Below are positions 1 to 47,628 of a stretch of 47,628 nt of DNA, in pieces. Every line of letters begins with the position of its first letter. Position 1 is the stretch's first letter. The notes under the pieces were generated by a model. The model had not been told where the DNA came from. It searched no databases and saw nothing but the letters and a program-made list of their open reading frames with translations. The translations under genes were made by a program, and so were the position numbers. The DNA lies in contig CAZDZX010000001.1 of the NCBI GenBank assembly GCA_964510005.1, positions 9,926-57,553 of the forward strand, in the 5' to 3' direction. This DNA comes from an uncultured Pirellulaceae bacterium. GTDB taxonomy: Bacteria > Planctomycetota > Planctomycetia > Pirellulales > Pirellulaceae.

Positions 1-1052
1 GATTCAACTTCTGGAGATTCTTCGGCGACATCGCCTGCCGCTTGGGGTTCGACGACGGATTCCTCCACGACGGATTCAGTTGCAGCAACTTCTTCCGATG
101 GGGAACTTGAATCGCCTTCATCATCCAATTGTCCGAATTCCAAGACCGTCCATCCATCGGCGCCTTCTTCCATGCTGACGCCGGGAGCCACTTCTTGAGT
201 CGGTTGCTGGCTGGAAGCTGATGGAGCAGGGCTCGACACGGGAGCACCCGGGATTTGCTGAATGTCGTACCACGCTTCCCGAACGAGGGAATCCGTCACG
301 GGTTGGATATTGCGTGTGGCTGCAAAGATCATCGCATGATCGCAGACCTGATTGATATGTCTGGGACAGCCCTCTGTGACTTCGCGAATGGCCCGAAAGG
401 CTTCACTGTCAAACATCTCATCCGGATTACCACCGGCTCGCTGCAGATGAGCTCGCACGTAGGATTCGGTGTCGTCAGAGCCCAGATTGGTCAGATAGCA
501 GCGGCTGGAAATCCGCTGATTGAAGGCCGCGATTCGAGTATCGATGAGTCGCTCTTCGAGTGCTGTGGTGCCCGCCACGACTAGCCGTACGATCGGCTGC
601 CCTTCGCGGACAAAGTTCAGCAACGATTGAAGTTCTTGAATGGTATCGACGTTCAGATCTTGCCCGTCATCAATCATCAACAACAATCCCTTGCTGTTGA
701 GTTTTTTGATATAGTCGACCACACCCAACCGCAACTCGTTTTCGTCCATGCCGCGGTATGGCTCTTGCAGCTCAAACAGGATGTTCTGAAACAGCTGGAC
801 GGGAGCCGAAGATTGCGTGGCGGAAACGGTGACCGCCCGAAACGAATCGCTAAACTTTTCCTCCAGCTTGGCCAGCAACAGAGACTTACCGGTCCCGTGA
901 CCGCCAACGACCACGACCGAGCCACTGCCCCGTTCGACATTGGTCGAAGCCTGCGCCAACGCGGCATTCATGCCAGAGTTCGCGTGATAGTGTTTCACGT
1001 AAGGTGCCGATGTAAACGGCCGTGAATTTAAATTGAAAACCTGTTCGTACAT
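1..1052 (-). CDS. ExeA/GspA-like AAA+ ATPase with acidic low-complexity tail (3' end runs off the window)
   Basis: Absent from the ORF track; translated by hand from ATG at 1052: MYEQVFNLNSRPFTSAPY (ExeA-type N-terminus), Walker A GGHGTGKS, Walker B LLLMIDDGQ; D/E/P/A-rich toward the window edge. Confidence 0.85.
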   Translation of the reverse strand, partial: MYEQVFNLNSRPFTSAPYVKHYHANSGMNAALAQASTNVERGSGSVVVVGGHGTGKSLLLAKLEEKFSDSFRAVTVSATQSSAPVQLFQNILFELQEPYRGMDENELRLGVVDYIKKLNSKGLLLMIDDGQDLNVDTIQELQSLLNFVREGQPIVRLVVAGTTALEERLIDTRIAAFNQRISSRCYLTNLGSDDTESYVRAHLQRAGGNPDEMFDSEAFRAIREVTEGCPRHINQVCDHAMIFAATRNIQPVTDSLVREAWYDIQQIPGAPVSSPAPSASSQQPTQEVAPGVSMEEGADGWTVLEFGQLDDEGDSSSPSEEVAATESVVEESVVEPQAAGDVAEESPEVE

Positions 1053-1113
1053 GACGACTTCCTGTCGCAGGTAGTTGCGTATGAGATAGTAGCGGTTGAC
1101 TTACCGACGAAAA

Positions 1114-2523
1114 TCAATGACCTCGCAGGACCCAAAAGATCCTTGCGAAACCGTAAAAAGGATTCTGGAAAAAGCTGTTGCGAATGTCGGCGTTAACCAA
1201 ACAAAATCCAATCACCAGCATCAGCACGCCAAACAAAATCCATTCGCATCCCGTCACCAGACGGTTTGCTCTTGGGAGTTCGTCACCACTGTCCTCGCCA
1301 GAAACACCGTGGTCTTGGGATTGCTCTTTGCGAAGTGTTGCGACAACGGGAACTTTCAGTTGTTTGGAAACATTCTGCACACTCTCGAACCCCTTCATGG
1401 CGAAGGGCTGGTAAGCAAAAGTGACAATACCGGCAATGCCACCCGCAGCCAACATCAGTAAAAACAGGTGCCGCGATGACGGAATCGCTCCCACGGGTTC
1501 GACGCTTTTTCCGTGCACGCTATCAATCGAAAAAGCAGGGCCCCGTCCAGCCGTTTTAGCGGCCATTGTCGCTTCGGAGGTAATCGACGCCAGTTGATTG
1601 ACCGCGTCACGCAGACTCGTCGTGGTCGAAGCTGATACGCCCGAGCCAGATTTTCCAGATCGGAAGCTCGCGTTTCGAAACGGAGAAGATTGGGAAGTTT
1701 GGGAGTTATTGGCTAACGCCGCGATCTGAGCGCGTTTTTCGCTAATCTGGTCATCCATCGATGCCAAATCAAGCGACCATGGATCGTCTCCTACAAGCCG
1801 GCTTCGTTTGAGCTGAAGCTGCTGCAGCTCGCTTTCCATTTGGTCTCGTTTGGAATCAGTTCCGACCAGTGAACCGGGGTCGAGCAGATCGTCGCCTGTG
1901 TCATTGTTTTGCCAATCGGTTTCCGCGCCGGAAAAGTTGCCTTCGATCTGAGCGATCAGATCGGTTGCTCGATTTTGCAGTTCCTGACGCCGCTGCTCCA
2001 GCGAGTCGAATTCGTCAAAATCTGGACTATCGGCAGGCATCAGGGTCGCGATCGGTGACATCATAAAGTCGCGAGCAAGCGAGGTCGCCAACGCATTGAC
2101 AAAAAAGTTCTTATTCGGAGAAGGATCTCCTTCGAGCCCGATCATCAGCTTTATCGATCGGCCTTCTTCAACATCCTGCAGCAAGCGAACATTCAGGCCA
2201 TCACGAACACTGGCGGCCAATTGAGTGCTGTCCTGTGCTTGGTTGGCTGGAGTCAGGCCATGGCGAACAATCAACTGCTCGATGCCCGCTGGTGAGGTGT
2301 GGCGATCGACAATTTCTCGCAGCACATGCGAGAAATCCTTGTCTGAGTTAGGCCGCTCCGTCAAGGAAAACGCGATCTCGCTCTGGCTTCGCCAAGCTGA
2401 GGTCGACATCGGCCAAAACAAGCTCAATAGGATAAAAAGAGTGCAAGCCACCGTCACAAAAGTCAACAATTTGCGACGAAAGCCAACTCGTGTGAGAAGC
2501 GGGCTGTCCAAGTATTTGCTCAT
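1114..2523 (-). CDS. Membrane protein with polysaccharide chain-length-determinant (Wzz/GumC-like) architecture, no kinase domain
   Basis: N-terminal TM helix, long periplasmic coiled coils, second TM after a Pro-rich motif (EPVGAIPSSRHLFLL), then 'FESVQNVSKQLKVPVVATL' typical of Wzc/GumC, plus an extra C-terminal TM. Start taken at MSKYLD (2523). Confidence 0.6.
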   Translation of the reverse strand: MSKYLDSPLLTRVGFRRKLLTFVTVACTLFILLSLFWPMSTSAWRSQSEIAFSLTERPNSDKDFSHVLREIVDRHTSPAGIEQLIVRHGLTPANQAQDSTQLAASVRDGLNVRLLQDVEEGRSIKLMIGLEGDPSPNKNFFVNALATSLARDFMMSPIATLMPADSPDFDEFDSLEQRRQELQNRATDLIAQIEGNFSGAETDWQNNDTGDDLLDPGSLVGTDSKRDQMESELQQLQLKRSRLVGDDPWSLDLASMDDQISEKRAQIAALANNSQTSQSSPFRNASFRSGKSGSGVSASTTTSLRDAVNQLASITSEATMAAKTAGRGPAFSIDSVHGKSVEPVGAIPSSRHLFLLMLAAGGIAGIVTFAYQPFAMKGFESVQNVSKQLKVPVVATLRKEQSQDHGVSGEDSGDELPRANRLVTGCEWILFGVLMLVIGFCLVNADIRNSFFQNPFYGFARIFWVLRGH

Positions 2524-2588
2524 CCGTTCGCCAAACAATTCCACGTAATCGGGAGCGCACCCCCAGAGGAGGCGCACGACTTAGGGTC

Positions 2589-2616
2589 TTATCGTCGTAA
2601 CCAATCTCGGACTTGA
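2589..2616 (-). promoter_or_regulatory. Possible sigma28-like promoter TCAAG-N15-GACGATAA
   Basis: Resembles the FliA-type consensus; about 65 bp upstream of the 2523 start; similar motif at 29939-29966. Confidence 0.35.
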
Positions 2617-2676
2617 GCAAGCTTTAACGATAATTCGGATTGAGCCCGGCAAGAGACGCAGTGCCAGCAATCGCGA

Positions 2677-3201
2677 TCAGAAGATACGAGAGTTCTCGTC
2701 AGCCACGAATTCGGGCGAATTGTCATCGGTGGGTTTGTCTTTAAACCGTGGCCGGCGAGTCAGATTTTGGGCTGCAACGAGCGTTTCAAAACAGCCCTTT
2801 TGGACTACTTGGGAAGACTGGTTAAGCAACTTTCGCTCCCAGACGACCTTGCCAGAGCGGCGGCCTGCTGGACTCTTCTCCAGGCAAGTCGTTTCGACAA
2901 AGACCGTATCACCAAAAAACAAGGGCTTCAGAAATTCCCAGTCGCGGACAGCCGTAAAGGCAACCGTATTGACGTTGGGGAAGTAGCTGCCGAGTCCGGC
3001 AACCCAAGAAAGACCCAGCAAACCATGGGCGATTGGCTGGCGATAGTGGCTTTTAGCGGCGAAGTCGTAATCCACGTGAAGCGGATTGAAATCACCGGTG
3101 GCCGTCGCAAAACCAATCACATCTGCTTCGGTGATGGTGCGGCGTGGACTCGACCAAATTTGACCGATCACGATGTCTTCAAAAAAGAGAGGCGAATCCA
3201 T
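2677..3201 (-). CDS. MaoC/PaaZ-family hotdog-fold dehydratase
   Basis: FATATGDFNPLHVD and IAHGLLG hydratase-2 motifs. Confidence 0.92.
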   Translation of the reverse strand: MDSPLFFEDIVIGQIWSSPRRTITEADVIGFATATGDFNPLHVDYDFAAKSHYRQPIAHGLLGLSWVAGLGSYFPNVNTVAFTAVRDWEFLKPLFFGDTVFVETTCLEKSPAGRRSGKVVWERKLLNQSSQVVQKGCFETLVAAQNLTRRPRFKDKPTDDNSPEFVADENSRIF

Positions 3202-3279
3202 CCTGTTTTCCCGTGGACCTTCCCTGTAGCCTACCTACGGTTGCTAATCCTGTAGGCCGCGAACAAAGGAAAAAAGTAG

Positions 3280-3354
3280 TCGGGGTGAAAGGATTCGAAC
3301 CTTCGACCCCCTGCTCCCAAAGCAGGTGCGCTAGCCAGACTGCGCTACACCCCG
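3280..3354 (-). tRNA. tRNA-Pro(TGG)
   Basis: Reverse complement CGGGGTGTAGCGCAGTCTGGCTAGCGCACCTGCTTTGGGAGCAGGGGGTCGAAGGTTCGAATCCTTTCACCCCGA folds as a cloverleaf with anticodon TGG; CCA not encoded. Confidence 0.97.
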
Positions 3355-3405
3355 AAACTCTTAACCGGCTGGTAAATCAGACATCCGTTTCACCAGAACT
3401 CGCAG

Positions 3406-3434
3406 ATGATAGTGACGGAACCCCGGTTTCGCAA
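3406..3434 (-). promoter_or_regulatory. Putative sigma70 promoter of tRNA-Pro
   Basis: TTGCGA-N17-TATCAT on the minus strand, about 50 bp upstream of the tRNA. Confidence 0.5.
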
Positions 3435-3472
3435 GACGGGAAATTATCCCGAATTCTGCCGGGTTAGAGCCC

Positions 3473-4480
3473 CTAGGTCGTCAGAAGTTCACGGATTCTT
3501 TCGAATTCCGTCCCATTCGCAAAGGAAATCACAATCTGACCGCGACCACGGGCCCCTTTTCGAATCTTTACGCCCGTACCAAGGACCATTCGCAATTCCT
3601 GCTGCAGGGCCTCAATCTGGTGGTCCCGAACCCGAGCCTTGCGCGATCCGCCCGAACTTTCGTCGCCGGTAATCCGATCCCCCACCAGCTGCTCGGTGGC
3701 CCGGACACTCAGCCCTTCGGCTCGAATTTTGTCACAAAATGAATTCTGCAGGCGGGATTCCCCCAATGGCAACAAAGCTCTCGCATGTCCCGCAGAGATG
3801 GCTCCACTTTGGACAAACTCTTGGATCCGCGAGGGCAGTTCCAACAGCCGCATCAGGTTCCCAATGGTAGAGCGATCAATTTTTAGCCTTTTGGCCAAAT
3901 CGTCCTGGGTACAGCGGTGCTCATCGATGTAGCGTCTGAAAGAAAGTGCTTTTTCAATCGCGTTTAGATCTTTTCTTTGCAGGTTTTCAACAATCGCCAG
4001 CTCAGAAACCAGCCGGTCATCGGCTTTTCGAATACGAGCCGGGATGGTTTGCCACTCTGCTTTTATTGCAGCCCGTAAGCGCCGCTCACCACTGATGAGT
4101 TGATAACGTCCGTCAACAACCCTTACCAGAATCGGTTGCAGGATATCATGCTCTTTCAAACTCTCGGCCAGCGAAACGATCTCTGGTTCACTGAACACCC
4201 GCCGCGGCTGAAACGGATTGTCCTCGATTTCAAACACGCCCAAATGAACGATATCCGAAGTCGTATCTGTGGAACTGATCTTGTTCAGCGATACAGGGCG
4301 ATGTGTTCGCAGTTCCGGTTGGGCGCCGTCTGGAATTCCATCATGGTTCCGATCTATAAACGTAGACGCGGAAGGCGTAGCAGGCGCGGCATCCAGAACC
4401 GCCACGGTTGCGTCGTGATCTGTTTCGGTTGCGTTAAGCAACGCTTCCAATCCCCGTCCAAGTCGTTTCTTTCTAGTCAC
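3473..4480 (-). CDS. parB: ParB/Spo0J chromosome partition CTPase
   Basis: N-terminal KKRLGRGLEALL ParA-activating peptide, NPFQPRR, GERRLRA, ENLQR, HTH and GHARAL; GTG start at 4480 overlaps the parA stop. Confidence 0.97.
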   Translation of the reverse strand: MTRKKRLGRGLEALLNATETDHDATVAVLDAAPATPSASTFIDRNHDGIPDGAQPELRTHRPVSLNKISSTDTTSDIVHLGVFEIEDNPFQPRRVFSEPEIVSLAESLKEHDILQPILVRVVDGRYQLISGERRLRAAIKAEWQTIPARIRKADDRLVSELAIVENLQRKDLNAIEKALSFRRYIDEHRCTQDDLAKRLKIDRSTIGNLMRLLELPSRIQEFVQSGAISAGHARALLPLGESRLQNSFCDKIRAEGLSVRATEQLVGDRITGDESSGGSRKARVRDHQIEALQQELRMVLGTGVKIRKGARGRGQIVISFANGTEFERIRELLTT

Positions 4481-5231
4481 GTTCCAATACCTCCATGCAA
4501 AGTTCAGTGTAGGCCCGGCTGGCCCGGGATCGTGGCGCATAGTCAAGGACGCTCATCCCATGACTTGGTGCTTCCGCGACTTTGACATCGCGCGGGATGA
4601 CGGTGTCAAAAACGACCTCGCCAAAAAACTGTCTCAGGTCTTGGTCCACCTCGTGGGTCAACTCAAGGGTCTCGTCGTACATCGTTAACACGATGCCAGC
4701 GAAGGTCAGTTCGCCAGGACGATCAAGCATGATCTCTTTGATGACCCCAATCATTTGAGTGAGGCCTTCCATCGCGAAGTACTCGCATTGAATGGGAAGT
4801 AGAATTTCGCTGGACGCGGCCAAGGCAGCACGTGTCAGCGCACCCAACGATGGCGGGCAATCGATCAGGACGTAATCGTAGGCCATGCCGCCACTGCGAA
4901 GATGTTCCACGACCACTCGGCTGGCTGATTCATTTGAGTTTGCTAGTGTGTCGGCATCGCGAAAGGAGCCGCTGCCTGGAAGCACGTCCAGCCCCTCGAT
5001 GGGCGACGCTAGCACACTGTGTCGGATCGCGCGGTCGACGATCAGTGGATGCCGCTCGACAGGCTGCAGGCCCAAACCTGAAGTCGCATTGCACTGCGGG
5101 TCCATATCGACCAGCAAGGTACGTAGACCAGAAATCGCCAGCGCAGACGCCAGACTAATGGACGTCGTCGTCTTACCGACCCCACCTTTCTGATTTGCTA
5201 TGCACAACGTCCTGCTCACGATCCCGTCCAT
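4473..5231 (-). CDS. parA: ParA/Soj chromosome partition ATPase
   Basis: Deviant Walker A NQKGGVGKTTT, DMDPQCNATSGLG, IDCPPSLG, PIQCEYFAMEG, EAPSHG; start at 5231 (ATG) or 5219 (GTG). Confidence 0.97.
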   Translation of the reverse strand: MDGIVSRTLCIANQKGGVGKTTTSISLASALAISGLRTLLVDMDPQCNATSGLGLQPVERHPLIVDRAIRHSVLASPIEGLDVLPGSGSFRDADTLANSNESASRVVVEHLRSGGMAYDYVLIDCPPSLGALTRAALAASSEILLPIQCEYFAMEGLTQMIGVIKEIMLDRPGELTFAGIVLTMYDETLELTHEVDQDLRQFFGEVVFDTVIPRDVKVAEAPSHGMSVLDYAPRSRASRAYTELCMEVLERD

Positions 5232-5562
5232 GGGTTGTTGATTGAGTTTGAGCAGAATAACCCACGCGGCCAATTTTACGAACAGCGATCCGGTGCGTGC
5301 ATTTGCAGAATGCGGGGCCGATTTGTTCCGGCGGCGGCGCAAACGGCAATTGATTTGGGTTTTTGCGTGTTTGGAACCGCGTCAAAAAAATGCTCGATCG
5401 GTACCAGCACTGCAATACAAGCACCCCTCTCATCATTGGCGGTGAATTTTGGTAACGGGATTTTAGTAGGAATCACTCCCGAGGCGTCCAGCGCGAATTC
5501 TGGCTGACAACCGGTACTACGAGCAACCGGCGGCTAGTGCCTTGCCGCTCATGGCCACCGAT

Positions 5563-5662
5563 GGTTTCACATGAAACCATCGTTAAGCTTTGCCCACTCC
5601 CGCTGGTTTCACGTGAAACTGCCCGGCTAACTTTCCCACAACTCCCGGTTTCACGTGAAACC
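5563..5662. promoter_or_regulatory. parS: Cluster of three parS centromere sites
   Basis: GGTTTCACATGAAACC (5563-5578), GGTTTCACGTGAAACT (5605-5620) and GGTTTCACGTGAAACC (5647-5662) match the parS core GTTTCACGTGAAAC; directly upstream of parA. Confidence 0.93.
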
Positions 5663-5676
5663 CACGGTCGGACTCA

Positions 5677-7011
5677 TCAGCCATCCAAGGGATTGATCAC
5701 CAACCCGCTGAGCAGCTTGGGGTAGAAGTAAGTGCTCTTGGCTGGCATCCGCAGCCCCTGCTCGGAGATGGCCTGAACGTCCGCCACCGTCGCTGGCATC
5801 ACCAATGACACCAACTCAAAAGGCTCGCCCGTACCGGCCTGGCCTGTGGCATCTCGCCCCGCCGAATCGCCTTGCTCAATGCCCTCGATCACCTCGCCAA
5901 TCTCATGCACGTACTTGGGAGCACTCAGGTCGCCCAAGCCCAACAGGTCTTCCATAATCAGTCGGTGCAGCAACGACACACCCAGACTTCGCCACTGTTC
6001 GCTTTGCTCGGGAGCGAGCTTCTCCATCTGCACCGCACCCTCCGCAGCCAATTTCGCTAGCACCCACGTATCGTCCTGTCGGCAATACAGCCCGATCCAA
6101 TCCTGCCGGCCCTCGATATGGATCTCCTCCCACACGTCCTGGCAGGCCGCGGCACCTTTGAAGGTCTGGCAGGTGAAGCATTCTGAAAGCTTATCAATCA
6201 GATCCGCAGAACTAATCGCCGGGGCTCCACGGAACAGCCGATGCGTAGGCAGAACCGCCAACCCCGGATCATGCATACTCACGAACATCATCATCGTGTA
6301 ATCCGAAGGCAAGGCTTCGCCCGGGGCATCGCCCTTCCGCTCTTCCATAATCCGGCAGGAGGTCTCGTATCGATGATGCCCATCGGCGATGTAAACAGGC
6401 GTGGGACCGAGCACTTTGGCCGCGGCCGCGATCGCGTCAGTGTTGGTGACTTGCCACAGCTGGTGCTGGACTCCATCGGCCTCTACCGTCAGTGGAGTCT
6501 TGTCTTCGATGGCGTTTTCCAGAATCTCTTGAGCTTCATTTTCGGCATCCGGGTAGATCCCAAAAATCGGGCTGAGGTTGGCATTGCAGGCCGTCATTAA
6601 CTGGTAGCGATCTTCTTTGGCTTTGGAGTGAGTTTGCTCGTGGGGGTAGATCGTTCCAGATCCAAAGGGCTCGAGTTTGACTCGAGAAAGAAACCCACGG
6701 CGTTGATAGTGGACGCCTTCAAATTCAAACTTCTGGTGATAGATATAGATCGTGGCAGATCCATCGGGCTTGAGCGCCCCTTCGGTCTTCCAAGCCTTCA
6801 AACTGGCGGCGGCTTGCTGGTAGATCGACTTGCTGGTGTCTGGATCGTCTTGGCACAAAATCAATCGAATGATGTTGTGCGGATTCAGATCGTAGAGCGA
6901 TTGTTGTTGGGCCGCAGAGATCACATCGTAGGGAGGTGCCACCACCTCCGACAACGCGCCGACTTTTCCCAAATCAAAACGAAGGCCGCGAAAAGCTTGA
7001 ATGTCCGCCAT
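5677..7011 (-). CDS. DUF1015 family protein
   Basis: MADIQAFRG, APPYDVI, IYPHEQT, YIADGHHRYE and C-terminal MPAKSTYFYPKLLSGLVI. Confidence 0.92.
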   Translation of the reverse strand: MADIQAFRGLRFDLGKVGALSEVVAPPYDVISAAQQQSLYDLNPHNIIRLILCQDDPDTSKSIYQQAAASLKAWKTEGALKPDGSATIYIYHQKFEFEGVHYQRRGFLSRVKLEPFGSGTIYPHEQTHSKAKEDRYQLMTACNANLSPIFGIYPDAENEAQEILENAIEDKTPLTVEADGVQHQLWQVTNTDAIAAAAKVLGPTPVYIADGHHRYETSCRIMEERKGDAPGEALPSDYTMMMFVSMHDPGLAVLPTHRLFRGAPAISSADLIDKLSECFTCQTFKGAAACQDVWEEIHIEGRQDWIGLYCRQDDTWVLAKLAAEGAVQMEKLAPEQSEQWRSLGVSLLHRLIMEDLLGLGDLSAPKYVHEIGEVIEGIEQGDSAGRDATGQAGTGEPFELVSLVMPATVADVQAISEQGLRMPAKSTYFYPKLLSGLVINPLDG

Positions 7012-7168
7012 AGCTGCTTGACCCGTAACATGTGAAAACAGTCCATGTTATCGGTTATCTGCTAGCAGTCCATCGCTAGGCTCATTCAAAGAATTTACGC
7101 CCAGCAACAAGGTTGGTTCGCTGAAACTTCTATTTTCCTAGAATCGGATCTGAAATACATTTCCATGG

Positions 7169-7909
7169 ATGAGCACCATCGATGGATCGAAATTGAAGCC
7201 ACGGCCTTTTTGGCAACACATCGCCATTGGGACCGGTTTGTTGCTGCTGGGCGTCTGGATGATGCGCTTCGATATCGTTTTGACGGAGCTGTTCGATTCG
7301 AAAAATTGGCCCGGCGACCTGCGACGGATCTTTAAACTGTCGGAAATCTTTGCTCACGGTTTCGGAATCGCGCTGATTCTAGTGTCGATTTGGTTGCTGG
7401 ACCCGAAACGCCGCAAGTTCATTCCGCGGCTGATCGCTTGCGCTGCCTTCCCGCCAATCACCGCCCACATCATCAAATTGCTGGCCGTGCGTAAGCGGCC
7501 CACGGCCTACCTCAATCACTTGCTGGAACCGTCTTATCCCGACAACGGGATCGCGACTTGGATCGGTGCCTACCAAGACGGGCAGTTCAACACGGAATAC
7601 ATGACGCAGGCGTTTCCGTCGGCTCATGCCGCGCTGGTCTGCGGCATCGCGATAGGGTTGAGTTACGTTTACCCCAAAGGCAGGGGCTTGTTCGCGGCGG
7701 TGGCAACGCTGGCCTGCTTGCAACGCGTCCTATTTCTTGCCCACTGGTCCAGCGATGTGGTGGTCGGAATTTCGCTGGCCTTTTTGATCGCTGGAGGCCT
7801 CGTTCAGAACTGGGGCATCGGGTACTTGTGCAGTCGCGTGGAAAATCGCGGCGCTGAATCAATTGATTCTGGCCCCGAATTATGGACGCCGCAGCGTCGA
7901 GCCGCGTGA
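7169..7909 (+). CDS. PAP2-family membrane phosphatase
   Basis: KLLAVRKRP, FPSAHA and RVLFLAHWSSDV (C1-C3 motifs); several TM helices. Confidence 0.9.
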   Translation: MSTIDGSKLKPRPFWQHIAIGTGLLLLGVWMMRFDIVLTELFDSKNWPGDLRRIFKLSEIFAHGFGIALILVSIWLLDPKRRKFIPRLIACAAFPPITAHIIKLLAVRKRPTAYLNHLLEPSYPDNGIATWIGAYQDGQFNTEYMTQAFPSAHAALVCGIAIGLSYVYPKGRGLFAAVATLACLQRVLFLAHWSSDVVVGISLAFLIAGGLVQNWGIGYLCSRVENRGAESIDSGPELWTPQRRAA

Positions 7910-7910
7910 G

Positions 7911-9641
7911 CTAGTTTTGATCCAGATTGCCGCTTTTGCGAATCGACCAAGCCAAGCGCAATCCCATAATCAGGCTGGCAATGCATCCCATCATTCCTAA
8001 GACGGATAGATCCTGAATCCCCAAAGGGCCGCTGCCCGGGAAGATCAGCGGGGGAACTTTAAAGCTGAGCATCAGCGAGGAACCGAGAAATAAGGCACTG
8101 GTCATCAACCCCATCACCAATCGGTTGGCGGTCGGGCCCAGTCGCCGGTGGTCGAGCTTGATATCGAAACTTCCGGTCTGCACTTGCTCTAAGATGTTGG
8201 ACACCCGCTGGGGAAGCTTTTCAACGAGTCGCTCCAGCTCCAGGTAAAACCGCCTCATCTTTCGTGCTTGTCGAGCCGGCGAGAGTCGCTTGATCACCAG
8301 CATCCGCTGAAACGGCTTCATGATTTCCATCAGGCTGAATTCAGGTGACAGCAATCTGCCTGTGCCTTCCAACGAAACCAGCGTTTTGATCAGCATCGAT
8401 GCTTCGCCAGGCAGCACGATATTGTAGCGCCGGACCAGTTCCACAAAATCGTTGAGGGCACTTCCCATGTCAAAACGGGACGCGACCTGAGTCGAGTACT
8501 GGCCGACAAAATCAGCGACGTCGTTGGCCAGTTCGGATTCGTTCAGATCGCTCGGGCAGCGTCCCACGCGTTTAATCAATGTGGTCAGCATCGGGACGTC
8601 TTCATTAACGATCGCCATCAGCATCGACTCGATGTCTTCGCGGAGCCGTTCGCTGATCCGGCCCACCATGCCGAAATCAACAAGTCCAATGGCTCCGTCG
8701 GACATGGCCAGCATGTTTCCCGGGTGTGGGTCGGCGTGATAGAAGCCATGCTGAAAGATCATTTCCAGATACAAGTTCGCGCCGCGCTGGGCCAGATCGG
8801 ACGCATCCACAGGACAGGCTTCCGATTGATAACAATCAAGGCTGACACCGTCGAGCAGTCGCATCGTCAGCATTCGAGTCCCCGATAGCCGGCCAAAGGG
8901 TTCGGGGATTTCGATTTCCTGCTTGTCGGCGAAAATCGTGCGAAACTGCCTGATGTTGTTCAACTCGCGCTCGAAGTCTAGCTCGCGCCGCATTGTCCGC
9001 GACATCTCGGCCACGATCTTCGTTGGCTGGTAATTTTTGAAATCATCCAAGCGTTCGGCCAACTGAGCGAGTCCCGCCAGAATATCTAAGTCGGTTTCCA
9101 CGGCCCGCTCGATGCCTCGATGGCGGACTTTGACCACGACCTCGACGACTTCCTCTTCGGAGCCCGGATCGTCTCCCAACCAAGCATTATCACGAGAGAT
9201 CTTCGCGAGGTGGGCTTGGCCGATCGAGGCAGAGGCAAATGGCTTGGGCTCGAATTCTAGGAACAGTTCTTCCAGCGGTTCGCCCTGTTCGGCCTCGATG
9301 ATATCTTTGACGTATTCAAACGGATCCGCGGGCGCCTGCGACTGCAGCTTCGTTAATTCGCCCGCCAATTCGGCGCCGATCAAGTCGGGTCGGGTACTGA
9401 GCAGCTGCCCGAATTTGATAAAGGTCGGGCCCAGTTCGGTCAACGCAGACCGGATTCGCTTCGCCTGCGTGGCTTTGGCAAGGACTTCGCCGTCGGCGTT
9501 TTTAATGCGATCCGAGATGAACTCGATGTTGAATCGTGATAGCCAACCCGCCAGCCCATACTTGCTTAGCACGGAAACAATTTCCGTCCACCGCATGGCG
9601 TTTCGATAAAGTTGGGGAATTGACGGGATAGACCGCTTCAT
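7911..9641 (-). CDS. ubiB: ABC1/AarF/UbiB-family atypical kinase
   Basis: LGPTFIKFGQLLSTRPDL, ASASIGQAH, VVVKV, YHADPHPGN and DFGMVG; two C-terminal TMs. Family-level call. Confidence 0.9.
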   Translation of the reverse strand: MKRSIPSIPQLYRNAMRWTEIVSVLSKYGLAGWLSRFNIEFISDRIKNADGEVLAKATQAKRIRSALTELGPTFIKFGQLLSTRPDLIGAELAGELTKLQSQAPADPFEYVKDIIEAEQGEPLEELFLEFEPKPFASASIGQAHLAKISRDNAWLGDDPGSEEEVVEVVVKVRHRGIERAVETDLDILAGLAQLAERLDDFKNYQPTKIVAEMSRTMRRELDFERELNNIRQFRTIFADKQEIEIPEPFGRLSGTRMLTMRLLDGVSLDCYQSEACPVDASDLAQRGANLYLEMIFQHGFYHADPHPGNMLAMSDGAIGLVDFGMVGRISERLREDIESMLMAIVNEDVPMLTTLIKRVGRCPSDLNESELANDVADFVGQYSTQVASRFDMGSALNDFVELVRRYNIVLPGEASMLIKTLVSLEGTGRLLSPEFSLMEIMKPFQRMLVIKRLSPARQARKMRRFYLELERLVEKLPQRVSNILEQVQTGSFDIKLDHRRLGPTANRLVMGLMTSALFLGSSLMLSFKVPPLIFPGSGPLGIQDLSVLGMMGCIASLIMGLRLAWSIRKSGNLDQN

Positions 9642-9735
9642 ACCTCTATTGTATTCCTAAATACGAGACGCGGATAGCATTTCCTGATACCATAGTAAGC
9701 TGAGCATGCGTTTTTGGTCGATTCAGCGGATTGAT

Positions 9736-10899
9736 ATGAACAGGTTGATTCTAATTCTTGTAGTGGGCTTCGCTTCGTTTTGCGTTTCGCCGGCTTTTGC
9801 AGACGACGGAGCACCGATTGCAGTGCGACATTGGGGCGATGGACAAATCACCATCGAAACGATGTGGGGCTACCACGTTGGCCTAGGAGTTCAAAAGGAA
9901 ACGGAATCCAAACTCCCGTCAAAAGTCGACATTGAGATGTCGTCCAAGACCGCGGCCGAAGATTCAACGGCGCTTTTGAGAAAACCGAACGAAGACAAGG
10001 TCTCGTTGATTTCGCCCAAGGATATGGACTCGGCTGAAAAACGAGCCTGCGTTTGCAACGTGATCACCCCTCCGACGGATACTGCAGAATCGGGGCTTAT
10101 TGTTGGGCATGAATTGCGGGTCGACGGCGCCATCATCCTCGATCTCAACCAGGGCAACCCTGCTGAAATTGCCGCTCACGTCCTCGTCAGAAAGAAAGAA
10201 CCTCATCTATTGGTGATTGCGAACGCCCCAGCTTTCACGGCCGAGGTTTGCCAGAGCATATCTGCAAAACTCAAACCAGCCATGATGATTGTTCCTGAGA
10301 GCATGGCGACCGTTGGCGACGCCCAGGTCAAAAAAGTCGCTCACAACACGGTCTGCTTTTCCTCTTCCAAAGACAAAAAGGGAAAAACAACATTCGTGTC
10401 ACTGGGTAGCAAGCCCTACAAATTCTCTGCAGAACTGGAGGCACTGATGTTGGCCAAAGAGAAATCATGCAAGGCTTCACGAGCACTGTTTGCCAGTTTG
10501 TCGATCGAGCAAATGAATTTCAAACCCTCCAACGGAACCCATACACCTCGCTGGAACACCGAGCACATGATGGGGCGGGAATTGCTGTTCTTTTCGCAGA
10601 TTTATCACGCCGTTGACCCGTCAATTCCCGTGATGAACCTCAATCCCAAGCAAATGCCCAAAGACTATCAATTTGCCCATCCTGACTGGACAGGAACCGA
10701 GGAAGCTCGGCAAACAGAACGGGTAGAAAAATATACCCGACGATTTGGGTATCTACTGGATGGCCTCCCGCTGGGTAGACGCGCTCCGGGAAGTCGCTCA
10801 TGGTCGCCAAAATCGTTATTAAAACAGATGGAACGACATTACACTGAACACACCGCCAACGTCCGCAAGAAGATGAATCTGGACGAATGGCCACAGTAA
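9736..10899 (+). CDS. Exported protein with C-terminal DinB/YfiT-superfamily domain
   Basis: Signal peptide (MNRLIL...PAFA-DD); C-terminal HTPRWNTEH ... QMERHYTEH His triad pattern; N-terminal half weakly resembles a metallo-beta-lactamase fold without HxHxDH. Confidence 0.7.
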   Translation: MNRLILILVVGFASFCVSPAFADDGAPIAVRHWGDGQITIETMWGYHVGLGVQKETESKLPSKVDIEMSSKTAAEDSTALLRKPNEDKVSLISPKDMDSAEKRACVCNVITPPTDTAESGLIVGHELRVDGAIILDLNQGNPAEIAAHVLVRKKEPHLLVIANAPAFTAEVCQSISAKLKPAMMIVPESMATVGDAQVKKVAHNTVCFSSSKDKKGKTTFVSLGSKPYKFSAELEALMLAKEKSCKASRALFASLSIEQMNFKPSNGTHTPRWNTEHMMGRELLFFSQIYHAVDPSIPVMNLNPKQMPKDYQFAHPDWTGTEEARQTERVEKYTRRFGYLLDGLPLGRRAPGSRSWSPKSLLKQMERHYTEHTANVRKKMNLDEWPQ

Positions 10900-10950
10900 A
10901 CGCGACTCACTTCCACCTCCACGCTCCCCTGCCTCGAACCCGTTGAATCT

Positions 10951-12237
10951 ATGAAACAGATTCCCCTCGCCGCGATCTACGTTGCTCTTTTGCTTCTGAT
11001 GCAAAATCAAGGACATTCCCAAGACTGGCCTCAGTGGCGAGGCCCAGAGCTCAATTCGGTTGCCAGTTCTGACAACCAAATCGTCGACGAACTCAGCAAG
11101 GATTCGTTGCTATGGAGCCTTCCATTGGAGAGTGCCGCCGGATCCAGCCCTGTCGTTGCGGGTAACAGAATCTTCATGACTTCTGTAGACAAAGATAACG
11201 CGCTGGTGGTCATCTGCGTCAAAACCGATGAGGGCACCATCGAGTGGAAAAAAACCGTTGAAGGACGCCATAAACCCACACGACCGCGAGATGGAAACAC
11301 CGCCAACAATTCGCCCATCACCGATGGCAAGCACCTTTGGACGATGTTTGGAAACGGCCAAATCAATTGCTTCACAGTTGCCGGGGAACCTGTCTGGGAC
11401 AAAAACCTACAGGACAGCTATAACAAATTCGAAATCATGTTTGGTATGTCCACGACTCCAGTACTCTACGACGATCAGTTATTCTTTGCGTTGATACACG
11501 GCAAACGGAAGAGCTCTGAAACCTCGGTCGGAAAACTTGTTTCGCTCGACGCGAAGACAGGCAAAGAACGATGGGTCAGTTCACGAAAAACTGACGCGAC
11601 GCAAGAAAACAAACATGTCTACGCCTCCCCGGTGATCGATGCGTCGGGTCAGCAGCCTCAATTGATCGTCCACGGAGCCGACTACACCACCGGGCACTCG
11701 CTGAAAAACGGTAAAGAGCTTTGGAAAGTCGGCGGTATCAATCCCAAAGACTCCTACAACAAAACACTTCGGTTGGTCTCCTCGCCGGCGGTTGCCAACG
11801 GGTGGATCATTGTTCCGACGGCCAAGCGCGGACCAGTTCTTGGATTGAAGAGCGGACAGGCCAAACGCGATTCGGAAACGGCGGATTGGCAAAGCCCCAA
11901 AATCACTCCCGATGTTTCATCACCGGTGATTCACAACGACCGAATTTTCCTCGCCAGAGAGAATGGGACATTGGCCTGCTTGGATCTGCAAACCGGGCGA
12001 AAACTAAAAGAGAAACGGTACATGCCCGATAAACATCGATCGACTCCGATAGCGATCGACGGCAAACTGGTCCTAGTTGATCGCAAAGGAAAGGTGATCA
12101 TGGTCAAAGCCGACGAATCCCTGAAGGAACTTTCCTCGTTTGAGCTCAAAGAAGAAACGATCGCATCCCCGGCGATTGCCAACCACAAAATTTTCATCCG
12201 CACCTACAAAGGCCTGCACGCATTTGGGAACAAATAG
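10951..12237 (+). CDS. PQQ-binding-like beta-propeller protein (BamB-like, planctomycete-expanded family)
   Basis: Signal peptide, DWPQWRGP, repeated SSPV/STP blades and LDAKTGKERW tryptophan-docking motifs. Confidence 0.92.
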   Translation: MKQIPLAAIYVALLLLMQNQGHSQDWPQWRGPELNSVASSDNQIVDELSKDSLLWSLPLESAAGSSPVVAGNRIFMTSVDKDNALVVICVKTDEGTIEWKKTVEGRHKPTRPRDGNTANNSPITDGKHLWTMFGNGQINCFTVAGEPVWDKNLQDSYNKFEIMFGMSTTPVLYDDQLFFALIHGKRKSSETSVGKLVSLDAKTGKERWVSSRKTDATQENKHVYASPVIDASGQQPQLIVHGADYTTGHSLKNGKELWKVGGINPKDSYNKTLRLVSSPAVANGWIIVPTAKRGPVLGLKSGQAKRDSETADWQSPKITPDVSSPVIHNDRIFLARENGTLACLDLQTGRKLKEKRYMPDKHRSTPIAIDGKLVLVDRKGKVIMVKADESLKELSSFELKEETIASPAIANHKIFIRTYKGLHAFGNK

Positions 12238-12360
12238 GCAGATTCTCGGGGGACACGAATCCCGCCTCGACCGGGTCCACCCCCCGGCACGGGTGCCTCT
12301 GCAGTGGCGGCAGGCATGTTACAATGGACACCTCGTCCTCTAGTCGCGTTTGAAAGAACT

Positions 12361-13020
12361 TTGAGCAACAAGCCTGTTTCTGATTCAAAAATCCCCAAGG
12401 CCGTGATCGCGAGGCTGAGTCTATACCTGCGCGAAATGCAGCAGCTTGTCCGGGAAGAGACATTCACCATTAGTTCGACAAAACTCGGGCGCCGATTGGG
12501 ATTCACGGCCTCGCAGGTCCGCAAGGATTTGGCTTATTTTGGCCAGTTTGGATACCCGGGAATCGGCTACAAATGTGAGGAACTGGTTGCCGAGATTAAG
12601 AAGATTTTGGGAACGGATCGAATCTGGCCCGTCGTACTGGTGGGTTGTGGAAATCTGGGTCAAGCCCTGCTGGGTTACCGCGGCTTTTCGACACAGGGCT
12701 TCAAAGTCGTGGCTGCGGTCGACGTTGACGATTCGGTCGTCGGCAAAGAGATCGAAGGATTGAAGATAGCACACCTGCGGACGCTGCCCGATTTGGTTGA
12801 ATCGCTGCAGGTCAAAGTCGCGATGCTGGCAGTTCCAGCCAAAGCGGTGGAAGCCGCGGTAGATCAAATTGTTGAAGCGGGAATCGTTGGAATCCTCAAT
12901 TTTGCCCCCGTCACTCTCACGCTCCCCAAGCACGTCGGGCTGGTCGAAGTCGATTTGGCTCGCGAACTGGAGCAATTGGCGTTTGCAGTGTTGCAAAATT
13001 CGCAAAATTCAGACCGTTAA
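12361..13020 (+). CDS. rex: Redox-sensing transcriptional repressor Rex
   Basis: IPKAVIARLSLYLR, QVRKDLAYFGQFG, Rossmann VGCGNLGQAL and ILNFAP; start taken at TTG 12361 (uncertain). Confidence 0.95.
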   Translation: MSNKPVSDSKIPKAVIARLSLYLREMQQLVREETFTISSTKLGRRLGFTASQVRKDLAYFGQFGYPGIGYKCEELVAEIKKILGTDRIWPVVLVGCGNLGQALLGYRGFSTQGFKVVAAVDVDDSVVGKEIEGLKIAHLRTLPDLVESLQVKVAMLAVPAKAVEAAVDQIVEAGIVGILNFAPVTLTLPKHVGLVEVDLARELEQLAFAVLQNSQNSDR

Positions 13021-13181
13021 AGCCCTACTCTCACGGTTTTCGTCCGTTGTTTTTTTCGTAGTTGTTGACTAACATAATTCCCGGTTTTTAAAAATAAGTC
13101 GCCCATTGCGAGTCCGCAACTCGGCTTTTTGATGATTTCGTCGCAGTCGCGACACAACGCCAAAAACAGAGGAGAAAACTC

Positions 13182-14534
13182 GTGGCAAGTGTAGATAAAC
13201 AAGTCGAAAGACTCCCTTACAAAGTCAAAGACATTTCATTGGCCGAATTCGGCCGAAAAGAAATCCAATTGGCCGAAAACGAAATGCCAGGTTTGATGGC
13301 ACTTCGTGAGAAGTACGGCGAATCCAAGCCTCTCACCGGAGCACGGATTGCGGGCTGTCTTCACATGACGATCCAGACAGCTGTGCTGATCGAAACACTC
13401 GTTGCCCTCGGCGCCGAAGTGACTTGGAGTAGCTGCAACATCTTCAGCACCCAAGACCACGCTGCGGCGGCCATCGCTGCTGCCGGCATTCCCGTTTACG
13501 CTTGGAAAGGCATGAGCGACGAAGAGTTCAATTGGTGCATCGAGCAAACACTTTCTTTCCCATCGGGAGAGCCATTGAACATGATCTTGGACGACGGTGG
13601 TGACCTCACCGCGATGGTTCACGACAACTTCCCAGAGATGCTGACCAACGTCGTTGGAATCAGTGAAGAGACCACTGCCGGCGTCCACCGCCTTGAGCAG
13701 TTGGTCAAAACAAACGCTCTGAAAGTTCCTGCGATCAACATCAACGACAGCGCCACGAAAAGCAAGTTCGACAACCTTTACGGTTGCCGCGAGTCGCTGG
13801 CCGACGGCGTCAAGCGTGCCACAGATGTCATGCTGGCCGGTAAAGTCGCTGTTGTTTGTGGCTACGGCGATGTTGGTAAGGGCTGTGCCCACAGCCTGCG
13901 AAGCTACGGCTGCCGCGTGATCGTTACTGAGATCGATCCAATCAACGCTCTTCAGGCTGCGATGGAAGGTTTCGAAGTCACGAACATGGAAGAGGCTTGC
14001 AAAGAAGGTCGTCTGTACGTGACCACCACGGGCAACAAGGACATCATCCTTGGCGAGCACATGGTCCACATGCCTGACGATGCAATCCTTTGTAACATCG
14101 GCCACTTCGATACTGAAATCGACGTCGCATGGGTTGAAGCTCAAGTCGAAGCTGGCAAAGCTGAGAAGAGCGAGATCAAGCCTGCGGACATCGGTGCCGT
14201 TGAGCGTTACACGTTCAAAGACTCTGGACGCAGCATCATCATTCTGGCCAAAGGCCGCTTGGTGAATCTTGGTTGTGCTACAGGCCACCCAAGCTTCGTG
14301 ATGAGTACTTCGTTCACCAACCAAGTTCTGGCACAGCTGGAGCTTTGGGAGAACCGTGACAACGATAAGTACGCTGTCGAAGTTTACATGCTTCCTAAGA
14401 TTCTTGACGAAGAAGTGGCTCGACTTCACCTTGATAAAATCGGCGTTAAGCTGACTCAACTGACTCAAGAGCAAGCCGACTACATTAACGTTCCAGTGGA
14501 AGGCCCTTACAAGCCAGATCACTACCGCTACTAA
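13182..14534 (+). CDS. ahcY: Adenosylhomocysteinase
   Basis: [56 protein letters not shown] and C-terminal [10 protein letters not shown]; GAGGAG RBS; strongly biased codons. Confidence 0.99.
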
Positions 14535-14555
14535 GATCGGACGCGTCTGAAAAAC

Positions 14556-14589
14556 AAAAAGCCACCGTTTTTACACGGTGGCTTTTTTT
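14556..14589. terminator. Bidirectional intrinsic terminator
   Basis: AAAAAGCCACCGT-loop-ACGGTGGCTTTTTTT between convergent ahcY and tadE-like genes. Confidence 0.88.
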
Positions 14590-14626
14590 GTTTCTAAATT
14601 GTTGGCGTTGGCCTGTGAGCCGAACC

Positions 14627-15031
14627 TTACAACGCTTCGCGACTCAATTCGCAAGTGGCGCGAAACGTCGGATCGCCGACAACGTAGGCCGGAATGGACG
14701 TGTTTCCGCGGAAAGGAACAGCGATATCGACTCGCACGTTTTCAGTCGTCGGACCAAAGTCCTCTGGCGTGACTGTGATTTCAAAATCACTAACACCCAC
14801 GGAACCCAAAATGAACGCGGCTGAATCGAAAATCCGCTCCTCGGTTGTACCGGGAAGAATACCGACTCTGGCTCCTTCATAGGCTGCACTCTCAATCGCA
14901 TGACGAATCATGTTGGCTCTGGAAAGCTCATAGAGTGAAAACATCGTCAGAAATAGAATCGGAAGACAGATTGCAACTTCGACGGTCAAAGCACCGCGAC
15001 GTTTCGATTTTACGTTTCGATTATTTTTCAT
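14627..15031 (-). CDS. TadE/TadG-family pseudopilin
   Basis: Basic leader, KRRG|ALTVEVAICLP prepilin site, AAYEGARVG. Confidence 0.9.
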   Translation of the reverse strand: MKNNRNVKSKRRGALTVEVAICLPILFLTMFSLYELSRANMIRHAIESAAYEGARVGILPGTTEERIFDSAAFILGSVGVSDFEITVTPEDFGPTTENVRVDIAVPFRGNTSIPAYVVGDPTFRATCELSREAL

Positions 15032-15081
15032 ATTAGGCTCGGTCTAAAATTTTTGGATGGGCGTGTCAGCGAAACGATCGA

Positions 15082-16134
15082 CTACTCGATCAACAAAACA
15101 GCTAACTGACGAGCAATCAATTCGAATGCTTCGACCAACTCTTCGTTTGTTTCAGCGTGCAAGTGAGTTCCACCTGTGCTCTCGGCGACTTCTCGCATCA
15201 AGTCCTGGTTGGCTCCATCGCTAAATGTGACGGTGTGAACCGTGATCCCTTGGGCAGCGGCTTCCAACGCGATCACGTCCGGAGAAACTCCAGTGTTGTG
15301 CTGACCGTCGGTCATCACGACCATCGACTTCAGTGCGAAAGGTCGTGAACCGGGGTCGTTCTGAATCGAATCCAGTCCCGTGGCAAGGCCCCGTCCGATG
15401 GCCGTGTTACCATTAGGACTCTCTGCAGCAAACGCGTTGCGAACCAACTCAAAGTCTTGAGTCACCGGCTGGATCTGTCGATCCGTTGTGCTGTAAACGG
15501 TCAGGGCAACGGCTTCGTCTTGAGGGGTGGCGTCCAGAATGCCTAGGAATACATCCAAAGCGTTTTGGAGGGCGCCGAATCGGTTGTCGATTATCATCGA
15601 TTTTGAAACATCCAACACCAAACCGATGTCACGGTCACTACGAGCAGCGACTGCGGTTTGCACAGGATCAAAATCGGTCACACCAAACAGGGGACCAAAC
15701 AAGAGCCCAACATTTCCATCAGGAGAGTCAGCGGTTCTTCTTCCGTTGACGCGAACGGCGTTCAGGATCCCGCCACGACCTGCATTTTCAGAGAAAGCAA
15801 AGGTTCCGTCGGCTTGCAGTTCAGCGGTTCCCAAAATAACGTCCGATCGTTCAATCGTCAGATCAATTCCGGCAACGCGATTCATGTTGGCGATGGCGAC
15901 GGCTGCATCAATGGCGGCTTCAGCATTTTGCTCGCGTCCGAGTGCCTCAACAGCGGCTCGGGCAGCAGCGTCAGTTGCCGTTCTCAATTCACTTCGTGTC
16001 ACGTGCATCCGAGCAATATCAACACCCAAAGAGGCGGCAATAAACAGGAAGATCATGACGACAGCAATGATGGGCAACATGGCTCCGTCGCGTTGCTGAG
16101 CTGCGACGGATTTTTGGCGAGAATGGTATAACAT
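15082..16134 (-). CDS. TadG-like pseudopilin with vWA domain
   Basis: QRDG|AMLPII TM helix, ELRTATDAAARAA, MIDAS motif DVSKS, T(AIGRGL) and MTDG. Confidence 0.9.
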   Translation of the reverse strand: MLYHSRQKSVAAQQRDGAMLPIIAVVMIFLFIAASLGVDIARMHVTRSELRTATDAAARAAVEALGREQNAEAAIDAAVAIANMNRVAGIDLTIERSDVILGTAELQADGTFAFSENAGRGGILNAVRVNGRRTADSPDGNVGLLFGPLFGVTDFDPVQTAVAARSDRDIGLVLDVSKSMIIDNRFGALQNALDVFLGILDATPQDEAVALTVYSTTDRQIQPVTQDFELVRNAFAAESPNGNTAIGRGLATGLDSIQNDPGSRPFALKSMVVMTDGQHNTGVSPDVIALEAAAQGITVHTVTFSDGANQDLMREVAESTGGTHLHAETNEELVEAFELIARQLAVLLIE

Positions 16135-16204
16135 AAATTTACCTGGGCTGTGGGTTCAAAAATTTTGGCGGGAAGCAGGCTTTCTTTTTTGGAAGTAGCG
16201 GGTG

Positions 16205-16615
16205 TTACTCTTTCACCATCGTGGCCGAAGCGGAAACGGTACGATTGAGGAAAGGACCAAAGGGAAATAAGCTGTTTTCATCTCCGGGTGCGAAAATCGA
16301 AACCGTGATGATCTCACCGGGAGCCAAATCGTCCGTATTTTGCGGCTCAACTTGGATCGTGAAATTTTCCAAACTGCGACCATTAGCAACCTGAGTGGCT
16401 GCGTTGACCGCTTGTTCAGTTGTGTTACCTGGTCGGACTGCGACTTTGGCACCTTCGTATGCAGACTGCACAAGTGCTTGACGCAAGAACAACATGCTGG
16501 ATGCTTCGATCGATCCAAGAACGATCAGCAGGATGACGGGTAGGCAAACTGCGAACTCGACAACTGCAGCGCCTTTCCGTTGGGAATTCGTTGGGCGGCG
16601 GTTCATTCGTCTCAT
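16205..16615 (-). CDS. TadE-family pseudopilin
   Basis: Start MRRMNRR at 16615; RKG|AAVVEFAVCLP and SAYEGAKVA. Confidence 0.9.
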   Translation of the reverse strand: MRRMNRRPTNSQRKGAAVVEFAVCLPVILLIVLGSIEASSMLFLRQALVQSAYEGAKVAVRPGNTTEQAVNAATQVANGRSLENFTIQVEPQNTDDLAPGEIITVSIFAPGDENSLFPFGPFLNRTVSASATMVKE

Positions 16616-16667
16616 TTTGGTGGCTCCTTCAAGGATGTGGGTTTGGGCGATAGGAAGGAAGGATGGA

Positions 16668-17141
16668 CTAGCGAGTCTCAACGCCAGACTTTTGCAGTTG
16701 GTCCTTGAGACGAGCAATTTCGGTTTTCTGCGTTTCAACGAGGTCTGCGACGGCGTTGTATTCGTCAGCCATATCTGACCAGAAGTCGTTGCCACGGAAT
16801 TTGCAATGCTCGGTGTTCTCTTCTTTTCCAAGCTGCTTCAAGTGGCGACGAAGGCGTCCAACAGGACCAACGAAGCGGTTACTGAAACGGACCGTGTCCA
16901 GCAAAAATGCAGGAAACAGGCAAACCATGACGATACCGACGAGCGTGAACTCACCGGCTTCTTTAACGATTCGCTGTCCCAGTGTGGCTTCATCGGGACC
17001 GCCCAACAGGGCTTGCAGTAGGATGATCGCCATCGCAGTGACTGCGAAAAAAGCAAGCCAATGGAAGACGATACGCTTCAGCAGCGCCCCTTGGACTTGG
17101 GTATCAACGTAGTTTTGAGTTCTTTTGTGATTTTGGTTCAT
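16668..17141 (-). CDS. Small two-TM membrane protein with HAMP-like C-terminus
   Basis: Two hydrophobic helices, then SNRFVGPVGRLRRHLKQL...FRGNDFWSDMADEYN and a coiled coil; first gene of the tad-like run. Confidence 0.75.
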   Translation of the reverse strand: MNQNHKRTQNYVDTQVQGALLKRIVFHWLAFFAVTAMAIILLQALLGGPDEATLGQRIVKEAGEFTLVGIVMVCLFPAFLLDTVRFSNRFVGPVGRLRRHLKQLGKEENTEHCKFRGNDFWSDMADEYNAVADLVETQKTEIARLKDQLQKSGVETR

Positions 17142-17513
17142 CTGAAATTTCCTCTAGGCGGATTTGCCAGGCGCGTCGAGCCTGTGAAGGGGGTTCTGTA
17201 ACGCTTACTGAAAATATGCCACATTTCCGGGGAGCGACTGAACCTTCCTTCTATTTTGCCAAAGATATTCAACCCGTCCGGCAGTCACAGAATGCCTGAC
17301 TGGCACAACTGATTCAGCACGAACATCCGACTGTTGCCAAAACGCATCAAACGTGGCGAAATCGAAACGAATGTGTGGAAAGGACCGGCCAGACCAAAGG
17401 TCCGTCCTTTTCCAGATGTTTCACTGATAGCGTTCTGCCACCAGCGAATGAAGACTCCAACCCAGTGATTCCGATGACTTAGACATCTTCAATATTTTTT
17501 CCAGGTGTTTGGA

Positions 17514-18026
17514 ATGAGTCTTAGTTTCGGCGTCTATCTCGTAGAACAGCGAATTGTCTCTCCCGAGCAATTCTGTGGATTGGTCAAAATTCAGCAGGAG
17601 TCAACACGATCGTTGGCCTCCCTCTCGATCAAGCACAACATCCTGACCATTAAACAGGTCTCCCGCCTTCAGGATATTGCCAAGGTACGCAGAATCAGTT
17701 TTCTGGACATTGGCATTGAAGAAAAATTGCTCGACCGGGATGACTGCAATCGTCTGGCTCGACTGCAAGAGCAAACGGGTGCCTCCATCCGCGTTCTGGC
17801 TGTCGATTGTGGATTGCTGACGCAGCGACAGTGCGAGGTCCTCTACAACCACTTCTTGCGACACGGATCGCGACCTGTTTCGATGTCCAAGCGACCTGCG
17901 ACGGCGCGACCTGCTCCCAAACAAAAGCAGAAAACGGGCGCGACCCCGAAAAGGACAGTTCCAGCTCCCAAGCCAAAATTCCGCAAGTCTCCGCTTATCT
18001 CGACCCCCGAAAACGCTCGCAGATAA
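17514..18026 (+). CDS. Hypothetical protein of four 29-aa MshEN-like helical repeats with a basic Pro-rich tail
   Basis: Repeats start at residues 4, 33, 62 and 91 (SFGVYLVEQRIVSPEQF..., SLASLSIKHNILTIKQV..., SFLDIGIEEKLLDRDDC..., SIRVLAVDCGLLTQRQC...). Confidence 0.72.
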   Translation: MSLSFGVYLVEQRIVSPEQFCGLVKIQQESTRSLASLSIKHNILTIKQVSRLQDIAKVRRISFLDIGIEEKLLDRDDCNRLARLQEQTGASIRVLAVDCGLLTQRQCEVLYNHFLRHGSRPVSMSKRPATARPAPKQKQKTGATPKRTVPAPKPKFRKSPLISTPENARR

Positions 18027-18181
18027 TCGGCTCAAAGCGGATAGTTGCGGCTCGAGACGCACGTTGTATCACCCGGAAAACACCACCGGAAGTGATAGCA
18101 GTCGCAGCAACCCACTGGGCTGCCATTGATCCAAATTCCCTGATTCGGTAAGTATTTGCTTACTCTGATTAGGAATGATCC

Positions 18182-18547
18182 ATGGACTTTGACTTCGAAA
18201 ATCTCGCTCTCTACGGCAACCTTGCCCTCACTTGGATTGGGTTTGGCACCGTCGTCGGATTGGCTGCCAAAGCAGTCATGCCTGGAAGAGACCCCGGTGG
18301 AGCGATTGCAACTGTCCTGATGGGCATTTCCGGAACCCTTATCGGATGCGCGGTCCTACAATACACCGCGACAGGCGACAAAGCCATCGAACCGATCAGC
18401 CTCCATGGATTCTTTGTGGGCTCAGCAGGCGCTTTGGCGATTCTGATTCTCTACAAAGTTCTGGGCGGCTACTGGTTCGTCGAAGGTGAATACACGACCT
18501 CTCGGCAACGAAGACGGCGACGATATCGTTCGGCATACGACGATTAA
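18182..18547 (+). CDS. GlsB/YeaQ/YmgE (transglycosylase-associated) membrane protein
   Basis: WIGFGTVVGLAAKAVMPGRDPGG and GSAGALAIL; three TMs. Confidence 0.9.
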   Translation: MDFDFENLALYGNLALTWIGFGTVVGLAAKAVMPGRDPGGAIATVLMGISGTLIGCAVLQYTATGDKAIEPISLHGFFVGSAGALAILILYKVLGGYWFVEGEYTTSRQRRRRRYRSAYDD

Positions 18548-18663
18548 CGCTGGCTGGCGGATCCAAGCGAGACGTGTCCTGAGTGAGACGTCGTGACAGA
18601 ACAGAACAGACAGAGGTGAGAAGCCCGCAGCTATGCAGGTGGACCTAGACTTGCTGGTCTCGA

Positions 18664-19719
18664 TCAGTCGATCACATCAAGCTTACGCTTGCGGCGAAGC
18701 CTTTCGCTGACCCGTTGTAGCAACCGTCGCTCTTCGACAGAGAGACTCTCTTGGCCTTCGCGGTGAAGCTTTTCCAACACCCTGTCCGCCATTTCGATTT
18801 CGCGTTGCTCAAGTTCCATCTCGTTTCGCATGCGCGTTTCTTGCTTTTCGATCAGCCAACTGGAGTACTCGGGTTCTTCATTTTCTCCGAAACCGAAGAA
18901 CGAGGAATCTGACCAAGAATCGGACAATCGATTGCCACTGGTGGCCGGTTCATGCCAATCACTGTCTTCGCGGGTGTTCTCTTGAAACGAGTATCGAGCC
19001 CCAAAATACAGGGCGATTCCACCTGAGAAGAAGAAAAACCAGATCGGTTCAACGGGGCCAACCTGATGGCTTCGCAACAACCACGACAAACCAATAAAGG
19101 ACAAAGCCACTGCAGTCCCTAGCACTTGAACAGAGGCCTCTACACGAATACGGGGCTTGTCTTGTCCGACCGCTGAAAACAGATGGCGAGTCAATTGGGC
19201 ACCATCAAACGGGAAACAAGGAATCAAGTTGACGAGTGCCAATTGGAAATTAATCCAAGTCGCAATTTCGATGAACGAGACGAGGCTGCCGCTAAAACGA
19301 TGGGGTTTTAGCGGGTGGATCAATTCAGTAAGGCTGCCTTGATCGGTCTGCAGCAATAGGGCAGCTCCAAACAAGAAAATCGTGAAATTGACCAGCGGAC
19401 CGGCAAGGTACACAAGGATTCGAAACGAATTCTTGTTCGGCAGTTCAAATCGAGAACAACCGCCCCACGGCATGAGAACGATTTCTTTGGCGCTGCCACC
19501 GATGTTGTGAACCGCAAAAACGTGTGCGAGCTCATGGATGACGATACTGGCCAGCAGAACCAAGGTCGTGACCGCAGCGGTCAGCAGCAAACCCGCGGGG
19601 AATGCGACACTGTCGACGCTAAAGATAAACGCGACAAACAGAATCAGAAGGACGTGAAAGCGAACAGGAATCCCTATCCACCGACCCAAATTCAAGCTCC
19701 ACGTAGAATTGGAATCCAT
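18664..19719 (-). CDS. M50-family site-2 membrane metalloprotease
   Basis: HELAH, LAGPLVN and NLIPCFPFDG; C-terminal 'DRVLEKLHREGQESLSVEERRLL' helical module. Confidence 0.93.
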   Translation of the reverse strand: MDSNSTWSLNLGRWIGIPVRFHVLLILFVAFIFSVDSVAFPAGLLLTAAVTTLVLLASIVIHELAHVFAVHNIGGSAKEIVLMPWGGCSRFELPNKNSFRILVYLAGPLVNFTIFLFGAALLLQTDQGSLTELIHPLKPHRFSGSLVSFIEIATWINFQLALVNLIPCFPFDGAQLTRHLFSAVGQDKPRIRVEASVQVLGTAVALSFIGLSWLLRSHQVGPVEPIWFFFFSGGIALYFGARYSFQENTREDSDWHEPATSGNRLSDSWSDSSFFGFGENEEPEYSSWLIEKQETRMRNEMELEQREIEMADRVLEKLHREGQESLSVEERRLLQRVSERLRRKRKLDVID

Positions 19720-19929
19720 CACAAAATTCGGCAACTGAGGTGAGGAGATAAAAGGGAGGGATCCACCCCTCCTTCTCGGCTAAATTGTACCGCCAAATGA
19801 CACCCATTCAACGTTCCCGATTTCATTTTGTCTGACAAAGCACGAAAGTAACGAATATTAACGGCTAATCGCATTAAGCAGGCAGCCAAATTAGCTCTAA
19901 TTGTCCCATTTTTACAGCACATGCTTCGC

Positions 19930-20976
19930 TTATCGGCTCGGACGGCGATAAAGAAGTGTCCTGATCACTTCCTCGCCAGTTTCGCTGGAGGGTCTTTGGT
20001 AGTGCCACTCCCTGTCATCCAGCGATGGTGAAAGTTCGTCCATCAATGGCCATGCTGCAAAGGGTGATCGCTGCAAAGCAAGCTCCAGTTTCGTTGAATC
20101 CATTGTCACGTTACCGGCGCGAGGCGGCATGGGACCGGCTTCAATGCGCGGACAGCCGATGAGCAAATCAGGATCGTATCCGCCAACGCGATTGACGATC
20201 TGCGCGATCTGATAGAGCGACAGGCGTCGAGGCCCGCCGGCATGATAAATCCCGCTCAAATGGCTCACGGCAACTTCCTCAATCACTTCGTTGAGGCAAT
20301 CGACGTAGGTCGGCGTGCGGACTTCATCAAAGTACAGCGTCGCGGGCCGGCCCTTGGCGAACCGCGATTGGATCCAGTCGATCGCACCGGCATGCCCGTT
20401 GAAGCTGACCCCCATGGGCAGCGAGATCCGCAGCACACAGGAATCCGGTCGTCGAGAAAGCACCAATTCCTCGGCCTGAACCATCGTTTTCCCGTAGACG
20501 GTCACCGGATCGGGAGCGTCGGTTTCGATGTAGCCCCCCTGCCCTTCTCCAGAATAAACCAGATCAATGGAAAGATGAATCAATCGAACGGGTGTTCCCT
20601 CCAACGCATCCAGCAAGCACTCAACATTCGTGACGTTCAATTTCGTCGCCATATCGGGATCGCACTCGCAGGCCTTCAGCGCACAACTTCCGCCGCAGTT
20701 AATCACGGTTTGAATCTCGCGCTCGGCCAACAGCTTTCGCAGCGCATCGGTCTCCGACAGATCGTGTCCCCAAACGCCTTCGCCCGTCAAGCGCCAGTTG
20801 CGGGTCGGACGGTGGCCGATCACGCCATCGCCATACCGTCGCCGCAGCCAGTGGAACAGATTGAATCCGGACACACCGGGAATGCCACAAACCATGACAG
20901 GCAATCGTTGTGCTGCGGATAAAATGGGAGATCGATTCAGTCCGACAGAATCAAAATCAGGAATTGGGCCGGTCAC
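19930..20976 (-). CDS. RmlD-like extended SDR protein with atypical active site
   Basis: GIPGVSG nucleotide-binding loop, HLSIDLVYSG, PVTVYGKTM, RTPTYV and GIYHAGG. Confidence 0.82.
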   Translation of the reverse strand: MTGPIPDFDSVGLNRSPILSAAQRLPVMVCGIPGVSGFNLFHWLRRRYGDGVIGHRPTRNWRLTGEGVWGHDLSETDALRKLLAEREIQTVINCGGSCALKACECDPDMATKLNVTNVECLLDALEGTPVRLIHLSIDLVYSGEGQGGYIETDAPDPVTVYGKTMVQAEELVLSRRPDSCVLRISLPMGVSFNGHAGAIDWIQSRFAKGRPATLYFDEVRTPTYVDCLNEVIEEVAVSHLSGIYHAGGPRRLSLYQIAQIVNRVGGYDPDLLIGCPRIEAGPMPPRAGNVTMDSTKLELALQRSPFAAWPLMDELSPSLDDREWHYQRPSSETGEEVIRTLLYRRPSR

Positions 20977-21043
20977 GCTGTCTCTGAATCTCCATTTGTC
21001 GTTAAAGTATGTTTTGTATCAGGTCTTTTCAATTCAATAAATC

Positions 21044-21697
21044 ATGGCTTCAGTTACCACAAAAATTTGCGGCATCACGCGCGTTGAAGACGCCATGAAC
21101 TGCGTCGACTCTGGCGCCGATGTTATGGGGCTGAACTTTTATGAAAAGGGCAAAAGGTTTATTTCTCCTGCAGCTGCCCGCTCCATCGTTGATTCGGTGG
21201 CCGGGAAAATTTCCGCCGCCGGAGTTTTCGTGAACGCGCCCCAAGACCAAATCGTCGACATCGCCAACACAGTGGGTCTGGATTTTGTTCAACTTCACGG
21301 CGATGAACAGCCCAATTTTGGGACCGACATCAAAAAGGCCCTTCCCGACGTTCAGTTAATCCGAGCGGTTCGAATTCAGGATAACAATTGGGACCAAGGG
21401 ATTGCTGAAGCGGGGCAGTGGAGAGATTGCGGCGCCGACATCATCTTACTGGATGCGGCTTCCAGTCATGCCTATGGCGGAACCGGCAAAACACTCCCAT
21501 GGCAAGTCCTCGCCGAATTATCGTTTCCGCGCCCGCTCTGGCTGGCAGGCGGTTTAACGCCTGAAAACGTAGTCCAAGCCATTGAAAGCTGCCAACCCGA
21601 TGGAGTCGACACGGCCAGTGGTGTCGAAAGCGCTCCGCGGGTCAAAGACCACCAACGGGTCCAAGAATTTGTCGCCAGAGCAAAGTCAGAGCTCTAA
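21044..21697 (+). CDS. trpF: Phosphoribosylanthranilate isomerase
   Basis: KICGIT, GVFVN, VQLHGDE, GGTGK, LAGGLTPENV and DTASGVE. Confidence 0.97.
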   Translation: MASVTTKICGITRVEDAMNCVDSGADVMGLNFYEKGKRFISPAAARSIVDSVAGKISAAGVFVNAPQDQIVDIANTVGLDFVQLHGDEQPNFGTDIKKALPDVQLIRAVRIQDNNWDQGIAEAGQWRDCGADIILLDAASSHAYGGTGKTLPWQVLAELSFPRPLWLAGGLTPENVVQAIESCQPDGVDTASGVESAPRVKDHQRVQEFVARAKSEL

Positions 21698-21722
21698 CAA
21701 ATCAGCAACCCGCCAGCACCAG

Positions 21723-23021
21723 TTAGCGTTGCACCCGAATGCTTTTGCTCATGTGAGGACTGGGAACCGTTTGGGTTCGTTTGGTTTCTGAGTCTAAACT
21801 GGCGATTGGCATGCCTTTTCCGATCACGACAATTCCCGAATCGGAAACCATCAAACCGCGGCGACGATCGAGCTCGGGATCAAATCCTATCTCAACCCCA
21901 GGCGGAATCTTGACGCCCTTATCGATGATCGCTTTGCGAATTTTCGCGTAACGACCGACCTCCACTTTGTCGAACAAAATCGAATCTTCGACGGAGGCAA
22001 AACTATTGATGCGAACTTGCGGACTGATCACGCAGCGATCCACATTGCCTCCGGAAATAATGCTGCCGGGGCAAACAATGGAATCCGTCGCCATTCCGAC
22101 CCGCCCTGAGTCTTCACCGCCAAACACAAACTTCGGTGGCGGATAAATTTCCTGATGCGTACGAATTGGCCAATCGTAGTCGTACAAGTTCAACTTGGGC
22201 TCCACACTGATCAGATCCATATTGGCTTCGTAAAACGAATCAATGGTTCCCACGTCACGCCAATAGGGCTCTCCGGATCCGCTTTCATCTTGAAACGGAA
22301 ACGAAACGACTTTGTGCGATTCGATAACAGAGGGAATAATATTTTTGCCAAAGTCCCGCGCACTGGATTTCTGATTGGCGTCGTTGAGAAGTTGCTCGTA
22401 CAAAAATCGTGACGAGAAAACATAAATCCCCATACTCGCCAGACATTGACCCGGCACACCGGGAATCGTTTTGGGGTTATCGGGTTTTTCTTCGAAACCG
22501 ACGACGCGACCGTCCGCATCGACCTGCATGACGCCAAATCCACGGGCGGCAACCGGGTCAACTTGCAAGGCGGCGATCGTTAGATCCGCTCCGGTTGCAT
22601 CGTGATGATCGACCATCGCACGATAGTTCATGCGGTAGATGTGGTCGCCCGCGAGAATCAAAACTTTTTCTGGGTTCTCTTTTTCAATCGAGTAGATGTT
22701 TTGGTAGACCGCGTCGGCTGTCCCTTGGTACCAGTGCTCGTCGATGCGTTGCTGAGGCGGCACGATGTCAATGTACTCGCCTAACTCGCGGCAAAAGAAC
22801 CGACGCCAACCTGAATTCACATGTCGGTCCAGACTGCCGGCTTTGTACTGAGTGAGCACCAAGACTTTTCTCAATCCGCTGTTGATGCAATTGGAAAGAG
22901 CAAAATCAATGATCCGATATCCACCGCCAAAAGGCACCGCAGGTTTGGCTCGGTCACGAGTAAGTGGCTCCAAGCGAGAACCTTTTCCACCGGCAAGAAT
23001 CACAGCCAACACATCGTTCAT
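21723..23021 (-). CDS. glgC: Glucose-1-phosphate adenylyltransferase
   Basis: [48 protein letters not shown] and YWRDVGT; start MNDVLAV at 23021 with an AGGA RBS. Confidence 0.98.
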
Positions 23022-23327
23022 TTCCTGCTCCGCAAAATCACCAAGACGGGCTGGCAAATTCGGCGAACCTCTTTGCCTTTTTAATAGCGTCGTCGATAAA
23101 GCACGTGGACTGCAAGGACATTTTTTAGTCCAATTCAACCACGACAATTGGGTATTTTTAAAAATCCTTTTGTCCCGATTGTATCCGTATCAGCGGTTTT
23201 CCAAAAGCAACCTAAAAAGGTTTGACCGTCCCCTGCGTCGACAGCGAAACGCAGTCCCTGCAAACTCATTTTTCGCGGCTCGCACCGATTGAAACGGCGG
23301 ACTTGACCGAAGCGCATCATCGTTGGC

Positions 23328-23612
23328 ATGGATGATTCTGCAGTTCCGACTGGCAATCGCATCCGGAATTGGATGCTGAAGCCGACAATCCTCCCAGAAA
23401 ACGTGGCCAAAGAACTGAGCCTTGCCCAAAAATCGTCATGCAAATGCCTCGGTAAACCCTTTTCAGGGCAGCATTCGCTGAAGTTCATTTCAAATCGTGC
23501 TATATTCGATTTCCAAGCGTCCTCAGTTTCGGTTCCAGAACCCGCTTCAGCGGGAATCCTCCTCCTGATCGGTGGATTTGGATTGATGCGTCGCCATCGG
23601 CGTGCAGTTTGA
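23328..23612 (+). CDS. Short ORF ending in a PEP-CTERM sorting signal (small protein or gene remnant)
   Basis: C-terminus VPEPASAGILLLIGGFGLMRRHRRAV is PEP + TM + basic tail; no signal peptide; start uncertain. Confidence 0.5.
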   Translation: MDDSAVPTGNRIRNWMLKPTILPENVAKELSLAQKSSCKCLGKPFSGQHSLKFISNRAIFDFQASSVSVPEPASAGILLLIGGFGLMRRHRRAV

Positions 23613-24421
23613 GACTGGTATTCTTAAAAGTCCTTTTCGGGAATGTAAAACTGCCTACCGAATCCCAACCGCCAAACAAGAAAACTTGGGGCAAACACAG
23701 AACCTGCTGGCAGCCCGTCTGTATCGTCATCCCAGCCCACAACGAGGAAGCGGAACTTCCACTGACGTTGCAAACGCTAAAACAGACGATAGAGACGCTG
23801 GAGTTAACCGATGCCCGGATTATTGTCGCCAATGATGACTCTTCCGACGCGACAGGCTCCATCGCGGTGGCTCATGGCTGCCAAGTCGTTGATGTGAAAC
23901 TTCGAAATATCGGGGCCGTTCGAAATGCGGGAGCCAACGCCGCGGATTCTCCTTGGCTGTTCTTTTTGGATGCGGACACTCAACTGCCTCCCGCGACACT
24001 TGCTGGCGCATTGGACCTACTGGCTCAAGGCTACGCTGGCGGGGGTGCGCACGTTTCAATTCCGGAACAACCAAAAGTCGCGTGGAAAAAATTACTGCTT
24101 TATTATGGCGTCCGGTTGCTGTGGCAGTGCATTGCCGGACGTGCTGCGGGCTGTTTCATGTTTTGCAAGAAACGTGATTTTGACGATTTTGGGGGATTCG
24201 ACGAAAAGTTCTTTGCCGCGGAAGAGTGGTTTTTCAGCGAGAGCGTGGCGAAAAGGGGGAAATTCGGTTTAGTAAGAGAACCTGTGGTGACTTCCGCCCG
24301 TAAGCTGCACCGTTACTCATTCACTGATTTGCTGCGACTGGTGACCCTGCCGATTCTAACGAGCAGAACACCTTTGCAGAGCCAAGTTGGGTTGGAGATT
24401 CTTTACGACGATGCAAGATAA
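23609..24421 (+). CDS. GT2-family glycosyltransferase
   Basis: IVIPAHNEE, DDSSDAT, RNAGA, FLDAD, GGFDE and TSARK; TTG start uncertain. Confidence 0.9.
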   Translation: MRLVFLKVLFGNVKLPTESQPPNKKTWGKHRTCWQPVCIVIPAHNEEAELPLTLQTLKQTIETLELTDARIIVANDDSSDATGSIAVAHGCQVVDVKLRNIGAVRNAGANAADSPWLFFLDADTQLPPATLAGALDLLAQGYAGGGAHVSIPEQPKVAWKKLLLYYGVRLLWQCIAGRAAGCFMFCKKRDFDDFGGFDEKFFAAEEWFFSESVAKRGKFGLVREPVVTSARKLHRYSFTDLLRLVTLPILTSRTPLQSQVGLEILYDDAR

Positions 24422-24557
24422 GGAAAGTCAAGCTATTTGTTGCCTAAAATGCCAACTTTGCAGGACTCTAATGTTGAAATTAGATGAAAGTTACGTCAAT
24501 TACTTTGAATTTTCGGCACAATAAGATACCATTGGTACTCACCTAGAGCGTGCAATC

Positions 24558-25298
24558 ATGGAAACGGCAAATATGGACAAGGCGAGGAAGGGCAGCTTAT
24601 TCGCAGCAATCTTCATTTGGTCTGCGCTAGTCTGGTCACCCACTGCTTGGTCGCAGGAAATCATTATCGACCAAAACGCGGCTGTCGCAGCCGGCGATTT
24701 TGATTGTCTGCCCTGCCTTTCCAAGCTGGGTAGTGACTGTCTTGCACTCCGCAATGCGGGTCATAACAAATGCATTGAGATGACCACTGGTGAGCTTTGG
24801 ACGTTTCTTGACAAACAAGGGCTTCAGTCCGTCAATGAGCTTTCGCTGTTCGTCGAAATCGATGAGCTTCAAAGCGACTCACAACTCAACCTCTCGTCAC
24901 TGAAAGTAGAGATTGGTTCGGGTGCTGATTTTGACATGGGCAATTCCAGCATCACGGTTCCCGGTTACAAAACGTCTGCCTCACGCCCCGAAGCCCAAAT
25001 CAGTTTTGATCTGGGCTACGACTTTATGAAGCAATACTCTGGGGACAGTACGGAACTGATTCGGTTCAACATCAAATCAGACGATAGTTCTGTCACGCCG
25101 ACTTATCTGATCTCGGCTACCAACAACCACTTCAGCCGGACCCACCTTGGGACCATCATCGCCTTTGTGATTTTTTGGGGTGCGGTCTTCCTTGGTTTGT
25201 TCCACTTCATGAAGCCCTCCGCAACTGAAGACGCGAAAATCATTCGTCTTCCGGCAACGCTTCAGAAAGATGGCGTTAGCTCTACAATGACCGGCTAA
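24558..25298 (+). CDS. Hypothetical exported, C-terminally membrane-anchored protein
   Basis: Signal peptide (AWS-QE), beta-rich middle, TM helix near the C-terminus. Confidence 0.72.
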   Translation: METANMDKARKGSLFAAIFIWSALVWSPTAWSQEIIIDQNAAVAAGDFDCLPCLSKLGSDCLALRNAGHNKCIEMTTGELWTFLDKQGLQSVNELSLFVEIDELQSDSQLNLSSLKVEIGSGADFDMGNSSITVPGYKTSASRPEAQISFDLGYDFMKQYSGDSTELIRFNIKSDDSSVTPTYLISATNNHFSRTHLGTIIAFVIFWGAVFLGLFHFMKPSATEDAKIIRLPATLQKDGVSSTMTG

Positions 25299-25399
25299 GG
25301 CGTCCGTCCATCAGCACGCCAACCATCATGGAACTCGGACCGTCACTGTGAATTTTTATCGAGTCGGGCGATTCTCAACGTAGCTGCCGTTGGAACGAT

Positions 25400-26212
25400 C
25401 TATCTTGCTTTGCCAGTTTTCCGTTGCCTTACGGCTTCGTAAAACAAGATCGCGGCGCTTGTGGAAACGTTAAGACTGTCCGAGATTCCATGCATCGGAA
25501 TGGTGATCTTTGCGTACGGTTGGTCCGTCCATGCAGCTGACAAACCTGCCGCTTCGTTGCCCAGCACGATGGCCGTCGGCCGATCGGGATCAAAACGCAT
25601 GTCAAACAGCGATGTACTCTCCTCGGACAACGCCGCCAAAAACACTTCGAACTCTCCCTCCGCCAACCACTGCTGTACCAACTCGTTGCTGGAAACACAT
25701 CCGTCCAGCGAGAAACAGGCACCCAGACTCGATCGGATCGAGTTTGGATGGTACCAATCGGTGATCGCATCGCAGACGATCAGAGCATCCAAACCCGCCC
25801 CATCCGCCGTTCGCATCATCGCGCCCAAGTTCCCCGGTTTTTCAACGGCTTCTACAATTCCGATCAGCGGAGCCCTACCGTCGGTTCGTGCGAACGACAA
25901 TTGACTGAGGTCTGACTGAGGGCGGCTGGCAGTCATGATCACGCCATCTCGTCCCCCAAAGCGAACTTTTGCAAATAGATCGGCAGGCAGCGAGTAGATG
26001 GACTTATTGAATCGAGCCAGCGAGTCGCTGAGCTCGTCAGCCGAGTCCGCATCCACGAACAGTTCATCCGGCTCAATACCGCTCTCGATCGCTCTGAGGA
26101 CTTCACGTTCCCCAAACACAACCACCCTGCCCTGTTGTTGCCGACCGCGAGAGGTATGCAGTTTCAACAGTCGCTTGATTCGCGAATTTTGCGAACTCGT
26201 TATCGGTTCCAT
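25400..26212 (-). CDS. TrmH/SpoU-family RNA 2'-O-methyltransferase
   Basis: EKPGNLGAMMRTADGAG, LGNEAAGLS and IPMHGISDSLNVS SPOUT motifs. Confidence 0.95.
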   Translation of the reverse strand: MEPITSSQNSRIKRLLKLHTSRGRQQQGRVVVFGEREVLRAIESGIEPDELFVDADSADELSDSLARFNKSIYSLPADLFAKVRFGGRDGVIMTASRPQSDLSQLSFARTDGRAPLIGIVEAVEKPGNLGAMMRTADGAGLDALIVCDAITDWYHPNSIRSSLGACFSLDGCVSSNELVQQWLAEGEFEVFLAALSEESTSLFDMRFDPDRPTAIVLGNEAAGLSAAWTDQPYAKITIPMHGISDSLNVSTSAAILFYEAVRQRKTGKAR

Positions 26213-27042
26213 AATTTACTCCGATCAAGTCTTGCGTAGCAGCCTGAAGGTAGCTCCCTCCCATCGACACATTCAATCCCAAGCCCGCCGGATTCAACAC
26301 CCTTACTGCCGCCCCCCGCAAAGCTCTTCATCAACAAGCGTTGCAAGCGGCGACCGTCCCAACCGGGGGTGTGACCGCTGACCAACACCAACGTTGGATC
26401 CGCGCACAACTGCGACGCCAAATCCAACAGGAGCTCGATATTCTGATCGAATTTCCACGTCTCTTTTTTTGTGCCACGTCCAAACGAAGGCGGGTCGGCC
26501 ACAAAAATATCGTACTGATTTCCGCGACGCAGTTCCCGATTCAGAAACGTCATGGCGTCTTCCACGATCCAGCGGATGGGCAGCTCCGCCGCTTCGTTTC
26601 GCTCTGCATTTCGTCTGGCCCAATTCACCACACTGCGAGCCGAATCGACATGCACGACTTGGGCTCCCGCTCGAGCCAACGCAATCGTTGTTCCACCGGT
26701 ATAGGCAAACAGGTTGATCGCCTTCTTACCCTTGAGCCATTGGGCATGTTCATCAATCCACTTCCAGTTCACCGCCTGTTCGGGAAACACTCCCACCTGA
26801 CCCGTCTGTGTTTGCTGTAGCTCAAACCGGATCTCGCCAAGCTGACACTCCCATGGTTCAGCCGTTGAATCCCACGATTTATCCTCCACAGAAAACGAGC
26901 CGTCGGACTTCCACCGAGACAGGGCCATCGCGGGCAACATGTTTCCGACGGAGGGACTTTCGCGCTGCACGATTCGGTTCCCAAACTGTTCCAATTTCTT
27001 GCCGGATCCAAAATCCAACAAGCGATAACCATTTTCTGACAT
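26200..27042 (-). CDS. Class I SAM-dependent methyltransferase (RlmI/RlmK-like)
   Basis: YRLLDFGSGKKLEQFG, VGVFPEQ, NLFAYTGG and DPPSFGRG; ATG at 27042 overlaps the upstream TGA. Confidence 0.92.
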   Translation of the reverse strand: MSENGYRLLDFGSGKKLEQFGNRIVQRESPSVGNMLPAMALSRWKSDGSFSVEDKSWDSTAEPWECQLGEIRFELQQTQTGQVGVFPEQAVNWKWIDEHAQWLKGKKAINLFAYTGGTTIALARAGAQVVHVDSARSVVNWARRNAERNEAAELPIRWIVEDAMTFLNRELRRGNQYDIFVADPPSFGRGTKKETWKFDQNIELLLDLASQLCADPTLVLVSGHTPGWDGRRLQRLLMKSFAGGGSKGVESGGLGIECVDGRELPSGCYARLDRSKLWNR

Positions 27043-27980
27043 CAATACCAGATCCACAGATGGGGCACTGACTGCTGCAACCGGGTGACTCCCAAATGAG
27101 TGACCGCCGTGTCTTTCAGAACCAAGCATTGCATGCGCTTCATCCGATACATCGGTAGCAGGCATTCGTCGGTAACTTTGGTTCCTTCCAGATCAACGAT
27201 TCTCGCATCCTTGAGAGCCCTCGATTTGGCGAGGACTTCATCGGTGATGGGCTGGTTCCGCAGATTGAGGCTCGGCCGATCGCGGGTCTTATTGTCGAAG
27301 CCCTGCCAATTGCGAAACCGACACCACATCAGGATGCCTTCCCAAAATGGTTTTTGAAACCACGCCAACTGCGCGTTTCCATCACGCAAAAACTGATGAC
27401 CTTTGAAGGCAAAGCCAAAATAAACGAGACACATCAAAAAGAACATCAGCAGCAAAAAGCCTCCCAGCAATCCCCCCACCACGATCAGGCAGAACGGAAA
27501 CATGAGGAACGCAAATCCCGACAACGCCACATGGCTAAACCAGACAAAGGTTTTGACGGGTACGCCCTGAGAAAAGATCTTGGAGATCCACAACATCATC
27601 CCGGCGGGTTGCATTTCCATTTCGTCCAGCGACACGTCGCGACTGGCCACGGCGAGATCGACGTAACCGCAACCCATGCATTTCGCTTGATCGTCTAAGA
27701 AATCGCCACACTTGGGACAGCGTTTGTTTCTGGCCGACGTTTTACGACGCTTCTTGGGCGCCGTGGGTGCCGCAGGCGCTGGACGGCTTGCTGCCGATCG
27801 TTGTTCATCCGCTGCCGCGGGCTGGACTGGCTTTGAAACGGAATTTAATTTCGGGACTTCACAGTCTCGGTGGCAGCGAGGGCAGGTTACCATCAAACCG
27901 GCGTCGGCCGAGTCCGCGGTCATTCGCTGACCACAAACCACAGACCCAATGGAAGTACTGCAACGGAACTCGATGAGCAT
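27042..27980 (-). CDS. Zinc-ribbon / TM / leucine-rich-repeat hypothetical protein
   Basis: MLIEFRC...C...CPRC planctomycete-type Zn ribbon, second CPKC...CMGC, two TMs, LRR-like DLEGTKVTDECL and LKDTAVTHLGV. Confidence 0.75.
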   Translation of the reverse strand: MLIEFRCSTSIGSVVCGQRMTADSADAGLMVTCPRCHRDCEVPKLNSVSKPVQPAAADEQRSAASRPAPAAPTAPKKRRKTSARNKRCPKCGDFLDDQAKCMGCGYVDLAVASRDVSLDEMEMQPAGMMLWISKIFSQGVPVKTFVWFSHVALSGFAFLMFPFCLIVVGGLLGGFLLLMFFLMCLVYFGFAFKGHQFLRDGNAQLAWFQKPFWEGILMWCRFRNWQGFDNKTRDRPSLNLRNQPITDEVLAKSRALKDARIVDLEGTKVTDECLLPMYRMKRMQCLVLKDTAVTHLGVTRLQQSVPHLWIWY

Positions 27981-28127
27981 TTTCGTTATGAGAAAGAAAT
28001 GCGGATTCTACAAAAGGTCCAGTTTAACAAGCGACCGAAAATCGATTGGCTAAAACCGACGTTTTTCGAGCATTCCCCCTCTCAGAACGGGGGGAACTGT
28101 CAAAAGAAATTGACAGGGAAAGCAAAA

Positions 28128-28198
28128 TTACCCGGCTAGGACTCGAACCTAGAATGACGGTACCAAAAACCGTAGTGTTACCATTACACCACCAGGTA
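28128..28198 (-). tRNA. tRNA-Gln(TTG)
   Basis: Reverse complement TACCTGGTGGTGTAATGGTAACACTACGGTTTTTGGTACCGTCATTCTAGGTTCGAGTCCTAGCCGGGTAA; anticodon TTG; U1:A72 pair; CCA not encoded. Confidence 0.96.
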
Positions 28199-28352
28199 TT
28201 ATGTGATGGGCGGATTTTATCAAAACCCGCCAGTTGCCAAAATAGGTCTTTCGGCAAATTTTTGGTTTTCCTTGACCACGAGACATTTTGCCCGATTTTA
28301 GGGTTTCCCGGTCAAAGCCCCCATTGCCAGAGCCCGCCTGACTGGGGCGGCC

Positions 28353-29405
28353 TCACTGATTTTCAGTGGGCACTTCGCTGGCGTAGCGAAGCCACACAAA
28401 CCAGCCCAGCAGCGACACCAGCAGGATGCAAATCCTAAAGCAAAGAGCCACAATCAGACCACCTGTGGCCTGATAACTCTCGTACATCGTCGACAGCGCC
28501 ACTTCCATTCCTCCGACTCCTCCGGGGAGCGGAATAGAATTCGCAACCATACAAATCGGAGAAATAACTCCGTGCTCGAGAAAGCTTGGATGCTGCGTGG
28601 ATACCGCGTTGGACACCAGCCAGATTGTCGCGGCAAACAAAAGGTTCGTACAAATACTCAAAAAGATGGCCGTTCCAATCACCCGCTTCCGCTCACTGTA
28701 AAGTGCCGCGGCGTCCATTCCCCGTCGAACCAGATCGCCGATTTTGGGAAGACGCTCAAAAGGAGTGAAAATCGGCCACGAGCGGATGCTGGGGAAAAAA
28801 ACGAACGAGAACAGACCCAGAAATCCGCAAATGCTCAGAATCCCGGCCGTGTTGCAGATCGACGCGATGGCCAGCTGCTTTTCTTCTAGCTGCACGTCGC
28901 CGGTCAGGAAGTAGACGTTGAATCGCCAAGCGATGCCTGCGAAGCCCAGCATCACCAACAGCCCAATCACTCGATCAAGGAAAACGCTCAGAATGGCTTC
29001 GGGGATGCGGTCTTTTTTCTCCCGAGCGACATAGAAGGCTCGCAGCGAATCGCCACCCACCACACCGAAGGCAATCACGTTAAAAAAGGATCCGATCAGT
29101 CCCAGACGGATCGCTTGGGGAATTGTCAGCTCCAAGCGAATGGCGTGGGCCAACTGCCTCCAGCGGATGTAGCTGAACATAAAGGCCAGCACCATCGTGA
29201 CCTGAGCCGCCAACAGCCACCAGAGATTTTTCTCTTGATGCCAAAACGTCTCAAACTGTTCGTAGCGAGAGTAGAACAGCCATCCCAACAGAGCAAAAGA
29301 AATCAGAAACTTCAGTACGGTGATCCATCCCGATTTCTTTTTGGCGGGACCGGTGTCAGGTGAAGAACTGGCCGGCGGGCTAAAGGGATTGGGTTCTTTT
29401 GACAT
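28353..29405 (-). CDS. Lysylphosphatidylglycerol synthase TM-domain / UPF0104 flippase-like protein
   Basis: RWRQL, FFNVIAFGVVGGDSLRAFY, DRVIGL and PLPGGVGGME; multi-TM. Confidence 0.9.
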   Translation of the reverse strand: MSKEPNPFSPPASSSPDTGPAKKKSGWITVLKFLISFALLGWLFYSRYEQFETFWHQEKNLWWLLAAQVTMVLAFMFSYIRWRQLAHAIRLELTIPQAIRLGLIGSFFNVIAFGVVGGDSLRAFYVAREKKDRIPEAILSVFLDRVIGLLVMLGFAGIAWRFNVYFLTGDVQLEEKQLAIASICNTAGILSICGFLGLFSFVFFPSIRSWPIFTPFERLPKIGDLVRRGMDAAALYSERKRVIGTAIFLSICTNLLFAATIWLVSNAVSTQHPSFLEHGVISPICMVANSIPLPGGVGGMEVALSTMYESYQATGGLIVALCFRICILLVSLLGWFVWLRYASEVPTENQ

Positions 29406-29424
29406 CTAGAAAAGGCAAATCTAG

Positions 29425-29461
29425 AAAAAACAAAAGCACTTGCGATCAGGCAAGTGCTTTT
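29425..29461 (-). terminator. Intrinsic terminator after rpsU
   Basis: AAAAGCACTTGC-GATCAG-GCAAGTGCTTTT inverted repeat with A/T tracts. Confidence 0.8.
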
Positions 29462-29486
29462 AAATGTACTACAGAATGGTTGTCGA

Positions 29487-29687
29487 CTAGCGACGGTTAG
29501 CGAGCATTCGGTTTCGCTTGGATCGACGCTCTGCTCTCAGGCGAGCACGTCGTTTTGTTTCGCTGGGCTTTTCATAGTACTCGCGGCGGCGCATCTCTTT
29601 TTTGATGCCACTTCGCTCGACAAGCTTTCTAAATCTTCTAACGGCTTCCTGAATTGACTCTTTTTCACGTACCAGCAGCTTTACCAT
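29487..29687 (-). CDS. rpsU: 30S ribosomal protein S21
   Basis: [33 protein letters not shown]; GGAG RBS. Confidence 0.98.
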
Positions 29688-29809
29688 TGTTTCTCCAAAC
29701 CTAACTGAATCATCCGCGTTCCTTTATGTAAAAACGAAGAAAATGGCTTCGTGCGCAACGCGAAGCGAACCAAAACAACAACTTCTGCGCAAAACCTCGG
29801 GGGTCGAGG

Positions 29810-29839
29810 ATTATAGAAAGTGATCGATTCCATTGTCCA
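29810..29839 (-). promoter_or_regulatory. Putative sigma70 promoter of rpsU
   Basis: TGGACA-N18-TATAAT on the minus strand. Confidence 0.45.
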
Positions 29840-30008
29840 GTGGAAACCAGTGGAAACCTGTTTTTTGTCCGGATTCCTGCATTTTTCCGGACCGCTACAG
29901 ATTTCCTGGACCACCCGAGGCCTATTGTTGGCTGTTTGTCACGATTGAGCCCTAATTTACCGATAAGACAGCCAATGGCTTCCTCTTTTGGCTTATCTAC
30001 CGGTACCC

Positions 30009-30227
30009 ATGTCCGAATCTGAATCTCGATTGCCTGCAGAAGCCTCCGCCGAGATGGAAGAATTGCTCCAGCAACAGCAAGGGGCTATCGATCAACTGGA
30101 CCTGCTGGATCAGCAAATCTTGGCCGTGATCAAAGAAATTGGGGCCCAGCGTAAAGAAGAAGCCTCATCAGAGGAAAATACCTCGCCAGAGCAGATCGAG
30201 AGCCAATCGCTCCCAAAAGCAGCATAA
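30009..30227 (+). CDS. Small acidic coiled-coil hypothetical protein
   Basis: MSESES...LLQQQQGAIDQLDLLDQQILAVIKE heptads; ends in PKAA. Confidence 0.62.
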   Translation: MSESESRLPAEASAEMEELLQQQQGAIDQLDLLDQQILAVIKEIGAQRKEEASSEENTSPEQIESQSLPKAA

Positions 30228-30979
30228 AGCTGTTCTTCGACGAACCGGTCTGCCTCCAAATTCGAGCCTGCTTAAAGCAACCGAATCAGCTTCACCCCGC
30301 TCAGCTTCACTTCGGCTTCTCCTTCTGAGAAAGAACCGAAGCGAGAACAGGTCCTTCTTTCCTACACGGGGATTTCTACCCAAATCCCTCATCCGGCCTT
30401 CGTGCCCCTTTTCCCCAGAGATTAAGAACTCACTGTCCCCCATTTCCTTTACTACAGGGGCGGTTTGCCAACTTGGAAAAGGTTCTTATTTCCTAAACCC
30501 CAGCTCTCAGGTAAGCCAGCCACTCTCTTTAGGACTTGGTTCCTATTGGCGACCCCACATTTTCCAAGCTGCAAATCAATTCCGGATAGAAAACTAAGGT
30601 CTCACTTCTCTGTGCTGAACGCCTGATAGCAGACCGCGTCGGCAGTAACAGCTCTCACAGAATCGTTCCTCAATTGAATCAACCGTTGCAACCATCATAA
30701 CTTACGCACCGATTTCATCTTTCTTGATCCAGAACTGCTATCGAGTCAACCTGGACTGCTTAAGCCACCGAGATTACCGAAAGCAACTGAAACACTCAGT
30801 CAAATCAATTTGGATGATTTGCAAACTCAGGGCTGATTTCGGAATGGTGGCAAATAAGTTGACAGCCTCATTCCCAGTCGAGTGTTTCAGGAGCTATTGG
30901 GTTGGCAAAGCGAAGAATTCGCCCGACCAGGTGCCACCTGCAAGGTTTGAAACGTCAGTAATATTTTGGAGAGTTTACG

Positions 30980-33058
30980 ATGAAATTGGTTAGAAGTCTG
31001 CTGACTTCTGCAGCATTTATTGCTGCAGCTGTCTCTGCCAGCTTCAGCTGGGGTCAATGTTGTGGTGGCGCGAGCTTCGACACTGTTGGCACAGCAGCCC
31101 CCGCAGCTGTAGTGGCTGATGGTGGAGGCTGTGGCTGTAGCTACACCGTTATGAGAACTGTACGTCGCGTTGTTAACGAGCAACAGCAAGTTACTCGCTA
31201 CCGTACTGTTAACGAAACTGTCTACGACAACGTTGAAGTTCCTGTAACTTCAAATCGTCAAGAGACACGATACAGAACTGAGAACTACACAGTTCAAGTT
31301 CCTGTACAAGAAACAGTCAACCGAACTGAGAACTACACAGTTCAAGTTCCTAAAACGTCTACGGTAATGCGTTCTGAGCGGTACACCGTTCAGGTTCCTG
31401 TTAAGGAAACTCGCTACCGCAACGAAAACTACACTGTTCAGCGACCTGTCTGCAAGACAATCTTCGTTGATCAGCCTTACACTGTTCAGGTTCCTGTCCG
31501 CGAAACTTCTTACCGAACAGAGAACTACACAGTTCAGCGTCCTGTTCGTGAGACAAAGCAGCGTACAGTAAACTACACAGTTCAGCGTCCTGTTACAGAA
31601 ACTAAGCAGCGTACTGTCACTACCATGACTCGCCGCCCTGTTACTGTTCAGAAGACACGAACTGAGAACTACCAAGTTCGCATCCCTGTAACAGAAACTC
31701 GCACTCGTACTGTCAACGAGACGGTTCGCGTTCCTGTAACTGAAACTCGCTACCGCACTGTTACTTCACAGACTCGTGTTCCTTACACTGAGAACGTAGT
31801 TGTTAACGGTGGTTTCTACCGAACTGAGACTCAGGTTATTCCTGGCCAGACTACCACTCGCACTGTTAACGGTGCTGCTGGTGCTGCCAGTGCTGGTGCT
31901 GGAATCCTTGGAGGCGGTGGTCTTCTTGGAAACCGTGGCGGCGGACTGCTGTCTCGTCTTGGTGGCGCTGGTGCTGCTTCAGATTGTGGCTGTGCCGCTC
32001 CTGCTCCTGCAGCTGATTGCGGTTGCTCATCATGTGAAACTACGATCACATGTCGCACTCCTGATCGCACTGTGTGCAAGAAGGTTTGGGTTCCTACTCA
32101 GGAAACTAAGCAAGTTACTAAGTACCGTTGCGAGACTAACTCTCAGCAAGTTCCTTACACTGTAACTAGCCACCGTTGCGAAACTCGCTGCAAGCAGGTT
32201 CCTTACACTGTAACTAGCCATCGTTGCGAAACTCGTACACGTCAGATTCCTTACACGGAAACAACTTACGTTTGCGAGCCAAAGTCACACGTTGTAAACT
32301 ACAACGTTACACGAATGGTTTCTGAGCAGAAGTCACGAGTCGAAAACTACTGCGTAACTCGCATGGTTTGCGAAACTAAGAGCCGCCAGGTTCCAGTTTG
32401 CACCACTCGTATGGTTTCACAAACTCGTAACCGTAAGGTTGCTCAGAAAGTTACAGAGATGGTTGCTGAAACACGGACTCGTCAGGTCCCTTACTGCGTC
32501 ACAAAGATGGTTAATCAGTGCCGTACTCGTCAGGTTCCTCACCAAGTTACAACTACAGTTACTGAGACGCGTCAGCGTCAGGTTCCTGTTCAAGTAACTC
32601 GCATGACTACACAAACTCGTAGTCGTCAGGTTCCTTACACTGTATGTGTTCCTGTAACTTCAACACAGACAGTTCGACGTCCTCGCACTGTCTGCCGACA
32701 AGTTCCTTACACTGTAAACGTTTGCGTTCCACGCACTATCGAAGAGCAAGTTCCTGTAACTGTTCAAGCTGCCCCAGCTGTTTCAATCGACGCTTGCGGA
32801 AACGCAATCGGTGGTGGAGCTATCGTTGACGGTGGCTTCGGTGCTTCTGACGCTGGCTTTGCTGGTGCTGGTGCTGGAATCCTCGGCGGAAACGCTGGCG
32901 GAATCCTCGGTGGTGGCGGCCTCGGTGCTGCTGGTGCTGGTTGCGGATGCGGATCACGCGGTGGCGTCCTTCGCGGACTCATCAGCCGAGTTCGTGGCCT
33001 GTTCGCAGGTTGCGGATGCCGCTCAGCTGCTTCTTCTTGCGGTTGCGGATGCAACTAA
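30980..33058 (+). CDS. Secreted YTV-repeat (planctomycete envelope/structural) protein, Cys- and Gly-rich
   Basis: Signal peptide, many YTVQVPV / QVPYTV repeats with 16-aa period, CGC motifs; extreme GTT/ACT/CGT codon bias suggests very high expression. Confidence 0.88.
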   Translation: MKLVRSLLTSAAFIAAAVSASFSWGQCCGGASFDTVGTAAPAAVVADGGGCGCSYTVMRTVRRVVNEQQQVTRYRTVNETVYDNVEVPVTSNRQETRYRTENYTVQVPVQETVNRTENYTVQVPKTSTVMRSERYTVQVPVKETRYRNENYTVQRPVCKTIFVDQPYTVQVPVRETSYRTENYTVQRPVRETKQRTVNYTVQRPVTETKQRTVTTMTRRPVTVQKTRTENYQVRIPVTETRTRTVNETVRVPVTETRYRTVTSQTRVPYTENVVVNGGFYRTETQVIPGQTTTRTVNGAAGAASAGAGILGGGGLLGNRGGGLLSRLGGAGAASDCGCAAPAPAADCGCSSCETTITCRTPDRTVCKKVWVPTQETKQVTKYRCETNSQQVPYTVTSHRCETRCKQVPYTVTSHRCETRTRQIPYTETTYVCEPKSHVVNYNVTRMVSEQKSRVENYCVTRMVCETKSRQVPVCTTRMVSQTRNRKVAQKVTEMVAETRTRQVPYCVTKMVNQCRTRQVPHQVTTTVTETRQRQVPVQVTRMTTQTRSRQVPYTVCVPVTSTQTVRRPRTVCRQVPYTVNVCVPRTIEEQVPVTVQAAPAVSIDACGNAIGGGAIVDGGFGASDAGFAGAGAGILGGNAGGILGGGGLGAAGAGCGCGSRGGVLRGLISRVRGLFAGCGCRSAASSCGCGCN
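31262..32659 (+). repeat. Two intragenic arrays of 48-bp (16-aa) repeats, 11 units each (31262-31789 and 32132-32659)
   Basis: Units counted in the translation; near-identical DNA duplication GTTCCTTACACTGTAACTAGCCAyCGTTGCGAAACTCG in the second array. Confidence 0.88.
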
Positions 33059-33128
33059 GGTTGAGAAGCTAGACGCAACCCCTTGCGTCGACGTTTTCAA
33101 CCCAGGAAGTATTCTGGTCTGAATAATT

Positions 33129-33167
33129 AAGCGACTCGGGCATCATCAGCTCGGGTCGCTTTTTTTT
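33129..33167 (+). terminator. Intrinsic terminator after the YTV gene
   Basis: AAGCGACTCGGGC-loop-GCTCGGGTCGCTTTTTTTT. Confidence 0.85.
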
Positions 33168-33180
33168 GTACACGCCCAAA

Positions 33181-34257
33181 TCACTTCTTACCCGCTCGCA
33201 GCAGATACCGGTCCTTCGCTGCAAACAGACACAACTCTTTCCGATTAAACGCCAACTGGCGGACACGGACGTGCTTGAATCCCAACGAGCGAACTCGGGA
33301 CATCCAATCCGAAACCGAACCCGTCAATTTCCAGTCCGTTAGCTTCAACGTCAGCAACATTCCTTTCACGTTCACGGACTCGTGCTCAACGATCGCCGAC
33401 ACCGTATCTAACGTGTAACCGGGAACCATACTGATATCCGCGAACAACCACTTGGCTTCGCGAAAGTCGCGCCGCTTCACCTCATGACCACGGCGACGAA
33501 TGTGAGTCAAATTCTCATGCATGGCGATGTCTTCTTCCAGCTCCGCCGGATCGACCGCGATCACGCGACAGTCTTTCTCCAGCAACAGCTGACACGCGCC
33601 ACCCGGTGAACTGCCGATCTCGGCGCAGACATCACCGGCTTCCACCGGCAACCCCGACCACAGCAGCCCTTCCTTGAGCTTGAAGTAGGCTCGACTGATG
33701 ACTTCTGTAGACGTGTCAAAGATCGGACAACCGCCGGGCCACCGCATCGCCACGCCGGTCGCAAAGTGATAACCAAACCACCACTCATTGGGCTCCACCA
33801 GACAGACATCGAACACCATCTCGTCCGGATTCACCACTCGATTCAATCGCGTAGCATCAACACCCGAAATCTCTGCCACGATCTCTTGGCCAACCTGATT
33901 TGCTAAAACGGAAACCCCAGGCTCGAAACCACCGGCTCCGGGAAGCCGACGATCACGCTCCCAAACATGGAGCGACGCCGCTTCCTTGGCCGCGTCTTGA
34001 GCCACGATCTGCTTCACCAACTCGCGGCCGTCATTCCCGGTGGCTTTCCCCAGCGACCAACCGTAGCTCCGAGCGAGCACTGATTTTAAATGGAACCGCT
34101 CGGCGGGCCTGTTTTCAGGATCGCACTTAAACGTCACAAACCCCGGCCGAGAATAGGCCAAGCGAAGTTCCGGGTGGTTTGTCAAAATCTCTTCACGCAA
34201 GGTCGCTTCGGCGCCCGCCTGACATACCACAAAAATGAAATTGGCCTCAAATTTCAC
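33181..34257 (-). CDS. FtsJ/RlmM-like SAM-dependent rRNA 2'-O-methyltransferase
   Basis: ISRAYFKLKE, EIGSSPGG, AVDPAEL, FADI, LTLKL and NRKE (K-D-K-E tetrad). Confidence 0.88.
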   Translation of the reverse strand: MKFEANFIFVVCQAGAEATLREEILTNHPELRLAYSRPGFVTFKCDPENRPAERFHLKSVLARSYGWSLGKATGNDGRELVKQIVAQDAAKEAASLHVWERDRRLPGAGGFEPGVSVLANQVGQEIVAEISGVDATRLNRVVNPDEMVFDVCLVEPNEWWFGYHFATGVAMRWPGGCPIFDTSTEVISRAYFKLKEGLLWSGLPVEAGDVCAEIGSSPGGACQLLLEKDCRVIAVDPAELEEDIAMHENLTHIRRRGHEVKRRDFREAKWLFADISMVPGYTLDTVSAIVEHESVNVKGMLLTLKLTDWKLTGSVSDWMSRVRSLGFKHVRVRQLAFNRKELCLFAAKDRYLLRAGKK

Positions 34258-34381
34258 GCTGAATCCCGTTCTCTAAACAAATATAAAAACTCAAACCAAG
34301 CCACCACCAGATAACCGCGAGCCCCTCAATTCAGAGCCTCCGGCGGTCAAGAATCACCGCAGCACGATTCTGTAGAGCCTA

Positions 34382-34416
34382 TGAAAAATCCGTAGCTGGA
34401 CTGGCAACCGTTCAGA
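34382..34416 (+). repeat. Dispersed GTAG-type REP-like element, family 2, copy 1
   Basis: TGAAAAATCCGTAGCTGGACTGGCAACCGTTCAGA; near-identical to 46207-46240; CTGGAC/GTTCAG stem follows GTAG. Confidence 0.7.
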
Positions 34417-34772
34417 AATCGACGACTGCGGCAACTGTTGCAACCTCAACGACGCCCGAAATGCCCCACTCGAAAGATACTCACAGCCTCACGCCGCCCC
34501 ATCATGCTCAAATCAGCCGAAAAGTCCTGCTTTTGAACGATAAAAAGCGGTTTAAATCAGAAATTTCCAACCCGCCGAAGGACGCCGACAGGAAGACTAA
34601 ACGAGTGTTTCACTAAAAGTCAGCCCCCGTCGAGCACCTTGGGCATGCTAGCACAGCATCCCGAAACCCAGTAGATCAACCCGCCCTTTCAAGGTGATGT
34701 TTGTTCAGCAACATCGATGGGATAAGCTTGCGGCATTCAATTTCATGCATGCAGGTGCAAAGGAGAGCCCTG

Positions 34773-36023
34773 ATGTCCGAATCCCTCAAATTCATTCACG
34801 CTTCCGATTTCCATTTGGACCGCCCTATCTGCGGCCTGCCGGAAATCCCCAAGCACCTTCTAGAGACGCTGGCCAGCGCTCCCTATGAATCGGCGCAGCG
34901 AGTCTTTGATTTCGCCATGACCGAGCGAGTCGATTTTGTACTCCTCTCTGGCGACCTGTTTGATCACGACTCCGGATCCGCTCGCGCACCGGCCTTCCTC
35001 CTGAACAACTTTCAACGACTGGCAGAAAACGGAACTCACATCTACTGGTGCGCCGGAGAAACCGATCATCCCGATCGCTGGCCCAGCTCAATCCAACTGC
35101 CCGACAACGTTGTTACGTTTTCAACCGGCATCGTGGAAGAAGCCGAACACCTTCGCAATGGAGTTCCCATCGCCACCATCATGGGTGCAGGTTTCGATCC
35201 CAAGCGTAGAAACGGGGATCACTTCGCCGCCGGACACCGACAAAACACCGTGAACATTGCACTCACCTACGGAGAGATGGAATCGGCCAACCTTGTTGCA
35301 GACGGCATCCATTACTGGGCCATGGGTGGTAAACACAAACCAACACGCCTCGACCGCGCCGGCAGCCACATCTCTTGGCCGGGCACGACTCAGGGTCGCA
35401 CTCCCAAAGAATCGGGTCCCCACGGATTCAACTATGTCCGCGTCGATTCCAATGGGAAATTCAAAATCCAAGCCGTTCAATCGGATCGTGTCCGTTGGTT
35501 GCCTCAGAAAATCGCCATCGCGGAAAACGTCAACAAGAAAGAACTCAAAGAAGCACTCACCGATCGGGCCCTGAAAGTCATTGCTGACACGACGGATCAA
35601 ATCATTCTTTCGCGCTGGTTCCTGGCGACCGATGGCGAATTCAATCCTCGCATCCGCAAGGAAGGCTGGGCGGATGAAATTCTTGAATGGCTTCGCGACG
35701 AGTTTGGCCGCGGCGATAAAGGTCTCTGGTCAACAAGTGTAAACATTGAAACCCCCAAATCGCTTCCGATCGAATGGTACGAGGAAGATACGATTTTAGG
35801 CGAGTTTCTTCGAGTCGTTGGCCGCTACCAGAGCGACGAATCACTCAAAATCAATCTCCACGATTACATGCCCCACTCCGTCAAAGGAGACGTGATGGCT
35901 TCGGCCGCTCACATCTCTCGGGATCGCCGAGAAGCAATCCTGAGAAAATCCGCGATGATCGGCGTCAACTACTTGGCAGCCCACAAAGATATCAAAGAAG
36001 TCAACGCGGACACGACCCTCTAA
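34773..36023 (+). CDS. yhaO: YhaO/SbcD/Mre11-like metallophosphoesterase with degenerate motifs
   Basis: KFIHASDFHLD, LLSGDLFD and PGTTQGR; directly upstream of a YhaN-like ATPase. Confidence 0.85.
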   Translation: MSESLKFIHASDFHLDRPICGLPEIPKHLLETLASAPYESAQRVFDFAMTERVDFVLLSGDLFDHDSGSARAPAFLLNNFQRLAENGTHIYWCAGETDHPDRWPSSIQLPDNVVTFSTGIVEEAEHLRNGVPIATIMGAGFDPKRRNGDHFAAGHRQNTVNIALTYGEMESANLVADGIHYWAMGGKHKPTRLDRAGSHISWPGTTQGRTPKESGPHGFNYVRVDSNGKFKIQAVQSDRVRWLPQKIAIAENVNKKELKEALTDRALKVIADTTDQIILSRWFLATDGEFNPRIRKEGWADEILEWLRDEFGRGDKGLWSTSVNIETPKSLPIEWYEEDTILGEFLRVVGRYQSDESLKINLHDYMPHSVKGDVMASAAHISRDRREAILRKSAMIGVNYLAAHKDIKEVNADTTL

Positions 36024-36082
36024 CAAACACACTCGGCTGAGTTCAATGATTGATCAGCCATCACCAGACAAAGGAGTTTGCG

Positions 36083-39000
36083 GTGAAAATCAATAATTTG
36101 CACGTCGATGGATTTGGCGTCTGGAAAGGTCTCGATGTCGACAACCTTTCCAGCGACATGACGGTCTTTCATGGCTACAACGAAGCCGGCAAAACAACGC
36201 TGATGCAATTCGTTCGCAGCATGATGTTCGGCTTTGACAACGGACGTCTCGCCAAATACACACCTCCGGTTTACGGGGGCCTTGCCGGCGGAGCGATGGA
36301 CATCACCATGCCCAACGGCGCTTGGGAAGTGGTTCGCAATGTAGACCCCAACCGTCTTGCCGACCCCATTGGTGACTTGACGGTAACCGACCAGCAGGAT
36401 GGTTCGGTCCACGGAAACGCTCAATTGACCTCGCTGTTGACGGATGTCGACGAGTCAATTTTCAATAACGTTTTCGCGATTGGCCTGCGAGAGATCCAAG
36501 AGCTAAGCGCACTCAACAGCACCGCTGCGTCGAATTACCTCTATCGCCTCACTAGCGGTTTGGATCGCGTTTCGCTGATCGACGTGATGCGCGACTTGAA
36601 CCAGCGCCGGGAATCCATTTGGTCAGCCGATCCCAAAGATTCATCGCGCCTCCAAGTCCTCACCGATCGCCGACAGAAATTACTACGCGAGATCGACGAC
36701 CTCAGACAGAAATCGAAGCGCTGGTCACGCATTGCTTCCGAAACAACGGATGTAGACAACCAACTTTCCGATCTGCGCGACCAGTTGAAGCAAGCAGAAA
36801 AAGAATGTCGCATGATCGAGATCGCGACCCAAATTTCTGATCGATGGCAAAACAGAATCGTTGTCCGCGATCAGATCGCCGCCTACAGCGGCCTTCCTGC
36901 CGAACGCGATCTCAACGTTTCACGTCTGGACGAACTCAACGAAAAAATCGCCCTGCAACGGGAGCGTATCGACCAAACTCGTGGTCAGCGAAAGCAAATC
37001 AAAAGCGAAGCCCTCTCGCTGCCGATCAACCGCGAATTGTGGGCTCAAAAGGCTCGCATCGAAGCCATCAGCGAACACGCCCCATGGGTTCAATCCCTCG
37101 AGCGGCAACATATCAATATCCAAGAGGAAATTGATCGAATCGAAAACACACTCGTTGGCGAAGTCGATGGACTGGGACTCAAAATCCGCGCTCGCGACGT
37201 CAACAAACTGGGCTCCGGTGGATTCCACCAACTCGAAGAGGCCGGTAAAAAGCTAACGGACTCGCAAGACGATCTCGAACAAGTCCGGCAGGACCTCGAG
37301 AAATCCGAATTCGATTTGGGCCAGCACAGTCAGCGACTGACCAAATCACAAGGCGAAACCGGTAGCGGCGAAACACTGGAAGAGACCAGTGCCTACGTCA
37401 ATCGACTGAAGCGCCGTGTTGAACTGGAACAAAAGATCGAAAAACTTACCCGTACTCAGGGCGATCTCGATCGCGACATCGACTCGGTGGTCAGCAATCA
37501 AGTCATCCCCGTCGAGAAACTCTCGATCATTGGCGTGGTTTTCATTCTGGGATTTGTATTCCTCTTCCTTGGTCTGATCTCGATGCTGACCGGAAGTGCA
37601 AACTTCGCCAACATCAGCCAGAGTTCAGGACTACTGTTTTTGATCATTGGCTTCGTTGGCTTGCTGTTGTCACTGGCCATCAAGTACCACTGTGAACATC
37701 TCGCTAAAGAAGAACTGGACGACTATCGCCATCAAGTCGACATCGTTCGTCAACAACTTAAGCGGGCGAAACTCGAACGCAACGAAATCGAAAAGCATTT
37801 GCCCGCCCACGCGATCACTCAGTACGACATGGCTTTGGAAGAAGCTCAAGGCAAACTGAATCGTTTGACGGATCTCGTGCCATTGCAAAACCGAGTCGAA
37901 AACACCCGTATGGGAATGGACGACCTGCGTCGACGACTGGCCGTTCAACAACGATCCGTTGAATCCGCTTCAAAGATCTGGCAACAGACACTCAAAGCAT
38001 CCGGCTTGCCTGTAGAACTGGAACCCCATCAACTTCGCGAGATCATGAATCGTAGAGATCGGATCGCCGGTTACAACACTCGACTGGAACAACTGCGGTC
38101 CGAACAAGAACAGAAAGTTCGCGAGATCAACACGATTCGACAACGAATCGATTCCACGATCCACGAAACCGGAATCCTATCTGGAACAACACACGGTTTA
38201 CATTCGTCAACTTCTGGGCATTCTCTGGATCCTCTGCACTCCACGACAAATCCACTTCACACCACGGATCCTTTGCTTTCGTCCACCACGACATTGCATT
38301 CAACGGATACGACCCGCCAACAATCGGGAAAGAAAGGCCGCAAGAAAGACCGTTCGATTACGCGTGGAAACACGACGATCCACGAAACTCGCCGCGGAAA
38401 TCGCAACGACGGATCAACAGTCGGCGAAACATCAATGCACCGCCCTGATGGAACAAGAGTTGATGAGCACCGAACATCGACATCAACAACCAGGACAAAC
38501 TATCGGGAGACCACACATCTCACCAATGGGATGAATGTGAGTGATCGCCTGACGATGGTCACCCGAGCAATCAACGAGCAGCGAGTTCATGTTAAAGCTC
38601 GCAAAGAGCTCGCCAATCGCTACAAATCTTTGCGGACTCGATTGAATAAATCGAAACGCGAGCTTGATCGTCAACTGGGGTTCAAGCAACGTTTGCTTTC
38701 GACCGTGGGTGCAGAATCCGAAGCGGCGTTTCGCGAAATGGCTGCCAAGCACACCCGTCGACGCAAATTGAAGCGTAAAGAAGCGGACCTAAACGACCAA
38801 ATCCAATTGGCCACCGGCAAGCACTTTACCAACGAAGACATGGGGAACATTTTCTCCAACTTCGGAACCAGCGGATTGGAAAAGCACTGGGAGCAATTGC
38901 AATTGGCCATCGACGAGGCTCGCGAAGAGCAAAATCGACTGATGCAACTTCGGGGCGAATTGATGCAAGAAGTCAAAGCCCTCGGCGAAGACTCGCGACT

Positions 39001-39895
39001 GGATGTGGTCCGTTTGGAACTGAATTCGATCGAAGCCGAAATCAGCAAACTCAAAACCAAATGGCAGGAGTTGGGCGCCAGTTCTCAGATGTTGGAGATG
39101 ATTCGTGAGTCCTACGAATCGAAGCGACAACCAGAGACACTGAAAGAGGCATCGAACTATCTGACCAAACTCAGCGAAGGAAAATACGTTCGGATCTGGA
39201 CTCGCATGACCGGCGAAGAGCTTTTGGTCGACAATGCGAACGATGAAACTCTACCGGTAGAAAACCTCAGCCGCGGTACTCGCGAAGCCGTATTCTTGAG
39301 TTTGCGACTGGCCTTGGTGGGTGCTTATGCCCGTCGCGGCGCCGTGGTTCCGATGGTATTGGACGATGTCTTGGTTAACTTCGATGGCCAACGAGCTCGT
39401 TCGGCCGCCGAAGTCCTGTATGACTTCTCAAGAAACGGTTACCAGATTCTGATGTTTACATGTCACGATCACATTCGCGACATTTTCCATTCACTGGGCG
39501 CCGACGTCAGAATCTTGCCAGCTCACAAGGACGTATTTGATTCGTCAGCCAAACCAATTCGCTACGGCGATGAAGAACAGCGATACGATTACCCGTCCCA
39601 CATTGAGGAACCGCAACCTACATTCGCCCCACCGGTTCAGTTTGAAACAACCCAAGAGCCGTACCGGATTCCGGTTGAATACGTGGCTCCCATGTCACAG
39701 ATCGATCTAGCTGCGGGCGCATTTGATGAAGCACTCCGTTACGAACTTTCGGCAGTGGCTTCGGATCAACAGCGAGAACATCAACTTCGCAGCGACATGG
39801 TTTTCATTCCAACGACGCACCCCACGCATGAAATCATGCTCTCGGGTAACGATCCGATTTGGAGAGAAACAAGCCCCGTGATTCACCACACCTAA
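36083..39895 (+). CDS. YhaN-like (AAA_27) SMC/Rad50-type ATPase with central TM hairpin
   Basis: GTG start after AAGGAG; KINNLHVDGFG, Walker A GYNEAGKTT, coiled coils, two TMs, signature LSRGTRE, Walker B VLDDVLVNFD and FTCH. Confidence 0.92.
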   Translation: MKINNLHVDGFGVWKGLDVDNLSSDMTVFHGYNEAGKTTLMQFVRSMMFGFDNGRLAKYTPPVYGGLAGGAMDITMPNGAWEVVRNVDPNRLADPIGDLTVTDQQDGSVHGNAQLTSLLTDVDESIFNNVFAIGLREIQELSALNSTAASNYLYRLTSGLDRVSLIDVMRDLNQRRESIWSADPKDSSRLQVLTDRRQKLLREIDDLRQKSKRWSRIASETTDVDNQLSDLRDQLKQAEKECRMIEIATQISDRWQNRIVVRDQIAAYSGLPAERDLNVSRLDELNEKIALQRERIDQTRGQRKQIKSEALSLPINRELWAQKARIEAISEHAPWVQSLERQHINIQEEIDRIENTLVGEVDGLGLKIRARDVNKLGSGGFHQLEEAGKKLTDSQDDLEQVRQDLEKSEFDLGQHSQRLTKSQGETGSGETLEETSAYVNRLKRRVELEQKIEKLTRTQGDLDRDIDSVVSNQVIPVEKLSIIGVVFILGFVFLFLGLISMLTGSANFANISQSSGLLFLIIGFVGLLLSLAIKYHCEHLAKEELDDYRHQVDIVRQQLKRAKLERNEIEKHLPAHAITQYDMALEEAQGKLNRLTDLVPLQNRVENTRMGMDDLRRRLAVQQRSVESASKIWQQTLKASGLPVELEPHQLREIMNRRDRIAGYNTRLEQLRSEQEQKVREINTIRQRIDSTIHETGILSGTTHGLHSSTSGHSLDPLHSTTNPLHTTDPLLSSTTTLHSTDTTRQQSGKKGRKKDRSITRGNTTIHETRRGNRNDGSTVGETSMHRPDGTRVDEHRTSTSTTRTNYRETTHLTNGMNVSDRLTMVTRAINEQRVHVKARKELANRYKSLRTRLNKSKRELDRQLGFKQRLLSTVGAESEAAFREMAAKHTRRRKLKRKEADLNDQIQLATGKHFTNEDMGNIFSNFGTSGLEKHWEQLQLAIDEAREEQNRLMQLRGELMQEVKALGEDSRLDVVRLELNSIEAEISKLKTKWQELGASSQMLEMIRESYESKRQPETLKEASNYLTKLSEGKYVRIWTRMTGEELLVDNANDETLPVENLSRGTREAVFLSLRLALVGAYARRGAVVPMVLDDVLVNFDGQRARSAAEVLYDFSRNGYQILMFTCHDHIRDIFHSLGADVRILPAHKDVFDSSAKPIRYGDEEQRYDYPSHIEEPQPTFAPPVQFETTQEPYRIPVEYVAPMSQIDLAAGAFDEALRYELSAVASDQQREHQLRSDMVFIPTTHPTHEIMLSGNDPIWRETSPVIHHT

Positions 39896-39923
39896 ACGGT
39901 CGCCAACATTTTGCTGCACGACC

Positions 39924-40131
39924 GTAGGGCCGGTTCCCACCGGCCGAAAATCCCCAACGCCCGGAATCCGAATTCGGCAGCAGTCGTAGGGCCGGTTCCC
40001 ACCGGCCAGAATTTCCCTAACGCTCAGCATCGGCAATCGGCATTCGGCCAGCAGCCGTAGGGCCGGTTCCCACCGGCCAGAACTTCCCTACCCCTCAGCA
40101 TCGGCAATCGGCCGGTAGGAACCGGCCCTAC
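39924..40131. repeat. GTAG-type REP cluster (BIME/REPIN-like), family 1: three direct copies and one inverted copy
   Basis: GTAGGGCCGGTTCCCACCGGCC at 39924, 39986 and 40057; inverted GGCCGGTAGGAACCGGCCCTAC at 40110-40131; between convergent genes. Confidence 0.9.
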
Positions 40132-40136
40132 CTCGG

Positions 40137-41129
40137 TTATCCAACTGTTTCCGCAACCACAGCTGTTCGTCGCCCCATTCGCCGAACAACCACGCGGCCA
40201 ACGATCCAAGCGATTGCGACCAACGCCAACGCAAACCCGATATTGAAAACGTTGCGAACCAACCCCACCGCAACATTTTCGCCGGTTCGAATTGCCTGCT
40301 GTGAAGCCGATTGCCATGCATTTGAAATTCGATTTGAGAACGATGAAGCCACCATCGGCGCTGGCGGTCTTTCAAGTTCACGAACCTTCAATCGGATCGT
40401 CGACATTCCAGTGACGTCGGACAAGTAACGAATTCGCCCCTCCATTCGCTCTATCTCTTCACGCACTCGCGCCAATTCGTGTTCGACTTCGATCATTCGT
40501 CGAAGCTCGCTCTTGGCTTGGTCCAATAACGCCGCGATGCGGTCTTCCAACAGTTTCTTGTTCTTGATGCGGGCTTCGAGATCGTAAAATTCCGCGGTTA
40601 CATCGGTGGCCTTTTCATTGCGAGAAATCAACTCGCCCAGATTGCCAACGGAATCGACCAATTGACGGTAAGCCGTGACAGGTACGCGAATGGTCCAATC
40701 GCCCGAACGATTTTCCGAAATCTGGTTTGAGATCTGGGCGTTGGAAATATAACCGCCATGCCGCTCGACCAATGCGGAGATCTTCGATTCCATCCCATCA
40801 AAATCTTCCACCCGCAGATGAACATCCGAATCAAAGATCACTCGACGATTGTGCTGCGCCTTTTGGGAAACGATACCCTCGCCGGCTTCGCCTTCTTCGC
40901 CTTCTTCGGGCCGCCCCACAAGATCTTCGTCACCTTCCGGGACCTTCCCAGAGCCCATTCCGCCGTGGCTTTTCCCTTGTCTTGTGGGCACGGACTCACT
41001 GCTCGCTACGGAATTATCGAATCCTTTTGTGGAATCATAAACCGCTTCGCTGTAACGTTGGTCGCCACAGCCCAGCATTAGAAACAATAGGAACGAAAAC
41101 GCAAAAATGGGAACAATTGAACGGAGCAT
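40137..41129 (-). CDS. DUF4349-domain lipoprotein
   Basis: Lipobox LMLG-C, RRVIFDSDVHLRV, IRVP, DVTAEFYDLEAR, coiled coil and C-terminal TM. Confidence 0.9.
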   Translation of the reverse strand: MLRSIVPIFAFSFLLFLMLGCGDQRYSEAVYDSTKGFDNSVASSESVPTRQGKSHGGMGSGKVPEGDEDLVGRPEEGEEGEAGEGIVSQKAQHNRRVIFDSDVHLRVEDFDGMESKISALVERHGGYISNAQISNQISENRSGDWTIRVPVTAYRQLVDSVGNLGELISRNEKATDVTAEFYDLEARIKNKKLLEDRIAALLDQAKSELRRMIEVEHELARVREEIERMEGRIRYLSDVTGMSTIRLKVRELERPPAPMVASSFSNRISNAWQSASQQAIRTGENVAVGLVRNVFNIGFALALVAIAWIVGRVVVRRMGRRTAVVAETVG

Positions 41130-41222
41130 GGAAAATTCCCCTGGAAGAAAGACGAAACCATTGTTTGGATAAATTTGCTACGATTAAGTTCCACGTTTGT
41201 GCACACTTTTTGCGGAAAATTC

Positions 41223-43025
41223 ATGCAACTTGCTTTTATCGATTGGCTCATCATCGTTTTGTTCTTTGCTGTTTCGATCGGAATCGGCATCTGGGCGAGT
41301 CGCTCCGCGGGAAAAAGCTTCAAAGATTATTTCCTTGCCGGTGGGAAAATGAGCTGGTGGCTGCTGGGCGTTTCCATGGTGGCAACCACCTTTGCTGCCG
41401 ACACCCCCGGACTGGTCACGCAACTCGTTCGCCAAGGAGGGGTGAGCGGAAATTGGGCGTGGTGGGCGTTTCTACTGACAGGTTTGCTGACAGTATTCGT
41501 GTACGCAAAACTCTGGAAACGCAGTGGAGTCCTGACCGATTTGGAATTTTACGAACTTCGCTACGGTGGAAAGCTGGGAGGATTCTTGCGAGGGTTTCGA
41601 GCAATCTACCTTGGGGTCGTGTTCAACTGCATGGTGATGGCCGTCGTAGTACTGGCTGCAATTAAGCTGAGCGGAGTTTTGCTGGGAGCTTCGCCGATTA
41701 CCACCGTACTGGTGGCCGGAACCGTGACGGTTGCCTACACATTTTTAGGCGGTTTAAAAGGCGTCATCCTGACCGACTTTTTCCAGTTTGCCATCGCCAT
41801 GATTGGGGCCGTCGCCGCAGCGATTGTGCTGTGCGATCAACCCGAGATCGGTGGATTTTCGAATCTACTGGCCCACAAAAACGTCGCGGGAAAACTCGCA
41901 ATTCTACCGGACTTCTCCAATTCCGGCATTCTTCCACTGCTGATTATCCCACTGGCTGTTCAGTGGTGGAGCTCTTGGTATCCGGGAGCAGAACCTGGCG
42001 GAGGCGGCTATGTTGCCCAAAGAATGCTGAGCGCTAAAAGTGAGAGCGACGCGACAGCCGCAACGTTGTTTTTTCAAATCGCACACTACGCTTTAAGACC
42101 GTGGCCATGGATCATCGTGGCCCTCGCTTCACTGGCTGTCTTTCCCGACTTGAACAGCATTTCGGCCGCGTTTCCAGAAGTTGATCCGAGCCTACTGGGA
42201 GACGATATCGCCTACCCCGCCATGCTGTCGCGGTTGCCGACCGGCTTACTGGGCTTAGTGATCGCAAGCTTGATCGCGGCGTTCATGTCCACGATCTCCA
42301 CGCACCTAAACTGGGGCGGATCTTATGTGGCTCATGATTTCTATGGCAGGTTTATCAAACAAGATGCCTCTGAATCTGAACTGGTTTGGATCGGTAGAGC
42401 TTCGACCATCGGATTGATGGTGATCGCGAGCGTGCTGGCCTTATTTATCCAAAGCGCTGGTGATGGCTTCAACATGATTGTGCAGTTTGGCGCCGGCACC
42501 GGGTTGATTTACATCCTGCGGTGGTTTTGGTGGAGAGTTAATGCGTGGTCAGAGATCGTGGGCATGGCCGTTTCAACAATTGTTGCCTTAATTTTCGTGG
42601 CCACCGCCCTACCGGCAGAAGCCACGGAAATCGAAAAAGCGGCCGCCATGCAACCTTGGCACAAAATTCTGATCGGCGTTTTGATTACCAATGCCGCTTG
42701 GATTGCGGTCACGTTTTTGACGCGCCCTTCCGACCAAGCGACTCTGGAATCGTTCTATCAGAAAGTTAGACCCGACGGACGCGGCTGGGAACCCATCCGT
42801 CGATCTCTGGCGGACCAAGGAATCGACGTCCAACTCGATGGCTCAATCACCAGTGGAGTTTTAGCAATGGTAGCGGCAACGTTCCTAGTTTACTCACTGT
42901 TGTTTGGCGTCGGTTACTTTCTATATGGCCAGTGGATCTACGCCGGGATAAGTGCCGCCATTGCTGCGACCGCCGCTTCGGCGATCATCTGGATATGGCC
43001 AAGACTGAAGATGGGAAATCAATAG
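41223..43025 (+). CDS. Sodium:solute symporter (SSS) family transporter
   Basis: DYFLAGGKMSWW, SMVATTFAADTP, GGLKGVILTD, AQRMLSAKSE and AAFMST; many TMs. Confidence 0.95.
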   Translation: MQLAFIDWLIIVLFFAVSIGIGIWASRSAGKSFKDYFLAGGKMSWWLLGVSMVATTFAADTPGLVTQLVRQGGVSGNWAWWAFLLTGLLTVFVYAKLWKRSGVLTDLEFYELRYGGKLGGFLRGFRAIYLGVVFNCMVMAVVVLAAIKLSGVLLGASPITTVLVAGTVTVAYTFLGGLKGVILTDFFQFAIAMIGAVAAAIVLCDQPEIGGFSNLLAHKNVAGKLAILPDFSNSGILPLLIIPLAVQWWSSWYPGAEPGGGGYVAQRMLSAKSESDATAATLFFQIAHYALRPWPWIIVALASLAVFPDLNSISAAFPEVDPSLLGDDIAYPAMLSRLPTGLLGLVIASLIAAFMSTISTHLNWGGSYVAHDFYGRFIKQDASESELVWIGRASTIGLMVIASVLALFIQSAGDGFNMIVQFGAGTGLIYILRWFWWRVNAWSEIVGMAVSTIVALIFVATALPAEATEIEKAAAMQPWHKILIGVLITNAAWIAVTFLTRPSDQATLESFYQKVRPDGRGWEPIRRSLADQGIDVQLDGSITSGVLAMVAATFLVYSLLFGVGYFLYGQWIYAGISAAIAATAASAIIWIWPRLKMGNQ

Positions 43026-43364
43026 TTTCTCTGAGTCGCGTTTTTCAGCCTCCGGCATCCAGCCAACGGCTCATTGAAACAATGCCCAAATTTTGCGAAG
43101 CGGGTCCATGCTCGTGGTTTCCTCCTTGAGCAGGAGGACGAAAATTGCCAAAATCCAACGCGTCTAGGGGATAGCTCACCAATCGTGGGCGCCGAAATGA
43201 AGCGAGCCAAAACACAACCGCTAATACTGTAAGATCATGCCCCCTGAACTCACGAATTTTCTGCAACTTTTGGCTACCGACAACAACCTGAGCTATTTCG
43301 TTTAAACTGTTTCAAAACACTTGCCATCCACGCAACGCAAGAGACTTCGGATAGGACCCAAACC

Positions 43365-46097
43365 ATGAAAGCACTGGATCTAAGCGCCATTCAACTGAGC
43401 GCCATTCTATTTTGCTTGCTCGCCTGCTGCTCGGCGCGAGCCGATCAGACCACCATTGTCGTCGATCCCAATGGCCCCATTGCAAATCTAGAAGAAGCCC
43501 GATTGAAAGTTCGGGAACTCAAGAAGAAGGCACCCGACCAAGCGATCGAAGTCGTCATCAAGGGCGGCGTTTACGCTCTGCAAAAGACCGTTGTGTTTGG
43601 CCTAGAAGATTCGGGAACCCAAACAGCTCCGATCGTTTACAAAGCAGCCTCTGGTGAACAGCCTATCTTCACCGGCGGCGTACCGATCACCGGATGGAAA
43701 AAGCTTACCACGGAACCCAAGGGCATTTCAGAAAAGGCACATGGAAAACTGTGGGTGGCTGAGATCCCAAAGAACTTGGACAAATCTTGGGTGATCCGAT
43801 CGCTCTACGACAGTGATTCGCTACTCACACGGGCAAGGTCCGGAAGCTTTCGGTACGCAGAGTTCGAAAAAGAAAATGACTTTAACCGTCAAGGCAAAAA
43901 GCTGACAAGCCTGTTGGAATACGAAGGCGATCCGGTGGCGCCCTTTGATCGAACGGTTCGCTACAAGAACGACGACATCAAGGACTGGCCCAACCCTTCG
44001 GATATCGAGTTGATTCTGAAGGACCGTCCATGGTTGGCCAACGTCATCTCGCTCGACCGCATTGACACTGAGAAAAAGATCGCACACTTGGCAGTGGATC
44101 CGACGTATCAGCCGATCAACCCACGCAATCGCTATTGGGTCGAAAACGCGATCGAGTATCTGGACGAACCCGGAGAATGGGTCGTCAACACCAACGAAGG
44201 CCGCATCTACATGTGGCCGGAAAAAGACATGGCCGACATGAATGTAATGGCGCCCTATCTGCAGGAATTCATCCGCGTCGAAGGCACCGAAGACGGCCCG
44301 TTTGCGTCGCACCTTCGTTTCGAAGGGCTCACCTTCACTCATGGCGTGCGCGATACTCTGCTCGAAAAAGATCAGGGCCTGCAACACGATTGGGAAATGT
44401 ACGACAAAGCCAATGCCGTGATTCGGTTTCGCTTTGCCGAAGACTGTGAAGTTAAATCCTGTGTCATCAAATCCAGCAGCGGCACCGGCATCCGCTTGGA
44501 CCTACATTGCCAACGCATCGCGATCGCCAGCAACCACCTGCACCATCTTGGCGGAGGCGGCATTGTGCTCAGTGGCTATGGACCCGGCATCAAAGACGTC
44601 AACAAAAACAACGTGGTGCATGACAACTACATTCACCACATCGGTGAGCTTCTGCTGCATTCCGCGGCGATTTTTATCGCACAAAGCGGCCACAACGAAA
44701 TCACTCACAACACGATTCAGGAAGTGCCCTACAACGGCATCGTGGTCAGCGGTTGTCGCCCACATGAATTTTATCTGGTCAAACGAATCCCCTTTCGGCG
44801 CGCATGGGTTTCTTCGATTCGCTTCGAAGAGTGTGAACCGTTTATTAAAAAGGGGCTGGCGGCGGAATCGCAGAATCGCCTCTCGCACTTCTTGCCACTG
44901 CTTCACGCCCGCGAAAACAAGATCGGCATGAACGACATCTCGCGGACGCTGCTGAAACTGCATGACGGCAACGCGATCTATTTTTCAGCCATGGGTGAAG
45001 ACAACGTTGTAGAGCGCAACTATCTTCACAAAAACCACGACACCGCCGGGGCCGTTCGCCTTGATGACAATCCAAGCTTCACGATCATCCGCGAAAATGT
45101 GATCACCGAATCGGAGCGAGGCTTTGGGCTCAAAGGGCCTGCCGACCTTATCAATAACTTTGTTTTCACAGAGACCTTTCTGCGCGGACGCAGCTTGCCC
45201 AGTTGGCTGGGCGGTACCAAAAAAGTCCTGCCGCAGAGAAACATCTTTCTCCCCGAAGCTTCCTCCAAATCGACCGACGGTCTCTATCTGACAGACAATC
45301 GCGCCAAGAATCGGCCCTTTTATCAGAACCTCCCTCGGATGGAGGACTCGATCTACTTCACCAAGAACCAGAGCACGCCGTATGTACCAAAAGAGAAACT
45401 GGGAAGCGATCTGTTTTCCGGCCAAGCGGCAAAGATTGGCGAAGGTTCAGTGAAGCTGCTTTATACAGATCCGATGTTTGACGAAGAGGCAATGAAGGAA
45501 GGTTTCTACCGTTTCAAAAAGGGTTCACCGGCGGAAAAACTTGGCATCAAACCGATCGACCTGCGAAAAGTCGGGTCGTCGTTGGCCGATAGGCCCTCGT
45601 TTACACATTCTGCTTCTGTCGATGGCGGGATCGTCTTTGACTTGATCGATGGCACGGCACTGGACGGAAAAGCCGGGATCGTTGGGGCGCAGATGTCCGC
45701 CAGTGGCATCACGCTAACCACACGCGCAATCATCGGCAGCGACCAGTCCAATGAGGGCAATACGACCACCATTTATAGAGGCGTTGATGCGCTCAGTATC
45801 AACACCGGCTCAGTGGGCGGTAGTGAGTATCAAAACTTCGACCCCAACGAGGCTTGGGTTTTTGATTTTGATGCAGACCTCGAACGGGTTGCCATAAAAT
45901 TCAACGGGCTGGACGATGGCGAGACCATGAAAATCACCATTCTTGATGGCAGTCATGACGGGGCCGGGACCTCACAAACAGTGACGGATGCTGATGATGT
46001 GACGCTCGAAAAACCACTGCCCGCCGGAACGGACATCCGGATCGAGCAAGTTACCGGCAAAGCGCGAATCGATTCGATTTCGGTTACCGAAAAGTAA
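43365..46097 (+). CDS. Secreted right-handed parallel beta-helix protein (GH141-like glycoside hydrolase) with extra C-terminal domain
   Basis: Signal peptide; GGVYALQKTVVFGLEDSG, YWVENAIEYLDEPGEW, NHLHHLGGGGI, NYIHHIG, HNTIQEVPYNGI, DGNAIY and RLDD. Confidence 0.82.
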   Translation: MKALDLSAIQLSAILFCLLACCSARADQTTIVVDPNGPIANLEEARLKVRELKKKAPDQAIEVVIKGGVYALQKTVVFGLEDSGTQTAPIVYKAASGEQPIFTGGVPITGWKKLTTEPKGISEKAHGKLWVAEIPKNLDKSWVIRSLYDSDSLLTRARSGSFRYAEFEKENDFNRQGKKLTSLLEYEGDPVAPFDRTVRYKNDDIKDWPNPSDIELILKDRPWLANVISLDRIDTEKKIAHLAVDPTYQPINPRNRYWVENAIEYLDEPGEWVVNTNEGRIYMWPEKDMADMNVMAPYLQEFIRVEGTEDGPFASHLRFEGLTFTHGVRDTLLEKDQGLQHDWEMYDKANAVIRFRFAEDCEVKSCVIKSSSGTGIRLDLHCQRIAIASNHLHHLGGGGIVLSGYGPGIKDVNKNNVVHDNYIHHIGELLLHSAAIFIAQSGHNEITHNTIQEVPYNGIVVSGCRPHEFYLVKRIPFRRAWVSSIRFEECEPFIKKGLAAESQNRLSHFLPLLHARENKIGMNDISRTLLKLHDGNAIYFSAMGEDNVVERNYLHKNHDTAGAVRLDDNPSFTIIRENVITESERGFGLKGPADLINNFVFTETFLRGRSLPSWLGGTKKVLPQRNIFLPEASSKSTDGLYLTDNRAKNRPFYQNLPRMEDSIYFTKNQSTPYVPKEKLGSDLFSGQAAKIGEGSVKLLYTDPMFDEEAMKEGFYRFKKGSPAEKLGIKPIDLRKVGSSLADRPSFTHSASVDGGIVFDLIDGTALDGKAGIVGAQMSASGITLTTRAIIGSDQSNEGNTTTIYRGVDALSINTGSVGGSEYQNFDPNEAWVFDFDADLERVAIKFNGLDDGETMKITILDGSHDGAGTSQTVTDADDVTLEKPLPAGTDIRIEQVTGKARIDSISVTEK

Positions 46098-46206
46098 AAC
46101 CGAGAAACCGCTTAAAAGACGCCACGAATCCGCCCTTTCGGGGACGGTTGAAGCAAGCCGGATTTGCAAACAGCTTCTCTGTCTTTTGTGTCGACCGCTG
46201 AGGTTG

Positions 46207-46240
46207 TGAAAAATTGCAGCTGGACTGGCAACAGTTCAGA
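46207..46240 (+). repeat. Dispersed REP-like element, family 2, copy 2
   Basis: TGAAAAATTGCAGCTGGACTGGCAACAGTTCAGA; matches 34382-34416 with about four differences. Confidence 0.68.
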
Positions 46241-46420
46241 CACCTAGGGTCTAGGCGGAACGCCGCAATGGAAGGACATCGAGCCCGCCGTTTTCAATGG
46301 CTTTTCGGTTGCGGAAAAAACCGCGATCCTCGACAAACAGCTTTCCCGCTCGCCAAAGGAACAACGAACGCACTCAATAAATGGAAGCTCGATCTTAGAG
46401 GGAAGCTCGATCTCGGAAAA

Positions 46421-47628
46421 CTAAAACATTCCACCGATGGTGAGCCACGATTTCGTCTCGCCTTTAGATTTTCGAATCAGCTCTTCCAACAATTCACCTT
46501 GGTTTGTACGACGCAAGCCAGCACCGATCCCAATCAGCAACTTACTTGGATTGCGACGAGACTTCGAGACAGCGCTTCGAATCCGCTTTTCATCCCAACT
46601 GCCGGTTACAATCTGAGCGTAAGACTCTAAATTTCTTTCGACTGTCAGTAGCGATTCAGAAGATTTCGAAGGTTCATCGGCCGGAAACTGTTCATCCAGC
46701 TCTACAGCCAGCCCTTTCGCCGATTCATCGCCGGCGATGTGCAAAGCGATGATTTCAAGCGATTTTGCGACCCCATGGAACAACTTGGCAACGCTTTCAG
46801 GTGTCGGTTGCTCCCCTTTTGACTTTTCAAGCTCAGCCTTAAACCGATCTGATTTTCTCGCCGCCAATCCAAGACAAGCCAGACGCTTGGTCAACCACGT
46901 TTGCCTTTTCTGCGCTCTTAACAAGCTGCTGGCGACAATTTGGTGTACAAAACAATCGTCGATGCGATTGATGTCGAATCGAGTGCCTTCGCTCCGCAGG
47001 ATCATCGGAAAAAATTCCGCAACGCCTTTGGGCAACTTCGATGCGACCTTGCGGGAAGCCTGCTTCCTTCCAGCTTGATGAAGTTCAATTGCCAGATCCT
47101 GAATCGGACCCCCCAACATAAAATCCCCTTCCGGGAAAATCTTTGCCGCTGACTGAATCGTTTTAAGCGCCGCGTCAACATCGCCGCGAAACCCTTGAAT
47201 TTGTCCAACTTCCGCTGTCGTGATAAACCTGATTTGTTGCGAATCGATTTTCTCAGCCCATTTTCTAGCTTCCTCGAAATTGCCTTGCAGCGCCAACTTC
47301 CGAGCAACCAACTTTGCCGCGTCCGCTTGATACGGGTTTTCAGCAGCCGGTTCCATCAAAGCATCGAATTTCGGAGTCACTTCTGACAACAGCTCCAAAT
47401 GGCCTCGATGGACCAAGCCCGCGATAAACCAACTCCTCAACTCTGGCGAGGCATTGCCGCGGGTCAAAACGGAGGCAAGTTTTTCCACAGCTGGACTCGG
47501 AGGCTGGCTTGGATCCACCGGAAGACGGGGCTCCACAGGCAGGCTTGATTCCACAGGCTGGACTGGCTCCGCTGCCGGACTCGAAGTGCTGGGAAGTTCT
47601 CCCTGATTCTTGCTGGTTCCAGATTTCG
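46421..47628 (-). CDS. Hypothetical alpha-helical repeat (TPR-like) protein; 5' end lies outside the window
   Basis: Frame stays open from 47554 to the window end; Pro/Ser-rich linker followed by LALQGNFEEARKWA and GDVDAALKTI helical repeats. Confidence 0.7.
   Translation of the reverse strand, partial: KSGTSKNQGELPSTSSPAAEPVQPVESSLPVEPRLPVDPSQPPSPAVEKLASVLTRGNASPELRSWFIAGLVHRGHLELLSEVTPKFDALMEPAAENPYQADAAKLVARKLALQGNFEEARKWAEKIDSQQIRFITTAEVGQIQGFRGDVDAALKTIQSAAKIFPEGDFMLGGPIQDLAIELHQAGRKQASRKVASKLPKGVAEFFPMILRSEGTRFDINRIDDCFVHQIVASSLLRAQKRQTWLTKRLACLGLAARKSDRFKAELEKSKGEQPTPESVAKLFHGVAKSLEIIALHIAGDESAKGLAVELDEQFPADEPSKSSESLLTVERNLESYAQIVTGSWDEKRIRSAVSKSRRNPSKLLIGIGAGLRRTNQGELLEELIRKSKGETKSWLTIGGMF

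Follow-up and report, generated by a model that had tools for sequence, protein, structure and literature searches.

The window analysed here, a stretch of 47,628 nucleotides, carries a gene for a 692-residue YTV-family protein whose two repetitive arms are predicted to pair with each other as one long antiparallel hairpin (Table 1). Support for this hairpin reading is good, and we hold it highly probable that residue i faces residue 650-i. The protein is probably secreted and, as a predicted two-arm antiparallel ribbon, would be cross-linked into the protein wall via outward-facing cysteines. Sequence comparison supplies the family assignment, the 16-residue period, the matched arms, the mirrored indels, the mirror co-variation and the parity of prolines and cysteines, while the hairpin itself is a prediction. 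This architecture is apparently unpublished. As the initial annotation had supposed, no description of a YTV fold was located in the searched literature, and its novelty may yet be affected by other papers, their supplements or models in AlphaFold DB. A table in section 10 of PMC8078820 lists, without describing it there, a trRosetta model for one YTV protein; the deposited model may show the hairpin.

Table 1. Features of the YTV locus, in positions of the window.
Feature	Position	Strand	Details
Conserved non-coding leader, candidate cis-regulatory RNA	30904..30958	+	4-bp and 6-bp helices, then GAAACGTCAG
GGAG ribosome-binding site	30968..30971	+	from sequence; kept in the upstream alignment
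YTV-family gene, 692 aa	30980..33058	+	ORF; PF07639
Likely Sec signal peptide, residues 1-25	30980..31054	+	by eye: basic N-terminus, then hydrophobic core; orthologues share it
N-terminal head	31055..31141	+	Gly/Ala-rich, 4 Cys (CC, CGC)
Arm 1, residues 55-280	31142..31819	+	11 regular units, 31262-31789
Hairpin tip, residues 281-369	31820..32086	+	inner strands 291-296 and 354-359, Gly/Ala/Cys-rich loop between
Arm 2, residues 370-595	32087..32764	+	11 regular units, 32132-32659; 13 Cys
C-terminal tail	32765..33055	+	Gly/Ala-rich, 8 Cys, ends in CGCGCN
Intrinsic-terminator-like stem	33129..33171	+	13-bp stem with T run

Pfam search matched PF07639 (YTV) to nine stretches of the protein (E = 4.9e-47, 158 bits against a cut-off of 21), and the same family was found in all 57 members of the YTV alignment; NCBIfam gave no family for the 692-residue protein. 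With 33 Cys and 34 Pro it is cysteine-rich like the YTV family, and its arms are net basic (K+R 73, D+E 35). Named relatives of the locus belong to Pirellulaceae (Pirellulales/Planctomycetota), several labelled Mariniblastus sp., and one of the latter nests among same-genus sequences in the tree. Carriers of matching sequence were labelled as marine or algal metagenomes and came from two studies, one possibly the source. The YTV family was present in 21 of 21 related genomes and in none of 14 controls. Judged by its sequence, the protein is an ordinary member of this known family from a Pirellulaceae planctomycete. Published passages describe YTV proteins as major components of SDS-resistant walls (PMC5287468, PMC8567305), in agreement with the initial annotation, which had noted their report from the Rhodopirellula envelope fraction; wall location, cysteine content and restriction to Planctomycetia are covered in parts of PMC12673574, PMC8567305, PMC5287468 and PMC3343278. 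One YTV protein appears in the essential set of P. limnophila as given in a passage of PMC10632474, and how the protein part of the planctomycete wall is composed and bears load has been a question ever since the wall studies of the 1980s to which PMC8567305 refers. YTV wall proteins of R. baltica, G. obscuriglobus, T. immobilis and P. limnophila share with ours PF07639, cysteine richness and Pirellulaceae relatives, and to the eye the N-terminus of ours is typical of a signal peptide; the published passages on them contain no two-arm hairpin, paired indels or RNA leader of the kind reported here.

An assembly artefact can be dismissed for the repeat gene. Exact DNA repeats within the arms reach at most 29 nt, and an independent contig from another sample spans 31522-32928 with five differing letters and no gap, a support that is partial in that no single piece spans the complete gene. 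Where other samples differ by in-frame length changes, the listed cases affect the Gly-rich tip and tail (31820-32086, 32765-33055) and never the arms.

In each half of the protein, autocorrelation had its peaks at lags of 16, 32 and 48, with lag-16 identities of 0.48 and 0.49 and at most 0.25 at other lags. The initial annotation had described residues 95-270 and 385-560 as eleven 16-residue units each; re-segmentation agreed and found both blocks free of gaps, although the region that is predicted to pair is larger, with 55-280 set against 595-370 (i + j = 650). The two arms do differ in their units, as had been noted, yet these are variants of one repeat rather than separate kinds; Pfam YTV matches fall in both arms. 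Mirroring of irregular units, also claimed earlier, is real but uneven: 5/7 (deviation 13.5/7.1) and 8/4 (8.7/8.0) deviate together, 3/9 is weak (3.2/1.7), and the mirror pairs 7/5 and 11/1 do not match in deviation. Within the 692-residue protein, the unit-level mirror correlation of r = 0.39 is not significant alone (permutation p = 0.11), and the residue-level correlation at i + j = 650 is r = 0.20 (p = 0.009). A Mantel test of unit similarity gave r = 0.50 (p = 0.0012) for mirror order and r = 0.03 (p = 0.43) for parallel order. P166 within DQPY and A488 within KVAQ are both present as described, but they are not direct partners, their sites lying four rungs apart. The extra arm-1 proline and the lost arm-2 proline occur together in 10 of 19 long Mariniblastus-like orthologues, the other nine having neither; because this split follows one clade, it counts as about one event.

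Equality of arm lengths among homologues had been set beforehand as a test of the hairpin. We measured arm 1 from Y55 (outer) to Y280 (inner), which gives 225, and arm 2 from W370 to P584, which gives 214, hence an offset of 11. In the same-genus set (57 of 72 genomes matched, two genes cut by contig ends left out and four truncated loci skipped), all 56 proteins, the 692-residue protein included, had this offset at arm lengths ranging from 147 to 259; regular-expression anchoring returned 11 in 55 of them, and locus L050 also gave 11 with profile anchors. The wider set added 160 further loci and used length-blind profile anchors; 19 of its 162 distinct cores fell below the anchor threshold and were dropped. 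Of the 143 anchored homologues that were left, 132 shared the offset of 11 and 11 were unequal, so that the expected equality holds for most of these homologues and fails for a few; shuffles gave a mean of 16.7 and a maximum of 32. Tip length varied freely while the arm offset stayed constant, with an anchor spacing across the tip of 90 in the 692-residue protein, 54-133 in homologues and 55 in 41 of the 56 proteins of the genus. Parsimony on the tree placed about 34 paired length changes among the 132 matched proteins and 11 changes, one apiece, on the unequal ones. Exact DNA repeats of at least 50 nt were found in 7 of the 11 unequal and 13 of the 132 matched homologues (p = 1.3e-5), and assembly error is a plausible cause of unequal arms in these seven; the remaining four carry no long exact DNA repeats to account for them. 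In a second subfamily one offset was shared by 26 of 30 proteins, a partial count in that the regular expression caught 30 of 120, and two of three long paralogues with 14-residue units had equal arms, the third being unequal.

Each arm was also aligned separately to that of a longer close relative with one gap, which yielded 70 comparisons, partly non-independent. Gaps lay at mirror positions within 8 residues in 46 of the 70. Indels other than whole units were at mirror positions in 21 of 22 cases, compared with 25 of 48 for whole-unit indels, whose gaps are hard to place. All 13 two-residue indels fell within 7 residues of the mirror site, and they are spread over about eight sites, 9 to 150 residues out. 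For example, both arms of the 692-residue protein lack two residues, at 9/9 counted from the tip anchors, and both arms of its sister L039 (sister support 99) lack two at 18/19. The matched two-residue deletions lie about 60-110 nt from the tip anchors on both sides, which excludes a single DNA event. A length change in one arm thus appears to be kept only with an equal mirror change in the other, much as in an RNA stem.

Co-variation (MI-APC) was calculated in four gap-free length classes that hold 81 of the 132 sequences, with small effective numbers (7-19 per class). The pooled scores, which rank offsets and are not p-values, peaked at -2, 0 and +2 from the anchor mirror (10.1, 12.6 and 12.1), which is the pattern of an antiparallel pair in the register i + j = 650. 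Elsewhere the next score was 4.4, one-unit shifts reached 1.9 and 0.2, and the best parallel offset 3.1. The anti-diagonal signal that the initial annotation had anticipated is therefore found at the mirror register and not for parallel or solenoid pairing, and no strong second band was seen in the same four length classes. AlphaFold results, which we read as secondary structure and not as contacts, likewise gave the two long strands expected, whose limits and breaks were symmetric about 650 in both runs. For residues 52-598 (57 sequences) the model was of modest confidence (pLDDT 61.7, pTM 0.21). For residues 205-445 (103 sequences), strands at 206-287 and 363-444 were mostly at pLDDT 92-98, and further strands at 291-296 and 354-359 carry the register on into the tip; the alignment behind this fragment was cut symmetrically from matched proteins, which biases the model toward the register.

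These results bear heavily on a reading in which each arm forms a beta-solenoid of its own, or is disordered and of low complexity, with duplication at the DNA level as the source of the symmetry. 16-residue tandem repeats often form solenoids, and the unequal arms of the 11 homologues would fit. Against it, parallel co-variation is missing, the mirror two-residue deletions cannot come from one DNA event, the AlphaFold strands are uninterrupted, and only 52 glycines occur in about 48,000 arm positions, so that the arms would contain few turns. We regard this reading as largely refuted and extremely improbable. A different question is whether the same register is formed between molecules, so that chains would make swapped dimers or polymerise into an endless beta-ribbon. 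Neither the co-variation nor the matched lengths and mirrored indels can separate within-chain from between-chain pairing, and the tip loop of the 692-residue protein is long, flexible and of low model confidence. However, the register extends into the tip (291-296 with 354-359), and the fixed 55-residue anchor spacing of most homologues in the genus suits a turn of the same chain, which makes pairing between molecules quite improbable. A complex prediction with four copies of the inner fragment scored 0.01 and carries no weight either way.

The composition of the arms is consistent with the hairpin. Across the 132 matched proteins, every arm proline (2609/2609) and 2908 of 3533 arm cysteines lay at an even distance from the anchors, a parity that the even period explains in part and to which off-phase prolines conform too. 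The 692-residue protein has all of its 28 arm prolines and 14 arm cysteines at even positions and no Cys opposite a Cys. Direct cross-strand Cys-Cys pairs numbered 4 in the matched set versus 62 expected; with such pairs avoided, the disulfides of YTV ribbons are likely to be intermolecular. Arm prolines of the matched proteins stood mostly opposite Met, Tyr or Trp. In beta-sheets prolines occupy non-hydrogen-bonded sites, and those of the arms would therefore interrupt both free edges of a ribbon.

Free edges matter for a further alternative, namely that hairpins serve as subunits set side by side in a beta-barrel tube or sheet, such as a fibre, stalk or pore. An isolated two-stranded ribbon leaves two of them, and the weak structural look-alikes come mostly from oligomeric barrels, where they form long hairpins (phi29 collar, Z 3.4; lysenin pore, Z 3.9). 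The barrel hairpins matched (phi29 collar 6qz9, P68 tail 6iac, lysenin and anthrax PA pore stems) have a similar extended antiparallel geometry, but they are several times shorter and propped by barrel neighbours, and a likeness at Z 2.5-3.9 over 69-122 aligned residues, with rmsd 6-13 A and 5-11% identity, is geometric only. Every Z is below 4 and under the typical chance best, hydrogen bonding at the edges would be disrupted by the prolines that recur on both strands at intervals of about 16 residues, and a strong second co-variation band is lacking. Both faces carry polar or charged residues, which argues against a membrane pore. We consider side-by-side assembly unlikely. No fold match at Z>=5 was obtained among 48,161 chains, an absence that is no proof of a new fold; the best Foldseek hit had E = 4e-4 at TM 0.06, and a PDB sequence search returned one weak match (E = 0.003). 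We located no solved precedent for a lone 226-pair ribbon in the searches made. Three Planctomycetota clusters without PF07639 in the ESM Atlas, at 0.84-0.86, are leads only.

Returning to the single-chain ribbon, we propose that the chain would be exported by Sec through its putative signal peptide and that zipping would start at the conserved GG / PG...P / W-x-P tip. The two arms would then close into an antiparallel two-stranded beta-ribbon of about 226 pairs, which at 3.3-3.4 A per pair is predicted to measure roughly 75 nm if fully extended, within the 60-80 nm that the initial annotation had estimated; twist may shorten it. One face of the ribbon would present V, R, K, E and Y and the other T, P, C and M. 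The regularly spaced prolines, by breaking both free edges, may limit sheet or amyloid growth, and disulfides from the arm cysteines (arm 2) together with 12 in head and tail would join ribbons into an SDS-resistant mesh. On balance, we lean toward a disulfide-linked wall strut as the role of the ribbon. Repeat number sets the length of the molecule and, as suggested earlier, may set a fibre length, or else an envelope spacing. Strict pairing gives every protein a defined length, which would also suit a rod acting as a fixed-length spacer or ruler for an envelope distance, e.g. periplasm width or mesh size. Arms of 147 to 259 residues within one genus, related proteins with shorter and longer arms in the source genome and the lack of an evident membrane anchor argue against a ruler, and we give it little credence. 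The strut reading, in turn, may be part of a broader picture that we put forward tentatively and regard as rather doubtful as a whole: YTV proteins and Pfam-less relatives would form a class of single-chain beta-ribbons (about 40-130 nm) with RNA-stem-like evolution (paired indels, a complementary residue code and proline parity), woven by disulfides into a protein sacculus whose mesh is set by ribbon length, with an uncatalogued RNA leader tuning output. A two-stranded ribbon that is stable over more than 200 pairs would represent a new type of structure as well as a nanometre rod that can be tuned. The defined register makes testable the rod length of each orthologue, the effect of paired versus unpaired deletions and the choice of cysteines that cross-link.

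The parallel with articulins and alveolins drawn in the initial annotation survives as an analogy only. According to passages of PMC6212826, these epiplastins share the head/medial/tail layout, a V- and P-rich medial region with VPV and a scaffold role, and their medial region is predicted to contain unusually long beta-strands, matched by the AlphaFold strands here. However, the same source locates them beneath the plasma membrane, at its inner face, defines them by acid-base dyads and describes them as generally without fixed repeats, whereas the 692-residue protein has an exact 16-residue period, is rich in Thr, Arg and Cys and is likely secreted. Epiplastins occur in organisms that build an epiplast, whereas our protein comes from a planctomycete genome, and no alveolin or articulin Pfam family was listed for it at E<=0.1.

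Other proteins show related patterns. A 915-residue ORF of the same genome (G000:C43:2581-5325, + strand), with no significant Pfam match, has all 53 prolines between residues 165 and 878 in even positions. Its inner anchors are DEGKW and KWQP (sum 1042), its arms are about 335 residues long, and mirror positions near 360-395 and 645-685 carry irregular inserts; it appears to follow the same two-arm design. L006 (G000:C266, ORF 112-2031, - strand) is a weak YTV paralogue that has almost no Cys and whose arms are shorter; from residue 70 to 384, 24 of its 25 prolines are even. In L007 (G000:C111, ORF 748-2022, + strand) a short YTV-like block comes after a hydrophobic segment in the centre, and the ORF runs into an N gap. 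A pair-propensity scan for the hairpin axis in two paralogues gave no clear peak. The long YTV paralogues of same-genus genomes (L076, L077 and L078) are built of 14-residue units, and their arms are 256 to 402 residues long.

Upstream of the gene, 45 distinct regions selected by a short motif share a conserved stretch of about 80 nt that precedes the start codon. The candidate RNA has an invariant GACCAG bulge (30925-30930) flanked by two helices (10 pairs). In these helices 93.6% of cells pair, and one pair changes from C-G to U-A in 15 sequences. The covariation score was reached by none of 500 shuffles, a result inflated by relatedness and obtained with a structure derived from the same alignment. 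The leader alone folded no better than shuffles (z = -0.15), and Rfam had nothing near gathering score. A model of the leader had a single match in the source genome and 10 in 74 other loci, each directly before a YTV gene (one in training, two weak); in an order-level sample it matched 2 of 121 genomes, and the second match adjoins its YTV gene. Overall, wherever the leader was seen in the loci and genomes scanned it preceded a YTV gene, mostly within the Mariniblastus-like clade. A reading of the leader as a sigma-54 promoter was dropped: the spacer is variable, and G-U pairs favour a + strand RNA. Among the matches listed, no carrier was an RNA dataset.

Codon use of the YTV gene deviated from that of five neighbour genes (GC3 0.38 vs 0.54-0.65; T3 0.42 vs 0.20-0.28), which is possibly a sign of high expression. 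The neighbours are poorly conserved, with the upstream flippase-like gene found in 3 of 80 loci and the downstream RlmM-like gene in 1 of 80, and hence offer no operon argument. About 1.5 kb upstream of the leader (29406-30903) is without a recognised gene. An ORF at 30139-30597, with no Pfam or NCBIfam family, looks spurious. On the - strand of this stretch lie a stem resembling a terminator (29431-29462) and a strong sigma-70-like site (29810-29839). Downstream, 34701-39895 (+ strand) encodes an SbcD/Mre11-like phosphoesterase followed by an AAA_27/SMC-like ATPase, an unrelated neighbour.
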